Below are positions 1 through 64,000 of a stretch of DNA of 64,000 bases, in pieces; position 1 is the first letter of the stretch; the number at the start of each line of letters is the position of its first letter. Source of the stretch: Selaginella moellendorffii (Eukaryota; Plantae; Lycopodiophyta); assembly GCF_000143415.4 (NCBI RefSeq), contig NW_003314282.1:1383374-1447373 (forward strand), in the 5' to 3' direction. The position numbers were made by a program, and so were the translations under genes. Below the pieces are notes generated by a model. It did not search any database, was not told the DNA's origin, and was given only the letters and a program-made list of their open reading frames with translations.

Positions 1-179
1 TGTTGGCAATGTTTTGGTAGAGCATAAATATTTGATGGATTATTCAGCATAAAAGACTTCATTCCATTCTTGTCATCACGAACAGTTGCTGCCATTGGAC
101 AAAAAATAAAACGTTGCTAAACAAACCAAAATCGATTTCCTTATGGATACTTTAGGGATAAAGATCATGACTTGCTGTT

Positions 180-1160
180 TCAAATGAGCGTTTGGTTCTG
201 GGTCACCACCATGGAGAAGAGCAACGTGCCAAACCACATCTCACAAACAACTTTGTTTCCTCGACTTGAGCCTGGGAGCAAAGGTCCTATGGCTTTGACC
301 CCCTGGTTTGCGACCACTTTCTCGAGCAAAAGCCGCATGGGAGGAACCTGTTCCATGACAGAAACGTCAAGTCCGCTACAGTGAGATCGAAGAACTTTGT
401 CAGTGCTGGGAATCGCCATACTCCACTTTGAAAGCTATCACTTTCACAAGAGTGGTACCTGTAAGTCAGTGTCCTATACAGAAAAGTTAGGACGGATTAC
501 AATTCCAAATCCCCAGGACCAGCAGACATTGTCTTGGATGTAAACCAGGACCGTGACTGCAACGAGATGAATTCCCCAGAAGCACAACTTGAAGAACGAG
601 GCCTTCTTCTTTATCTCAGAGGAATCGTGCTCATCTGACAATCTCTTCCTCGATAAAGTTTACTTTGCAAACCAGCTTCTCGCAATGAAACCTGCTTTAA
701 TCAGTCCCTCTACCTAGAAGTGTGTGAAGATTGAAGAAAGGTGGCACTTTTCTCCGGCAAAGACGAACAATAGCTTGGACGTCCCTTGATTCCTTCCTTC
801 CCTTGATTTTCTCCAGTGTGATCCTGCTCAACTCTAGCCTCTATAACAGTTAACTTTCCTGACAATGTTTGATACCATCTAGTGTACCGAAGGCGGCAGT
901 GGCCGCTGTAAACTTTCCTCTAGAGTCCACTTTTAAACGTATTGGGAATACCGAGAACCTATGCGTTTCTTGTCTGCTTTGACATCGAAGGCCTCTTCAT
1001 GAACTGAAGCAGATTGCAACTCCATCCCTGCAAACAGCAAGCTTCATGATCAAATGAAGCATTTGATATTTTTTTCTCTCACCTTCCAAAGTTCGTTGTC
1101 AGCAAGCCGTCTCGAGTGAGAATTCGGGCTTTTGTAGTCAGCACTTTTCCAGTAAAGCTT
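180..1160 (-). pseudogene. Decayed, internally deleted copy of the neighbouring NPF transporter gene, interrupted by a CFAP206 exon-1 fragment
   Basis: 180-640 aligns by eye with 2940-3510, and 935-1160 with 4025-4300, with indels and deletions. 740-930 matches 7324-7540. Confidence 0.8.
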
Positions 1161-1319
1161 TCTTCTAATTACCATCATTTCCCAAGTTGAACATGAGATA
1201 GGAGGAAGTGAAGGCAAGTTAGCATCTTAGTCGTTGACATCCTGCTTCCCTGTTCAACTTTAGCACTACCTCCGGACTTTCATTTATTCCTGGTTTCGAA
1301 CGTGATTTCCAGACGCTTC

Positions 1320-1810
1320 TGAATTTCCGCACTTATCTGCAAAACATTCCGTTACAACCTCAATCGATGCCAGTCTAGTTCGGTGGACCTGTGTAATTAG
1401 CAGTCTCGTGTAATAGCTCGAGTGTCTCCTTTTTCAACGATCTGTCAGTGCGATGAAAAACAAAGGTAAGGTTCTACTATCGAGATCAGCTATGGCATTG
1501 GTAAGAGCCGAATCAAGGGAATTGACAACTTCTGTTATCTGCGTCAGGGCCATCAAGGTACAGGGACAATCTGTAATTGAATCTATCCCATATGCATGGG
1601 AGGGCCGCCATGGGATATAATGTCAAGCTAGTTTGCACTGTTCAGAGATCATACCAATTGTAACCTGTCCCAAAACAGAAGTTATGCTATTAACTTCTTC
1701 TGCTGCCTTTGAGTGCAAAAATGAAGATCGCGTGCAAACAAGTGCGCGAGAACTTACATGACAGCTAGTATCCTCAGCAATTGTCGAAATGTCGGTTATT
1801 AGAAAGAGTT
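1320..1810 (-). pseudogene. Decayed copy of CFAP206 3' exons and introns
   Basis: 1320-1545 resembles 4815-5195 (e.g. gagccgaatc...gaattgacaac.tctgtt.tctgcgtc), and 1757-1808 resembles 5204-5264. Confidence 0.7.
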
Positions 1811-2285
1811 CAAGGGAATCGTGAGCAGCCAGCCATTGCTGTGGATGATCTTGGGTCAAAACGTACAGCAGCAATTGAGAGAGGAATTCCTTCAGTAGCG
1901 CCTCATCCGACGGCCACAACTATGATTTCTCTCAAGTTGCGTGAAAAGGTTAGGTCGCAGACATGGACGCTTGGCCGAACAATTCGGACAAGAGACAGGA
2001 ATCAGATATGCTAGTTTCCTCGTATTTCCAGGCTTTGTATGCTCCTCACGCAATGACGTATGTGACAAGACAAAACTGTTCCCGTCTAGCTTTAGATTGG
2101 TGGACCATCAAATGCCGTGCTAGTAAATACAACACGAGGTTCTAATGCCGATGCTTCTCTCACGGATGCGCAAAAGGCAGCGCACCGGCAGATGAGTAGC
2201 GATGGACCGCAGTCAATGCAAGCTGATGACTAGAAGTCCATTGGCTGAATACGAATCTTTGATTTAGATTAACGAATGTTTCTTC

Positions 2286-4150
2286 TTAAACTCTAGAGGA
2301 AGGTGGCAGCAACACTTCATTGTCTTTGTACTTGAACCAGATCGCCAGTGGCACGAAAACTCCAATGTTGGCAACGTTGAGCGCCGCAAGCAGCCAGTAG
2401 AAGAAGTTTAGATGCCCCTGGTTGAGGTTGTGCTGGATCCAAGGATGCGAGGGACCTGTGACGCGGTTGACAACCGTGATGAGAATGCTGCTCAAGAAGC
2501 TCCCGCCCGCGAGGGTGGTCAGCTGGAGCGCGGCCCCCAAGCTACGCATCGCTGCCGGAGCTTGATCGTAGAAAAACTCGATCTGGCCGCTGTAAGTGAA
2601 CACCTCCGCCAGTCCCAGGAGAATGTACTGCGGTAGAAGCCAGAAGATCGTCATTGGCAGCGGCTTGCTGTGTGGAAACTCCCTCGCGACTTTGAGCCTC
2701 TTCGTCTCGACCAGACCCCCCGCCAGCATCGAGGCCACCGTGATGAACATCCCGATTCCCATCCGCTGGAGCATGGTGATGCCTCTCGGGTGCCCCGTGA
2801 TCTTCCGGACCGACGGGACGAAGAGGCGATCGTAGAGCGGCATGGAGAAGAGGACAGTCAGGTTTGTGAAGAGCAGCATCGAGGCTGGCGGGATCTTAAA
2901 CTTGCCGTGGATGCTGTTCTCCAGGGTGCTCCCTTGCTTGACGAAGAGCGTTGGGTTCTGAGCCACCGCCGTGGAGAAGAGCAGCGTGCCAAACCACATT
3001 GGTAGAATCCTCATGAACACCTTTGTTTCCTCGACTTGAGCCTGGGAGCAAAGGTCCCATGGCTTTTTGGCATCGCCTGGCTTGCGACCACTTTCTCGAG
3101 CAAAAGCCGCCCGGTCGAGGAACCTGTTCCATGATAAACAAAGACAGCAACGTCAAGTCCGCTACAGTAAGATCGAAGAACTTTAGCTTACGCTATCGGC
3201 TTTGTTGCTTTGTCAGTGCTGGCGGGAATCGCCATATGCCACTTCGAGATTGCCGAGGCTATCACTTTCACTATAGTTGTGAGGGGACTACCGTGCGGCT
3301 TCTGATACCTGTAATTCGGTGTCCCATACAGCAAAGTTAGGACAGATATGACCATGAGTACCGTCGGAATTCCAAATCCCCAGGACCAGCCGACGTTGTC
3401 TTGGATGTAAACCAGGACCGTGACTGCAACGAGCTGGCCGGCGTGAATTCCCCAGAACCACCAGTTGAAGAACGAGGCCTTCTTCTTTATCTCGGAGGAA
3501 TCTTTCTCATCAAACTGGTCCGCTCCAAACGACGAAACGCACGGCTTCATGCAACCCGAGCCAACCGCAACCAGGTAGAGGGCAACGAAGAAGAATGCGC
3601 GCTGCTGCTTGGAGGCTGGATTGCAGGTTTCATTCCGAGACGCTGGTTGGCAAGGTAATGGGCGAAGGGACTTTAGCGAGGAAGAGACCGTGAGTAGAAT
3701 CAGGCCCTGCGGGAAAAAATACATAAGCAATCGTCTGAAGAATGCAGAGAAAGTGAAACAAATCTGCTTACCAAAATGTACAGTCCAGCCATGGTGAGAA
3801 TAGTCCGATAGCGCCCCCAGAATGCGTCTGCTAGAAATGCTCCCAAGAGAGTCACCATGTAGATGGTCCCAACCCAGTTGTTGATGTTGGTAGCCGCTTC
3901 AGCCGTGTTTTCGTGAAGAACACTAGTCATGTAAGTCACCAGGTTCGCCAGGATTGCAAAGAAGGCTATCCTGTCGAATATTTCATTGGCTGCAAGAAAA
4001 AACTCAAGTAAGCTAAGTGAAGCTTTCAAAGGTATTGGGAATACCAAGAACGTAGCAACACCCCTTCCATCCACCGGTGCTTTTCTTGTCGGCAAGTCGT
4101 CCCTTGAAATCGAAGGCCTCGTCGTGAACTGAAGCAGATTGCAATTCCAT
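2286..4150 (-). CDS. NRT1/PTR (NPF) family nitrate/peptide transporter, 4 exons
   Basis: MELQSASVHDEAFDFKGRLADKKSTGGWKG; EIFDRIAFF; GAFLADAFWGRY; KPCVSSFGADQFD; FFNWWF; QRMGIG; EFFYDQAP. GT-AG introns join the ORF pieces in frame (checked for ...KPIA|FLDRAA). Confidence 0.92.
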
Positions 4151-4762
4151 GTGTGTCGTCCCTGCAAACAGCAAGCTTCATGATTCAAATGAAACATTTC
4201 ATAGTTTGAAGTCTCACCTCCTCCAAAGTTTGTTACCAACAGCTTCGAGTGGAAATTTGGTGTGCATGTCCACGGGCTTTTGTAGTCAGCACTTTCCAGT
4301 AAAGGAGGTTGTCCAGTCGTTTTTGAAGTCCTTCTCTTCGTTTCTGTCTTCAATCTTGCGTACGAGGCAGATAACTCATCGAAGGGTCGAAATCTGTGGC
4401 GGATAACGATATATTCCAGGTTCCTTGATCTTTTTTAAAGTTTGTGGCGTCCTGCTAGGCAGTATGAGCTTTTGTTTAAATCTTCTGATTCCCCTGCATC
4501 ATTCTCCAAGTTGAAGAGGAGGTGGGCGGAAGTGGAGGAATCTAACTCATGCACTTCTACCACAGAGTCCCTCTCTTACTTCATCTGATGAAGTTATCTT
4601 ACCAACACCTTAGTCGTCGTCATCTTGGAACCTGTGCGTCCCATGTTTACTTTTAGCACTGGGAACCACATTCTATTTTTTCATCTTTTGTGACTGTACC
4701 CACTGGTAAAGACAATGATGGTGGATTTCGCATTGTGGCCTGAAAGCAAACACGTGCTTTCG

Positions 4763-7700
4763 TTAGAAAACTCCCACATGATTGTCATCCATACCTCCAA
4801 CATGAGCGCTTCTAAATCTCCGCAATTATCCGCAGAAACATTTTTAAAGGTCGTACTTAGCATGAAGCATCATGTTCCGGACTTGCCTGGACGTGTTACA
4901 CCCTCGATTAATGCCAGTCTGAGTGCCAGTGTGCTTTGGCAGCCACACCTGTTGCATTCGCGATGCGTGAGCATCGTTTTACAGAAAAGAAATGTTTGAA
5001 AATGAAACTAATAAGGACCTGTGTTTGCAGCGATCTCCTGTAATAGCTAGAGCATGTCTGTGCACTGGTTGTCTCCTTATTCAACGACCTGACAGTATAA
5101 TGAAAAACAATGGTAAGTTTCCACTATCGAAGTCCAACCATTACCTGGTCAGAGCCGAATCCAACGAATTGACAACATCTGTTGTTGTCTGCGTCGAGAA
5201 CTCACATGAAAGTGGCTTACTTAGTATGCTCAGCAACTGTCGAAATGCTGGTTATTACAAAGAGACGACAAACACCAAAAGAAAGGACCCAAACCTTGGA
5301 AATATTCAGGACAGAAAAAGGAGCCTCGTTTTCCAGCGCCAAAATGTGGACCAGCTGAGACATCTTGCGAACAGCATTCGTCACGGCTTCAAGATATAAC
5401 GACGGCCCAGCGATGAACCTGTGACCACCCGCGCGTCAGCACAAAAGAGTAGACGATACTAAAGAACCTTGACGAACTCCATGCAAAGACAGACACAAAA
5501 TGAGCTTGTAGATGCATTTGACTAGCGAGTTGACGACGAACCTAGCTATAGCATCCACTTCTCTGCAGAATCAAGCACCGGTAAAAGAGATTACTGGTTT
5601 AACGCTTCCTCGCTAGAAAATGCATAAAGCTTTCCCTCGACATGCACGAGTCCTATGTCAGGATCTCCGTGAAGAAGGAGGCCTCTGTGCTTGGCTAATG
5701 CAACCGGACAATAGCCAGAAAGCTGCAAGGCTCCCCCACCTTGCAATGCATTCTCCACATCCTCGTCTCTCAAAATACCGCATCTTAAATCTTGTTGTGT
5801 GCCCGCTTTGCTTAAGCTTTGCATGCAAGAAACAGAAAATCAGTTTCAAACAAAGCCAACCACACAGGACTTACATCACGTCGTTCTCGTGCCAGTCGAC
5901 TGTGTAGACTTCGGGAGGCAGAAAAGTGGTGTAGTTCACAAGGGTGTTCAGTTTTGACAAACCCGTCGAAGAGCATATGTTTGCTATGCCAGATGGCGTG
6001 GGCGTGAAGAGAGGCTGAGAAGCTAGTGAAAGTAACGGAATGGAGGCCCTGGCATACGCTCGAAGAACTCTTAGCTCCTCACCAACAGACTTGACTATTG
6101 TTCCTACAGCTTGGAATTGGGGGTACACCTGCGATGAATACTTCATAAGTTAGGACATGAAGGAGAAGAAAAATAAAAGCAGAAAACAACAGACCAGTTC
6201 ATTCGCGATACAGCTCCTGCATTCGATGGTTTCATACAAGTTTCTGAGGTGCTCGCAACACTTGTCATCATACTCCCTGACGATACCAAATCTCTCCGTG
6301 AGAACATTTTGGAGGCCTTCCAGCAGCGCAAATGCTTGCAAGTAATAAGCAAGCTCGTCCCGTAGTCTCTGAAGCAAGACGTGACGCATTCCAAGTGGCT
6401 CGAGGTGCAGTCTGATTGCCTCCGCACACCTCTGAGCTTTCTCGTTGGTCTTTTGCAGACAATCCATCAGCGTTTCACCCAAACTCTTCATCTCATCCCT
6501 GTAGTGTCCAAACGGAAGCTCAAATCCTTCACCACCTCTGCCCAGCGACCTTCACACAAGTTCCCAGTTTCTTGAGATGAGCTTTGGAGCCAAGGAAACT
6601 ATCCACCATGCAACGTACTTGTTGAACACACGAATGCCTGTTACCGCGGCAGCCATCTCTTCAACTTGTATTGCTTTCTCGGCTTTTGGATGATCAATCC
6701 AAGAGATGCACGTCGCCTGTGGAAAGATACTCTCGAGAGCCGCTCGAATCTCGGTTATACTGGCAACTGTCATCTTCTCCTCGACTTCCTTGCTAAAGTG
6801 AAGGACGTATCTCAGCATCCGCGAATGTAAATCCTCCACGATCTGGAATGTTCTTTGCAAGTCGTTTATCTGAATGGACGTCCAAATTGAGAAACTTGTT
6901 GGGAACGCTATGAATACGTTGGACCTGAACTTCCGCGACGGATTTCGCCATGTCCTTGAGCACTGCCTTCCTCCGGTCAGCATCCATTTTCAATCCCTTC
7001 AACTCCAGATCCGTGGCGGCTTGTGCAGAAATCTGATCGCTACAGAAAAGGTATTTCAAAACCAAGGTCATAATTGCTTCGAATGTACCTGAAGTCTAAT
7101 TGTCTCTTGAGCAGGACAATCCTCTCGCAAAAGCCTCTGAACACAGCCGTCCAGAAAATCTTTTGAAGAGTCTTCCGCAACTCCAGGGCTGCAAACGCAG
7201 ACAGAGATCATGTAAAACTGGTAAAACTGGTAGCACAGAAAAACTTTTAAGTTACCTGGACATCTCTGGATTAAGCAAAGAGCCCGCTCGAAGTTGAAAA
7301 TAAGCCATAGCGTCGAAGAAAGGCGGCACTTCTTTTGCCAGTCTCACACTTTTCTCCCGACAAAGACGAACAATAGCTTGGACGTTGCTTGATTCCTTCC
7401 TGTATCTTTCTTCCTCTCCAGCGTGACCCCGCTCATCTCTAGCCTCTATAACTTTCCTGACAATATTGGATACCATGTAGTGTACCAAAGGCGCTGTGGC
7501 TGCTGTAAGCTCCTCGTCGCACCCCTCTAGAGCCAACTTATCGAAACTAGAAGTAAGAACCTCATGTTTCAAGTGATCGTGATCGTGATCGTGATTAGCA
7601 TCTTCGTTTCCTGCCACCACTTCCTCAAAAACTTTCGAAACCATGCTATGAACTTCACCGCCAGCCTCTACTGCTCGCAAGATCTCCGCCAAATCCCTTC

Positions 7701-8076
7701 CATCGCCCTCCATCTCTCCCAAAATTCTGGATCCCATCACTTGGACCTCTTTGGCAGCCACTATCCTCTCCAAAATCCCCGACAACATGGAATGAACCAA
7801 TTCCTCCATGGCCGATTTCTGCGGCCCATTCGCAACAAAGAAATGCACGGCACCAGTATCGACATCCACCGCGACGCTGTCGCTATGCACAACGCGCTGG
7901 AACACCGCCGCGACCATGGCGCGCACGGCCTCCTCCCCATCAAACACACCTCGATCCGCAAGGCGCTCGTAAACCCTAGAATCGCCAGCGGCCACCACAT
8001 CCCCGGCAGCTCTCATCACTCCCTGGATCACCCGCGCTATCATCTGCCGCACTGCCTCCAGCTGCTCGCGATCCAT
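4763..8076 (-). CDS. CFAP206: Cilia- and flagella-associated protein 206 homolog (multi-exon) with a long N-terminal extension; 3' end approximate
   Basis: CVQRLLREDCPAQETIRLQ; AALESIFPQ...VTGIRVFNK; GYCPVAL..HRGLLLHGDP..G...KLYAF; FIAGPSLYLEAV; TSAQTCSSYYRRSLQTQ|VWLPK. All resemble conserved CFAP206 blocks, in the expected order. Confidence 0.8.
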
Positions 8077-8176
8077 CGCGCGAGCCCTAAACCCTAGCCC
8101 CAGAAGGCGCGAAGCAACAAAAGGCGCCAAATTTAAAATTTAAAATTTAAAAGTTGAAGAGCCCTAATTCTTTCTA

Positions 8177-9625
8177 ATGGAGGATGTCCAAAGCCAAGCT
8201 CTAGCGATTCCTGCGAGAGAGAAGAAACGAGTGAGAGTGAATGCCGCGCCCTACGCAGCAGCGCTCCAGCGATTTGGCAACGAGAAATCTCTCCTGCAAG
8301 GAAAGAGGCTCCACGCCTTGATCGCCCAACGCCACCACGACCGAGACACTTACATCGGCAATCTCCTCGTCCAAATGTATGGCAAGTTCGGCAACATGGA
8401 AGACGCGGAGCTCGCATTCCACCGCATCGCCAAGCCCAACATCTTCTCCTTCAACCTCTTGATCGCCGCGTACCTCCAAAACGATTGCAGCGCCAGAGCT
8501 CTCGCCACTTTCGATCGGATGATCTCCTCCAGCAGCGTCGCCCCGGACGCTTACACTTTCTCCAACGCGGTCACCGCCTGCTCCAAGCTGGAAAATCTGT
8601 CCAGAGGTGAGGAACTCCACGAGAGAATCGCCTGCTCAAACCTGGAGAACACCACTGTCGTAGAGAATTCGCTGCTGGGTATGTACTCACGGTGCGGGAG
8701 CATCGATCGAGCTCGCCAACTTTTCGATCAGATGTGCTGCAAAGATCTCGTGTCCTGGAACACGATGCTCGCGGGATATGCCCAGAACGGGCATAGCAGC
8801 CAGGCTCTCGCGCTGTACAGCAAGATGTTAGAACAAGGCATCCAAGCTGACGATTTCACTTACTCGAGCGTTCTCAGCGCCTGCTCCAAGTGCGGTTCCT
8901 CGGATCTCCGCAGCCAAGCTGCCGGGCTGCTCGAAAAATCCATGGCCTCCGCCAGTGTCGTTGTGAAAAATGCGGCTGTCCAGTTGCTTGCCAGATGCGA
9001 GGGCCTCTCCAGCGCGAGGAAAAAGTTCGAGGCGATGGGGGCCGAGCGGAATGACGTCTCCTGGAACTCGATGATCGCTGCGTTTGCTGAGCACGGAGGT
9101 CTGGACCAGGCGATGGAGCTTTATCGCGAGATGGAGCTCGAAGGTGTCCAACCGAGTGAGGTGACCTTCATGAGCATCTTGCGAGCTTGCAGCCACTCTG
9201 GAGAGCTGGAGCAGGCCATCCGGAGCTTTGGCTGCATGCAGCACGACCATTGCCGGCTATTCCCTTTGCAGCAACAGTACCGCTGCGTTGTGGACGTTCT
9301 TGGACGAGCCGGATGGCTGGACCAGGCTGAGTATTTCATTTGCGGCACCGAGGAGCTCGAGCGGGATCCGGTTGCATGGCTGACACTTCTTGGAGCCTGC
9401 AGTGTCCATCGCGATGTAGATCGAGGAATTCAAGTCGCCAACAGGGTGGTGGAGCTGGATTCCAAGGGAGCTGCTGCTATTCCAGCTCTTGTGTTGCTGT
9501 CCAATATCTTTGCTGCTGCTGGAAGATGGGATGACGTTGCAAGCCTGAGAAGAGTCATTGATCAGAAAACTGAAAGACAAGAAAGAATCAAAAGAACTTG
9601 TTTACCTCGAGCCAAGTTCGCGTGA
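8177..9625 (+). CDS. PLS-class pentatricopeptide repeat protein with E-type C-terminus, no DYW domain
   Basis: Intronless 482 aa ORF with NLLVQMYGKFG, VSWNTMLAGYAQNG, CVVDVLGRAG, WLTLLGAC and VLLSNIFAAAGRWDD. Confidence 0.93.
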   Translation: MEDVQSQALAIPAREKKRVRVNAAPYAAALQRFGNEKSLLQGKRLHALIAQRHHDRDTYIGNLLVQMYGKFGNMEDAELAFHRIAKPNIFSFNLLIAAYLQNDCSARALATFDRMISSSSVAPDAYTFSNAVTACSKLENLSRGEELHERIACSNLENTTVVENSLLGMYSRCGSIDRARQLFDQMCCKDLVSWNTMLAGYAQNGHSSQALALYSKMLEQGIQADDFTYSSVLSACSKCGSSDLRSQAAGLLEKSMASASVVVKNAAVQLLARCEGLSSARKKFEAMGAERNDVSWNSMIAAFAEHGGLDQAMELYREMELEGVQPSEVTFMSILRACSHSGELEQAIRSFGCMQHDHCRLFPLQQQYRCVVDVLGRAGWLDQAEYFICGTEELERDPVAWLTLLGACSVHRDVDRGIQVANRVVELDSKGAAAIPALVLLSNIFAAAGRWDDVASLRRVIDQKTERQERIKRTCLPRAKFA

Positions 9626-9674
9626 CATCGTCCTGGATGCAAAAGGGAGAAGAAAAACGGACATGCTTGCCTTC

Positions 9675-11609
9675 TCAAGATGACGACTTCAAATTCCTCT
9701 CCCTGTAGAGGTGAGACAGCAGCACATACGTTGCACTGGCCTGCGGCGAGGCTTTCAAAAGCTTCTCACCAAAGATCTCGGCTCGACCAAAATCTCCATG
9801 CAGCTTACAGTTCGTGAGCAGCAGCTTCCAAGCCGTTCCATCGGCATCAAATGGCATACTCTCGAGCAGCTCCTGAGCCTGGGAAGTATGTCCCGCTCGG
9901 CCCAAAAGATCAGCTACACAGACGAAATGCTCCATGGTTGGAACCATACCGAAGTCACCTTGAAGTGAAAGGTACTGCTCGAGTCCATCCTTGTACAGCC
10001 CTGCGTGGCTACATAAGCAGAGAACGCATATGTAGAGTATGTCGTCGGGCTCCACGCCTTCCATAACCATCCTGTGGAAAACCATCAAGCCCGCCTTTCC
10101 CTGTCCATTGTAGCCATAAGCTGCGACCATCGCCGTCCAAGCCATCACCTCTTTGTCCTCGAGTTTCTCAAACAGCTCCAAAGCAACTCCCAGCAGTCCA
10201 CACTTCCCATACATGTTGATCAGCGCCGTCGCAACTTTAGTATTTGAATCCAAGCCGTGACTGATCGCTGTGGCGTGGAGACGCTTTCCTTGTTCCAGAA
10301 TCGTGGAGTTTGCGCACACGTCGAGAACCACGAGAAAGGATATACAGTCTGGCTTGACATCCATTCTCCAAAACAGCTCCAGCGCTTCTCTGTCCTGTCC
10401 CTTGTGTGCGTATGCGGAGATGATCACATTCCAAGAGATCACGTCCTTTTTCGGCATGCTGTCGAACAACTCCCGAGCTTCGAGCAGTTCTCCGTTGATA
10501 GCGTAGCCAAGCACCATAGCTGTTCTCGACACCATGTCATGCTCGGGCATCCTGTCGAAAAGTGCCTTTGAATCCTTGGTATAGCCGTGCTGGGCATACG
10601 CTTCGAGCATGGTGGTGCAGGTTACTAAGTCGAGACTGGGCATTCTCTGAAACAGCCCCTGTGCCTCGACAAGCTTCCCCCTCTTTGCATAAGCTCCGAT
10701 CATAGCAGCCCACGAGATTCCATTCCTCTCCGGTATTCCATCGAACAAACTCCTTGCTTCTCTGCAATGATCCTTCTCTTGTGTCATCCCTGTTGAGTTA
10801 TCTCGAAGTAGACTTCTTTCCGACCAGGAGAAAAGCCTGCTTTTCGAGAGTATATCACCACCTTCGAAAGGATTCTTGCTTTGCTGCGGCCCCCCGTCTT
10901 GAGCATACGCTGTGATCATTCCGTTCCAGGACTGGACATTCCACTGCGGCATCCTCTCGAAAACAGTCTTGGCTCTAACCAGGCTTCCGTTCTGCGCGCA
11001 CGCAGTAAACATTGCGTTCCAGCACGCAGCGTCCCTCGAAGGCATTCTGTCGAACATTCCTTTCGCCACCTGAGGCTGCCAGCTCTGGGCATATGCCGTA
11101 AACATGCTCGTCCACGAAATGAAGTCCCACTCGGGCATCTTCTCAAACATCCGGCTGGCTTCCTGGAGCAGCCCACCCTTCGCATACCACCCAAACAGCG
11201 AAGTCCAAGTCACTGCATTCTTTTGCGGAGCTCCCTCAAACGCAAGCCGTGCCTCTCGCAGAAACCCATTCGTGGCATAAGCCTTGATCAGCAGATTCCA
11301 CGAGAAAACGTTGGGCTCCTTGATGCCATCGAACACAGCCTTGGCGGCCTCCCAGTTTCCGCAGCTCCCGTACATATCCACCAGCAAGTTCCCGAGGAAA
11401 GTGTGCCCCTTGTAGCCGGATGTGTCGATATGGTCGTGGACCCGTTTACCTTGAAGGATCGACTTGGTCTGAGCGCATTGCCGCAGCAGAGAGGCGTAAG
11501 TGTCAATCGTAGCGGAGTCTCTGCCTAGAACAGCATCCAGATCCTGGAAAACATCACGGTAAGCAAGAGGAAGATTTCTTACTGCTCTAACAGCAAAAGG
11601 AGCATGCAT
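9675..11609 (-). CDS. PLS/SS-class pentatricopeptide repeat protein with E-type C-terminus, no DYW domain
   Basis: Intronless 644 aa ORF with a run of short ~31-aa motifs (FDRMP..D.VSW..M..AYA..G), CVADLLGRAG and ATYVLLSHLY. Confidence 0.93.
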   Translation of the reverse strand: MHAPFAVRAVRNLPLAYRDVFQDLDAVLGRDSATIDTYASLLRQCAQTKSILQGKRVHDHIDTSGYKGHTFLGNLLVDMYGSCGNWEAAKAVFDGIKEPNVFSWNLLIKAYATNGFLREARLAFEGAPQKNAVTWTSLFGWYAKGGLLQEASRMFEKMPEWDFISWTSMFTAYAQSWQPQVAKGMFDRMPSRDAACWNAMFTACAQNGSLVRAKTVFERMPQWNVQSWNGMITAYAQDGGPQQSKNPFEGGDILSKSRLFSWSERSLLRDNSTGMTQEKDHCREARSLFDGIPERNGISWAAMIGAYAKRGKLVEAQGLFQRMPSLDLVTCTTMLEAYAQHGYTKDSKALFDRMPEHDMVSRTAMVLGYAINGELLEARELFDSMPKKDVISWNVIISAYAHKGQDREALELFWRMDVKPDCISFLVVLDVCANSTILEQGKRLHATAISHGLDSNTKVATALINMYGKCGLLGVALELFEKLEDKEVMAWTAMVAAYGYNGQGKAGLMVFHRMVMEGVEPDDILYICVLCLCSHAGLYKDGLEQYLSLQGDFGMVPTMEHFVCVADLLGRAGHTSQAQELLESMPFDADGTAWKLLLTNCKLHGDFGRAEIFGEKLLKASPQASATYVLLSHLYRERNLKSSS

Positions 11610-11663
11610 TAGCTAGTAATACATCCTCCAAGGCAGGGGCTTTAAGGTTCAGGGTTTCTGGCG

Positions 11664-12954
11664 ATGGCTACCTTGAGTTTAGCAGAACTTGCGAGCGCCT
11701 TGCCACGGTGCAGCAAGAGGAGCCACCATCTTCTGCTACAAGTGTCTGGAAAGAACAATGCGAGGATAAATGCGTTAGGAGGTAGTGGTAGTAGCAGTGT
11801 AGTAGTGCACAGGAAGAGATACCGAATGCAGGTGGGTGTTGGAGACGATGATCTTTACAGTGTGGAGGATGTTATAGATGATCAAATCGAGTCTACTCTA
11901 GACATGCTGGACGAGGGAGCTGACAAGACTGCCGAGGAGCTACTCCTTGGATTTGGCTTACCTCCTCCTGCTTTTGCCGCTGCTCCCGTTGAAGCAGGCC
12001 CTGAAGCAGCGGATGGAGCAACTGAGGACAGGCTAGAGAGCGTTATCGCGGCCGGAACGGTTGTGGAGTACAAGATCAACGAGGACGAGTTTCACAAAAT
12101 CAGCCTCCACGAGTGTGATTTCTTCATTCGAAAGGTACCCGATCCTGACGACAACGTATATGATTTCAGAGAAGTAAGTTTAAAGCTGGTGTTCGCTGCC
12201 TTCGTTTGGCTGAATGGATCTTTCAGATGTATGTCACACCTCCGGATACTGATGTTTATTCAATCCCCAAGGTTATCGGGAAAATGCCGAAGCAGGTTCG
12301 TGAACCATGGTCTCTCGCTCACTGCGCGTCACAAACGTTACGTTTTTTTAAGCAGAATACGAGGTGCAACCTGGGAAAATGGAATGAAATAGTTCTTGTT
12401 CGAAGCAACGACAGAAACAAACCACGAGAGGCGATGGGCAGAAACGAGTTTCACGCTCTCAAAGTAAGCTCTGATGTTACCCCGTCCGAACTAACGTCTC
12501 CGTTTGTTTCTCAAGGAAGGTTTTCCTTATAAAGCACTATAGAAACCGGAGGATGGAGGCCCCAAACTTCGTTCTCAACTTTGAAAAGGTGTTTGTGCTG
12601 GACGGAGCGACGAAATCTATTAGAAAAGCCAAAGTCAAGGTACCGCCGAACACAAGTTAAGTCCGGAATGAGCTACTTACCTGGTCCACAGATCGAAGTT
12701 CCTGGCGGTAAGGATCGAGATAGAAGCAAAGAGATTCTCACCATCAGAGACGGAGGAAAGACATTTACCATCATTCCACAGGTACGTAAGTTTTGTAGTG
12801 ACCTGACCAAACAACTCGCACAAATCTTTCCTGCCAGGAAAAACGGAAATCACCCGACGAAGTTATCGCGGAATTCGAATGGAAGAGATCCCGGGAAGAG
12901 TTTGAAAAGTATCTGAGAACTTTCCGGGACTTTGAAACGTCAAACTGGTTTTGA
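11664..12954 (+). CDS. PTAC6: Plastid transcriptionally active chromosome protein 6 (PAP8), multi-exon
   Basis: Transit-peptide-like N-terminus; EFHKISLHECDFFIRK.PDPDDNVYDFRE|MYVTPPDTDVYSIPK; C-terminus FEKYLRTFRDFETSNWF*. Confidence 0.88.
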
Positions 12955-13109
12955 TATAACAGAGAGAAGCTAGAAAACCAAAAGGACCGCTCACATGAAT
13001 GCCATACGTTCCTTAATCATACACAGAATGCATAAGAAAACATTACACCCGAAAGAAAATGGAGAACACAACGAAAATGACAGACGAGGAATAAAAACTA
13101 CCTGTAGAG

Positions 13110-13764
13110 TTATTTTCTCGATTTCGTACGGTGCCTTCCATCCTCCTCCCTGTGCAAAGATCAACGCAGTAGAGCTCCTCGGGCTGGCGGTTCTTCCCAA
13201 AGTTGACACTTTCGATGCTCTTTGACACGAGAACGTTCCGATTCTTCCCAAGCTCCACATTTTCGCTCATGTCGAAGTCGTACTTCGCGAGTCTCTTGCA
13301 GCCCGGATCAGTGACGTAACGGGGAGCAATTTCGGAACTCGAGCTGAAAAGCTCTATGCACACCGATCTCTGATCCTCTGATCCGGGAAAAATTGCGAGT
13401 TACACTTTGAAACCGACAATTGCCGCGGTTGTGAACTCGTAAAAGTTAAAACAGGACTTCCCAAGCGTTTACCTGCAAAATCACGTTGTTTTGAGGAAGG
13501 GAGCCCGTCTCTTTCTTGTAGAAGTCTCTCTTGTTCTCCTCTTGATCAATCTCCGATCGTCTCTGCTATGGCTTCCGACTCTTGTTCTTCCGAATCGAAG
13601 GTGATAGTGGGCCTGGATTTTGGGACTACATTCCCAGCTCGCCAGCTTCTGACCCAAATCAAAACGATGCACGAATGAGAAGCCAGAAAATGTAGTCCAA
13701 AATCCAGGCCTACCATCATCTTAGATTGGGAAGAACAAATAGCGGCGCCGCTACCACCACCCAT
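13110..13764 (-). pseudogene. Remnants of HSPA12-like (atypical Hsp70) gene(s): N-terminal GLDFGTTFSG and C-terminal PRYVTDPGC segments, middle missing
   Basis: Minus-strand MGGGSG...MMVGLDFG(frameshift)TTFSGFSF from 13764; ELFSSSSEIAPRYVTDPGCKRL...GKNRNVLV at 13230-13360; an inverted second 5' end MASDSCSSESKVIVGLDFGTTF on + from 13568. Confidence 0.6.
13582..13738. repeat. Inverted repeat (fold-back), ~51-bp arms, ~56-nt loop
   Basis: 13582-13632 vs the reverse complement of 13689-13738: 5 mismatches and one gap by manual alignment. Confidence 0.85.
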
Positions 13765-14293
13765 GACTGTCTGAGTGAGACCTTGTTTGACACCAAAAAC
13801 CAAGAATATGAGCTGAATCTCATTAATAACGCAAAATGAATACCTTGATCATTCCTGAGAGAGAGAAAAATGTAGGCTCTCGGCTCTTACTTATTTGTTT
13901 CTGGAAAAGCTCTGGCTGGTTTCTTTCTTCATGTTCTAGGCACAGGCATTGGAGCTTGGAATCGGCTCCTCTCAGGTAAAAGTAAAATCTCTTGTGTTAT
14001 TTGCTACCGGTAATCTCTGTCGCAGTAAAAATTCTTGAGCTGGAGATATCAAAAATATCTTTTCACCGACAAAAGTCTCGAGGAGATTCATCACCTCGAT
14101 CGCATACCTCCGCCTCAAAGCTGTTCTTCACTGAGCTTGATGATCTCCTTTGAAACCATCTTGGGGACAATTAAAAGTTTAAACAGGGCTTCCCACAAGT
14201 TTACCTCCTAGTGCAAATCACGTCCCTTGAATGCTCGGAATCTCTCTCGCTCTCCTCTTCATCGGTCTCCCGATCGCGCAGCCTCTTGGCCTA

Positions 14294-14783
14294 TGCAACC
14301 TGGGAAAATGGAATGAAATAGTTCTTGTTCGAAGCAACGACAGAAACAAACCACGGGGTAGAAACGAGTTTCACGCTCTCAACGAGTAACTTCTGACGTT
14401 TACCTCGTAGCAACGAAATCTATAAGAAAAGCCAAAGTCAAGGTACCGAGCACAAGTTAAGCCCAGAGTGAGAGCTACTTACCTGGTCTACAGATCGGTA
14501 AAGATCGGGATGGAACCAAAGAGATTCTCACCATCAGAGGCGGAGGAAAGACATTTACCATTGTCCGTACCTCACCTCACCAGTTTTGTATTGACCTGAC
14601 TAAACAACTCGCACGGATTTTCCTGCCAGGAAAAACGAAAATCACCCGACGAAGTTATCGCGGAACGAGATCCCGATCCGAGTTTGAAAAGTGTTTGAGA
14701 ACTTTCCGGGACTTCGAAACATCAAACTGGTTTTGATATAACAAGAGAAAGCTAGAAAACCAAAGGGACCACTCACATGAATG
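14294..14783 (+). pseudogene. Partial duplicate of the PTAC6 3' half (intron-containing, with deletions)
   Basis: Near-identical to 12365-13000, including tgcaacctgggaaaatggaatgaaatagttc and aaactggttttgatataaca. Confidence 0.88.
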
Positions 14784-14837
14784 ACTTGGAGAGCAATCTC
14801 TCGTAAACCAAGCTCTATACACAGCGCTGCGAAGAAC

Positions 14838-15220
14838 TCATACCCAGTCGGGATGAGCATCGCTGTCGCCATCCATGGCCTGTAAGACAAAGGATGAGTA
14901 AGAAGAAAGAAAGAAAAAAGAAAGAAAGCTTTGAGCTGTTTTAGAACGACTTGTCCTACCAGCAACAAACGCCTTGTCTTTATCATCGGTGGACGATCCG
15001 CGAGAGAATTTTGGAGCGGCACTTTACCTCGATCGGCGCCATGGTTGAAGCTAAAGGCGTGGCTCACTCGATCCTGGCGATGCGCGCTCGCATCCCACGG
15101 GCGGGTGAAGAGCGCGATGCAAAAGACCAAGCCGATGACGCCGATCGCGAGAAATATCCGGTTCTTGCGAAGGAAATCCAGGAGCTGCCTCGATTTCTCG
15201 GGAATGTGGCAGATTCCCAT
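14838..15220 (-). CDS. Small 100-aa protein with one hydrophobic segment, 2 exons (14960-15220, 14838-14879), unknown function
   Basis: MGICHIP...RIFLAIGVIGLVFCIALF...KTRRLLL|AMDGDSDAHPDWV*. Phase-0 GT-AG intron with a T-rich tract. Confidence 0.55.
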
Positions 15221-16439
15221 GGCGATCGCCTGCACAGCAAGAAAGACGGATGAAAAACCTAGGTTCTTGGCGCGATTCCAAGATCGAGACGATGCTACCT
15301 TGAATCAACGAGCACGCCGAGAATTCCCACAAATCAAGAAGAATGCCGCAGGAAACAGGATGGATTTCGAGCAAACCTCGAGCGATCGGCGCCGAAATCC
15401 GGCCAGATTTCTAGAGGATCGGCACAGCGCAGCGCATCATTACACCCTAGCGCGCTGAAATTTCGAGGAGGAGCGTGCGTCACACAATCACCGCTTCCAC
15501 ATTCCAGTTGCCTGTATGATCACCCAACGAATATCCTCTTTGGCCGCCAGTCTCGTGTTCGAATATGGAGATCACACTACACCAAAGAATATCCCCTTCA
15601 CACCCAAAGGATATCCTCTTTCCAGTCTGGTGTTCGAACCTGTGGACTAGCATGAAAAAGAAAAACTACATCGTAAGATTTCTTCTATGACGATTCAAGT
15701 TCGCCAATGCAAAAATCATCGATCATCTGGAAAACTCTCGTTACATGTTGCGGTCTGTGAGGAGAAAAAAAAACGGGATTTAAACCGCAGTAAGAGTGAA
15801 AAAAACCTTTTTTACCCGAAAAATCCTTCGGTGGAATCACCACCAGCGTTGTTTAGAATGCTATCGCCTCCCGGATGCTCCTCCACGTACGAAGTCACAT
15901 CGTAAACCTGCGGTAAAAAATTTCTCCAGATTTTACCCTCTAGAAGCTTTCAAATCTCCAATGCTACCTTGTTCTTGACAATGATCCAGCAATCGTCCCT
16001 GGATTTGTGCTTGCTCACTTCGGCGAGCGTGTAAGACTTGCGTCCCTTTAGAGCGATCGAAAAACTAAATAAGAAGCAAAATACAGCCAGAGTTCACCTT
16101 TAATCCATCTGCATTGCCCAGATTTGCGCTATTCGATCGCGATTTCGCTGGAGATGGAGATTCGATGAAAGAACAAAACTAAAACACCCGAGAGAGAAAT
16201 CGCAAACCTATTCTTGACGACAGGTAGAAGAAGACGAGCGGAAGCAGCAAGATTAGCCCGACAGCCGGAAGTATCCCGAGCTCCATCCAAGAGCCCTAAT
16301 TTTAGGGACATGAAGAGCCCTAATCTTTAATCCTTTTTTTGGATAAACCAATGGTTTTTATAAGTACCACCATTTTGGGAACCTTTTTCTTACTATAATC
16401 AGAGAAGAACTTAGGGTTCTTCACTCACAGTTGAAGGAA

Positions 16440-17087
16440 ATGAAGCCGATTTGGAGAGGCCCAGGCGAGCAATTGCAAGCCAGCTGCTGCAGGTTCCGGA
16501 GATCCATTGAAGATGTCAGCGAGAGCGCCCTAAAACAGGTGTCGCGCACAAAGTTGACGGACATGCAAGTCTCCTTTACGTACAACATGTGTAGATATCT
16601 CCGCGACGCGTCAGCCTTCGTAAGATTGGCCAGGGGTGGGATGGGCGAAAAGGCCAGATACATAATCACTTTGATAGACTCCCTGGCCATGACCTTTGCC
16701 AGCGAAAACTATGGGAACCTCTTTACGTTTCCAGAGAGCTGCCAGGAGATCCTCCATGACGCGCGCAAAGTGAAGGATGCCAAGCTCAAGAAGACGATCG
16801 AGAGCTTCGCGAGGGGCGAGCAGCGAGAGGAGGATCAGGAGCCGCTGGTGCACAGCGCTGTTCTAGCCAACGTGTTTGGAGACATCGAAAGGGTTTGTGG
16901 TGGAAAGGGCGATCCCGAGGCCCAGGAAGGCGTCTACCGCCTGTCCATCGTTTACGCCTACCTGAAACTCATTGAGAAGCAGAGCCGGGAAGAGCCAAAT
17001 TTTCTCACTGACTGGCAGATTTCTCGGTTGATGTCCAGCACAAATCCAAGACCTCACAAACGATCTACCATCCAATCTGTAAGCTAG
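16440..17087 (+). CDS. Hypothetical intronless ~215-aa protein
   Basis: Open frame with coding-like GC content, flanked by AT-rich sequence and upstream telo-box-like motifs. No family recognised. Confidence 0.55.
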   Translation: MKPIWRGPGEQLQASCCRFRRSIEDVSESALKQVSRTKLTDMQVSFTYNMCRYLRDASAFVRLARGGMGEKARYIITLIDSLAMTFASENYGNLFTFPESCQEILHDARKVKDAKLKKTIESFARGEQREEDQEPLVHSAVLANVFGDIERVCGGKGDPEAQEGVYRLSIVYAYLKLIEKQSREEPNFLTDWQISRLMSSTNPRPHKRSTIQSVS

Positions 17088-17279
17088 AATTTCTAAGGTA
17101 TGCAGGGTTTGAATTCCTTTATGACAAATTAGAAGGCTTCATTGAACGCAGGTGTAGTGGTAATTCTCCTTTGATTGGAAGAAAGAATTCTGGGTTCATC
17201 CCCAACTTAATTTTTTTTGGTTTAGATATGTTTTATAGGGTTTCCAAAAGGTTTAAAATCATGCGAAAGCGTTTTGGCG

Positions 17280-18723
17280 ATGGACGGCCTTCCCGACGAG
17301 CTGCTCGTCCGAATCCTGTCCCTCCTCTTCTCCTCTCGCCACTTGTATTCGTGTTCTCTGGTGAGCAAGCGGTGGGCACATCTGGTAAGGCTCGTCACGC
17401 ATTTCAGCCTGGAATCCACAAGCGCCGCCGCCGAGGAGCAAGGCCTCGTCCGCTGGTTTGGCAGCAGCAATACTGGTACCAACCTCCGATCCTTGTCTTT
17501 CAGCGCTGCGCCATCACCCAAGCGCTGCTGTTCGCTTGGCTGGCTAGAGGGGATTGGCAAAAATCTCCACTCGCTTTCCATCGGCAGCTATACGCGGTTT
17601 GTGGATGGTTTCTGGAGCAGCATCGCGGCCTGCCAGAAGCTCCGCTGCCTTCACATCGACGCCATGCTCGATCCTTTGCCAGCGGAGGCGGCGCCGCCCA
17701 TCCTGCCCAATCTCCGCTTGTGCTTTCTTGAGGGAGGAGTGGATGTTTTCACCCTGCAGCAGCTCCTCGCGCACTGGAAATCTCTTGTTCATTTGAAGCT
17801 GAACAACGTCGTGGTGAAATCGCCCGGCACGTATCTGCTCGAGAGCCAGAGCCTCGACTCCCTCTTCCTGAGGACCAGGAAGTCCGTCCATGTCAACTTT
17901 TCTATCGCCTTGGACATGCCCAAGCTCCGCTGTATGTTCTGCAATGCGGTGCCGCGCGTGGAGCTCCTCCCGTCTACGTGCAATGTGGAGTGGATCAAGC
18001 TGCATGGGGACGTGCGGGACATCCAGGGCCTGCGCTTGTCCAAGCTCAAGATGCTCACCATCGGCAGCACCTTTGCTAGCTCTGCCCACCTCACGCAGAG
18101 GCTCGAGCCCATTGTCAGCAGGAAGTCCAGCCTCGGCGGAATCAGGGAGCTGCATCTGTTGCTGAGTCCGGCGGTCTTGCCCCACCCTCGCTCCGTCAAC
18201 CTCGCCGCACTCCTGGAGCCATTCCACGGCCTCGAGGTGCTCGAAGTCGCTCGCAGGGCGATCAAGGTATTTGGAGGATGATTACTGTGATAGTTCCCGA
18301 TCTGATATATATCCTATGCAGCTGCTGAGCCTGGAGGAGTGGAGTGACAGGCATGCACCGTTGCGCGTCCGCATTTTCTCGCCCTACTCAACCGAGGTGG
18401 ACGTGGAGAGCGCGTGGAACAGCGACGAGGTTGAGTTTGTGTGGGGGCTCATGGGAAGCAGCAGCTGTGTGACGCTGCTCGAGATACAGAGCTTGGCGGG
18501 TTGTCGGGTTCCAGAAGAGCGTCGGCCTCGGATTCCAGGAGCAATCCAGGAGGTGGCGGATGCGTTCCCGGGGCGTGTCAAGCTGCATCCATTTCGCTAT
18601 CAAGTCCCGCGGATGTGCGGCCAGCTGTGGCACCTGATCAAAGCTGGAGTCTACTCGGAAGCTCTGCACACTGAGAGCGACCACCCATGTAAATGTGTTG
18701 ACGTCGTGACCATGTGTGCATGA
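17280..18723 (+). CDS. F-box/LRR-like protein, 2 exons (intron ~18267-18321)
   Basis: MDGLPDELLVRILSLL...CSLVSKRW F-box motif followed by leucine-rich repeats; aag|gtattt...tatgcag|ctg intron. Confidence 0.82.
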
Positions 18724-19093
18724 TCAATTCATTTTTCCTGTGCTTATTATAATTATGATCATCTTTAAAATGATGTGCTTTTGGTTATTACACCACAAAA
18801 CCCTAGCGCCCAGAGTCGATTGGAAAGCGTCGTAAAGGTTGGTAAATCCATAACAATAACATATCTTTGTTTTAAAGAACAAAATTATTGAGCGTCACAG
18901 AATATGATGGTAACTATATGGACAATTAAAAAATATAGTTGCTGTTGCATTGTAGCAATGCTTGGTTTGTTTATATATTTTAATATTTTAATTGTATGTA
19001 AAATTTTAACATTTATTATGTATTTTTTTAAAATTTATATATTTGTTTTAACGTTTTTGGGCTTTACAAGCAAAGCCCTAATATTAGTTCCAT

Positions 19094-19834
19094 ATGGGAG
19101 AGCTGGACGTTGCTCTCGAGGCAGCCATAGCAGCCTACGAGCGTGGCGATCGAGAGGGCCAGGGGCCATTTCTTGTCGCCCGGAACGTACCCTGGCAATC
19201 TTACGATGCATGGATGTGTGGCCTCGAGTGCTGCTGGCGGCTGGAATTCAAGGCCGGGGATGTGTGGATGCACGGGGATCCTTCCATCGTTCACGAGACA
19301 ATCTCAAACTGGTTCAACACTATGATCATCACCCAGATCCAGTGCATCCCCGAGGTTGAGTGCGCCATCGACGTGATCTCCGCCGCCAGGGCCTCCCGCC
19401 TGGCGACGATTCGAGGCGACAAAGAGCCGGACCAGTGCTACTTCTCCTCCTCAGTCCTCGAGCCACAGCGAGCGGTGATCGAGGTGGCGTACAAGAACGA
19501 GGGGCTGGAGGCGCTCAAGAGCTCGGTGGATCTGTGGGAAGCCAGTGGCTCGCTGCTGGCGATTGGTGTCAAGATCACCCGGGAGCTCGATCTCACGTTT
19601 GTAGCCAAGGAGCGTGGCGCAGCGGCGGCGACAGAGCTAAAGTTTGGGCCTGAGTTTCTGGATGAGAGTAACCAGGAAGCGTTTGTGGTGGAGTTTCCAT
19701 TGTCGTGCTTTACTGGGGATGTGGAGGGCGATCACCGCATCAGGTTTGATCTCTTTGGGCTGCAAAAGTATGTGATTAAGATGATCGAGCACGAGAGAGT
19801 AGCCAAGGAAATGACACTACCTGTAAGAAAATAG
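19094..19834 (+). CDS. Uma2/DUF820-like PD-(D/E)XK restriction-endonuclease-fold protein, intronless
   Basis: NVPWQSY, RLEFKAGDV, PSIVHE, KEPDQCY, AVIEVAYKNE, L....LW: the motif order typical of Uma2-family proteins. Confidence 0.68.
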   Translation: MGELDVALEAAIAAYERGDREGQGPFLVARNVPWQSYDAWMCGLECCWRLEFKAGDVWMHGDPSIVHETISNWFNTMIITQIQCIPEVECAIDVISAARASRLATIRGDKEPDQCYFSSSVLEPQRAVIEVAYKNEGLEALKSSVDLWEASGSLLAIGVKITRELDLTFVAKERGAAAATELKFGPEFLDESNQEAFVVEFPLSCFTGDVEGDHRIRFDLFGLQKYVIKMIEHERVAKEMTLPVRK

Positions 19835-20125
19835 TGATTTCGTATAGAGGTTCTTCTACTCCAATGTTGCCTTTCTCAATTTTAACAAGAGATCTTTTGT
19901 GTCAGTTGCGGTGATCTGGAAATGAAAACGATCATACATCAGTGACAATACACGCCCGTAGAAAACTCACCTTGAGGAACTTAGAAACAAAACGAGCAGC
20001 AGCTACGCCACTGTGCTCAGGCATCACCGAGCCTGAAAAACTAGACATAAAAACGTTCGTCAGTCAGTGGAGAGGATTTGTGAAAGTTGCTACTTACTAA
20101 AGTTGTATATTCGCTTTTATGTACG

Positions 20126-21699
20126 TTAGTTCTTCCTCCTGGCTCGTTTCTTCAAAAACTCTGGAACTTCAGTCACCTTGTTCCAGCTCTTACCCCTCTC
20201 CCAATCGAAGATATCGTCTTCCACCGTCTTGTATCTCAGAGAGTACGAGCTTTCAGCGCCACCTTTTTCACTGCTCTGATCCTGGAACCCCGTCGCGATC
20301 ACGGTCACACGGATCTTTCCCTTGAAGCTCTCGTCGATCACAGCGCCAAAGATCACATTGGCATTGGGATGAGCGATGCTGTAAATCCTGTCCGCCACCA
20401 CGTTCACTTCGTGGAGAGTCAAGTCGGGCCCCCCTGTTACGTTGTAGACGATTCCCATCGGCCTGTTCATCGAGCACTGGAGAAGCGGAGACATGATCGC
20501 CGCTCGGGAGACTGCCTCGGCACGATCCTTTCCGTGGCCCCCAACGCCGATGCCCAGCATCGCACTGCCAGCGTTCGACATGATCGCCTTCACGTCCGCA
20601 AAATCTACGTTGACGAGCCCGGGAACTGTGATGATGTCCGAGATGCCTTGCACACCTTGCCGGAGGATGTCGTCCGCGAGGCCGAAAGCTTCCACGATGG
20701 AAGTGTTGGCACTCACCATCTCGAGCAGCTTGTCATTTGGAACCACCACCAGAGTGTCGGACGCGTTCTTCATGGCCTCCATCCCGAGACGGGCTCCGGC
20801 TGCTCGCTTCTTCCCCTCGAAAGTGAACGGTTGTGTCACGATTCCAACCGTGAGTGCTCCCATTGCTTTGGCCAAGCGAGCAACAACTGGTCCTGCCAAA
20901 GTTAACAACGTTAGTGTCTAAGCGATGGATGGTCAAACAATCTCTAGCTCAATGCGAAGAACACTCACGAAACAATCTCTAGCTCAATGAGAAGAACTCT
21001 CACGAAACAATCTCGATCTCAATGCGAAGAACACTCACGAAACAATCTCTAGCTCAATACGAAGGACTCTCACGAGAAACAGTAAAGATAAACTCCAGAA
21101 CAAACAAAGAAGAATGACTAACCTGCGCCGGAGCCAGTGCCTCCACCCATACCAGCAGCAATGAAGATAAGATCTGCGCCTTCGAGCGCCATCGAGAGCT
21201 CGGCCAGTGATTCCGTTGCTGCTTCCTCGCCAACTTCGATCTTTCCCCCGGAGCCTCTTCCAAATGTCGTCTCCTTCCCAATCTGGAGCTTGTTTGGAGC
21301 GATGCATCGCCGCAAAGCCTGAGAATCCGTGTTGACAGCCCAAAACTCTACGTTTGGAAGCCTGGAATTCACCATCTGGCTCACCGCATTGCATCCGCCT
21401 CCACCGACGCCAATGACCTTGATCACAGCCTTCCCGGCCATGCTCGAAGCTCTGACCGTGGCCATCGACGTGACCGCATCGAGGAAATCCCTCCCGTCCG
21501 CCCCAACATTCGATCCATTCCCACCCGCATTCCAGGAATTTACGTGGTGGATCACCGAAGAAGCAGACGCGAAGATCGACAGAAAATTCTCGCGCCGGAA
21601 AAATGGAAGGCTGGAGAAGTGGCAGCGGCGAGAAGAAATCTTCGTCGATTCGCAGCTGCGCAGCAAGGAGATAGAAGATGCGAGCGCCCCTTGCTCCAT
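20126..21699 (-). CDS. ftsZ: Plastid division protein FtsZ (C-terminal core peptide present; FtsZ2/3-type), 2 exons, intron 20893-21122
   Basis: [42 protein letters not shown]-terminal EVPEFLKKR; transit-peptide-like N-terminus. Confidence 0.93.
20935..21076. repeat. Intronic minisatellite, 4 copies of a ~35-bp unit
   Basis: aaacaatctctagctcaatgcgaagaacactcacg repeated four times with small variants. Confidence 0.9.
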
Positions 21700-22045
21700 C
21701 GCTCTCGACACTACATTTGCGAGCCCTAAAATCTCTCTAAAACCCTAAATTTTCTAAAATTTGGATTAGCCCTAATCCTTTATCAAGGCAACTATTTATT
21801 TAATTTTTATTCAGATTATTTGTGGATTTTTTATTGTGAGCCAATGCAAAATTTAGCCCGTTTTTCGTATGCTCCTCTCGAAAGTGTTGGATTCGTTTTC
21901 TGTGGTTGTCGTTATGCAGTTAGCACGATTTATATTCTTTTTACAATAAACAATTATTGTAATTTTAAACAGGGCTAAAATTAAATAAATAGACAAAACT
22001 TTCGATAGCCTTTGAGTGAGAGGAGAAGGGCTTGAGGCGCGCGCC

Positions 22046-24325
22046 ATGGATCCCGAATCTCAGCGGAGCTATGCGGAGCTCCCATCAGGGGAGGAGGCGG
22101 AGGAGATTCATTCAAATCCCACTGCGGCGACGGAGAATTCCAGGAACAGACGCATTGATCTAGTCCTGACGCTGGTGGGGATTTGCTGCGTCGTCGCTGG
22201 AACTTTTTTCTGGATCTCACTTCCTTCGAGCAACACCGAGAATTTCTCACGGATTGCTCCGGACGGGGGTTTCTTGGCCAGCGAGAGAACGGCATTCCAT
22301 TTCCAACCGCGGAACAACTGGATGAACGGTAAGCTTTTGCAAAAGATTTCCATGAAACCTCTCTGATTTATCATCTTTTGCTGGACAATTTTCCCTGATC
22401 TATCTTCCTCTGCTGGACATTCTTCCCTCACCAGATCCAAATGGTAAGATCTCAAGATCTTTCTCAAAAACTCTACTGACATCAATGAATTCTATGACTA
22501 TACCAGGTCCTCTCTTCTACAAAGGCTACTACCACTTGTTCTACCAGTACAATCCATATGGAGTAGAGTGGGGAAACATCTCCTGGGGCCATGCTGTGTC
22601 CACTGATCTCCTCCACTGGCAACATATGGATCTGGCAATGCAGCCAGACAAGTGGTATGATGCAGATGGAGTGTGGTCTGGCTCTGCAACAATCCTCCCC
22701 AATGGTCAAGTGATCATGCTCTACACTGGCTCCACAAATGCCTCTGTTCAGGTCCAAAATCTCGCTCTTCCACTCAACACCTCAGATCCACTCCTGAGGG
22801 AGTGGATCAAAATCCCAGAGAATCCCATTCTGGTGCCACCACCAGGGATTGCTCCTAAAGACTTCAGGGATCCAACAACAGCATGGCTGGAGGCTGATGG
22901 GCTGTGGAGAATTGCAATTGGTGCCAAAAAGGGCAGGGCTGGACTGGCTCTCATCTACAAAACCTTTGATTTCCTGCACTGGGAGCTGGAGGAGGAGTAT
23001 CTACACACTGTTCAAGGCACAGGGATGTGGGAGTGCATTGATTTCTATCCAGTCTCAACTGCCACCAGCAATGGGTTGGATACATCCAAAGTTCAGACCA
23101 ATGAGCTCACTAAGCACATTCTCAAGGCCAGCCTGGATGATGACAAGCATGACTACTATGCAATTGGGCTGTATTCTGAGAGCTCTCATACTTGGATCCC
23201 TGATGCCCTTGACAATGATGTTGGGCTGGGGCTGAGGTATGATTATGGCAAGTATTATGCCTCCAAGACTTTTTTTGATTCCAAGCACCAGAGGAGGATC
23301 TTGTGGGGATGGGCTAATGAATCGGACAGTCTGCAAGATGATATCAGGAAGGGGTGGTCTTCGGTGCAGGTAAAATGTCATTTTATTGTTTTTTTTTCCA
23401 CTTGGGCTCACATACTTGTCTTTGCATGAAAAGACACTGCCCAGGATCTTGTATCTTGACAACTTGACTGGTACCAACTTGATCCAATGGCCAATTGAGG
23501 AGGTAGATGCCCTCAGGCATGACAAAGTGAGCAGATCAAATGTGCTTCTCAAAGGTGGTGACGTGGTAGAAGTTGATGCAGCTCAAGGGGCACAGGTATA
23601 GATGCCTTTTTTCTTCACTTCTCTCTCACCACCTTTTTTGTTCACTTGTGCAGCTTGACATTGAGGTGGGATTTGAGTATCCAGATGCAAGCAAGCTGGA
23701 CGCACTTCCAGAGAGCGAGAATTACGATTGCAGCCAAGGTGGGGCAACTCACAGAGGTGTTTATGGCCCTTTTGGCCTCCTTGTTCTTGCTGAAGACAAG
23801 TTGCAAGAGATGACAGCAGTCTACTTCTACATGACACTAAAACGAGATGGAAGTTGGGAAACAAGAGTTTGCAGCGACCAAAGCAGGCAAGCTTCTTCTT
23901 GCTAAAGTTTTCGATCCACGTCTCTGATCCCCATGTTTCCAGATCATCTCTAGAACCCGGAATTGACACAACCGTGTACGGAACGCTCTTCCACAGGCTC
24001 CCAACGGAGGATTCGCTCTCGTTGCGTGTCATAGTAAGCATTGGATCGTGCGCGGAGCTTGCTCTAATCCTTTCTTGGGTGTTGCGCGATGCAACTTGTG
24101 TAGGTGGATCACTCCATCGTGGAGACTTTCGTGCAAGGGGGACGCGCTTGTATCACGTCTCGCGTCTATCCAACGCTTGCTACTGGTGACAAGGCTCGCC
24201 TCTTCATGTTTAACAATGGAACGCAACCGGTTGTCGTGAAGAACTTGGATGCGTGGAAGATGAGATCGACCACGCTGAGTGTCTTGCCCGTCACTGAATG
24301 GAGGCTCGCTGCTCGACAAAGTTGA
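22046..24325 (+). CDS. Acid beta-fructofuranosidase (vacuolar-type invertase, GH32), multi-exon with a 9-nt micro-exon at 22435-22443
   Basis: N-terminal transmembrane anchor; [11 protein letters not shown]|DPN|GP; FRDP; WECIDF; YASKTFFD; SRVYP. Confidence 0.95.
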
Positions 24326-24399
24326 ATCATTCTTTCAAGTTTATAAGTGGTAGAAATTCTCGAGAAGTATATATGTACCTTGGATAGAGAGGGAGGGTC

Positions 24400-25506
24400 T
24401 CACTTGGCAACGGGAATGGCAACTTTTCGCTCTTTCTCCCACGCAACCTGGCCCATCATCGTCAGCAAAGAGCGAGCGTCCCGTTCGTCCAGAGCCTCCC
24501 GCTCGAAAGGTATTCTTATTTCCATGATACGTGGTGGAGATCTTGTTAGAACTCTCATGTCGAAACCGAGTCGATCCACCCAAGTGAGGCTCGCTTGTTC
24601 GACCTGAATTCATACAAATAATCAATATACGGAAAGCTTTCAGCGTTTGAGATTTTACCTCTGCTTCCAGATGAGCATACACTCTACAAAATCGGAGAAT
24701 GTCTTCCCAGTTTTTCTTGTTCATGTCTTCCACGATCCTTGGGGCATAATCCTTCAAAGGGTCGGAAGTAGCACCGGTGTAGTCTACTCCAGAGACCCAA
24801 ACTTCTTCCTTGTTTAACGAAGATAAACCAGTCAGCTCATTCCAAAACTAGCAAGAAAGGGTGTTGGATACCTCGCTTAAATCCTGACATTGGAAAACTT
24901 CCTCCACGTTCATCGTGAACAAATCGTGCTCTTCGGGACAGTCCTCCCCAAATCTACGCTCCCAAACTGTATCGAGCTACATCTTGATGAAATAAGAAAC
25001 AGAAGAAAAACACCGAGAAAACCAACCAACCTTTGATTTTTCTGCTCTCGAGATACGTCCTTTCAACGTGCATTGCGCTCGTCGACCATTTTGATCGAGC
25101 TGCCAAACAAGTGTCAGTCACAACCATCGAATTCTCGGCGCAAATTCTCATCACTCACCTGTGCATGGAGGCTACTCCTGCTATCATCACCCAAATTCTT
25201 CGCATGAAGAGTCGGTGGACGTAAGCAAAACACCGGGGATCCATTCACATCCAATGCAAATTGGACTGTGCTTCCAATCGGCCAGCCGTCGCTCGACAAT
25301 GTGGAGAGCGTCCCCTCGGAGCAAACCTCCATGAGCGTGCGAGCGGACTCCGCCGGCGATGGCCTCAGCTGCGCCGCGACGATCAAAGCCCTAATCCTTC
25401 TCTTTGGCGAGAATCCAACGCGCAGAGGCGAGAATTTAGCGCTGCTGGTCGTGGATCCCGCGAATGCTGCCCAGCTCGATGGCGCCAAGCTAGCGCCATT
25501 CGCCAT
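24400..25506 (-). CDS. GluTRBP: Glutamyl-tRNA reductase-binding protein (PGR7-like), multi-exon
   Basis: RPSPAESARTLMEVCSEGTLSTLSSDGWP; MNKKNWEDILRFC; WVDRLGFDMRV...EIRIPFERE..DERDARS..TMMGQVAWE. Confidence 0.85.
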
Positions 25507-25650
25507 TGCTGGACTGGAGCCCTAGAAATAGGTAAATGGAGAAGGCATGAGCTCACACTCTTTCAACCTCCTCGAGGTAGGGTTTCTTTTTTCTTCTTTT
25601 CTTTTGGAGGGGAGGATGCGGTCTCTTTGTGAGAGTGGCTGGGATCGGCA

Positions 25651-27247
25651 ATGCGGGCGCTCGTGGTGCTCGCGTTCTTTCTGGGAATGGCGAGCGCACA
25701 AATCGTCCCGGCGCTCTTCGCATTTGGCGACTCGCTCGTCGATTCCGGCAACAACAACATGCTGCCGACGATCGCGAGGGCAAATCATCCTCCCTATGGC
25801 TACAATTTCGACAATCACGCCGCAACTGGGCGATTTTGCGATGGAAAGCTCATCCCCGACTTCCTAGGTTCGTAAGAAATCTTCGTTTTCATGGATTTCT
25901 CTTCCTCTCCTCACTTTCATGAATTTCTCTAACGTGTGTAGATTTTTTTTTCACAGCTTCGCTCTTGGGACTTCCATTTCCACCTCCATATCTCAGCGCT
26001 GGTGACAACATCACTCAAGGTGTGAGCTTCGGATCCGCCAGCTCGGGGATTGGTCGATGGACGGGGCAAGTAAGTGAGTTCTATGATCAGCATTGTCGTA
26101 TTTCTTGGATGTCTATCCTCAAACTCAGCTTTCGCGAATTCGTTTTGCAGGGCTTTGTTCTATCGTTTGCAAACCAAGTGGATGGTTTTCGAGAAGTCCA
26201 GTCTAGATTGGTACGCAGGCTTGGACCAATGCGTGCCATGAGTCTCATCTCTCGCTCCATTTTCTACATTTGCACTGCCAACAACGATGTCAACAATTTC
26301 GTTCTTCGTTTCCGGACGGAGCTTCCTATAGACCTTCGTGACGGATTGCTGGTGGAATTTGCTCTCCAGCTCGAGGTACTTTTGATGATCCTCCGCGAGC
26401 TTCTAGTGATTTCTACCGTGTTTCTAGAGGCTGTACCGGTTGGGAGCTCGGAAGTTCGTGGTTGTGAACTTGAGTGCTGTGGGATGTATACCAATGAACC
26501 AACGTTTCGGACGTTGCGGTTCAGCTGGCATGAACGCGGCCTTGTCTTTCAACCTCGGCCTCGCGTCGGTCCTTGACAGCTTGAGAATTTCCATGAGAGG
26601 AGCTCGCATTGTCACAGCCAACATGGAAGGTCTGATGCTCCAAGTCAAGTCCAATCCTCGCGCTTACGGTACGTCATTCATCCACTTAAAAATTGTGTGA
26701 TCGCACTGTTTTCTTCTCGTTTCGATGGCTTCACTCTTTGCGTGTGAGTTATTGTTTTTCTTTTCTTTCTGCGATCTGATTCAATGATTCAGTGCTTTTG
26801 TTTTAGTTCCAGTGTTTGCTTGCTCATTGATTGGATTACAGGAACTTAGGACAGCTTCAGTGGTGTGATTCAAACTTAGCATTTTCTTCCAGAATTTACC
26901 AACAAAGAGCTCAGTGATTCAGTGCTTTTGTTTGAGTGCTAGTGTTTGCTTGCTCATTGGCTTTTTTGGATTGCAATGCAGTAACTTAGCACAGCTCCAG
27001 TGGTGTGACTCAAACTTGGTTCTTTCTTCCAGGATTTAGCAACACTGTACAAGGATGCTGCCCGCTCAACCAGCCGTGGAGATGGTGCTTCGACGGTGGC
27101 GAATTTTGCGAGAAGCCATCCAACTTTATGTTCTGGGACATGGTCCATCCCTCGCAGGCCTTCAATAGCATCGCAGCACACCGATGGTGGAACGGTACGC
27201 TAGAGGATGTTTATCCCGTGAACATTCGTACGCTGGCCTCTATATGA
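25651..27247 (+). CDS. GDSL esterase/lipase, secreted, multi-exon
   Basis: Signal peptide; [14 protein letters not shown]; ATGRFCDG; [10 protein letters not shown]; FWDMVHPSQ. Confidence 0.92.
26786..27045 (+). repeat. Direct duplication (~120 bp x2) spanning the last GDSL splice acceptor
   Basis: gattcagtgcttttgttt...gtgtttgcttgctcattg...cagtggtgtga.tcaaactt...ttcttccag occurs at ~26786-26905 and ~26915-27045. Confidence 0.85.
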
Positions 27248-27531
27248 TCATGTACAACCAGCTCATTGTTTTGTTTTGATTTTTCTATGATCAGCAAGAA
27301 CGGTACGGTATAAGAAGTTTACCCGTACGCGAATCAAACAATGCTATTGTCGCTTTAGAGCAAAAAACAATTGTCACGAAGAACACGTCCATCCATCACA
27401 GTGCGACACGTGGCACCCAATGCTGGCTCATTTCTCTTGAAGCGCAATATCTCTCATTACCTTCGATCTTTCTGGAATTTAGGGATTGATTTGGGAGGGA
27501 TGGAGGCGCGGGAAGAGTGAAGGCGCCGGCG

Positions 27532-30500
27532 ATGGCGCTGCATTCTCTGTCCGGCGCAATGCCGATGGCGCTCAGGCCGATCTCCGACACGAGAGTTTGC
27601 ATCGCGGCGCAGTCGAGGTTTGTGTGGAATCCGGCGCTGCGAGGTAGGGTTTCCAGCCAGAAGAGCGGCCTCGTCGTTGCGCTTTGGCACCGTCAGGGAA
27701 TGTGGAGGAATCAGCTCCGATCCTGCCAGTTACAATGTGCTACCAGGTATTTCTTCGGATTTTCTCAGAGCAGGGAGAGAATGAGCTCACATTCTCTGGT
27801 TTTTGTTCTCCAGGAAAGGGAAGATGATTGTCCGGTGTCACGGTGGCAAGGTGAAATTCAGGCTTAGATTGGATCATCAAGTCGAGTTTGGGGAGCATCA
27901 CGCTGTCATAGGCTCGGCCGATTTCATGGGGTCTTGGAAAAATCACGTGAGCATGACATGGACGGAGTCCGGTTGGGTGGCGGACATTGAGGCGAGTCCG
28001 GGCGATCGAGCTGAGTTTAAGTACGTCATTGTGGCCGGAGATGGAAGACTTACGTGGGAGGAAGGTCCCAACCGTGTGCTAGACGTTCCCAGCGGAGGGA
28101 GCGAAATAGTGTCTCAGTGGGAGAATCCTGATTTGGTGGTGACGACTAACGGTGCTGCTGCGGAAGCTCATGTCGAGGCGCCCGTGCATGAAAAGAAAGA
28201 TAAAAAGGAGAAGGCCAAGGAAACCGTGACTGCTTCAAGCGATGGTGATATGTCTTTTTCGCAAGGATGGCAAGGCAAAAACGTTGCCTTCATGAAAGCT
28301 AACGAGCACACGAGCAGGCAAGGAGGGAAATGGGAAACCGCAGGTCTAGAGGGTGCGGCGCTGCGCATCGTGGAAGGAGATAAAAAGTCTGGTAATTGGT
28401 GGCGAAAGGTACTCTTCTAAATGCAACAGATGCTCAGCTAATTCCGTGTTTTTTTCTTTCTGTGCGGTGCAGTTGGAAGTTGTCCGGGATCTTCTAACAG
28501 ATGATCTAGGCAAGGCTGATCGACTGGACGCTCTTGTTTATTCTTCTACTTATCTTAAGGTAGACTGGATTCTAGATAGAGAATATGGATGACCTTCTAA
28601 GTTTCTTTGTGTTTCTGCAGTGGATAAGTACAGGTCAAATACAATGTTTTGAAGATGGTGGTCATTATCGACCCAACAAACATGCCGAAATCTCGCGGAT
28701 GATATTTCGGGAGCTTGAAAGCATTTATTCGGACAAGACAACAACAACAACAGAGGTTTTATTTTACATAAGCTACTTTTCTTGGTTAACGTTCTGGTTT
28801 TTAGGAACGTGTTGTGATCAGAAAGATCCATCCTTGCTTGCCATCATTTAAGGCTGAGTTCACAGCGGCTGTTCCTTTGACACGTATAAGGGATATTGCT
28901 CACAGAAATGATATCCCTCACGATCTAAAGGTATTTGTGAACATTCGACTTCGTTTTGGCTAATGACGTGGTGTATTTGTAAAAGTAGCAAGAGATAAAG
29001 CATACAATCCAGAACAAACTGCACAGAAATGCTGGTCCAGAAGATTTGGTTGCGACAGAAGCATTATTAGCTCGTGTGACCAAAACACCGGGAGAGTACA
29101 GTGCGGCGTTTGTTGAGCAACTCAAGATCTTTCACGGTGAGCTCAAGGACTTCTTCAATGCTAGCAGGTACTAGTCGTTGCTTTAGTTATGCACATTTCA
29201 GGTGTTAACATAGTGCCTTTTTAGTTTGACTGAGCGTTTGGATGGGCTGCGTCCATCACTAGATGAGCAACAAATTTCCGTGATGGATAATTTCATGGAA
29301 AAGAAGAAGGTGCAAAGTTCATTCTCTGTTTTATTTTTTATATAAATTTTAATATCTCACGTACTCTTGCAGAAACTGGACGAAGTGGGGGATGGTGGGA
29401 ATTCGGACATGCTAGTCGGTGCCATGCATGCTTTGACGGGACTTCGGGCTGTTCTTTTGAAGGGCCTCGAAAGTGGACTAAGAAATGATGCGTCCGACGA
29501 TGCTATTGCCATGCGGCAAAAGGTAAAGGCTGCAGATGAGTATTTGCGTATCAGACAGCTTCTTGTTTTGTAGTGGCGTCTTTCCGAGATTGGCCTTGAG
29601 GACTACTTTTTCGTCCTGTTGAGCAGGTGAAAACAATGGTTTCATAAGATTTAGTGTACTGATGAACATTGCAAATCTCTCAGATTTCTCAATGCCATGG
29701 ATAGCTCTGGTGGAGCAAAATCTTTGAGCGAAGAAATCCAATCTAAAAGTACTAGCAAATGGAAGCAACCGCTGGGTGGAGTTGTGCTGGGCATTCGACA
29801 GCTAGGCTTGTCTGGATGGCAGCAAGCTGAATGTCTTGCTATAGAGAATGAACTCATGACTTGGGAAAAGGATGGCATTTGCGGTAAAGGTATGTCAATA
29901 ATTCTATTTGTGTTTTCTAATCTGAGCGGGTCTTTAGGGAGTGAGGAGGATATCAGGATGTGGGGTTTAAGATTAAAAGCCACATTAGATCGAACGCATC
30001 GGATGGCCGAAACATATTCAGACTTGCTCCTTAAACTGTATCCAAAGCGTGCACAGGTAAAAGACAGATGCTTGCTTTTAGATGAAGTCGTATACAATCT
30101 TACAGAACCTTGGAAATGCGTTGGGGATCCCCGAGAATTCGGTTCGGACGTACGCCGAAGCAGAAATCAGGGCCAGGTAGAAAACTCGTTTTTAGTATGA
30201 GGCGTTTTATTCTAGTTTTCCCCTTCAGTGTTGTTTTCCAGCTTTCGAAGCTATGTACGCTGCTCCTGAAGGCTATTCGTTTTGTTTTACATACCGAGGG
30301 TTGGGATGTTCTTATGCCCGGCATTGCGTGTGGAAAGCTTTTTGAGGTAAGACATCTCTGGCTTTTTAAACGCGCATTATTTTGACTTGTGAATTGTTGC
30401 AGGTCCAGAAAATTGTTCCTGGATCACTGCCTTCGTCAGCTGAGGGACCAGTTATACTTCTGGTGAAACAAGCTGACGGCGATGAGGAGGTAATACTAGT

Positions 30501-32151
30501 TTTGTCTCGAGTAAATGTTTTATGAGATGCGATAGTACAGGTTCGCGCTGCTGGGCCCAACGTTGCCGGAGTAATACTTCAACAGGAGCTCCCTCATTTG
30601 TCTCATCTCGGTGTGCGAGCTCGTCAGGTATGCTGCAGAATATGGTCCAGACAGAGTCCTTACTCGGTGGTTCTGCAGGAGAAAGTTGTGTTTGTGACGT
30701 GTGATGACGACGATAAAATCAAGGAAATGCGGTCGTTGCTTGGTAAAAGTATCAAGTATGTTTATTGTTGTCACTTCTGCTACGTTCTAACGTCAGCTTT
30801 GCAGGCTGGAGTCTTCTTCTGTAGGTGTTCGTGTGTCGACTCAAGGAGCGGAGCAGGGAGCAAGCTCCACGGCCAGAGAAACAGAAAAGGGTGCCCATGA
30901 TGAAGCCTCTGTTTCTGAAAGCAAGGTATAGTCTTCCGTTCTGTGTTACCACTGCTTGTTTCCCTGTCAATGGTGTAGTTGTACATGTTTTGTTGAGAGC
31001 GCTATGTGCCATGGTTGACAGTCTTGGATCAGAAGATTATGCTACAACCTGCTGATGTTGGGAAGGGAAAACATACGTTTGTAGGTGGTCAAAAGCTCGT
31101 CAGGAGTTATCCTTGATCTCAAGGATGCAGATTTGGCGACAGCAGGTGCAAAATCGAGCGCTTGCGGGAAACTAGCTACGCTGGCCGAGCTCTCTGCTGA
31201 AGGTAAGTATTTCAATTTTTGTGTGCAAGTTTTTAGTTTTTTGCCTTTGCAGAACAAAACAATGGCGTTTCATGCAAGTTTTTGGTACCACCGGGGCTAG
31301 TAATTCCTTTCGGATCAATGGAGGGGGCATTAGAAAGCAGTGGGAGTATGGATACGTTTCACGACCTGCTAGAGCAAACGGAAACAGCTCAGGTTGAGGA
31401 GGGTGAGCTCGATGGGATTTGCAACCAGCTACGCGAACTGGTATCGTCACAGAGATTGCCAAAGTCTGCGATGAGCAAAATTGCGGAAGGCTTCTCATCC
31501 GACGCACGACTTATCGTCAGGTCCAGCGCCAACGTAGAAGATCTAGCCGGCATGTCAGGGGCCGGGCTTTACGACTCCATCCCCAACGTGAAGCTATCAG
31601 AGCCCGAAAACTTTTGCAAGGCAGTAGCAGGGGTGTGGGCTTCTCTATACACAAGAAGAGCGGTTCTTAGCAGGCGGGTTGCAAAGGTACCACAGAAGGC
31701 AGCATCAATGGCGGTTCTAGTGCAGGAACTTCTGGCTCCGGATCTAAGTTTTGTCCTGCATACGGTGGATCCGATCGATCGAAACGCTCAGATAGTCCAG
31801 GGGGAACTAGCGGCGGGCTTGGGAGAGACTCTGGCCTCTGGAACCAGAGGAACGCCGTGGAGGCTGTCGGCGAACAAGGTGGATGGCAGTGTCAAGCTGG
31901 TGGCATTTGCAAACTTTAGCGAGGAGTTCGTGGCGGGGAGAGATGGAGTCGCGGATGGCAAGGTTTCGAAGAGAGTGGTGGATTACAGCACCAAGAAGCT
32001 GTCGGTGGACTTGGAGTACTCGGTGACGCTGGGACAGCGGCTTGCTGCTATAGGGACGTTTTTGGAGAAGAGTTTTGGATGCCCGCAAGATATAGAAGGG
32101 TGTGCGGTAGGGGAGGAGATTTACATTGTCCAAGCCAGACCGCAGCCATAA
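27532..32151 (+). CDS. PWD: Phosphoglucan, water dikinase (GWD3), multi-exon
   Basis: Transit peptide, N-terminal CBM20 (HQVEFGEH...GSW), [15 protein letters not shown], phosphohistidine [33 protein letters not shown]-terminal IVQARPQP*. Confidence 0.95.
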
Positions 32152-32797
32152 TAGAAGGTTTTGGGAACTTTATGTATGTGGGGGGCAGCGATTAGTTCCT
32201 TCTATGCAATCTATTCGTGGAGATTGTTCTAGGACCTGTGAGCAAGTTCAGTGGCACGAAGAAGATCGATTGCGAGGTTGCACTATACCTGCTGGAGCTG
32301 GTGTTTCAAAAGCTTGCCAAATGTTTGAATATTACAGCCCAGTCATGTGGCACCTCGAGCAGGGGTGGCGTGCCACGAACTTTTCGCAACGAGTGCGAGT
32401 CTGAATGCCCACCAGACAATGAACGTGAGATGTTGCAAGAAGAACATTGACAGGCACTGGATTTTTCCCAGTGCAGTATTTGAGACCAAGGCTCCCCAAA
32501 TCTGGGACAAGCATTTGTATGGTGATAAGAGTTCTCAGTTGGAAGCTGGATGACGTTATGGCTCATGTCCAGAAGAGGAGCTGGCTAAGGAGTTTAGGAT
32601 CTCAAATCTATGACGACTTTGTTTCCAGCCTGCTTAAAACAGCTCCGTTTAGTGGAGTGAGAAAGTCCACTCTGCAGCCAAAGCGAGAACACTACAGCAC
32701 ACAAGGATACGCAATGTAGGCAGTTGTGGAAAGCTTTTTGCTATTTAGCCACATTATTTCTTTAACTATTAATTTATTCACTATTTATATATATATG

Positions 32798-33664
32798 CTA
32801 CTTTCTACATATTGTTTTTGTTGACCACAATTTTATATTTGGTGATACTGAAGAATATAATACTAAATCACAATCATCTTGCACGCTAAGATAAGTTGGT
32901 GAAATACAAATTGGTTGTGGGTTACAATATATATTTATAGACCATTCAACTTTATTAATATGTGAATACAACACTAAATTGCCATCATTTTGTAATGTCA
33001 AATAGCATGGAGTAATAATAGTTTTTATAGTTAAAGTTTGCCATAGCTTATTTCTCCCTACATATAAAACTAAGTTACAGTTTAAATGTAAAAATAAAAT
33101 GACATTAGAATTTGGGGATGTTAAATATTCATTTGTATATAAATTATGATGAGGCTTCTGCTTAAAACCACTATAAAGAGTGCTTCTAAATATATCACAA
33201 TCCTCAAATGTTTCTAAATTTTGGGTGTTGGTAATTTCTGGTTCATAAGAACCATCACGACTATAATAAATTTGATACTTTTTTGTAGTTATTATTGCAT
33301 AGCTTGCAGCTGCCTTTAAAATTTTAAAAGAGTTGTAAGCCAATAAATTTCTTAAGCTATCATAAATAGTATGCCCTTTTACCATCTTATTTGTGCTTCC
33401 ACTTGATGCACAATTTGGAGATTTTCCAGCAAACCGTGATAATTTTATGACAACTATTCCTATAGATAAAGGTAATGTAATAGCATTTGACCAAGCTTCT
33501 GGATATACTCCATCTTGAGTAATACTTGAAATTATAGAATCAATAGCATTTAAAATAATTTGCATATCAGATGGACTTGTGCTTCCTTCATATCCAAATT
33601 CAAATTTTGTACATTCTATACTAAAACTAATTCCTAATAAAATTGAAATATAAATAAAAGACAT
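32798..33664 (-). CDS. Secreted protein: unknown N-terminal domain plus C-terminal bulb-type (GNA) mannose-binding lectin domain; intronless, very AT-rich
   Basis: Signal-like MSFIYISILLGISFS; CNLVLY, CYLTLQNDGNLVLY, QDDCDLVLY..LWST (QxDxNxVxY-type lectin motifs). Confidence 0.72.
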   Translation of the reverse strand: MSFIYISILLGISFSIECTKFEFGYEGSTSPSDMQIILNAIDSIISSITQDGVYPEAWSNAITLPLSIGIVVIKLSRFAGKSPNCASSGSTNKMVKGHTIYDSLRNLLAYNSFKILKAAASYAIITTKKYQIYYSRDGSYEPEITNTQNLETFEDCDIFRSTLYSGFKQKPHHNLYTNEYLTSPNSNVILFLHLNCNLVLYVGRNKLWQTLTIKTIITPCYLTLQNDGNLVLYSHINKVEWSINIYCNPQPICISPTYLSVQDDCDLVLYSSVSPNIKLWSTKTICRK

Positions 33665-33711
33665 AAGAAAAATATTTCCCTTTATACTTAATATTATATT
33701 TAAGGTGTACA

Positions 33712-33891
33712 CTATAATTAGTATTTTTATTCAATAGCTGTAGAAAATAACTATAAGTGAGTGTTACATAGCACTATCATTATAAATTTAATTTAATATT
33801 GGAAGATTAAATGTTAGAAAATGGTAATAAGAAGAAACAAAACATTTAAATTATTAATTAATAATTTTATTGTTATCTACAATATCTAAAA

Positions 33892-33935
<44 letters not shown>

Positions 33936-34730
33936 CACACACACACTTACTAACAAACAATTATCACAAAGCTAATTTGTATTTTAGCAACTGAATATTT
34001 TTACTTTAACTAGAAAATTAAAGCAATTGAAGAAGCCTCGCGAGGGCTCTGTGAGGCCTTGAGCATTAATCATGCCTGCATGCAGCCCCAAAGAACCAAG
34101 GCGTGGGCAGGACCGTCACTATAGTCCCAGATGCCACGTAAGGGAATCATTCGCACGCCAAGAAAACAATACCAAAACTCTATTGTGACTCAGCCTTGCA
34201 GCTTAGTGATGATTTTCATGACAATTCTAACTTTTCGTGATGTATTAAATTGTCCATTTTCAAGTAAGACCAAGAGCTGTTGGGCTGGTGACACAAAATA
34301 TGAAGTTTTTTCTTTGGTGAGTCAATGCCAAAAGAGCGGTCAAGGGATGCCTTGTTATACATGGCCCAGTAGCGACGAGTTCAATTGTTGCCCACTTTGT
34401 GAGTAGCACAAGCTCTCGCTATTGGATTAGTTTGGGCCTCAACATTAAAACTATTATAATATTTAGTCTTAACCATAAGAATTAGATAAAATATAATGTT
34501 GTCACCTTATCAGTTTTTCAGGTTAGAGTCTTTTTAGAAGGGAAGAGTTTACCTTGCTGTCAGAAACATATCCTTCATCAGGGCAGCTCTTTGTGGTGCA
34601 GTAATCTATAATTAATAATTTTATTCAATAGTTGTAGAAAATAAATACAACTTAGAAGTGAATATTATAGAACTTTCCTTATAAATGTAATTTAATATCA
34701 GAAAATGAAATGCTAGAAAATGGTAATAAG
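33712..34730. repeat. Diverged direct repeat (~120 bp) at 33712-33831 and 34606-34730 in the AT-rich island
   Basis: ctataatta...ttttattcaatag.tgtagaaaataa...tttaatat...tagaaaatggtaataag is present twice. Confidence 0.78.
33896..33946. repeat. Compound (TA)n(CA)n microsatellite
   Basis: Directly visible in the sequence. Confidence 0.95.
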
Positions 34731-35295
34731 GCTACTTACCACTTTTAAGCCTATAAATAACTTTACATATAAGATTTTCTAATGATGCAAAAGGATTAAC
34801 AATCAAGTATTTGTGTTTGGGATCCTGGATCTGAGACTTGTAAAAGGGATGACAACATAGATGTTTAACAATGATCTTTTGGAAGTGTGATAAAACTTAT
34901 ATTTTGAGTTAGGATTTGGATTTTCCATTGTGATTTAGAGTGTAGAGAGGTCTTGAGGTTTGCAACATCCCATACAAGCACCTTGAGTTGAGTCATTGTG
35001 GTGTGAGAGGGTGTTAATGTGGGGAATGGGCTACAGCACATTCTAGCACTTCAATGCCCTCACCATAGGATTTCTGATAGTTCTTGTAGCTAGTTGGGGA
35101 AATCTGTCAGTGATGTTTCTTTCTTGGTTGGGACTCTACATGATTAATATTTGAGGTCTGATGCCTGGTGACACTTATACAAAATCTGGGCCGAGCTGTC
35201 AGTTTGGTGACATGTGTTGATCATTCCCCACTGGATTATAATTAATCTTAAGGACTTTTAATTAAGGTTGTTTGTGACAAAATCAGTCCGTACAT

Positions 35296-36291
35296 TCACT
35301 CTTCTTCATTATCAGCAATGAACCTACCCGTCCCAGGATTGATGGCTGCAATGAAGAAGAAGATTATGTTGAACAACAAGAGGGGTTCAATCTCAGTGAT
35401 AGGCACTCCAGTCTCTATGTTGAGCTGCGCCAACGCTCCCTTGCCAGTTATAAGCTCACCAATTATAGAGAACGCAATTCCCAACTGTGCGAGCCGACCA
35501 ACAAAGAGCTCGTTCGATTTGGTGAATCCAAACACTGGGCCTGTGATCAAACCATAGAAATATGATCACTGAGATGATTAGAGAAATACGTTACCTTTTT
35601 CTTTCAGCCCAATGGCGGATTTAAACCCTTTGCCCGGTTCGATGATAGGCCCTGGTGTTTCGTCAACGAATTTGCCTCTGTCACCCAAAGCACCAATGGC
35701 TCCCAACAGGGTGAAGAGGATGAAAAAGAGCAGCAAAGGCTCCGTCTCGTTCAATGGAATCCCAGTCTCCAGATCAAACTGTGCCAGGACTCCCTTTCCT
35801 GTGATTGCCTCTCCAAGCAGCGAGGCCTACGATTTGCAAGATTACTACGTAATCGTTACTGTCATATTGAGAGGAACTTACTGCAAAGCCGATCATTGCG
35901 ACCCTTCCCACGAACAATTCGTTCTGCTTGGTGAATCCAATCCCTCCAGAGGTCCCGAAGATGCCATCCTCGACAGTGCTCTTCGACTGCCCAAAACAAT
36001 GTAAATCTCAAATCGCTACACCTTCTTCTAAGATTTTGAACGTAGTGGAAAGAGTGGCTTCTTCGAGGCTACCTTTTTACTCGTTGCCGGAGCCTTGCTC
36101 TTGAGAGCAAAGGTGCGAACGATCCTGCTAGCGCTGCTGAAATGCTGCGGTGCCACAACCACACCCAACCTCTGTCCTAGGAGCTGCTGCGATGATCCCC
36201 CAATGGCATTTGATCTCGTCGATGAAAGCCTCTGCTGGGCGATCCCATTGAGGGCTGTTGTGACGCGCGAGAGAAGAGCAGCCTGTGCCAT
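35296..36291 (-). CDS. psbS: Photosystem II 22 kDa protein PsbS, 4 exons
   Basis: EDGIFGTSGGIGFTKQNELFVGRVAMIGF; FGFTKSNELFVGRLAQLG; INPGTGRF. Confidence 0.96.
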
Positions 36292-36738
36292 TCAACCCAA
36301 CTCAAGCTCGCGATCGCTCCTGGCGCTCCAACAAAGTGGGAAGAAGTCACACGCCAATGTAGGTGGTGTTCTTCCCTGTGTCTAAAAGGATTTCCAGCCA
36401 GCGAGCGAGTGACTCTCCTTTAAGTAAAAGTACCACCACTCCCGCGTTGCGCTGGAGTGTTTGAGAATGGACGGCCCCAGATGCCTCGACGTGGAAGCTC
36501 ACAGGGCGTTCGTTTTCTCGCGATAGGCCTGGCTTCCGAGCCTCCAAAACGTGCCACGTAGTTTCCAGTCCTGGAAGAGATATCTCTAGGCCCTTCCGGA
36601 GATTCACATTACTTAAATCTCCACTACTTATCTTTAGTTCAATCTCGCAAGGCTATATAAAATCATGACCGTCCAACTGGAGAGCAATCCAACGGCCAAT
36701 AAACCGCGAGGGCTTTGAAAGCAAAGAAGCCCAAAACC

Positions 36739-38092
36739 ATGGCTTCTTCGTCAGCGGCTCCGCTCTGTGGAGGAGCAGTGCTCGCCGCCGCTGCGCCTCG
36801 CAAATCCCCGGCATTGTCCTCCTGCGCAGCGATTCTCCGGCCCCCATGCCTCGCCAGCTCGTCAATCGCCGCGGAATCCAGCTTGTTTCGCAGGGTTTGC
36901 GGCCTGGGAGTCGCGAAATCGCCGTCCAGGAGGCTTCTTTCCACGAGCTGCAAGGTAAGATGCCCGCATTGCGAGGATTTTCCCAAAAAAATTGCGAGTG
37001 CCAATCTTGGGATGGATGGATTCCTGAGAAGATTCATAGTGTAGGGCTCTGAGCAAGGGATTACGTGCAGCTGAGCCAGGGCGATGTTCTCCCCTCGTTC
37101 AATCTCAAGGACCAGGAGGGGCGAGTGGTGAATTCATCCAAGTTTAAGAACAAGCCCGTGGTCTTGTACTTCTATCCGGCCGATGAGTCGCCAGGATGCA
37201 CCAAAGAGGTAGAAAAAAAATTAAAATCCTTGCCTTGTCTAATCTCTGATCGATCAGGCTTGCGCGTTTCGGGATTCTTACGATAAATTCAGGAAGGCTG
37301 GAGCGGAAGTGATTGGCATCAGTGCCGATACTCCAGAGTCTCACAAGGTACATTGCTTGATTCCCAGCTTCTTTCGTCTTCCAAGGTCTTAGAGATCTTA
37401 GAATTTGGACTGCTGGATTGGTTTTGTGTGAGAGTTTTTACGAGCTTTTCGAAGTGGTCACTGTGTGCTCGAAAGTTTCAAGATTGGATTGTGGTATACT
37501 TGGTTTTGAGAGAGCAACTTTGCTCGAAGCTTTTAGCTTTTGTGCTCGATAGTTTGAGATCTACCAAATTGGATTGTGGTATACTTGGTTTTGTGTTTCC
37601 ATACTTAGTGTTCACTCAAGTTTGTTGATAGTTTCTGGCCAGCCGATCGAAGCTTTTAGTTTTTGTGCTCAAAAGTTTCAGAGATCTTCCAGTTTTGCGA
37701 GTTCCGTTGAGTCATTTGCTAAGAATTTTGTTCCCTAGAGATTGGATTGTGTTTCCAATCTTGGTGAGAGTATTTATGAGTTCTCTGATAGTTTCTGCCC
37801 AGCCGATCGAAGTATTTAGCTTTAGTGCTCCAAAGTTTCAGAGTTCTAACGTTGGATCTTTCGCTATTCGTAGGCATTCGCGAAGAAATACCGGCTTCCA
37901 TTCACGCTGCTCACCGACGAAGGAAACAAGCTAAGAAAGGACTGGGGAATCCCCGGCGACTTCTTTGGCTCGCTGCCGGGAAGGCAAACTTACGTGATCG
38001 ACAAAAAGGGTGTTGTGCGGCTCGTCTTCAACAACCAGTTCCAGCCCGAGAAGCACGCCATGGAGACGCTCAAGGTTCTCGAAAGCATGTAA
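36739..38092 (+). CDS. PRXQ: Peroxiredoxin Q, chloroplastic, 4 exons
   Basis: KPVVLYFYPADESPGCTKE|ACAFRDSY; GDFFGSLPGRQTYVIDKKG; FQPEKH. Confidence 0.95.
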
Positions 38093-38301
38093 AGAAAAGC
38101 CGCCATTCTTTTCATCGCACCTTCCCTTCTATATAAATATGTAAAACCCGATGTTGCTGTGGACTTCTCCACGCAGAAAATCTCTTGGAATGAAAAATTC
38201 CAAGCTTTGCCTGCTATAATCTCTCGCAGTGGAATGCTTTAGTAAAAAAAACGAGAAACTCTGTACCGCAGCGCGCGAGCTCTTTGATTCCTTCCTCTCT
38301 C

Positions 38302-41300
38302 CTAGACGAAGAACATAGTGTTGGCGACGTTGCCCTGGAGCTCTGGCAAAACCGGGGCCGGCGGTGCTGACTCTCTGGTAGCGGCGGATGAAAGTGACCC
38401 CGTCTCGGAGCCGTCCAGCGACATAAAGTTCTTCATTTTCTTCGCGGCCAGATGCGCGTAGTTGATCGGCGCAACTGCGACAGAGGAAAAAGAGATCAGG
38501 AAATCTGGTTTGCAAACTGGGACAAACTACTTACCCACTGATACTGCTGTCGTGCTCTTGACGTAGCTGCGTGAGCAAAACACACGAGTAAGTTTCGAGG
38601 TTTTCAAATTGCTGACAAGGTACTTACGTGTAGCACAGATTGTTGATGGTCATTTGGATCTCGTCCGGCGTGAAACCAATCTCGTCGTAGAGCACGATGT
38701 AGTGTGTCGGCCTGCTTGTTCCCTGGAACAAACTTTTCCAGTTACTATAGAACAGTGAAACGGTTTGCTGTGCTTACGAGCATGCCGAAGTGACTGCACA
38801 GGAAGAAGTCGAAATTCGTAGGATGTGCGACGTCGCGGTCCACAACGGTCCCTGCAATTGCAGTTTTTCCGAGCGTCACAAAGAGAAACTTGTTTGTTGA
38901 CGTACCAGGTTCGACATTCTTTTTCTGCTGCCCCACCGGCAAGAAACGCGTATGGTGCCTTTTCTGTGCTACAACCAGAGTTATCTTCGGCCTGATGCCG
39001 AGACCTTCGCAAGTCTGGAAAGAATGGGATGGAGCGGCGTTGCTAGGATAGGTAAATGACAGTACCTTGATGATGTCTTGCAGTTCCCCGGTGAGGACGC
39101 TCTCAAACTGGGATTCACTCACTCCATCTCTGATTTAAAGTCATACAAATAATTAGCACACGGTTTGGGATAAGAGACCGAACCTGAACACAATCAATTG
39201 CTGAGGGTAGCAACCCTTCTCGCCCTGGAAGTTCTTAAAGTTCTTCAGGAGGCTCCTGCGAAAGAAAGAGATTAGATTCGCAATGATCAGGAAAAAAGGA
39301 ATTACTCACTCCAGCATCGATGGAATGTTGGCGAACGCTTCCTGTTTTGCCGATTGCGCCATCACGCGAGCGGAGTACCTCGTAATCCTTGGCCAGTCAA
39401 AAGAGCCAACCATCTGCTTACCGAAAAGAACGATAAGGACGCAGGTACAAATCCCGACACCAACTTACAGCCGCGACCGACGGGGTGTGGGAAAATGGAG
39501 ATCCATGCGACACGTCCATTCCCAAGATCATGGTTTGAGCATATGAAAGCTTTGGCAATTCTTTCTTAAATTCACTAGTTAAAACCGTGTTGTAGCCCCC
39601 TAACTGAACAACAAAAAAGATGTTAATTTGCCAACGCGTAACAAAGAAACAGAGACACACCTTTGCATTCATCTTCAAAACGACGTTCGTCAGGTATTGA
39701 TTGTTGGGATTCCTCTGGGGCGCTATGCACTGGTTCGGAATTCCTTCTTTCGTCAAAAAGAGTCGTTTGAATGGCGCTGCACAGCAAAAGCAAACACTAG
39801 TTTGAGTTACAAGATATGCTGTAAACAAAATAAATGTACCGTAGGCATCCGATTCCTTGCTCGGAAGAAGACAGAGAACGAACCCCGGACGACGACCGGG
39901 ATTAGGATTATTCTTCCGCATCTTGGCAACCATCATATCCACCCTTTCCCAACCTGGATGCTCAGAGAAGCTTGGATCTTCTACCAACACTAGACCGGGA
40001 TTCTCAACAGCCTGCACAAAAAAACCGTGCTTTAGCCTCGTGACCAGACCAAAGTCTTCATCTCACCATGCCCTTCTGCACGCAACATTCCTTCAACTGG
40101 TTAGCAATCCGAGAAACGTCTTGATGGCTGAAAGGATTCTTTCTGCGGTTAAAGCAAACAACAATCCACTCCTTGACAGGAAGGGCAGCTCGGGCGACGG
40201 TCTGTAGCAGGAAAATTACGATAATGCTCAGGCTCGACGTTGGCTTACATCGCGGTTGTAGTTCCACCTCCCAGCCTGGACTGGTACGTCCCGGTGTCCA
40301 AACTTGAGCTGCAGAAGCATACATCAGAACGATGATATCGCGAAATAAGTCGTAACCAATGGCGCCGGAAGAACACGTCCTTGAACTGACATCATTTTGC
40401 TGTCAACCTTGACGTTGAGGGACTGCAATTCCACGCTTGAATTTGACAGTAGTTGCGTAATGCCCTGTAACCACCAAAAGTGAGGTTTCGATTCCGCCGG
40501 TTGTTTTGAGTAAAACGAACCGAGTTGATCACATTAGCACGATCACTCGGCAGCAGTCGTGCTTGGTCAAGGTGCCTGCGAATCTGATTCCCGCTCAGTT
40601 TTCTTTTATACCGTTGTCCAGGCAGAATCGAACAGAACTGCAACCTCTCTTTTAAAAAAACTTATCGATGGACACCATGTTTACCTCCATCGGTACATAA
40701 ACTGCTCGCGTGGCTTTCCCTACGTTGACACAGTGCAAATTGGGGAATTGCAAGGTTTCGTTGTATCTAGCTTGATAGTACTGAAGAACTGTCGTTGAAT
40801 TCAGTCTAAACGTGCCATCGGCTCCTTTCTCTTTCAATTCAAACCTGTAAAGTCGAGCACTTCATAACGCCAATCAAGAAGCTAAGGACAGTGATTACCT
40901 TTGAGAGGATGCTGGTTCATCGCTAAAACCGAATATTTTGTGCCTCGTCTTAGTGTAAACTTGCACCACGATTCCCTTCAGCACTCTCTTCGCCTGCACA
41001 AATATCAAGAACTAGTTGACGAAAAGCGATGTCATCAGACATACCCGGGTCAAGTGATCGGCACGAATGCCTCCTGGAGATGTATCGAAATACTCCGCAA
41101 GAAATTCGTGCACCAACTGGGGCTTGATGACGATTGTTGTCGACGGATCTGCTTTGACAAGCATTAAGAAAATGTAAAAGAACTCTTTTGCAACTTACCC
41201 AAGTTCAGTGATAATCCCAGAGAACAAGGTCGGAAGCTAGCGTGGTAGCCACTCCAGCTTTCCACCCCTTCTCCAACATCTTTTACTGGACCAAGGGACT

Positions 41301-41976
41301 GATGAAAGTAGCTCTCACGCAGTAAAACGTACTCCCTGCCAAACAAGAGATGGTCTTTGACGAGAAGAAACGCTATTCATACCTTCTGGCGGCTTGTTCG
41401 CGAACAAGAACGTCAAGGACCCTCAATGCATCTTGCGCCCGAGACAAATGAAGATCTTCCTTCCTCATAAGGATGCCCAAGTCCACTTTGGTTGAGAACT
41501 TGATCCTCACCATGTAAGAGCTGGCATCCGCTCTTCTCTTTTTCGCGGGGCCCCCAGACGAGGAAGATGCTCCCATTGCTTTGTCGAGCGTGACTTCCAT
41601 TTCCTTGTCGCCGAAAGAGAGATCGCCGAGCACGTACGCCGTATTCTCTCCGTCAAAAATGAGTTTTTTTCCAAGCTCGGCCCGGACCTTGTCCATTACT
41701 CGGCGGTTCGCCCCTTTCTCGACGAGAACCTTGTCGTTGGGATCATCAGCATATGATATCTTCACCTGCACAATGCTGGGTCAGCAGCCAGAGAGAGAGA
41801 GGAAAAGAAAGAACACTCACGTTGTATTGCGCTACATCCATTCCTCGAGAGAGCGTCACGGCAAAATGGTTACAGGTGAGGCGGACAGGCGTTCCCTGTT
41901 GGCCATAACCCGGCCTCCTCATCGGCTGAGCTCCTGTGGAAGACGAAGAAGAAGCGCTTGCTTTTGCGCTCGCCAT
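38302..41976 (-). CDS. Argonaute, AGO4/6-like clade, many short introns
   Basis: RRPGYG...NHF; DGENT; YVPME|FC; [12 protein letters not shown]; [10 protein letters not shown]; QKRHHTRF; GTSRPTHY; YAHLAA; ends NTMFFV*. Confidence 0.9.
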
Positions 41977-42042
41977 CGAAGAGGATGGTTGCCTTAACCC
42001 TGAGGGCAAAAATTTATACTACCTAGGTACCGATTTTTATGA

Positions 42043-42923
42043 TCAACGGAAAGAAGGCGTCAGAAGCTCGATAAATGCCGTCAGCAGTGAGATGTCCCAT
42101 GTTTCCTTGTGCGATGCAACGAAACCATCATCGTTGAGGGTGTATGTGGTTGTTCCTAGAATGAACCAAAAAAAAAACAAAAAAAAACGCAGCAAATCCA
42201 AGAAAAAATCTAGGAAAGATTTCTTACCTTCGTAAGCTGCAATGTGGGGTTTCCAAGGAAGTTTGAGCGACCTGGATAGCGATCCAAGCAGTAAAGTATC
42301 CGGAAATGATTATAAGAAAGCTTTTAAAGCTTTTAAAGTTCTATACATACCCTTGGAGCCTCCATTTCGCCTCGATTGTGGTCGGGCTTGTCACGTGGAT
42401 TTCCAAGAGCTCGTGCTTGGAGTCGCTCGGATCGAACAGCGATTTCACTGCCGCAACGTAGGAATCCACACCTTGGACATTCGTAGTTGGATCGATGAAT
42501 CTAAAAAAGTTTTACTATGGATGATTGCGAGCAATGGCTAGAAAAGAAATTGCGAAGAAATTACCGGCAATCTTCGCTGTAGATGCTCCTGGTGAGATCA
42601 CCAGTCACGTAATACTGCCTGTCCTCGATGTCTTGGCGGATAATTTGCTAAAGAATCATCAATCTCAGGGAAGATTTCCAGGAAATCCAAGCAAGAACAC
42701 TGACCTCGATCTCGTCAACGGCGAAATGCCGCCGCCGATCTCCCTCGCTCGCAAGAAGAACCGGCGGGGCAAATCCAAGAAGCACGATCGGCGAGATTAC
42801 AAGCTGGCGCCTCCCCGTGAGCATCATCCGCGGCCTCCGCCGCGAGGATTTCTCGCGCGGCAGCGGCGGAACGCAGCCATTCTTGCCGGCGCCATAGCCA
42901 AGCGCGACGAACAATGGCGCCAT
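42043..42923 (-). CDS. DUF2358 / NTF2(SnoaL)-like protein with probable plastid transit peptide, multi-exon
   Basis: Spliced translation: QYYVTGDLTRSIYSEDCR|FIDPTTNVQGVDSY...WRLQG|SLKLPWKPHI..YEG|TTTYTLNDDGFVASHKETWDIS...SFR*. Confidence 0.8.
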
Positions 42924-43010
42924 AACATTTAAAGAAAATCCCCACAGAGGAGAACACCTTTTATTCGACTCCTACTATACAAGAATATACCATAGGCGAA
43001 AAAATGGTTA

Positions 43011-44998
43011 TCAATCGGTGGCGCTCAAATCCGATGAAGGCTTGCAGAGACACTCGTGAGGATTGGAGTAAAAGTAGTCCTCTTCTTTCGGCCTGTCTGG
43101 AAACACTCGTCGTCTCTTCGGCATTCCCATCCGGAACTTATGAGCTTGTTTGATGGCGATGGAGAATTCATCCCAGGAGATGGCACCATCTCTCAGCTGA
43201 TCCACCAGGTCGATTATAACTTTGCGATCCAGCTGCACAGTCTTGCGGAATCCAAGATACCTGCAAAACGAGCCAACTCCTTGGCTGTGAATCCTCAGAG
43301 TTTCCAGAGAAAAAGAAGTTACCTCCGGTGTCCTTCGGCAACTTTGGCCATGTTTCCATCGTACGTAGGGACGAAAACATCGCTCTCCAGTGAGACGAGA
43401 TAATCCAGCGCTGCCATTTGCGAGGAATGGTTGTAAAACGGCCTGAGCTCCGCCGGAGTCAATAGCATCTCCTTGCGAACCTGGAGCGCAAGTCACACAC
43501 TGTGAGCAGAGAACCAATACTTTAACGAGGGACTCACAATGTTTGGAAAGGCTGCTTGTAAGGCCAGCATCCTCCGTTGGCTGCCGTAAATCTCCCCAGC
43601 AGCAATATAAAGTTGCGTGCTGTTGCTGTATCCCAGAGCTCGCAAAACCAATGCGGTCTCTTCCGGAGTCAGTGGACAAAGCCCGTCTTTTCGTTTTTGC
43701 TCCGAGTTTATGACCTTTTCTTTCCACCACGGAAATGCATACCTGTGAACCGGAATAATATGAGCGCCGTATGAACTTTCAAGATAAGAATGCATCACCT
43801 CATTGTAGTAAGTTCCTCCGCTTCAGAGTTCGTGCATCCGTGCGTGCAACCGGAAAATGCGAGCATATCCATCTCATATCTCAAGTGGAGAACCAGGAAA
43901 GGTCCCTTTGATCGTAGAATCTTGACGAGCTTTTGCCCGAGTGCCATGATTTTGGGTGTGAAACGAAGAGCGTGATAATTGACTCTGCATCTCAGCAATT
44001 GCATGTCCGAGGGAAGCCCATTGTTTGCTAGACGAGCATCAGTTCGGTTCAAGCGAATAACCTTTTGCTTACGAACTAAAGGAAGGATCTGCGCCAGGGA
44101 CAAAAAAGTGATCAGTCAAGAAAACAAACGAAACAGGCAAGGAAATCGAGACCTGCTTATCGTAGTACGTCTCATTTGACCAGCTAATCGGCGCAAGCGT
44201 GAAAATGCTCTTATTCTCTACTAAACGATCGAATTTAGACGGAAGCTTTTTTACGATCTTGACTTGATCCCTCAGCGAGAAGATGAAATTGTCTACGTCA
44301 AAAATGTCATCAAAATTGCTGCAAGAGAGAGACAAGCAATTGCTTCATCAGCGCCAACTTGAACTAGAATTCTATAGCCACCTGGGATCGGCCCAAAACG
44401 ACGTTTTGTCAAGCTCCGGAACCACCAAAGTCACGTTCAAGCGCCTGGCAATCGTGACCATGTCACAGATCTACATCAGCAAGAAGAACACGAATAAGCT
44501 CACAAGAGAACAAAAACGAGAGAAAAATTAAAACGCATAGAATCAATCTCCACCTACAGCAGCTCGCATTTGATTAAGTCCTCCATTGCAAGAAACCATC
44601 AGGTAGCCATTGTTTTTATATATTCCTGGAACCACAAAGAGCACAAGACTATAAGCAAGATCAAGAAAGAAAAAAGAAACAAAGAAGAGGAAACACTCAC
44701 TCTGTGGCGGATAGATTGGAACAATGGGTGACACGCTCTCCTTCTGCTCGTTGCAAGACGATCGCCCCCCAAGCAATCGAGGACGCCATAGCTCGCCCAG
44801 AGCAGTGAGCTGGATGATACACGTCCACAGCAAGATGCTAGTGCTCGCTCGCAGTAGCCACACATTGATGCGTGATCTCGGTAGCATCGGAAACCTCAGC
44901 TTCCCCTTGTGATGATCAGCCGGCGGCCTCATCTGGCCAGATTCGGCGCTCCTCCTTCCATTCAGATCCCTGCATGTCACGGCAATCCCCTTGAGCAT
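43011..44998 (-). CDS. GT106 O-fucosyltransferase-family protein, RG-I rhamnosyltransferase (RRT)-like; start at 44998 or 44932
   Basis: [14 protein letters not shown]; [18 protein letters not shown]; [15 protein letters not shown]; CPLTPEE; [14 protein letters not shown]. Confidence 0.92.
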
Positions 44999-45770
44999 TG
45001 CCAAGACCCAATCCTCCTCCTCGCTATCAACGACGCCGACGACCTCTTCTTCCACTCAATCCGATCCAGCTGACGACGAATTCGCGGCCGGGAGAGCACT
45101 GTGGCGAAGAATCGGTCCACGAGACACATGAATCGCGCAGCTTAAATAAACTGCCCGGATCGATCAAGAAGAGCGCAATGCAGGAGCCGATACGCGGATC
45201 CCAGCCATCGCCGCGGCTGGAAAGAAGGCATCGGCTGTTCCAGATGGCCGCATTTCCCCTCCAACGCCAGGGAATCACCAAGAAGAACAGACCCTAGCCG
45301 AAAGCTTGGCGCTACCTCTGCCGCGTAAACCCTAGCAGCGCGATCCTTCCACCATACCCGCAGCACTACTTTTAAGTAAGATCTGGAGCTCCTTTGCCCT
45401 ATTTTGGAGCTCGATTAGCTTAGCATCCAAGAAATCGCTCGTCTAGAGCTCGCTCTCCGTGCGATCGTCGCGATTCCGGCATCGCTATGGCCGACCTCGC
45501 AACCACAGACACAATGGATCATCGGATCACTCGCTCCTCGTTGTATCGATTTCCATTCAATTCAGACACGGGAATTTTGACGGGCAGCTCACGGGCCAGC
45601 ACCACCCTTCACCTGACGGGCCCAAATCCAACGGCCTCAAACACCACCACTTGTCATAATCGCCCACTCCCCATGTCATAATCTCTTCCTTTTTTTGTTG
45701 AGATTCCCACGTCAGAATGACAAGTGGCAGGAAAAGGAGATATTCGTACCTTTTCGTACCAAATCTAATC

Positions 45771-45888
45771 CTATTGTCACTAAGCATTTGCGACAATAGT
45801 GTAATTAATCTATTGTCACAGCTATTGTCACTACGCATTTGCGACAAGAGTTCACGAGCTATTGTCACTAAGCATTTGCGACGATAGT
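45771..45888. repeat. Three copies of a 29-bp palindromic unit plus one half-unit
   Basis: CTATTGTCAC-TAAGCATTT-GCGACAATAG and variants, separated by 22 and 8 bp. Confidence 0.88.
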
Positions 45889-45897
45889 TTATTGATT

Positions 45898-47741
45898 TTA
45901 GCTTGGGATCGGTAGCTCTCCACAGTCATATAGAGTGTGCTTTAGAAACCTGTCTGGCTGTAGAGCAACCTTGACACCAAATGAGTCGCGAGCGTAGATC
46001 ACAGGCCAGAGCTCGAGCATCGAAAGAAATCCAATGAAGAACGACTTAACTGTGAGTGGGAAGAAGCGATACCATCGCTGCTTGGCGTAAGCATCCAGAG
46101 CACACTTGATGTTGGTGTCCATGTCCTCGGCGTTCATGCTTTTCCTCGCAAACACTGCGTTGTAGAGCTCTCGAGCGAGGATGACACCGTCTTCCAAGGC
46201 GAGGCAGCCGCCTTGGCCCAGGTTTGGAGTGATAGGATGGAGCGCGTCTCCTGCCAGAGTTACTCCGTCAGCAGCCAGCGAGGGACTTACGAGCGGGAGC
46301 GACCATCGGTGCCGGAGGGCGCTCCGAGTGACCGTGTGATTGGGAGAGTTTTCGATGAGGCTGGAGAACTCCTCGAGGTTTTTCTTGCACCAGCTCTTGA
46401 GGTGCTCGAGAGCTTCTTGTTTCAACACATCTGGCTCCACCTTTCGCACAACTGGAAGAATAAAATCTCAGAACTTATGAAACGGTGTCTCAAAACTACA
46501 ACATACCTGCTGATGAAGACTTGAAACACACGAACCAGTAAACTTTGGTCGAAGAGATTGGAACGACGCCTGCTCGAGTTCCTCGTCCCAGAAACTGTAG
46601 CAGCATTGGACCGTAATCGTGTCCCGCTGGATAGTCGGCAACGCCGCGTATTGCACACTGTCCTACAAAACGTGGTTCCTTGACACCCAAGGACTTTGCA
46701 ACTTCCGACCTGACGCCGTCACATCCTACAAGAACCTGGATCAATATGAATCCCACTGGAAAAAATTGGATGGAATCCAACGACACCTTACCTTACTGGC
46801 AATAATAGTTCCATCCTCGAGCTCGACTTCGTTGTAAGTTTTCTTGGTGCCTTTACGTACATTGACAACTTTGGACTTAAATCGAATGGTTCCGGCAGGC
46901 AACGGCTTTGCCAGTGCTTCTAGCAGCGCACCCCTTTCGATCGCTCGGACCTCGTTCAGCCTGGCAAGCCAGAAAAAATTTGAAAGTGATGAGACAACCT
47001 CTGCACAGATTCGCAAAGCCAGGCACGAGCAACACTTACAAGTCAGAAAAAACTCACCCGCCCCTCGAGCAATTCCCAAAGCTTAGATGGTGGATCACTT
47101 TGCCTTGAAGAGACACGACGTGGGAACTGCGACGAAAGAAAAAAGTAGCGAAAAAGTTTCTGTGAGCTGATAGCTAGAACAAGTTCCTCCAATGAAGAAG
47201 AAACCAAGATCATTACCCAGCAAGGAGATAGTATTGGTTACGCAATTCTTCGCCAACTCCGAGTACGTCAAGAGCTCGCCAAGCGTTCCTCCAAATCGTT
47301 AAAGCTGTTCCACCAGCTCTTAAATCGCTAGCTTTCTCGAGAACAAGAGTTTGCAGCCCAAGCCTGGCACAAAAGAGGAAAAGTATGAGAGGCATCGCAT
47401 GGGGCGCTAGAAACAAAGACACACGACAGAAAGAATTTAAAGTACCTTTGGAAGGCCAAAGCCGCTGCCAATCCAGCAACCCCTGCGCCAACGATGACGA
47501 TCATGTGTACCTCATTCACGGATTGCCCTGCGCCGCTGGCATCCTCCGCCGGTCGATCGGCGGCGGCGCCGCTAACTCTGACACGAATCGATCTCCGCGT
47601 GAAAGAAGATCTCGATCGAAATGACAGCGATGCGGCACCCGCGGAGGAGAAAGACGAAACCCTAGCGTCAGCGCCACCGCTACGGAGGAAAGGAGACGAA
47701 GGCGATGGAATCTGGGCGGCCATAGCCATCGCATTCGCCAT
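45898..47741 (-). CDS. FAD-dependent monooxygenase (plant MO family), probable plastid transit peptide, multi-exon
   Basis: IVIVGAGVAGL; LVGCDGVRS; LAGDALHPITPNLGQGGCLALED; YDCGEL. Confidence 0.92.
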
Positions 47742-48005
47742 AGCGCTCTCTCCCGCCACTGATTTTCGTTTTGCCACGTGGCAGTGCTCACGGGCGAGAT
47801 TCCCCCAAGATGCCTATTTTTTAATTGTCTGTCCACGTGGCATCCGGGACACAAAGCGAAGGATGGATGATCTTTGTGTGCCGTAATTGTTAGGGTTTGC
47901 GAGAGATCTCTGCGCGTTCTCCCTGGATCTGTGCGCGATGGAGCGCCTCTGCGAGGAATTCCCTTGAGGAAACCACTGTGTGACGGACGAGCGCTGGAAA
48001 GAGCG

Positions 48006-49429
48006 ATGGCGGCACCGTCTTCTTGGCTGGAATCCGCTTGGCAGGTATCTTCTTTTCCTTCCGGATTGCATGCCATTCCAATGTAGGCGCTTGGAGTTCG
48101 CGAAATCTGATGCGAGATCTCTCTTGTTCTTGCTCCAGTACTTAATCGACAACTATAGCGAACTCCAGCTTGTCACCATTGGGAGCTTTGTTCTTCACGA
48201 ATTCGTCTTCTTCTCCTTTGGCCTGCCCTATCTCTTCATGGAGATTGCTGGCCTGCGAAAGTATAAGATCCAGGTTCGCTATTCCTCCTCTTGTGTTTAC
48301 TCTCGAGAGTTTTTTTCTGTTTAAACATGCTTTAGAACTATAGAACTAGTTTTAACTAACTAACGTCATTTTCTAGAGCGTGGATTCATCTCTAGGAAGG
48401 ATTCTTCATTGACAAAGATGTTTGTCTTGTAGAACAAAGTCAACACTTACGCCGCGCAAGTGAAATGCCTTGTGAGGCTGCTGTTCTATCACACTTGCGT
48501 GAATCTTCCGCTGATGGGAGCCTCGTATCCAATTTTCAAGTACATGGGCTTTACAAGCAAGCTGCCTTTGCCTTCATGGTAAGACCCGGTATGTGATAGC
48601 AAAGTTTCTCGTGTTTTTTTTTTACTTTTCTTCGCGTCAAAAAGAAATGAAACAAAAGGATTGACTTCCTGTTGCTGCAGGAAGACGGTCGTGTTCCAGA
48701 TCCTCTCCTACTTCATCCTCGAGGACTTTATCTTCTACTGGGGCCACCGAGTTCTTCACACCAAGTGGCTGTACAAGCATGTCCACTGTGTTCATCACGA
48801 GTAAGTTTGCTCCTTCAGTTTTTGACTTACCATCTCTTTTCCTGTTCTTGATAGATATGCTACTCCATTCGGTCTCACGTCGGAGTACGCTCATCCTGCA
48901 GAGATCCTGTTCCTGGGCTTTGCAACGATTTTCGGACCAGCTATAACAGGCCCTCATCTCTTCACGCTCTGGCTCTGGATTAGCCTTCGCGTTTTGGAGA
49001 CCATTGAAGCACACTGCGGCTATGATTTCCCCTGGAGCCCCTCCAAGTTTCTTCCTCTCTATGGCGGGTAAGATCACGCAGCTCCATTTTCCTTTCTTTG
49101 TGCGATCTTACTGTGCGCTCTCTCGCAGCGCGGAGTTTCACGACTACCACCACAGGCTTCTCTACACCAAGTCCGGAAACTACTCCTCGACATTTACTTA
49201 CATGGATTGGTACGCGCTCTAAGATCTTCGTTTTCTTCTCTAGTGTGGTGTGGGTGTGACCTTCGATCTCTTTGGCAGGATTTTTGGCACGGATATTGGC
49301 TATCGAAAGCTCAAAGCGCTCAAAGAGATGGGCGACGAGATCCCTGAGCCAGTGGTGGCGATCGACGAGCATTTGACCAATGGAAAATGTGAGAACGATC
49401 AAAGCAAACAAAGCCTTCTTTGCGACTAG
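48006..49429 (+). CDS. SMO2: Sterol 4-alpha-methyl oxidase 2, multi-exon
   Basis: ESAWQ|YLIDNYSELQLVTIGSF; FYWGHRVLH; HVHCVHHE; EYAHPAE; FHDYHH (histidine boxes). Confidence 0.92.
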
Positions 49430-49539
49430 ACTATGTAATCTCCTTTTATTAAAGTCTTCAGGAATTAGGGTTCTTTGGATTCTTAAGCCCTAGCGCGCGC
49501 GATACCAATCGATCGATCTAGATCTGCGGGAGCTGGATC

Positions 49540-50519
49540 ATGGCCGACATCGAGAAGATCCCGCTCCACGCGTCGTCGCAGTCCGACATCGACGAGATCG
49601 AGAATCTCTTCCAGATAAGTGTCCAGCCCGCGGCGCCGGTAGATTCCAGCTCCAGGAGGCCGCCGAGCCCGCCGCGCGCCACAATTCCAGTCACGCCAGT
49701 GGCATCGGCAGCGAAATCCAAAGGAGCTCCTCCTCCTCCTCCTCCTCCGCCGCCTCCTCCGTCATATCCAGCGGCCAATCTCAATGCCTCCTCTTCCTCC
49801 GAGACCTCTCCAGCGATGATGACGGGATTTGGGGGCGGCCCCGGCTATGACACTCTCACGGAGCCAGTGTGGGAGACGCTCAAGCGCGATATCAACCAGG
49901 TGTTTGAGAACCTCAAGAATGTGGTGTTTCCAAATCCATACCGCAAGGACGCTGGCAAGGCGCTGAAGGATTGGGATCTCTGGGGGCCATTCTTCTTCAT
50001 CATTTTCCTCGCAACCGTTCTCTCCTACTCGGCCTCCGCGGATCGGGTAAGATTTTCGCTGCTTCTTTCCTCTCGATCCAAAGGCTTGGTGCTCATGATC
50101 TTTTCTCTCGTGTTCCAGGCCAAAGTTTTCGCGACCGTCTTCGCGGTTCTCTCCGCCGGAGCGGTGGTTCTCACAGTGAACGTAGTCTTGCTGGTAAGTT
50201 CTCTCCATTGTTTTCGAGCTCCAGTGACCGAGTGATGGATCCCGCGATGGATTTGCAGGGTGGCAGCATCATCTTCTTCCAGAGCTTGAGCGTGCTGGGC
50301 TACTGCCTCTTCCCGCTGGCTGTTGGAGCGGCGATTTGCATGGTCCGAGACAACAAGCTGTTTAGAAGCGTGGTGGTGCTCGTCACGGTGGCGTGGAGCT
50401 CCTGGGCGGTGTATCCTTTCATGAGCTCCGCTGTGCCGGGTAGCCGGAAGGCGCTGGCCATCTATCCGGTGTTCCTCTTGTACGTGTCCTTGGGCTTTTT
50501 GGTCTTGGCCAATAACTGA
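49540..50519 (+). CDS. Yip1-domain protein (YIP4/YIPF6-like), 3 exons
   Basis: DIDEIENL; [13 protein letters not shown]; [10 protein letters not shown]; [15 protein letters not shown]; [13 protein letters not shown]. Confidence 0.92.
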
Positions 50520-51652
50520 TGCGATAGAGAAAATTTTCCCACGCGTTCTAGGGCTACCACCTTTTATATTCTTTACTTTTAACCTTTTACCGGTTATCTT
50601 GAATGCTTCGTAATCCCGGTTTCTTGGAAACACACATTTTTTGAGCAAAAGATTGTGTGTAAACGAAAACACAGAGAAAAAGGAGAGAGATTACAGGCAT
50701 CCTCCCTAAATGCTCTACTAAAACACTAGAAAATTGGCGTGCACAAATGTATTCCTAGGAATATTTTCACCCTTTATTCTATGGTGATTTATCACAAAGT
50801 GGAACTTAAATTTTTCATATACCACATGTTACATGCCACATGCAATATATTATGTGTCTAAGGTGGAACTCAAACCACTAAACAAGGATAAGCACACAAA
50901 CAAGAGTTAGACTATGCCTTAAGTTAGTCAACCACACGGCAAGTTTAAGCATTCTTCCAGCCTGAAATGAAGCATGTATAGCTCTTTGTGTTCTTGTTGC
51001 CAAAACTCCACCTGGTGGCGCATGGCACGAATTCAGCTGATAGATTACAACGGGAAAGGCTAGAAGAAACAGTCTTATTTGAGTTTCTTGATTTCTTTCT
51101 TTTTCTTATCTAACTGTTTATGCGAGCAATCGATGAAGCTTGCCTTGTCTTGTTGCTTGGTAAAATTCTGATGAGATTTAACAAGATTTTAGCGGGATTG
51201 TAGATTCCAAGCGATGCGAAGTACTTAAAATTGCTTTTGGGGTTGCAAGGTTTTTCTTCGAGCACTCCATAGTACTGCAGTCACGTTTTGGCACCCGGAG
51301 AAGAACCAGCCGAGGAAAACAACAAAATTATCATCTGTAGATGAATCCCGTAACTTGTTAAATGCAAAGGATGGCTCAGCCTTAAATCGGTGGAATTCAA
51401 GAGCCTGTAGACAGCTTATTGTGTACTCCGAAAATTCACGGACAGCGAACAGTGTGGAAGTAAGAAAATCGAAGTACCTGATACAGGAATGGGGGGACAA
51501 TCGAATGTGCTAGCTGTGACGATCTCTAGCCCATTGCTGGTGCGAGTCTATTCAAATAGCATGTTCTAGTTGTAAACAAGTTCTTGCATTAGAAAATACT
51601 TTAAAAAACAAGAGATCGTGTAAACACTGTATGACGCAGTCTTCAAATTACC

Positions 51653-51663
51653 CCTATATAAAC
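51653..51663 (+). promoter_or_regulatory. TATA box of KP4-like copy 1 (the same motif lies at ~53620 for copy 2)
   Basis: ctatataaacc about 80 bp upstream of the ATG, conserved in both units. Confidence 0.6.
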
Positions 51664-51736
51664 CAGACCATTCCATTGGCAAAATCATTCTTCATACTTC
51701 AGCTCCTCATTACAGCATTCTTTCTAACATAGTCGA

Positions 51737-52141
51737 ATGGAGTCTTCTCTCAAGCTCTTTTCTCTTCTTGCTATTCTTCTTGTGATCTTTCTTGGCTCCT
51801 CCAGCTGCGCCAAGAACGACAACTGCAATGGCTCTGGATTCTGTGGATCTCGCGTCAACCAGGCCGATTGCCGGCGAGCAATCTCTCGCTACACCGACGG
51901 AACAATCTACAATGGCTTCACTTCTCGTGTTTCTGGCCAATGCACCGCAATTTTCAGGTGCGATGGCAACTATCCATCCGTGAGTGGGGCAGTTCTCAAG
52001 CAGCAGTTTCTCCATGTGTATGACAACCAGCCTTGCCGACTCTGCGGAAGCCATGCATTCGACGGGGGCAATTGCGAGGCCACACTGAATTATTGTGCGA
52101 ATTGCAGGGACTCTGGAAATCCCAACGCTGTGGAGAACTGA
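51737..52141 (+). CDS. Secreted KP4 killer-toxin-like protein, copy 1 (134 aa)
   Basis: Signal peptide; NCNGSGFC, PCRLCGS and ATLNYC match the KP4 pattern NCRGSS.C...GCRVCGS...LTVNYV; 10 Cys after the signal peptide; intronless. Confidence 0.8.
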   Translation: MESSLKLFSLLAILLVIFLGSSSCAKNDNCNGSGFCGSRVNQADCRRAISRYTDGTIYNGFTSRVSGQCTAIFRCDGNYPSVSGAVLKQQFLHVYDNQPCRLCGSHAFDGGNCEATLNYCANCRDSGNPNAVEN

Positions 52142-53702
52142 AGCTAGGCTTTGGACATGTTTCAAATAAAAGGATTGACAATAATTTGCTGTGCAAGTGT
52201 TTGCAGTGTTGTTAGTGTTTGCTTTTTATTCGCTGTAACCCCCCAAATGCTGAATGACAACTTCAAGCTCCACAATGAGCTTTGAACTTGATTGATAAAC
52301 TTCTTTTGATTTGAAGCAGTGAGTATACTTTCTGTTTTGTGAGCGGAGACCGTCGCTGCACAGCCATTAAAGCGATGATCTTCACTGGGAGTCAAGTAAA
52401 ACAGAAGTCAAAGTTTAATTGACTCGCTAGAACTTGAAAAAAGTGTTGTATGCATGGACTTGGAGCCACCTACGCCCGATCATTCCAGATAACGCTTGCA
52501 TCCTCTGTATTACCGCGGCTGCTGGCACAGAGTGTCGATTGCGATATTTGATATGCACTGCATGGCTGTGAGAATTTGGTTGCTTGAATTGTCCAACTAG
52601 TTCCGGTGAGAAACGTAATGCAGCGTCTCACCATATTATAATTTAACTGCTGCAATTTGCCCAGCTTTTTGGCAAGACCACCTTGACTTGGTAGTCAGTC
52701 TTCACTAACTGAAACTTGTTACGTGTTGTACTTGGAAACTACCAGCATTACAAGTTTGACATGCTCCATACAGGCGCACCAATGAAGCTGAATCCATATT
52801 TGTTATAACATTTTTTTAGCAAAAAATTGTGCGCAAACGAAAACACAGAGAGAAAGGAGAGAGATTTGACGATTGGTTAGTCTCGGCCAAACACACTGTC
52901 GAGCGTTACCGGTATCCTCCCTAAACGCTCTACTAAACACTCACAAACGTATTCCTAGGAACACACACGACAAGTTCGAGCGTTCTTCCAGCCTGAAATG
53001 AAGCACGTATAGCTCTTTGTGTCCTTGTCACCAAAACTCCACCTGGTGGCGCATGGCACGAATTCAGCTGATAGATTACAACGGGAAAGGCTAGAAGAAA
53101 CAATCTTATTTGAGTTTCTTGATTTCTTTCTTTTTCTTATCGGACTGTTTATGCGAGCGATCGATGAAGCTTGCCTTGTCTTGTTGCTTGGTAAAATTCT
53201 GATGAGATTTAACAAGATTTAAGCGGGATTGTAGATTCCAAGCGATGGGAAGTACTTAAAATTGCTTTTGGGGTTGCAAGGTTTTTCTTCGAGCACTCCA
53301 TACTGCGGTCACGTTTGGCACCCGGGGAAGAACCGGGGAAGAACTTGTTAAATGCAAAGGATGGCTCAGCCTTAAATCGGTGGAATTCAAGAGCCTGTAG
53401 ACAGCTTATTGTGTACTCCGAATTCACGGACAGCGAACACTGTGGAAGTAAGAAAATCGAAGTACCTGATACAGGAATGGGGGGACAATCGAATGTGCCA
53501 TGCTGGTGCGAGTCTATTCAAATAGCATGTTCTAATTGTAAACAAATTCTTGCATTAGAAAATACTTTAAAAATTAGGAGATCGTGTAAACTCTGTATGA
53601 CGCAGTCTTCAAATTACCCCTATATAAACCAGACCATTCCATTGGCAAAATCATTCTTCATACTTCAGCTCCTCATTACAGCATTCTTTCTAACATAGTC
53701 GA

Positions 53703-54107
53703 ATGGAGTCTTCTCTCAAGCTCTTTTCTCTTCTTGCTATTCTTCTTGTGATCTTTCTTGGCTCCTCCAGCTGCGCCAAGAACGACAACTGCAATGGCTC
53801 TGGATTCTGTGGATCTCGCGTCAACCAGGCCGATTGCCGGCGAGCAATCTCTCGCTACACCGACGGAACAATCTACAATGGCTTCACTTCTCGTGTTTCT
53901 GGCCATTGCACCGCAATTTTCAGGTGCGATGGCAACTATCCATCCGTGAGTGGGGCAGTTCTCAAGCAGCAGTTTCTCCATGTGTACGACAACCAGCCTT
54001 GTCGACTCTGCGGAAGCCATGCATTCGATGGGGGCAATTGCGAGGCCACACTGAATTATTGTGCGAATTGCAGGGACTCTGGAAATCCCAACGCTGTGGA
54101 GAACTGA
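53703..54107 (+). CDS. Secreted KP4 killer-toxin-like protein, copy 2 (134 aa)
   Basis: Identical to copy 1 except one Q>H change (VSGQCT/VSGHCT). Confidence 0.8.
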   Translation: MESSLKLFSLLAILLVIFLGSSSCAKNDNCNGSGFCGSRVNQADCRRAISRYTDGTIYNGFTSRVSGHCTAIFRCDGNYPSVSGAVLKQQFLHVYDNQPCRLCGSHAFDGGNCEATLNYCANCRDSGNPNAVEN

Positions 54108-54677
54108 AGCTAGGCTTTGGACATCTTCCAAATAAAAGGATTGACAATAATTTGCTGTGCAAGTGTTTGCAGCATTGGTAGTTTTCGTTTTCATTTTCAG
54201 TTTATTCGCTGTAACCACCCCAAATGTTGAATGACAACTTCAAGGTCCACAATGAACTTTGAACTTGAATGTTAAACCTCCTTTTGATTTAAAGCAGTGA
54301 GTATACTTTCTGTTCTATGTGAGCAGAGACCCTAGAAGCTTTTTTTTGTGGAAAGTTCGTTCGCTGCAGAGCCATTAAAGCGATGATCTTCACTGGGAGA
54401 GAGAAAAGGTAATAGAGTGTCAAAGTTTATTTGACTTGCTAGAACTGGAAAAACGTGTTGATTATACATGGACTTTAAATAATATTGCGATATTCGATAT
54501 GCACTGTATGGCTGTGAGAATTTTGTTGCTTGAAAAATCCAACTAGTTCCGGTGACAAACGTAATGCAGCGTCTCACCATATTACTGCAATTTGTCCAGC
54601 TTTTGGCAAGACCACCTTGACTTTGTAGTCAGTCTTCACTATCTGAAACTTGTTACGTGTTGTATTTGGACACTACC

Positions 54678-54731
54678 AGCATTACAAGACCAGCATTACA
54701 AGTTTAGCATTACAAGTTCAGCATTACAAGC
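54678..54731. repeat. Four tandem copies of (c)agcattacaag near the end of duplication unit 2
   Basis: Directly visible; only one copy at the equivalent position of unit 1 (~52743). Confidence 0.85.
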
Positions 54732-54869
54732 ACCAATCAAGCTGAATCCAAGGGTAGTGGATTTAAAGTATTATTGATTTATACTTATGTTAAAGGTCGT
54801 TGAGCACCCTCAAGTAAATTAAAAAGAATATTTTTAAATTTAGTTTTTCACTATACATTTCATGAATCG

Positions 54870-55090
54870 GCGACTTGCACGCCCAGATCAATCGGAGCAG
54901 CTCGAGCTGGAGCACATCTCTCGCAATTCTCATCATCCAAATGTATGCGCGGCTCGGGAGCTTATGCGAGGTAGCAGCTGCGTTCCAGCAGATCGAGAAC
55001 CCCAACATTTACTCAACATCACGCTTGCAGCACTTACCCAAACCGGGCATTATGACAAGGCACTGCTGTTCTACGCTGTTTTAAAAAATG
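54870..55090 (+). pseudogene. PPR gene fragment
   Basis: LHAQI...TSLAILIIQMYARLGSLCEVAAAFQQIENPNIY, then a frameshift into LAALTQTGHYDKALLFY. Confidence 0.7.
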
Positions 55091-55219
55091 CCGCAGTGGA
55101 ATCCCGTCACGTTGAGCAAGGTTTGATTGGATTGATTAAATGTGATGATCCAGGGGTGTCTCAACTGCGGCCATTTCGACCGCGCAAATCAGATGTTTCA
55201 GAAGATCCCAGCACGGGAT

Positions 55220-55800
55220 GGAATAAGCTGAAACGGCGCCAAATTCAGCTGATAGAATTCAACGAGAAAAGCTAGAAGAAACGATCTCATACTCATCTTT
55301 GAGTTTCTTGCTTTCTTTCTTGTTCTATCGAACTGTCTTGTGCGATCGAATGAGAGCCTTTGATGTCTTGTCTTGTCCCTTGGCCGAAGTTTCAAGGCTC
55401 ATGAAACTGATGAGATATAATAAACTTTTGTTTCCTGCACGCACACAAAACAAAGATTTTAAAGCCGAGATGACTCCAAGAGCCAGGAAATATGTGAATT
55501 TTTGGATTGCAAGGTTGCACTCCATACTGCGGCGGGGCTAACACCCAAGAAGAATCATCCAAAATATCAACAAAACATCGTCTGAATATGTACTGCCATC
55601 ATGTGACTTGGAAAGGCCTGGACATTGTCCTTCCTGTTCATACCAAGAAAGCTTTGCTTTCTTGTATGATCTTCGATTTGCTTACCTCCAGTTCCTGAAG
55701 TTTAAGCTTTTCACAGATCATTTACTTGCAAAAAGCTTAGATAATTCACGAACAGTGAGCAGTGTGGGAGTAAGAGCATCGAAGTACCTGATACAGCATG
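55220..55800 (+). repeat. Older partial third copy of the KP4-unit upstream region, lacking the KP4 CDS
   Basis: aattcagctgataga...gctagaagaaac and aattcacg.acag.ga.cagtgtgg.agtaaga..atcgaagtacctgatacag match both units. Confidence 0.7.
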
Positions 55801-55949
55801 AATGAATGAGCTGGATTTGCCATCCCAAACAACTTGATTCATGTTTTTCAAGGTTGCCCTAAAGAATTAAGTTTATATTAGAATATTCATTCTGATTCTA
55901 TATTGTGATGGTGCCTAGTGTAATTCGCTGGGAAGATACCCTCCACTTT

Positions 55950-57450
55950 CTCAACAACCACTATAGTGGTTGCATGTGGTAGCACCCACTGTGGTGGGTG
56001 CTACCACCCACCATATATCTGAGATATAGTGTTTTCTCCTTTTGCTCTATGAAAAATGTACTATTGTATAGAAAGTTAGTCCTTGCTAAGTGCTTTAAGT
56101 ATGTAATGTTGAAGTCAATGCTGCTGAAAGCCATTCTTGGCAAAAACCTCTATTATCTGATTAATTGAGTTGATTGCGATCTTTACTCTAAATGAAGTAT
56201 ATGGCATGAGGGCAACTTGTGAACATATAGGAATTCAATGCTAAATGAAGGTATTTTTTTATGTTAAAAGGAAGCTTATCTTGTTTATCATACTTTTTTC
56301 AGGGTGTATTTTCTATTAGACATATGTTGTTATTATTTCTTCTTTTAAAACTTATTTTATATTTTCCGACCCTGTTTATAATCCTAAAATCAACTCGTGC
56401 TAAGGTCTATTGATAATGAGCAGGTCGTCCATATATTTTGAGGCATGTGCAAATTGCTTTAGTATGTCAATTTTAAGTGAGGATATTTTTAAAGAAAATA
56501 AATAGGTTATACCATAGATAGGTATACGAGCTTTTTGCTTCCACACTAATTGAATATATCTATTTTTTACTAGCCAAGAATTCATGCAAGCATCCATCTT
56601 AATATAATTTCATGTCTAGCTTGCATTTCCATTTTCCATCGCATAGATCGCGTTTTTGAGTTGGCCACCATATTAGTATAAGCAAGGTCTTTATGACACT
56701 AATAAAACCACTTTCTTGGAGTGGTCACTTGGGAGATGAGGGAAAATTCAATTATGGAATTAATTAACCAAAAAAAATTGGTTTGGATAGTCATGTTCCA
56801 AATTGAAGGTAATAGCATTTCACTTAAGAATATACTGAGGATGGCAGTTATTAGGTTGACTAGATCTATATACATACATGCCACTACATTTGTTAGGCAT
56901 CGAAACATTTTATGTGCTTTACATGAGATGTATTCTTTCAATATAATCTTGTTGTGGGAGTAGTGCTATGATTTTGTCACTTAAAGTGGATCATAAAACC
57001 TCAAAATCTCCTAAAAAAGGAGAGAATTTTGGCCCTTCTAATTGATGTAAAACTTCTCTATGAATGAAGTTCTTACTGATAAATACAGTATTATTTTCTG
57101 CTTTATCCAGGCTAATGAGATATAAGCATTCTAAAAGCCAATTACTTTCATCAATATAGGTTTTATTGTGTTGAGATTGAAATGTTATTTACTAATTTTT
57201 AATATCTAAATGCCTTTTACAGTGGCTGCATTAGGGTTGTGAATTTTAAATGAGCAAATATAGTCATTTCTGAAACCAATTTAGTTGGGCAGTGGAATAA
57301 ATTATCATAAAGCGATTCTATTTCAGGCCCGAACACTGTTAAAAAACAATGGAATTAATCAAAGTACGTCGAATGCATAAACATTTCTATATGTGTAACT
57401 TCTCGCATAACATTGATATGGCCATGTTTGATTGTTAAGTGCCCTTGTGA
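55950..57450 (-). mobile_element. Degenerate reverse-transcriptase retroelement, possibly Penelope-like; boundaries approximate
   Basis: AT-rich block with FAHASKYMDDLLIIN (YxDD), followed by DK..LPFNIKKIP and SQ..QLIR-like segments; many stops and frameshifts. Confidence 0.5.
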
Positions 57451-58439
57451 TCCATCCATTTCATCTACTAGTTCCTCACAATCATCAAGATCGCATGTAC
57501 TTTCCGACATAGAGACTTCGGGCACTTCGTTTTGTGTGGCCAGTTGGAAGTAGTCTTCTATATGTCTTTGTGTAGATGCATGAGACCGAAAATGTAGTTA
57601 TGTAAGCACAACACTAGAATGTAATATCATGAAAAATGCTCTGCTCAGCCTCTCTCAACGCACTTATATATATGGTGTTAGCATGCTAAGGAAGTAGAAT
57701 AAAAACCATAGCGACCACAATTAGACATGTTACTTCCTCTGCCATGGCCATGATTTTGGTGTGCTGGCTGGTTCACAGAGGAGAGGCCAGAAGGTGGTGT
57801 AGCTGTTCTGTTCTATCCTGGATCTGAGATTGGAGCAAAACTGCCTCGAGTGTTATACCTGGTTCGCTTTCTTGATGTAAACTCATAATCAAAAGAGTCT
57901 GATGGGCTTGAGTTTAGCCAGGAATCAGGCATGCTGTGATTGAAATGAGGTGGGAGCATGAGAAACTCCATCTTCTTTGAGTGTGCTAGTGGCAGTGAGC
58001 GAGAGAGGCCTCATGGCTAATTTTTCTACAACTTCCATCATCATCTCCTTGTAGAAGATAAGGTGATAACATATGGCATGAGTGTAGCCATAATAGAAGT
58101 TCCCTCAAAAGAAGTTTGTTTGGCTTTCCGGTTCCAAAAACACTGTCCCAAGTGCTCCTATGTAATAAACAGCCACATCAAACCAAAGTTCGTTCATGTG
58201 CTGGTGGGCCTAAACACCAGCTTGTCCAAACCATCCAGTAATGCTAATATAGACTGGTGTTTATTTGCACTGTGATGATCCAAACATACTGAGATTTATG
58301 TGTGGCTTTGACAACGCACTTGTTCTCTAACTCATGTTGGAATCAGCATCGCCAGGTGCAACTTTGTTAGCTCCTCAAGCGAAACTCTATTCAGCTTGTG
58401 AGCTTGCAAATTAAAAAAAACCTCAAGAGTGTGAAAAGC

Positions 58440-59450
58440 TAGCGGATACTTGTGCTCTTGCATTCAAGTACCAATAGTCAACCTGTCTCCTTATTATGTT
58501 CCATGTTGCGTTAAGAATTTACCTTTCTGGCTCCTGGTCAGCATCCTGCAAGCAGCTAAATTCTTGATTAATGAAAATCTGAAAATAAAGAAGAAAACTT
58601 ACGGATTGCCCAAATGGTCGAGGATCCAAGTATGCATGGCATCTGCTGCAGCTTTCGAGAGACACCCTCTTGTTCCAGATAGCTCCCCATTGCATAGAGT
58701 GTGCTTTGGGGTCGTGTTTCTCTTCTTATGCCCCATCCTGTGCTTGTAGGCATCTGGAAGATCAATGTGGCTTATCAAGACACAATCATGTTCTTGTTCA
58801 GGACCTCGTAGCTCAATGCAAAAACTTCCCTTTTGAAAGAGGCCAAAAATGAGAATCTACTGGGTGAAAACATCCTGCCTCAACCGGCACAAAAAACCAT
58901 CAAATCTATACTTGAGGTAATCCAAACCCGACTGAATCAAGCCAGAAAAATTTGAAGGTGACCACTTACAGTCCTCAAGGACTATGACGCTTGGCTCCCC
59001 CACAACAGCTCGTAGCTTTTCATCTAGAATACGAATCAACTCCATAGATAAAACATAGTAAACATGAAGAAGATCTTACATCAACCTTCTTACCAGTGTC
59101 TCTTTTGCATGGTTGGAGCTTTCATTGTGCTTTTTCCAGTTCTTCAAGAATCAGTTCCAAGGAAACAGACCTCTCCCTTTTCAGGAGCTCCAGATCCTTG
59201 GCATTTGCAAGGGGACTTCCTACAGTGGCGTAACTCAATCGAGATTGCGGAGACACGAGGAGAAACATCTGGCAAATCTTTTCATCTTCATTATGAGGGG
59301 GAGGTTTGGAAAACTTGGCGAGGAGATCCATGACCTCATATGTGGAAAGAAACCCAATTATGTAGTGCAGTCTGGAGATGAAAAGAATTTTTTTTCTTTC
59401 TTGCTCACCTGGAAGAAGATCGATCTGAAAGAGCTGCATTGAGTCGAGAC
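58440..59450 (-). pseudogene. Decayed divergent BELL/TALE homeobox gene, copy 1
   Basis: LSKAAADAMHTWILDHLGNP|intron|...VDYWYLNARAQ; collinear with 60956-62126. Confidence 0.6.
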
Positions 59451-59689
59451 CTACACCTAGGAAAGAAAATGAAGCAATGAGAACAAACCAGGGAAATGAC
59501 CTCGGCCAGTGCCCACTTCCACCTTACTTTTTACATAAATTTTTGGTCATATCGACATCTATATAGATTTCTAATCACTCATCCAAAAGGTTCACTTGTC
59601 CTCTGAATCCATGCATGTGTTAGAATCAGCTTCGCGACGTGCAAGTTTGTTGAGCTCGAGAGCCTGTAAATGAAAAAAAATTACCCTCA

Positions 59690-60240
59690 GATTCCAGCTT
59701 GAAACTATAGCAAGGTGTTCGTAAACCAATCGTCAACCCAGTCTCCCTGTTATAATATATTCCATTGCCTCTGAGAATTCTTCTTCCTGACACTTGCTTC
59801 AAGTTAAAGTCCTCGTAGCTCAATATGAAAACTTGCCTTTGAAAGAGGCCAAGAATGAAAATTTGCTGCTTGGTGAAAACCCCCAGCATCAACTGGCACA
59901 AAAACCATCAGAGCTACACTCAGGGGAAATCTAAACCTGACTGAAAGAATGCCGGAGAGGAGTAAGCTGGACTCTAGTGAGGTCTCTCCCGGTGGATGAA
60001 TATAGATCTTCCAGAGTGCACACATACCTCTGCATTAACGAGCTTAAATCTTCTCTAAGCCAGTAAATTTGGAGTTGAGTCCTCAAAGATGATAATATCT
60101 GGATCATGGGAACTTTGTCATTGTTCTTGCCTTGGTTGGAGCAGCATCATGATTGTAGCGACGATCTCTAGAGCAACACTTGGCAGCCCCATAACATCTC
60201 ACAGCTCCTCATTTAGAAGAGAAATCAACTCCATCATATG
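59690..60240 (-). pseudogene. Decayed divergent BELL/TALE homeobox gene, copy 2 (partial)
   Basis: VFTKQQIFILGLFQRQVFILSYE and VDDWFTN segments are homologous to the other two copies. Confidence 0.55.
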
Positions 60241-60955
60241 CATCTTATGAGTCCAATAATAATGAGGACAAGAAGAATGTGGATATATTGCGGTGTTGTA
60301 CCATAATATGATTGCGTACCATTTCATCCAAGAGTTCAAAGGAAGAAATGCATCAGCAGCAATCCCAGAGCACTTGAGTCCAAAAAGGATGCTCTTATCA
60401 ACTACCCAACCCACCCTTGAGATTGACTCACTGTTTGATGGTATTTGGCTTCAATACCACCTTCTGCACATGGAGCCCATGGAAAAGTGGCTGGGATCCA
60501 TAATATGGTTTTTATTGGCTGTTTGGTTATCCAAAAATCCAGGAGTTGCTCCAAAACTTCTTCAATGGTAAAAGAGCTTGCACCACTAGCACAAGAGCAG
60601 TGTGTTATATTAGTCATTGGCCTACTAACATTCTGAATAAGAACCCTAAACTTCCAAATATTTGCTTTTAACCTTTTACCACCTTTATTGGATTCAGAAT
60701 AACATAAATGTCTCCGTGTTTTCATTGCATGCTTGATCATCTTGTGCTCAAGATGGATTACAAAGCGGACGTGTAAATCGATTCGTTCGCCGGTAAATAG
60801 CAATCTGGCCTCACATTTTATTTTATTTTGTGAACCTGCTGCAAAGAAAACAAGATTTCTAATAACTCATTCTAAAGAACTGTGTTAGATTCAGCCTCGC
60901 CAAGTGCAAGTCTATATAGCTCGTGGGCCTACAAGATGAGGAAGAAGAAAAAAAC

Positions 60956-62126
60956 TCAGATTCCAGCTTCAAAAGCTCGAATCACATATACCAATGGCAC
61001 TCTCGCGTTGGCAAACCAATTGTCAACCTGACTCATTGTTATATTCCATTGCCTCGAGAATTCTTGTCTCTGGCTCTTGCTCGGTCTCCTGCAAGTTAAA
61101 TTCCTGATTGATTCTAGAAGAGAAACAAAAAAAAACTTACGGATTGTCAAAATGGTCGTAGATCCAAGTACGCATGGCGTCTGCTGCAGCTTTCGGGATT
61201 CCAGACAGCTCCCCATTGCGAAGATTGTGCTTTGATGTGTTTCTCTTACACCCCATCCCATCTGGGCTGTTATCTGAACTGGAAGCCATGCGTGTTTACT
61301 TCACGACCTCGTAGCTCAATGTAAGAACTTCCCTTCGAAACAGGCCAAGAACGAGAATCTGCTGCCTGGAGAAAACGCCCTGCATCAACTGGGAGAAAAC
61401 CATCAGCTACACTCGAGGAAATCCAAACCTGATTGAAGGAATCCGTGAGAAGAGTAAGCGTCTGGAGGCTCTCCTGTGTTCTCTCCCGGAAGATGAACAT
61501 CTCTTCCAGAGCGCACGCATACCTAGAAGCCAGTAAACTCGAAGGTGACCACTTACAGTTCTCAAGGACGATAACTTCTGGATCCCGGGAACTTTGTCTT
61601 CGTTCTTGCCTTCGAGCAGTATCCTGATCGTAGTGGCGATCTCTGGAGTGACGCTTGGCTCCTCTGCAACGGCTCGCAGTTCCTCATTCATTTACAAGAC
61701 GTATCGACTCCTCCTTGTGCACCTAGAAAGAAAAAAAAAAAAAAAAAACACAGAGATACATAAGAAAAATCTTGGCTGCCATGAACACCGGTCTTCGGTC
61801 CCAGAAGCCTTTCCAAGGAAACAGACCAGAAACTCCATCAGTAGATCTTCCGAGCTTGCGGTGGCAGCTTGGACATGCGTCGCCCCCGAACTTGACCGAG
61901 ACTGCGGTGGAGACGACATCAGGAAATCCTGAAACATCTTGCAAAGCTCTTCATCGATGAAGAGCTCTTCAGGACGGGCTCTCTGAGGGTGAGGTTCGGA
62001 AAACTCAAGACTCAGGGATGAGATCTGCGAGCTCATCTGTGGAAAACGAAGCCGAATCTGGAGAGATTAAAAGACGATTTTTCTTTCTTGCTCACCTGGG
62101 GGAATCGCAAGGACCTGTATTGCCAT
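60956..62126 (-). pseudogene. Divergent BELL/TALE homeobox gene, copy 3 (best preserved; apparent frameshifts)
   Basis: GIPKAAADAMRTWIYDHFDNP|RPSKSQRQEFSRQWNITMSQVDNWFANARV; an apparent 4-bp duplication (aatgaatgag) near 61690 breaks the frame. Confidence 0.65.
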
Positions 62127-62415
62127 GAACGAGATGAGATTGTCAGCGAGGGAAAGAAAACGAAGCAACTAATATTAAAACCAGGGAGTGACCTCCGTGT
62201 TTATAAGGTGTGAGCTATACCCGTTGGCCTTCAAGATTTTTATTTTCTTAAGAGAATAAACCTGAGGATAAGCTTAAATAGCTAAGAGAGTTAAATATTC
62301 TTAGAATATGCTATTTAATATTCCAGGGAAGAGAATAAACCTCAGCATATTCTTACAAACTTCTATAAACCCTAAAAACTTAATATTCCTGGGATATGCT
62401 CTGAGATTCGCGCTC

Positions 62416-63863
62416 TTACTTCTTTCTACTCTTCTTCACGAAGAAATTGATCCCCTCGCAAACGTTTCCCAGCACATGATCCGAGACAGCCCACGGCGAG
62501 AGAATCATCTGCGAGAACTCATCCGGCGACGCCTCGTGCATCGTCCACTCCACATTCTTGGCCTGCTCGAACGTGGGAAACGCTCCATAGTTTCTCTGCT
62601 CGGCGACGCCGGATCGCTGGCCGGGAGTTACTCCACACCCCGGCGGACTGCTGCTTAGAACCAGCAGCCTCCCTGGCGGATACAGAACCACGGGCCCCTT
62701 CTTCTCGATGGAGCTCTCCCCCTCGCACTTTCCCTCCTCGCAAGAACTTCCCTGTTTTTGCTCGCTTGGTCCACCTCCGCTCAGCTCGCTGCACACCCTG
62801 CTCCCGAAATCGTCCACGTTGTCCTGGGCTCTCTGGAACATCTGCATTGCGTCCACCGCCCTGGAGATCTTCTCCCAGTCCTCGTCGTGCTTGGCGATCT
62901 CGTCGGCCCTCTTCCAGTCGAAGTTGCACACTCGCTTGCGGAGGTCCTCAATGGAAGCCACGGAGAATCGGGGGACGACGTCGTGCAAGCAGACGAAGGA
63001 GGTGGCGAAGCTGGCGCACTCCTTGGCCAGCTCCAAGCTGACGCTGGCCGGCACCGAGAAGCCCCAGCACTCGAGGTTGCGGTGCTCGTCTCGCAACTTC
63101 AGTCCACACATGATCCCCACTGCTGCTCCCATGCTGTGCCCGACTATAACCAGCTTCTCCAGGCAGCTGTCCTCCTGTAAAACTTGCCGGATGTGCGGCC
63201 TCACTTCTTCCAGGAGTGCGTCTGTCGCACGAGCAAATCCGCCGTGTGCATGCCCGGACTCGAACGGAGCTGGCATGGCTCCTGCACTGACAAGGATGTC
63301 AATCACATGAGAAGTCCCACGTACCGAGAGAACCAGTGCTCCATACGAGTGATCCACTGAGAGAGCAAACGCAGGCCGCATGGACTCCTGCTCGGGATTC
63401 CACACGGCTGTGACTATGGAAGACTCGGGCAGATGCGAGAAGAGCGAGAACGAGGCCGGGTCTGCGACGTAGACGGCTTCAGCCATTGCTCTCCAGTGTT
63501 GTGCTCTTACCATGAACTCGGGGTCGCTCGCTAAGTCACTTGGATGACCAGGAATTTCCATGGGATCGTTTTCGGTGATCTACAAGTTGTCACAAACCAT
63601 AAGCTTCCTTCCAAGAATGTAAACAATACGAAAGAAAGAGAGCTTACCTTTGCCATGGCCGCAAGACCAAGTACAACATCCGCGGCCGACCAAGGTCCGA
63701 TGTGATCCTGCACGCACAAAACACCTTTTGCAATGACTGTCATGGGTGACGATTCAGCCCCAGCTGCGTTCTTTGCAACCTGCTCCTTGAGCTTCCAAAC
63801 TCCCACTCTTCCGGCAAAGTAAGCTCCACAGATCCCACATCCCACAAGAATCAGCTTCCACAT
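62416..63863 (-). CDS. Class-3 lipase (DAG-lipase-like), 2 exons
   Basis: LVLSVRGT, GHAHGGF, VIVGHSMGA (GxSxG), DVVPRFS, LYPPGR, SDH. Confidence 0.9.
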
Positions 63864-64000
63864 CCCAGGAGCCTCTCCTGTTCTCTACACCTGCGTCTAG
63901 CTAAAGAAACCTGTGCTCGCTCCTCCACCACAACTAACCAGCGTAACCTTTCCACGTGTCGACTGGCATGAGATTCCAAGTGTCGCTTTCAAGCGAGCTG

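Follow-up and report, generated by a model that had tools for sequence, protein, structure and literature searches.

KP4, the killer toxin of Ustilago maydis virus P4, inhibits fungal growth by blocking the uptake of Ca2+, an activity that depends on Lys42. MU117 stands for 'meiotically up-regulated gene 117', a name that reflects meiotic up-regulation in S. pombe (Mug117), and to our knowledge no member of this family has a demonstrated biochemical function or a functional assay. The corresponding Pfam family, PF15474, has been placed within the KP4 structural superfamily, with cluster kcl38-A in KP4 group 3 (PMC12382754). In the same paper, plant proteins with the KP4 fold are given only as moss KP4 and DUF26/Gnk2. 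The moss examples are PpKP4 of Physcomitrium patens, which are KP4 genes acquired from a fungus according to the passages of PMC12382754 and PMC12513842 that cite Guan et al. 2023. No mention of MU117 in plants was found in the literature searched, a body of text to which supplements and subscription papers (e.g. Richards et al. 2009) did not belong.

Here, a tandem pair of MU117 genes, A and B, is described from a 64-kb window of Selaginella moellendorffii nuclear DNA, the window being the whole stretch of DNA that was analysed. The explanation that we favour, with moderate confidence and for all of its parts jointly, is that the two are functional tandem paralogues in the nuclear genome, each driven by a TATA box and encoding a KP4-fold protein of probable fungal origin that would be secreted and act on fungi.

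Gene structure and expression

The preliminary description had claimed two intact, intronless genes for proteins of 134 amino acids, preceded by TATA boxes and arranged in tandem. All of this holds. The open reading frames and the TATATAA boxes lie at the positions in Table 1, RNA reads run continuously through both genes without joints, and pairwise alignment shows a direct duplication of 1.97 kb, beyond the period limit of 500 in Tandem Repeats Finder, with units of ~1.8 kb each. Excluding gaps, the two units are 96.6% identical upstream, 99.0% identical in the coding sequence and 88% identical downstream, and only one base differs in the 120 nt 5' of the ATG. The coding sequences differ at 4 of 405 nucleotides. 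Three of these changes are synonymous and the other results in Q68H; synonymous changes likewise make up 7 of the 11 variants in reads. This excess of synonymous differences between paralogues and alleles suggests that the genes are under purifying selection. No third copy was found in the window by tblastn. The Selaginella protein is 99% identical to SELMODRAFT_413786, from which the product of gene B differs solely by F35L.

Table 1. Features of the tandem MU117 locus, in positions of the 64-kb window.
Feature	Position	Strand	Basis
CDS A, MU117 / KP4-fold protein, 134 aa, Gln68	51737..52141	+	ORF, Pfam PF15474, structure model
CDS B, 134 aa, His68	53703..54107	+	ORF, Pfam PF15474 at 70.6 bits
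Duplication unit A (promoter, gene A, 3' flank)	~50925..52765	+	pairwise alignment with unit B
Duplication unit B	~52955..54700	+	pairwise alignment with unit A
TATA box, gene A (TATATAA)	51655..51661	+	pattern search
TATA box, gene B (TATATAA)	53621..53627	+	pattern search
AATAAA 3' of CDS A	52165	+	pattern search
Transcript, gene A, ~560 nt, unspliced	51702..52261	+	stranded raw RNA reads X21, X22
Transcript, gene B, unspliced	53661..54245	+	RNA depth and Logan contig
Predicted signal peptide A, aa 1-25	51737..51811	+	sequence and low-confidence model helix
Mature domain A, aa 26-134, ten Cys	51812..52138	+	KP4 structural match 26-123; Pfam MU117 match aa 29-123

Both genes are abundantly transcribed and intronless. 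Stranded raw reads from two runs (X21 and X22) cover them in the sense orientation only at depths of ~1000-1400, with maxima of ~1430 for gene A and ~1300 for gene B, and contigs from two older studies were found as well. Neither antisense reads nor splice joints were found over either gene in these stranded data, in which a minus-strand rRNA fragment, the internal strand control, gives reads of the opposite orientation. The gene A transcript has its boundaries at 51702-51707, where read ends pile up, and at 52258-52261. For gene B, 53661 is the first position of a Logan contig and 54245 the position at which molecules begin; the copy B contig reaches the equivalent of ~51695 in the numbering of copy A. 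Two long open reading frames on the minus strand, at 51710-52165 and at 53676-54218, were discarded as shadow ORFs, there being no such transcript in the stranded reads and the Pfam domain lying in the sense frame.

The fungal affinity of the sequence is the sole pointer towards fungal contamination or an assembly artefact as the explanation of the locus. Against it, the same contiguous window carries PPR-E, GH32, PPDK_N, F-box, Yip1 (49.5-50.5 kb) and lipase genes, which bears out the linkage to flanking plant genes on which the first reading of the locus had relied. The genes also appear in RNA and contig data from at least three studies, and three other plants have homologues on chromosomes 46-178 Mb long. 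On these grounds contamination is ruled out, the chance of it being negligible.

Precursor and cysteine framework

The N-terminal leader opens with a short polar segment, which is followed by a hydrophobic core of 13 residues and by small residues at positions -3 and -1. Its hydrophobic stretch covers aa 7-20, and residues 7-19 appear in the structure model as a separate helix of low confidence (pLDDT 55-59). Homologues also carry leaders, the sequence of which varies freely among them. From these features, a signal peptide cleaved after Ser-Cys-Ala may be inferred. Besides Cys24 in the leader, ten cysteines were counted at positions 30, 36, 45, 69, 75, 100, 103, 113, 120 and 123 of the mature part, with the spacing C-X5-C ... 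C-X2-C, and the motifs NCNGSGFC, CRLCGS and TLNYC occur at aa 29-36, 100-105 and 116-120, respectively, in agreement with the initial claims on both counts. Ten homologues lack both Cys45 and Cys69 and one lacks a single one of them; this co-loss of 10:1 supports a disulfide between the two. Cys30 and Cys100 are lost jointly in 3 homologues and singly in 5; motif analogy suggests the pairs Cys30-Cys100 and Cys36-Cys103. Two or three of the five predicted pairs can be inferred in this way. Each gene gives rise to an unspliced mRNA of ~560 nt from its TATA promoter and encodes a precursor of 134 residues. The predicted signal peptide would direct the precursor into the secretory pathway, leaving a mature domain of ~109 residues for which a compact alpha/beta sandwich, stabilised by five disulfides, is predicted.

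Family membership and predicted fold

Copies A and B match MU117 (PF15474) at 70.0 and 70.6 bits against a gathering cut-off of 30.4, with aa 29-123 aligned to profile positions 2-105 of 105. The preliminary description, which proposed an HMM search against the Kp4 family, needs correction on this point, since neither copy matches PF09044 (cut-off 27.8 bits) at E<=1. With a Pfam match to MU117, none to Kp4 and the fold described below, MU117 is placed as a sister family of Kp4 inside the KP4 structural superfamily. The two families are bridged by a Fusarium protein (P0067) that clears both Pfam cut-offs colinearly (30.2 bits for Kp4), and 8 of 34 MU117 family members match Kp4 at E<=1. Sequence searches against the PDB gave no significant result: the protein itself did not find KP4 and returned a chance match to VP4 (E 0.56), the family profile met 1kpt colinearly at a non-significant E of 7.2, and P0067 returned nothing useful. 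What connects these proteins to KP4 is therefore their fold and the Pfam bridge rather than any direct resemblance in sequence.

The AlphaFold model (pLDDT 85) has the predicted fold of the KP4 toxin and is superposable on it over the whole domain, as the earlier reading had anticipated. In Foldseek, the top match is KP4 (1kpt; E 2.4e-4, probability 1.00, TM by target 0.63). VIA-align against 48,161 chains also ranks 1kpt first (Z 9.6, rmsd 2.7 A over 94 residues, whole chain), with a match that spans model residues 26-123 at 21% identity. The chains that follow in VIA-align are Zt-KP4 (Z 7.3), Y3 (Z 6.6) and DUF26 ectodomains (Z 6.5 and 5.9), with weaker matches to Gnk2 with mannose (Z 5.9) and the LDL lectin (Z 5.6). 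Neighbours in the ESM Atlas are MU117, Kp4, Hce2 and Gnk2 clusters, rows 8-10 being Gnk2/CRK. This common fold and the Gnk2/CRK rows could be taken to mean that the Selaginella proteins are lectin-like antifungals whose mode of action, like that of Gnk2/DUF26, the LDL lectin or Y3, is to bind glycans of the fungal wall and not to block a Ca2+ channel. We regard this as unlikely, however, as KP4 is the best match by more than 2 Z units over the next, a PF01657 match and the C-X8-C-X2-C motif are both absent from either protein, and homology at the sequence level leads to Kp4 rather than to lectins.

Distribution and origin

Selaginella, Diphasiastrum, Ceratopteris and Adiantum are the only plants named as holders of the family by an exhaustive phmmer search and by searches based on words. 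All other named matches are fungi, except for one nematode fragment and one giant bacterial protein, and six close matches are metagenome contigs, among them contigs of ERZ15610129, ERZ27227284, ERZ1034379, ERZ1034429 and ERZ1034373. Among the named matches of four large searches, a result that depends on database content, there is no member from seed plants, bryophytes or algae, consistent with the claim that this is not a normal seed-plant family. Within the fungi, the family ranges over Taphrinomycotina, Pezizomycotina, lichen formers and Mucoromycota. The nearest relatives of the Selaginella genes are in Mortierellomycotina and Umbelopsis (~50-56% identity). The closest fungal members, from Mortierellomycotina, are 120-128 aa long, show the same arrangement of ten cysteines and lack introns; the genes are intronless in the plants as well as in Mortierella. 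Mortierellomycotina are soil and root-associated fungi. Identity to lycophyte and fern relatives is up to 79%, the value reached with Ceratopteris, which has a tandem cluster on chromosome 21.

In phylogenetic trees, the plants and Mortierellomycotina/Umbelopsis form one clade, with support of 99/96 in one tree and 92/91 in a larger one. This clade sits inside an otherwise Ascomycota family, such that the plants are nested among fungal sequences with support. Resolution within the clade is weak, and neither the number of transfers nor even the direction is fixed by it: Diphasiastrum falls on the plant side in one tree and on the fungal side in the larger one, and the AU test does not reject a grouping of Selaginella with Diphasiastrum (p 0.23).

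Early vascular plants probably acquired the family, which is otherwise fungal, by transfer from a fungus, and the distribution of the family points to an old event that is not private to Selaginella. Since the family is common to another lycophyte and to ferns, with up to 79% identity, the acquisition appears old, and inheritance may have been vertical thereafter. Two earlier proposals survive in part. That of a fungus-derived gene is supported by the fungal family and its grouping with Mucoromycota, but not as an event of the Selaginella lineage; that of recent amplification applies to the local duplication, which is fairly recent, and not to the acquisition. The source may have been a Mucoromycota-like fungus that passed the gene to an early vascular plant, or to lycophytes and ferns separately. 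Purifying selection would have kept it in both groups afterwards, with local duplication in several of them, and from seed plants it would be absent or lost.

Could the family have reached its present distribution with no fungus-to-plant transfer, either as an ancient eukaryotic vertical family with many losses or by passage from an early vascular plant to Mucoromycota? The larger tree would allow it, with Diphasiastrum as sister to the Mucoromycota clade (95/82) and the plants paraphyletic when rooted on Ascomycota. The plant genes are, moreover, old and well integrated: the fern and lycophyte copies lie on chromosome-scale contigs, the genes are expressed, and the GC content of their coding sequences is 0.51-0.57 vs 0.38-0.47 in the surrounding DNA. 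We nevertheless consider such an origin unlikely. The family is broad in fungi, whereas the named plants are lycophytes and ferns only; under vertical descent, algae, bryophytes, seed plants and almost all remaining eukaryotes would have had to lose it; the AU test does not reject monophyly of the plants (p-AU 0.39); and all of the genes are intronless.

Transfer from a fungus allows a bolder reading, which is possible but tentative. More than 400 million years ago, the common ancestor of vascular plants may have received a single MU117/KP4-fold gene from a fungus of the Mucoromycota type. This gene would have stayed nearly unchanged in lycophytes and ferns and been lost in seed plants, its abundant product serving in the apoplast to restrain or manage fungal partners via Ca2+-dependent tip growth. 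The oldest symbioses between plants and fungi belong to the Mucoromycota lineage. Three fungus-to-lycophyte transfers were reportedly described in Plant Cell in 2009 by Richards et al. The Ceratopteris genome paper covers bacterial transfers only, and a 2025 review of horizontal gene transfer makes no mention of KP4 or Selaginella.

Possible functions

By analogy with KP4-superfamily proteins, the Selaginella products may be apoplastic, constitutively made proteins that act on the fungal surface. Most likely, they would interfere with Ca2+ uptake and with tip growth, as a preformed defence or to control fungal partners; it is this analogy that suggests an antifungal or Ca2+-related role. High constitutive expression fits a developmental role as much as a defensive one. 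The same protein might instead act on the plant's own cells: without being antifungal, it would be secreted to regulate their development or their Ca2+-dependent tip growth. In the parts of PMC12382754 that bear on this, moss KP4 alters the Ca2+ gradients of moss cells (citing Guan et al. 2023) and UmV-KP4 disturbs those of root hairs. Expression of the Selaginella genes is high with no known pathogen challenge, and conservation of 79% between Selaginella and Ceratopteris is unusual for a defence protein in an arms race. On the other hand, tandem amplification in several species (Selaginella; Ceratopteris chromosome 21) is typical of defence families, and the moss genes belong to a different Pfam family (PF09044), and a role confined to the plant's own cells seems unlikely.

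Comparison with known systems

Among plant proteins, the DUF26/Gnk2 group (ginkbilobin-2, CRKs and PDLPs; PF01657) resembles the Selaginella proteins in its related alpha/beta fold (Z 5.9-6.5) and comprises secreted, Cys-rich proteins, of which antifungal activity is a feature. It differs in being a vertically inherited plant family with another Cys motif, no Pfam match and a clearly weaker structural match, and is a structural cousin only. Zt-KP4-1 of Zymoseptoria tritici (8acx) is the second-best structural match (Z 7.3); the identity to it and to other KP4-superfamily fungal effectors is just 9-15%, and those proteins are pathogen effectors.

So far, fungal KP4-type genes in plants have been documented for mosses (Pfam Kp4). 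As far as the papers citing PpKP4 relate, the moss case resembles what is proposed for Selaginella, with a gene for a fungus-derived, secreted KP4-superfamily protein that has been domesticated and is expressed in a seed-free plant. In the same accounts, however, the moss proteins belong to Pfam Kp4 and cluster with Fusarium KP4L, whereas those of Selaginella are of the MU117 type and group with Mucoromycota, and no moss protein was named in any homologue search. The different Pfam type, the different fungal clustering and the lack of a moss match suggest a separate transfer, on the basis of trees that took in no moss KP4 sequence. If this is true, the killer-toxin fold was recruited by plants a second time, independently of the moss event.

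The fungal MU117 proteins (S. pombe Mug117) are matched over their full length far above the cut-off and include ten-Cys, intronless members in Mortierellomycotina. The family has been described as fungal, whereas the present members come from the genomes of lycophytes and ferns. The Selaginella genes are highly expressed and apparently under purifying selection, and tandem amplification has occurred in a lycophyte as well as in a fern. They provide a testable case of how seed-free vascular plants obtained proteins for defence or signalling from fungi, why seed plants seem to be without MU117 and what MU117 proteins do.

KP4 itself (1kpt) heads the structural matches, with an alignment that extends over the entire toxin of 105 residues. 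It is a secreted protein, as is predicted for the Selaginella products, and like them has ten cysteines in a mature part of ~105 aa. The motif N-C-x-G-S-x-x-C, the later C-x-x-C-G-S and L-N-Y near the C-terminus are features that we take to be common to the toxin and the Selaginella proteins. Unlike the Selaginella genes, which are cellular, nuclear and of a plant, KP4 is carried on a dsRNA virus; the middle six cysteines occupy different positions, and the Selaginella proteins have no significant sequence match to PF09044 or 1kpt. The locus represents a second fungal branch of the KP4-fold superfamily, MU117, in vascular plants.

Family and fold of the proteins

Both proteins belong to the MU117 family (Pfam PF15474): they score about 70 bits over its full domain, where the cut-off is 30.4. 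The preliminary description presented them as KP4-like, citing the motifs NCNGSGFC, CRLCGS and TLNYC and ten cysteines in the mature part, all of which are correct on the sequence. The name stands for the fold and for distant homology but not for strict family membership, as the proposed HMM comparison with Pfam Kp4 (PF09044) gave no match at E<=1 for either protein. Direct sequence comparison with KP4 gave no significant similarity. An AlphaFold2 model built from a 34-sequence alignment (mean pLDDT 85, above 90 through the domain) has the structure of the Ustilago maydis virus toxin KP4, 1kpt, as its top Foldseek match in the PDB (E 2.4e-4, probability 1.00) and its only one below 1e-3, bearing out the structural likeness. 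VIA-align, independent of Foldseek and run on 48,161 representative chains, likewise placed 1kpt first (Z 9.6, rmsd 2.7 Å over 94 residues, the whole toxin), followed by Zt-KP4 (Z 7.3), Y3 (6.6), DUF26/Gnk2 (5.9-6.5) and LDL lectin (5.6) before a drop to Z <3.

Judged by sequence, MU117 and Kp4 are joined through intermediate proteins. Kp4 is touched at E<=1 by 8 of 34 family members, and a Fusarium decemcellulare protein (P0067), found from the Selaginella protein by phmmer with E 6.7e-4 in 1.84 billion sequences, is colinear and scores above the curated cut-offs of both families. Neighbours in the ESM Atlas fall in the same families (MU117, Kp4, Hce2 and Gnk2), one cluster being 84% Kp4 and 16% MU117. 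A PF15474 cluster has already been placed within the fungal KP4 structural superfamily (De Guillen et al. 2025, PMC12382754).

Among 102 homologues, loss of Cys45 and Cys69 is joint in 10 cases and single in one, which argues for a bridge between them. By analogy with KP4, bridges Cys30-Cys100 and Cys36-Cys103 are likely, their counterparts being KP4 bridges 5-78 and 11-81; co-loss of Cys30 and Cys100 is weak (3 together versus 5 single).

Duplication and host DNA

Each of the two 134-aa ORFs occupies one unit of a ~1.8-kb direct duplication, and tblastn of the whole window found no further copy. Pairwise identity of the units, gaps excluded, is 96.6% upstream, 99.0% in the coding sequence and 88% downstream, pointing to a fairly recent though not brand new duplication. 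Coding changes are mainly silent: three of the four nucleotide differences are synonymous and the fourth gives Q68H. Each copy has a TATATAA about 80 nt before the ATG and an AATAAA 3' of the stop codon. At the distal end of unit B, a 14-bp repeat (ACCAGCATTACAAG) occurs in 4.3 tandem copies; its motif region is present as a single copy in unit A.

The window is plant nuclear DNA. A fungal contaminant was rejected, given that plant genes share the same 64 kb and that the protein matches SELMODRAFT_413786 of Selaginella moellendorffii at 99% identity, copy B differing from that entry only by F35L.

Features of the window
Feature	Position	Strand	Remark
PPR gene	8177-9625	+	adjacent to next; one of the two has an E motif
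PPR gene	9675-11609	-
F-box gene	17274-18281
GH32 invertase-type gene	22485-23429
PPDK_N gene	31282-32151
Yip1 gene	49540-50519		end ~1.2 kb upstream of duplication
Duplication unit A	roughly 50925-52765
TATATAA, copy A	51655	+
Transcript A	~51702 to 52258-52261	+	RNA read boundaries
Antisense ORF	51710-52165	-	151 aa; rejected
Gene A	51737-52141	+
SSU rRNA fragment	52471-52533	-	63 nt
Duplication unit B	roughly 52955-54700
TATATAA, copy B	53621	+
Transcript B	~53661 to 54245	+	RNA boundaries
Antisense ORF	53676-54218	-	180 aa; rejected
Gene B	53703-54107	+
14-bp tandem repeat	54675-54735
Class-3 lipase (lipase_3)	62416-63561

Expression

Transcription over 50900-55000 was examined with two raw stranded RNA-seq runs plus Logan contigs from two older studies. 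About 12% of each raw run gave a depth of ~400-1400 on both genes (6258 and 2677 reads placed, out of 9.2 million), with zero flank coverage, no joints and a single read orientation. The 3' flank of copy A contains an insertion not shared by copy B, and this holds a fragment of small-subunit rRNA (Rfam SSU_rRNA_bacteria positions 500-530, E 5e-5; the universal 515-530 region), on which rRNA reads accumulate before continuing into unlike sequence. Since reads on this minus-strand fragment run the opposite way, the mRNAs of the KP4-like genes come from the plus strand, and the antisense ORFs that fully span both genes are therefore shadows, with no antisense transcript in the stranded RNA. Seven of 11 variant letters in the reads are synonymous and the F35L allele is among them, so further alleles or paralogues are also expressed.

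Distribution and origin

Homologues were sought by word-indexed searches with the protein, a mixed family profile and a plant-only profile, and by exhaustive phmmer of 1.84 billion representatives. The named plant holders are only Selaginella, Diphasiastrum complanatum, Ceratopteris richardii and two Adiantum species; no seed plant or bryophyte is among the named matches. On chromosome 21 Ceratopteris has three or more loci, of which two (L006 and L007; CM035426.1, 32.58 and 32.90 Mb) are identical copies separated by 320 kb; L007 is followed ~1 kb downstream by a degenerate second fragment (11427-11579, 49% identity). Counted with KP509_21G015900 and KP509_21G016100, these represent an independent local amplification in the fern. 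Six close matches lie on short, low-coverage ENA metagenome contigs (L001-L004, L009, L010). Their MU117 proteins are of plant type (53-74% identity) and fall beside the fern and Selaginella sequences in the trees; the contigs are probably of fern or lycophyte origin, from environmental or skim data.

Nearly all remaining named matches are fungal. About 40 Mortierellomycotina proteins, together with Umbelopsis, come closest (48-58% identity); Pezizomycetes, lichen-forming Lecanoromycetes, Schizosaccharomyces Mug117 and Pneumocystis are more distant. The matches outside fungi and plants comprise a partial nematode protein and some giant proteins, one of them bacterial. The former (P0077, Mesorhabditis belari, 100 aa, on a 5.96 Mb contig) is an MU117 protein inside the Mortierellomycotina/Umbelopsis clade and reflects either fungal contamination or another transfer. 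In the giants, P0059 (3384 aa, from a bacterium of candidate division WWE3) and P0023 (3388 aa), 8-9 separate stretches match the Selaginella protein (E 1.8e-4 and 7e-9, whole library); either these are Cys-rich modules that share its fold and recur in a CPR bacterium, or the similarity is compositional.

Plants and Mucoromycota come together in maximum-likelihood trees (LG+C20+F+G4), with support of 99/96 (45 rows) and 92/91 (56 rows). Plants form a single clade in the 45-row tree (94/83); in the 56-row tree Diphasiastrum shifts next to fungi (95/82). Neither the monophyly of plants (AU test, p 0.39) nor that of lycophytes (p 0.23) is rejected, and the genes of Selaginella, Diphasiastrum, Ceratopteris and Mortierella are intronless. 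The simplest reading is that early vascular plants received the gene from a Mucoromycota-like fungus; it would then have been inherited vertically, duplicated locally in tandem and lost in seed plants. Multiple transfers, or a reverse direction for the Mucoromycota branch, may have occurred instead.

Possible function and known systems

By analogy, the protein could act on Ca2+-dependent tip growth as a preformed, secreted antifungal or as a means of managing fungi, a reading to which we give somewhat less than an even chance. UmV-KP4 and Zt-KP4-1, which have the same fold, are toxins or effectors that inhibit fungal growth. One main rival is a developmental role directed at the plant itself; in plant cells, UmV-KP4 and moss KP4 perturb Ca2+ gradients (PMC12382754). 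The other is a lectin-type mechanism, the more distant structural relatives of the Selaginella protein being sugar-binding antifungals. No description of MU117 in plants, of these host lineages or of this donor affinity was found in the searchable literature; as a kind, the plant-domesticated fungal KP4-superfamily gene is already known from mosses.
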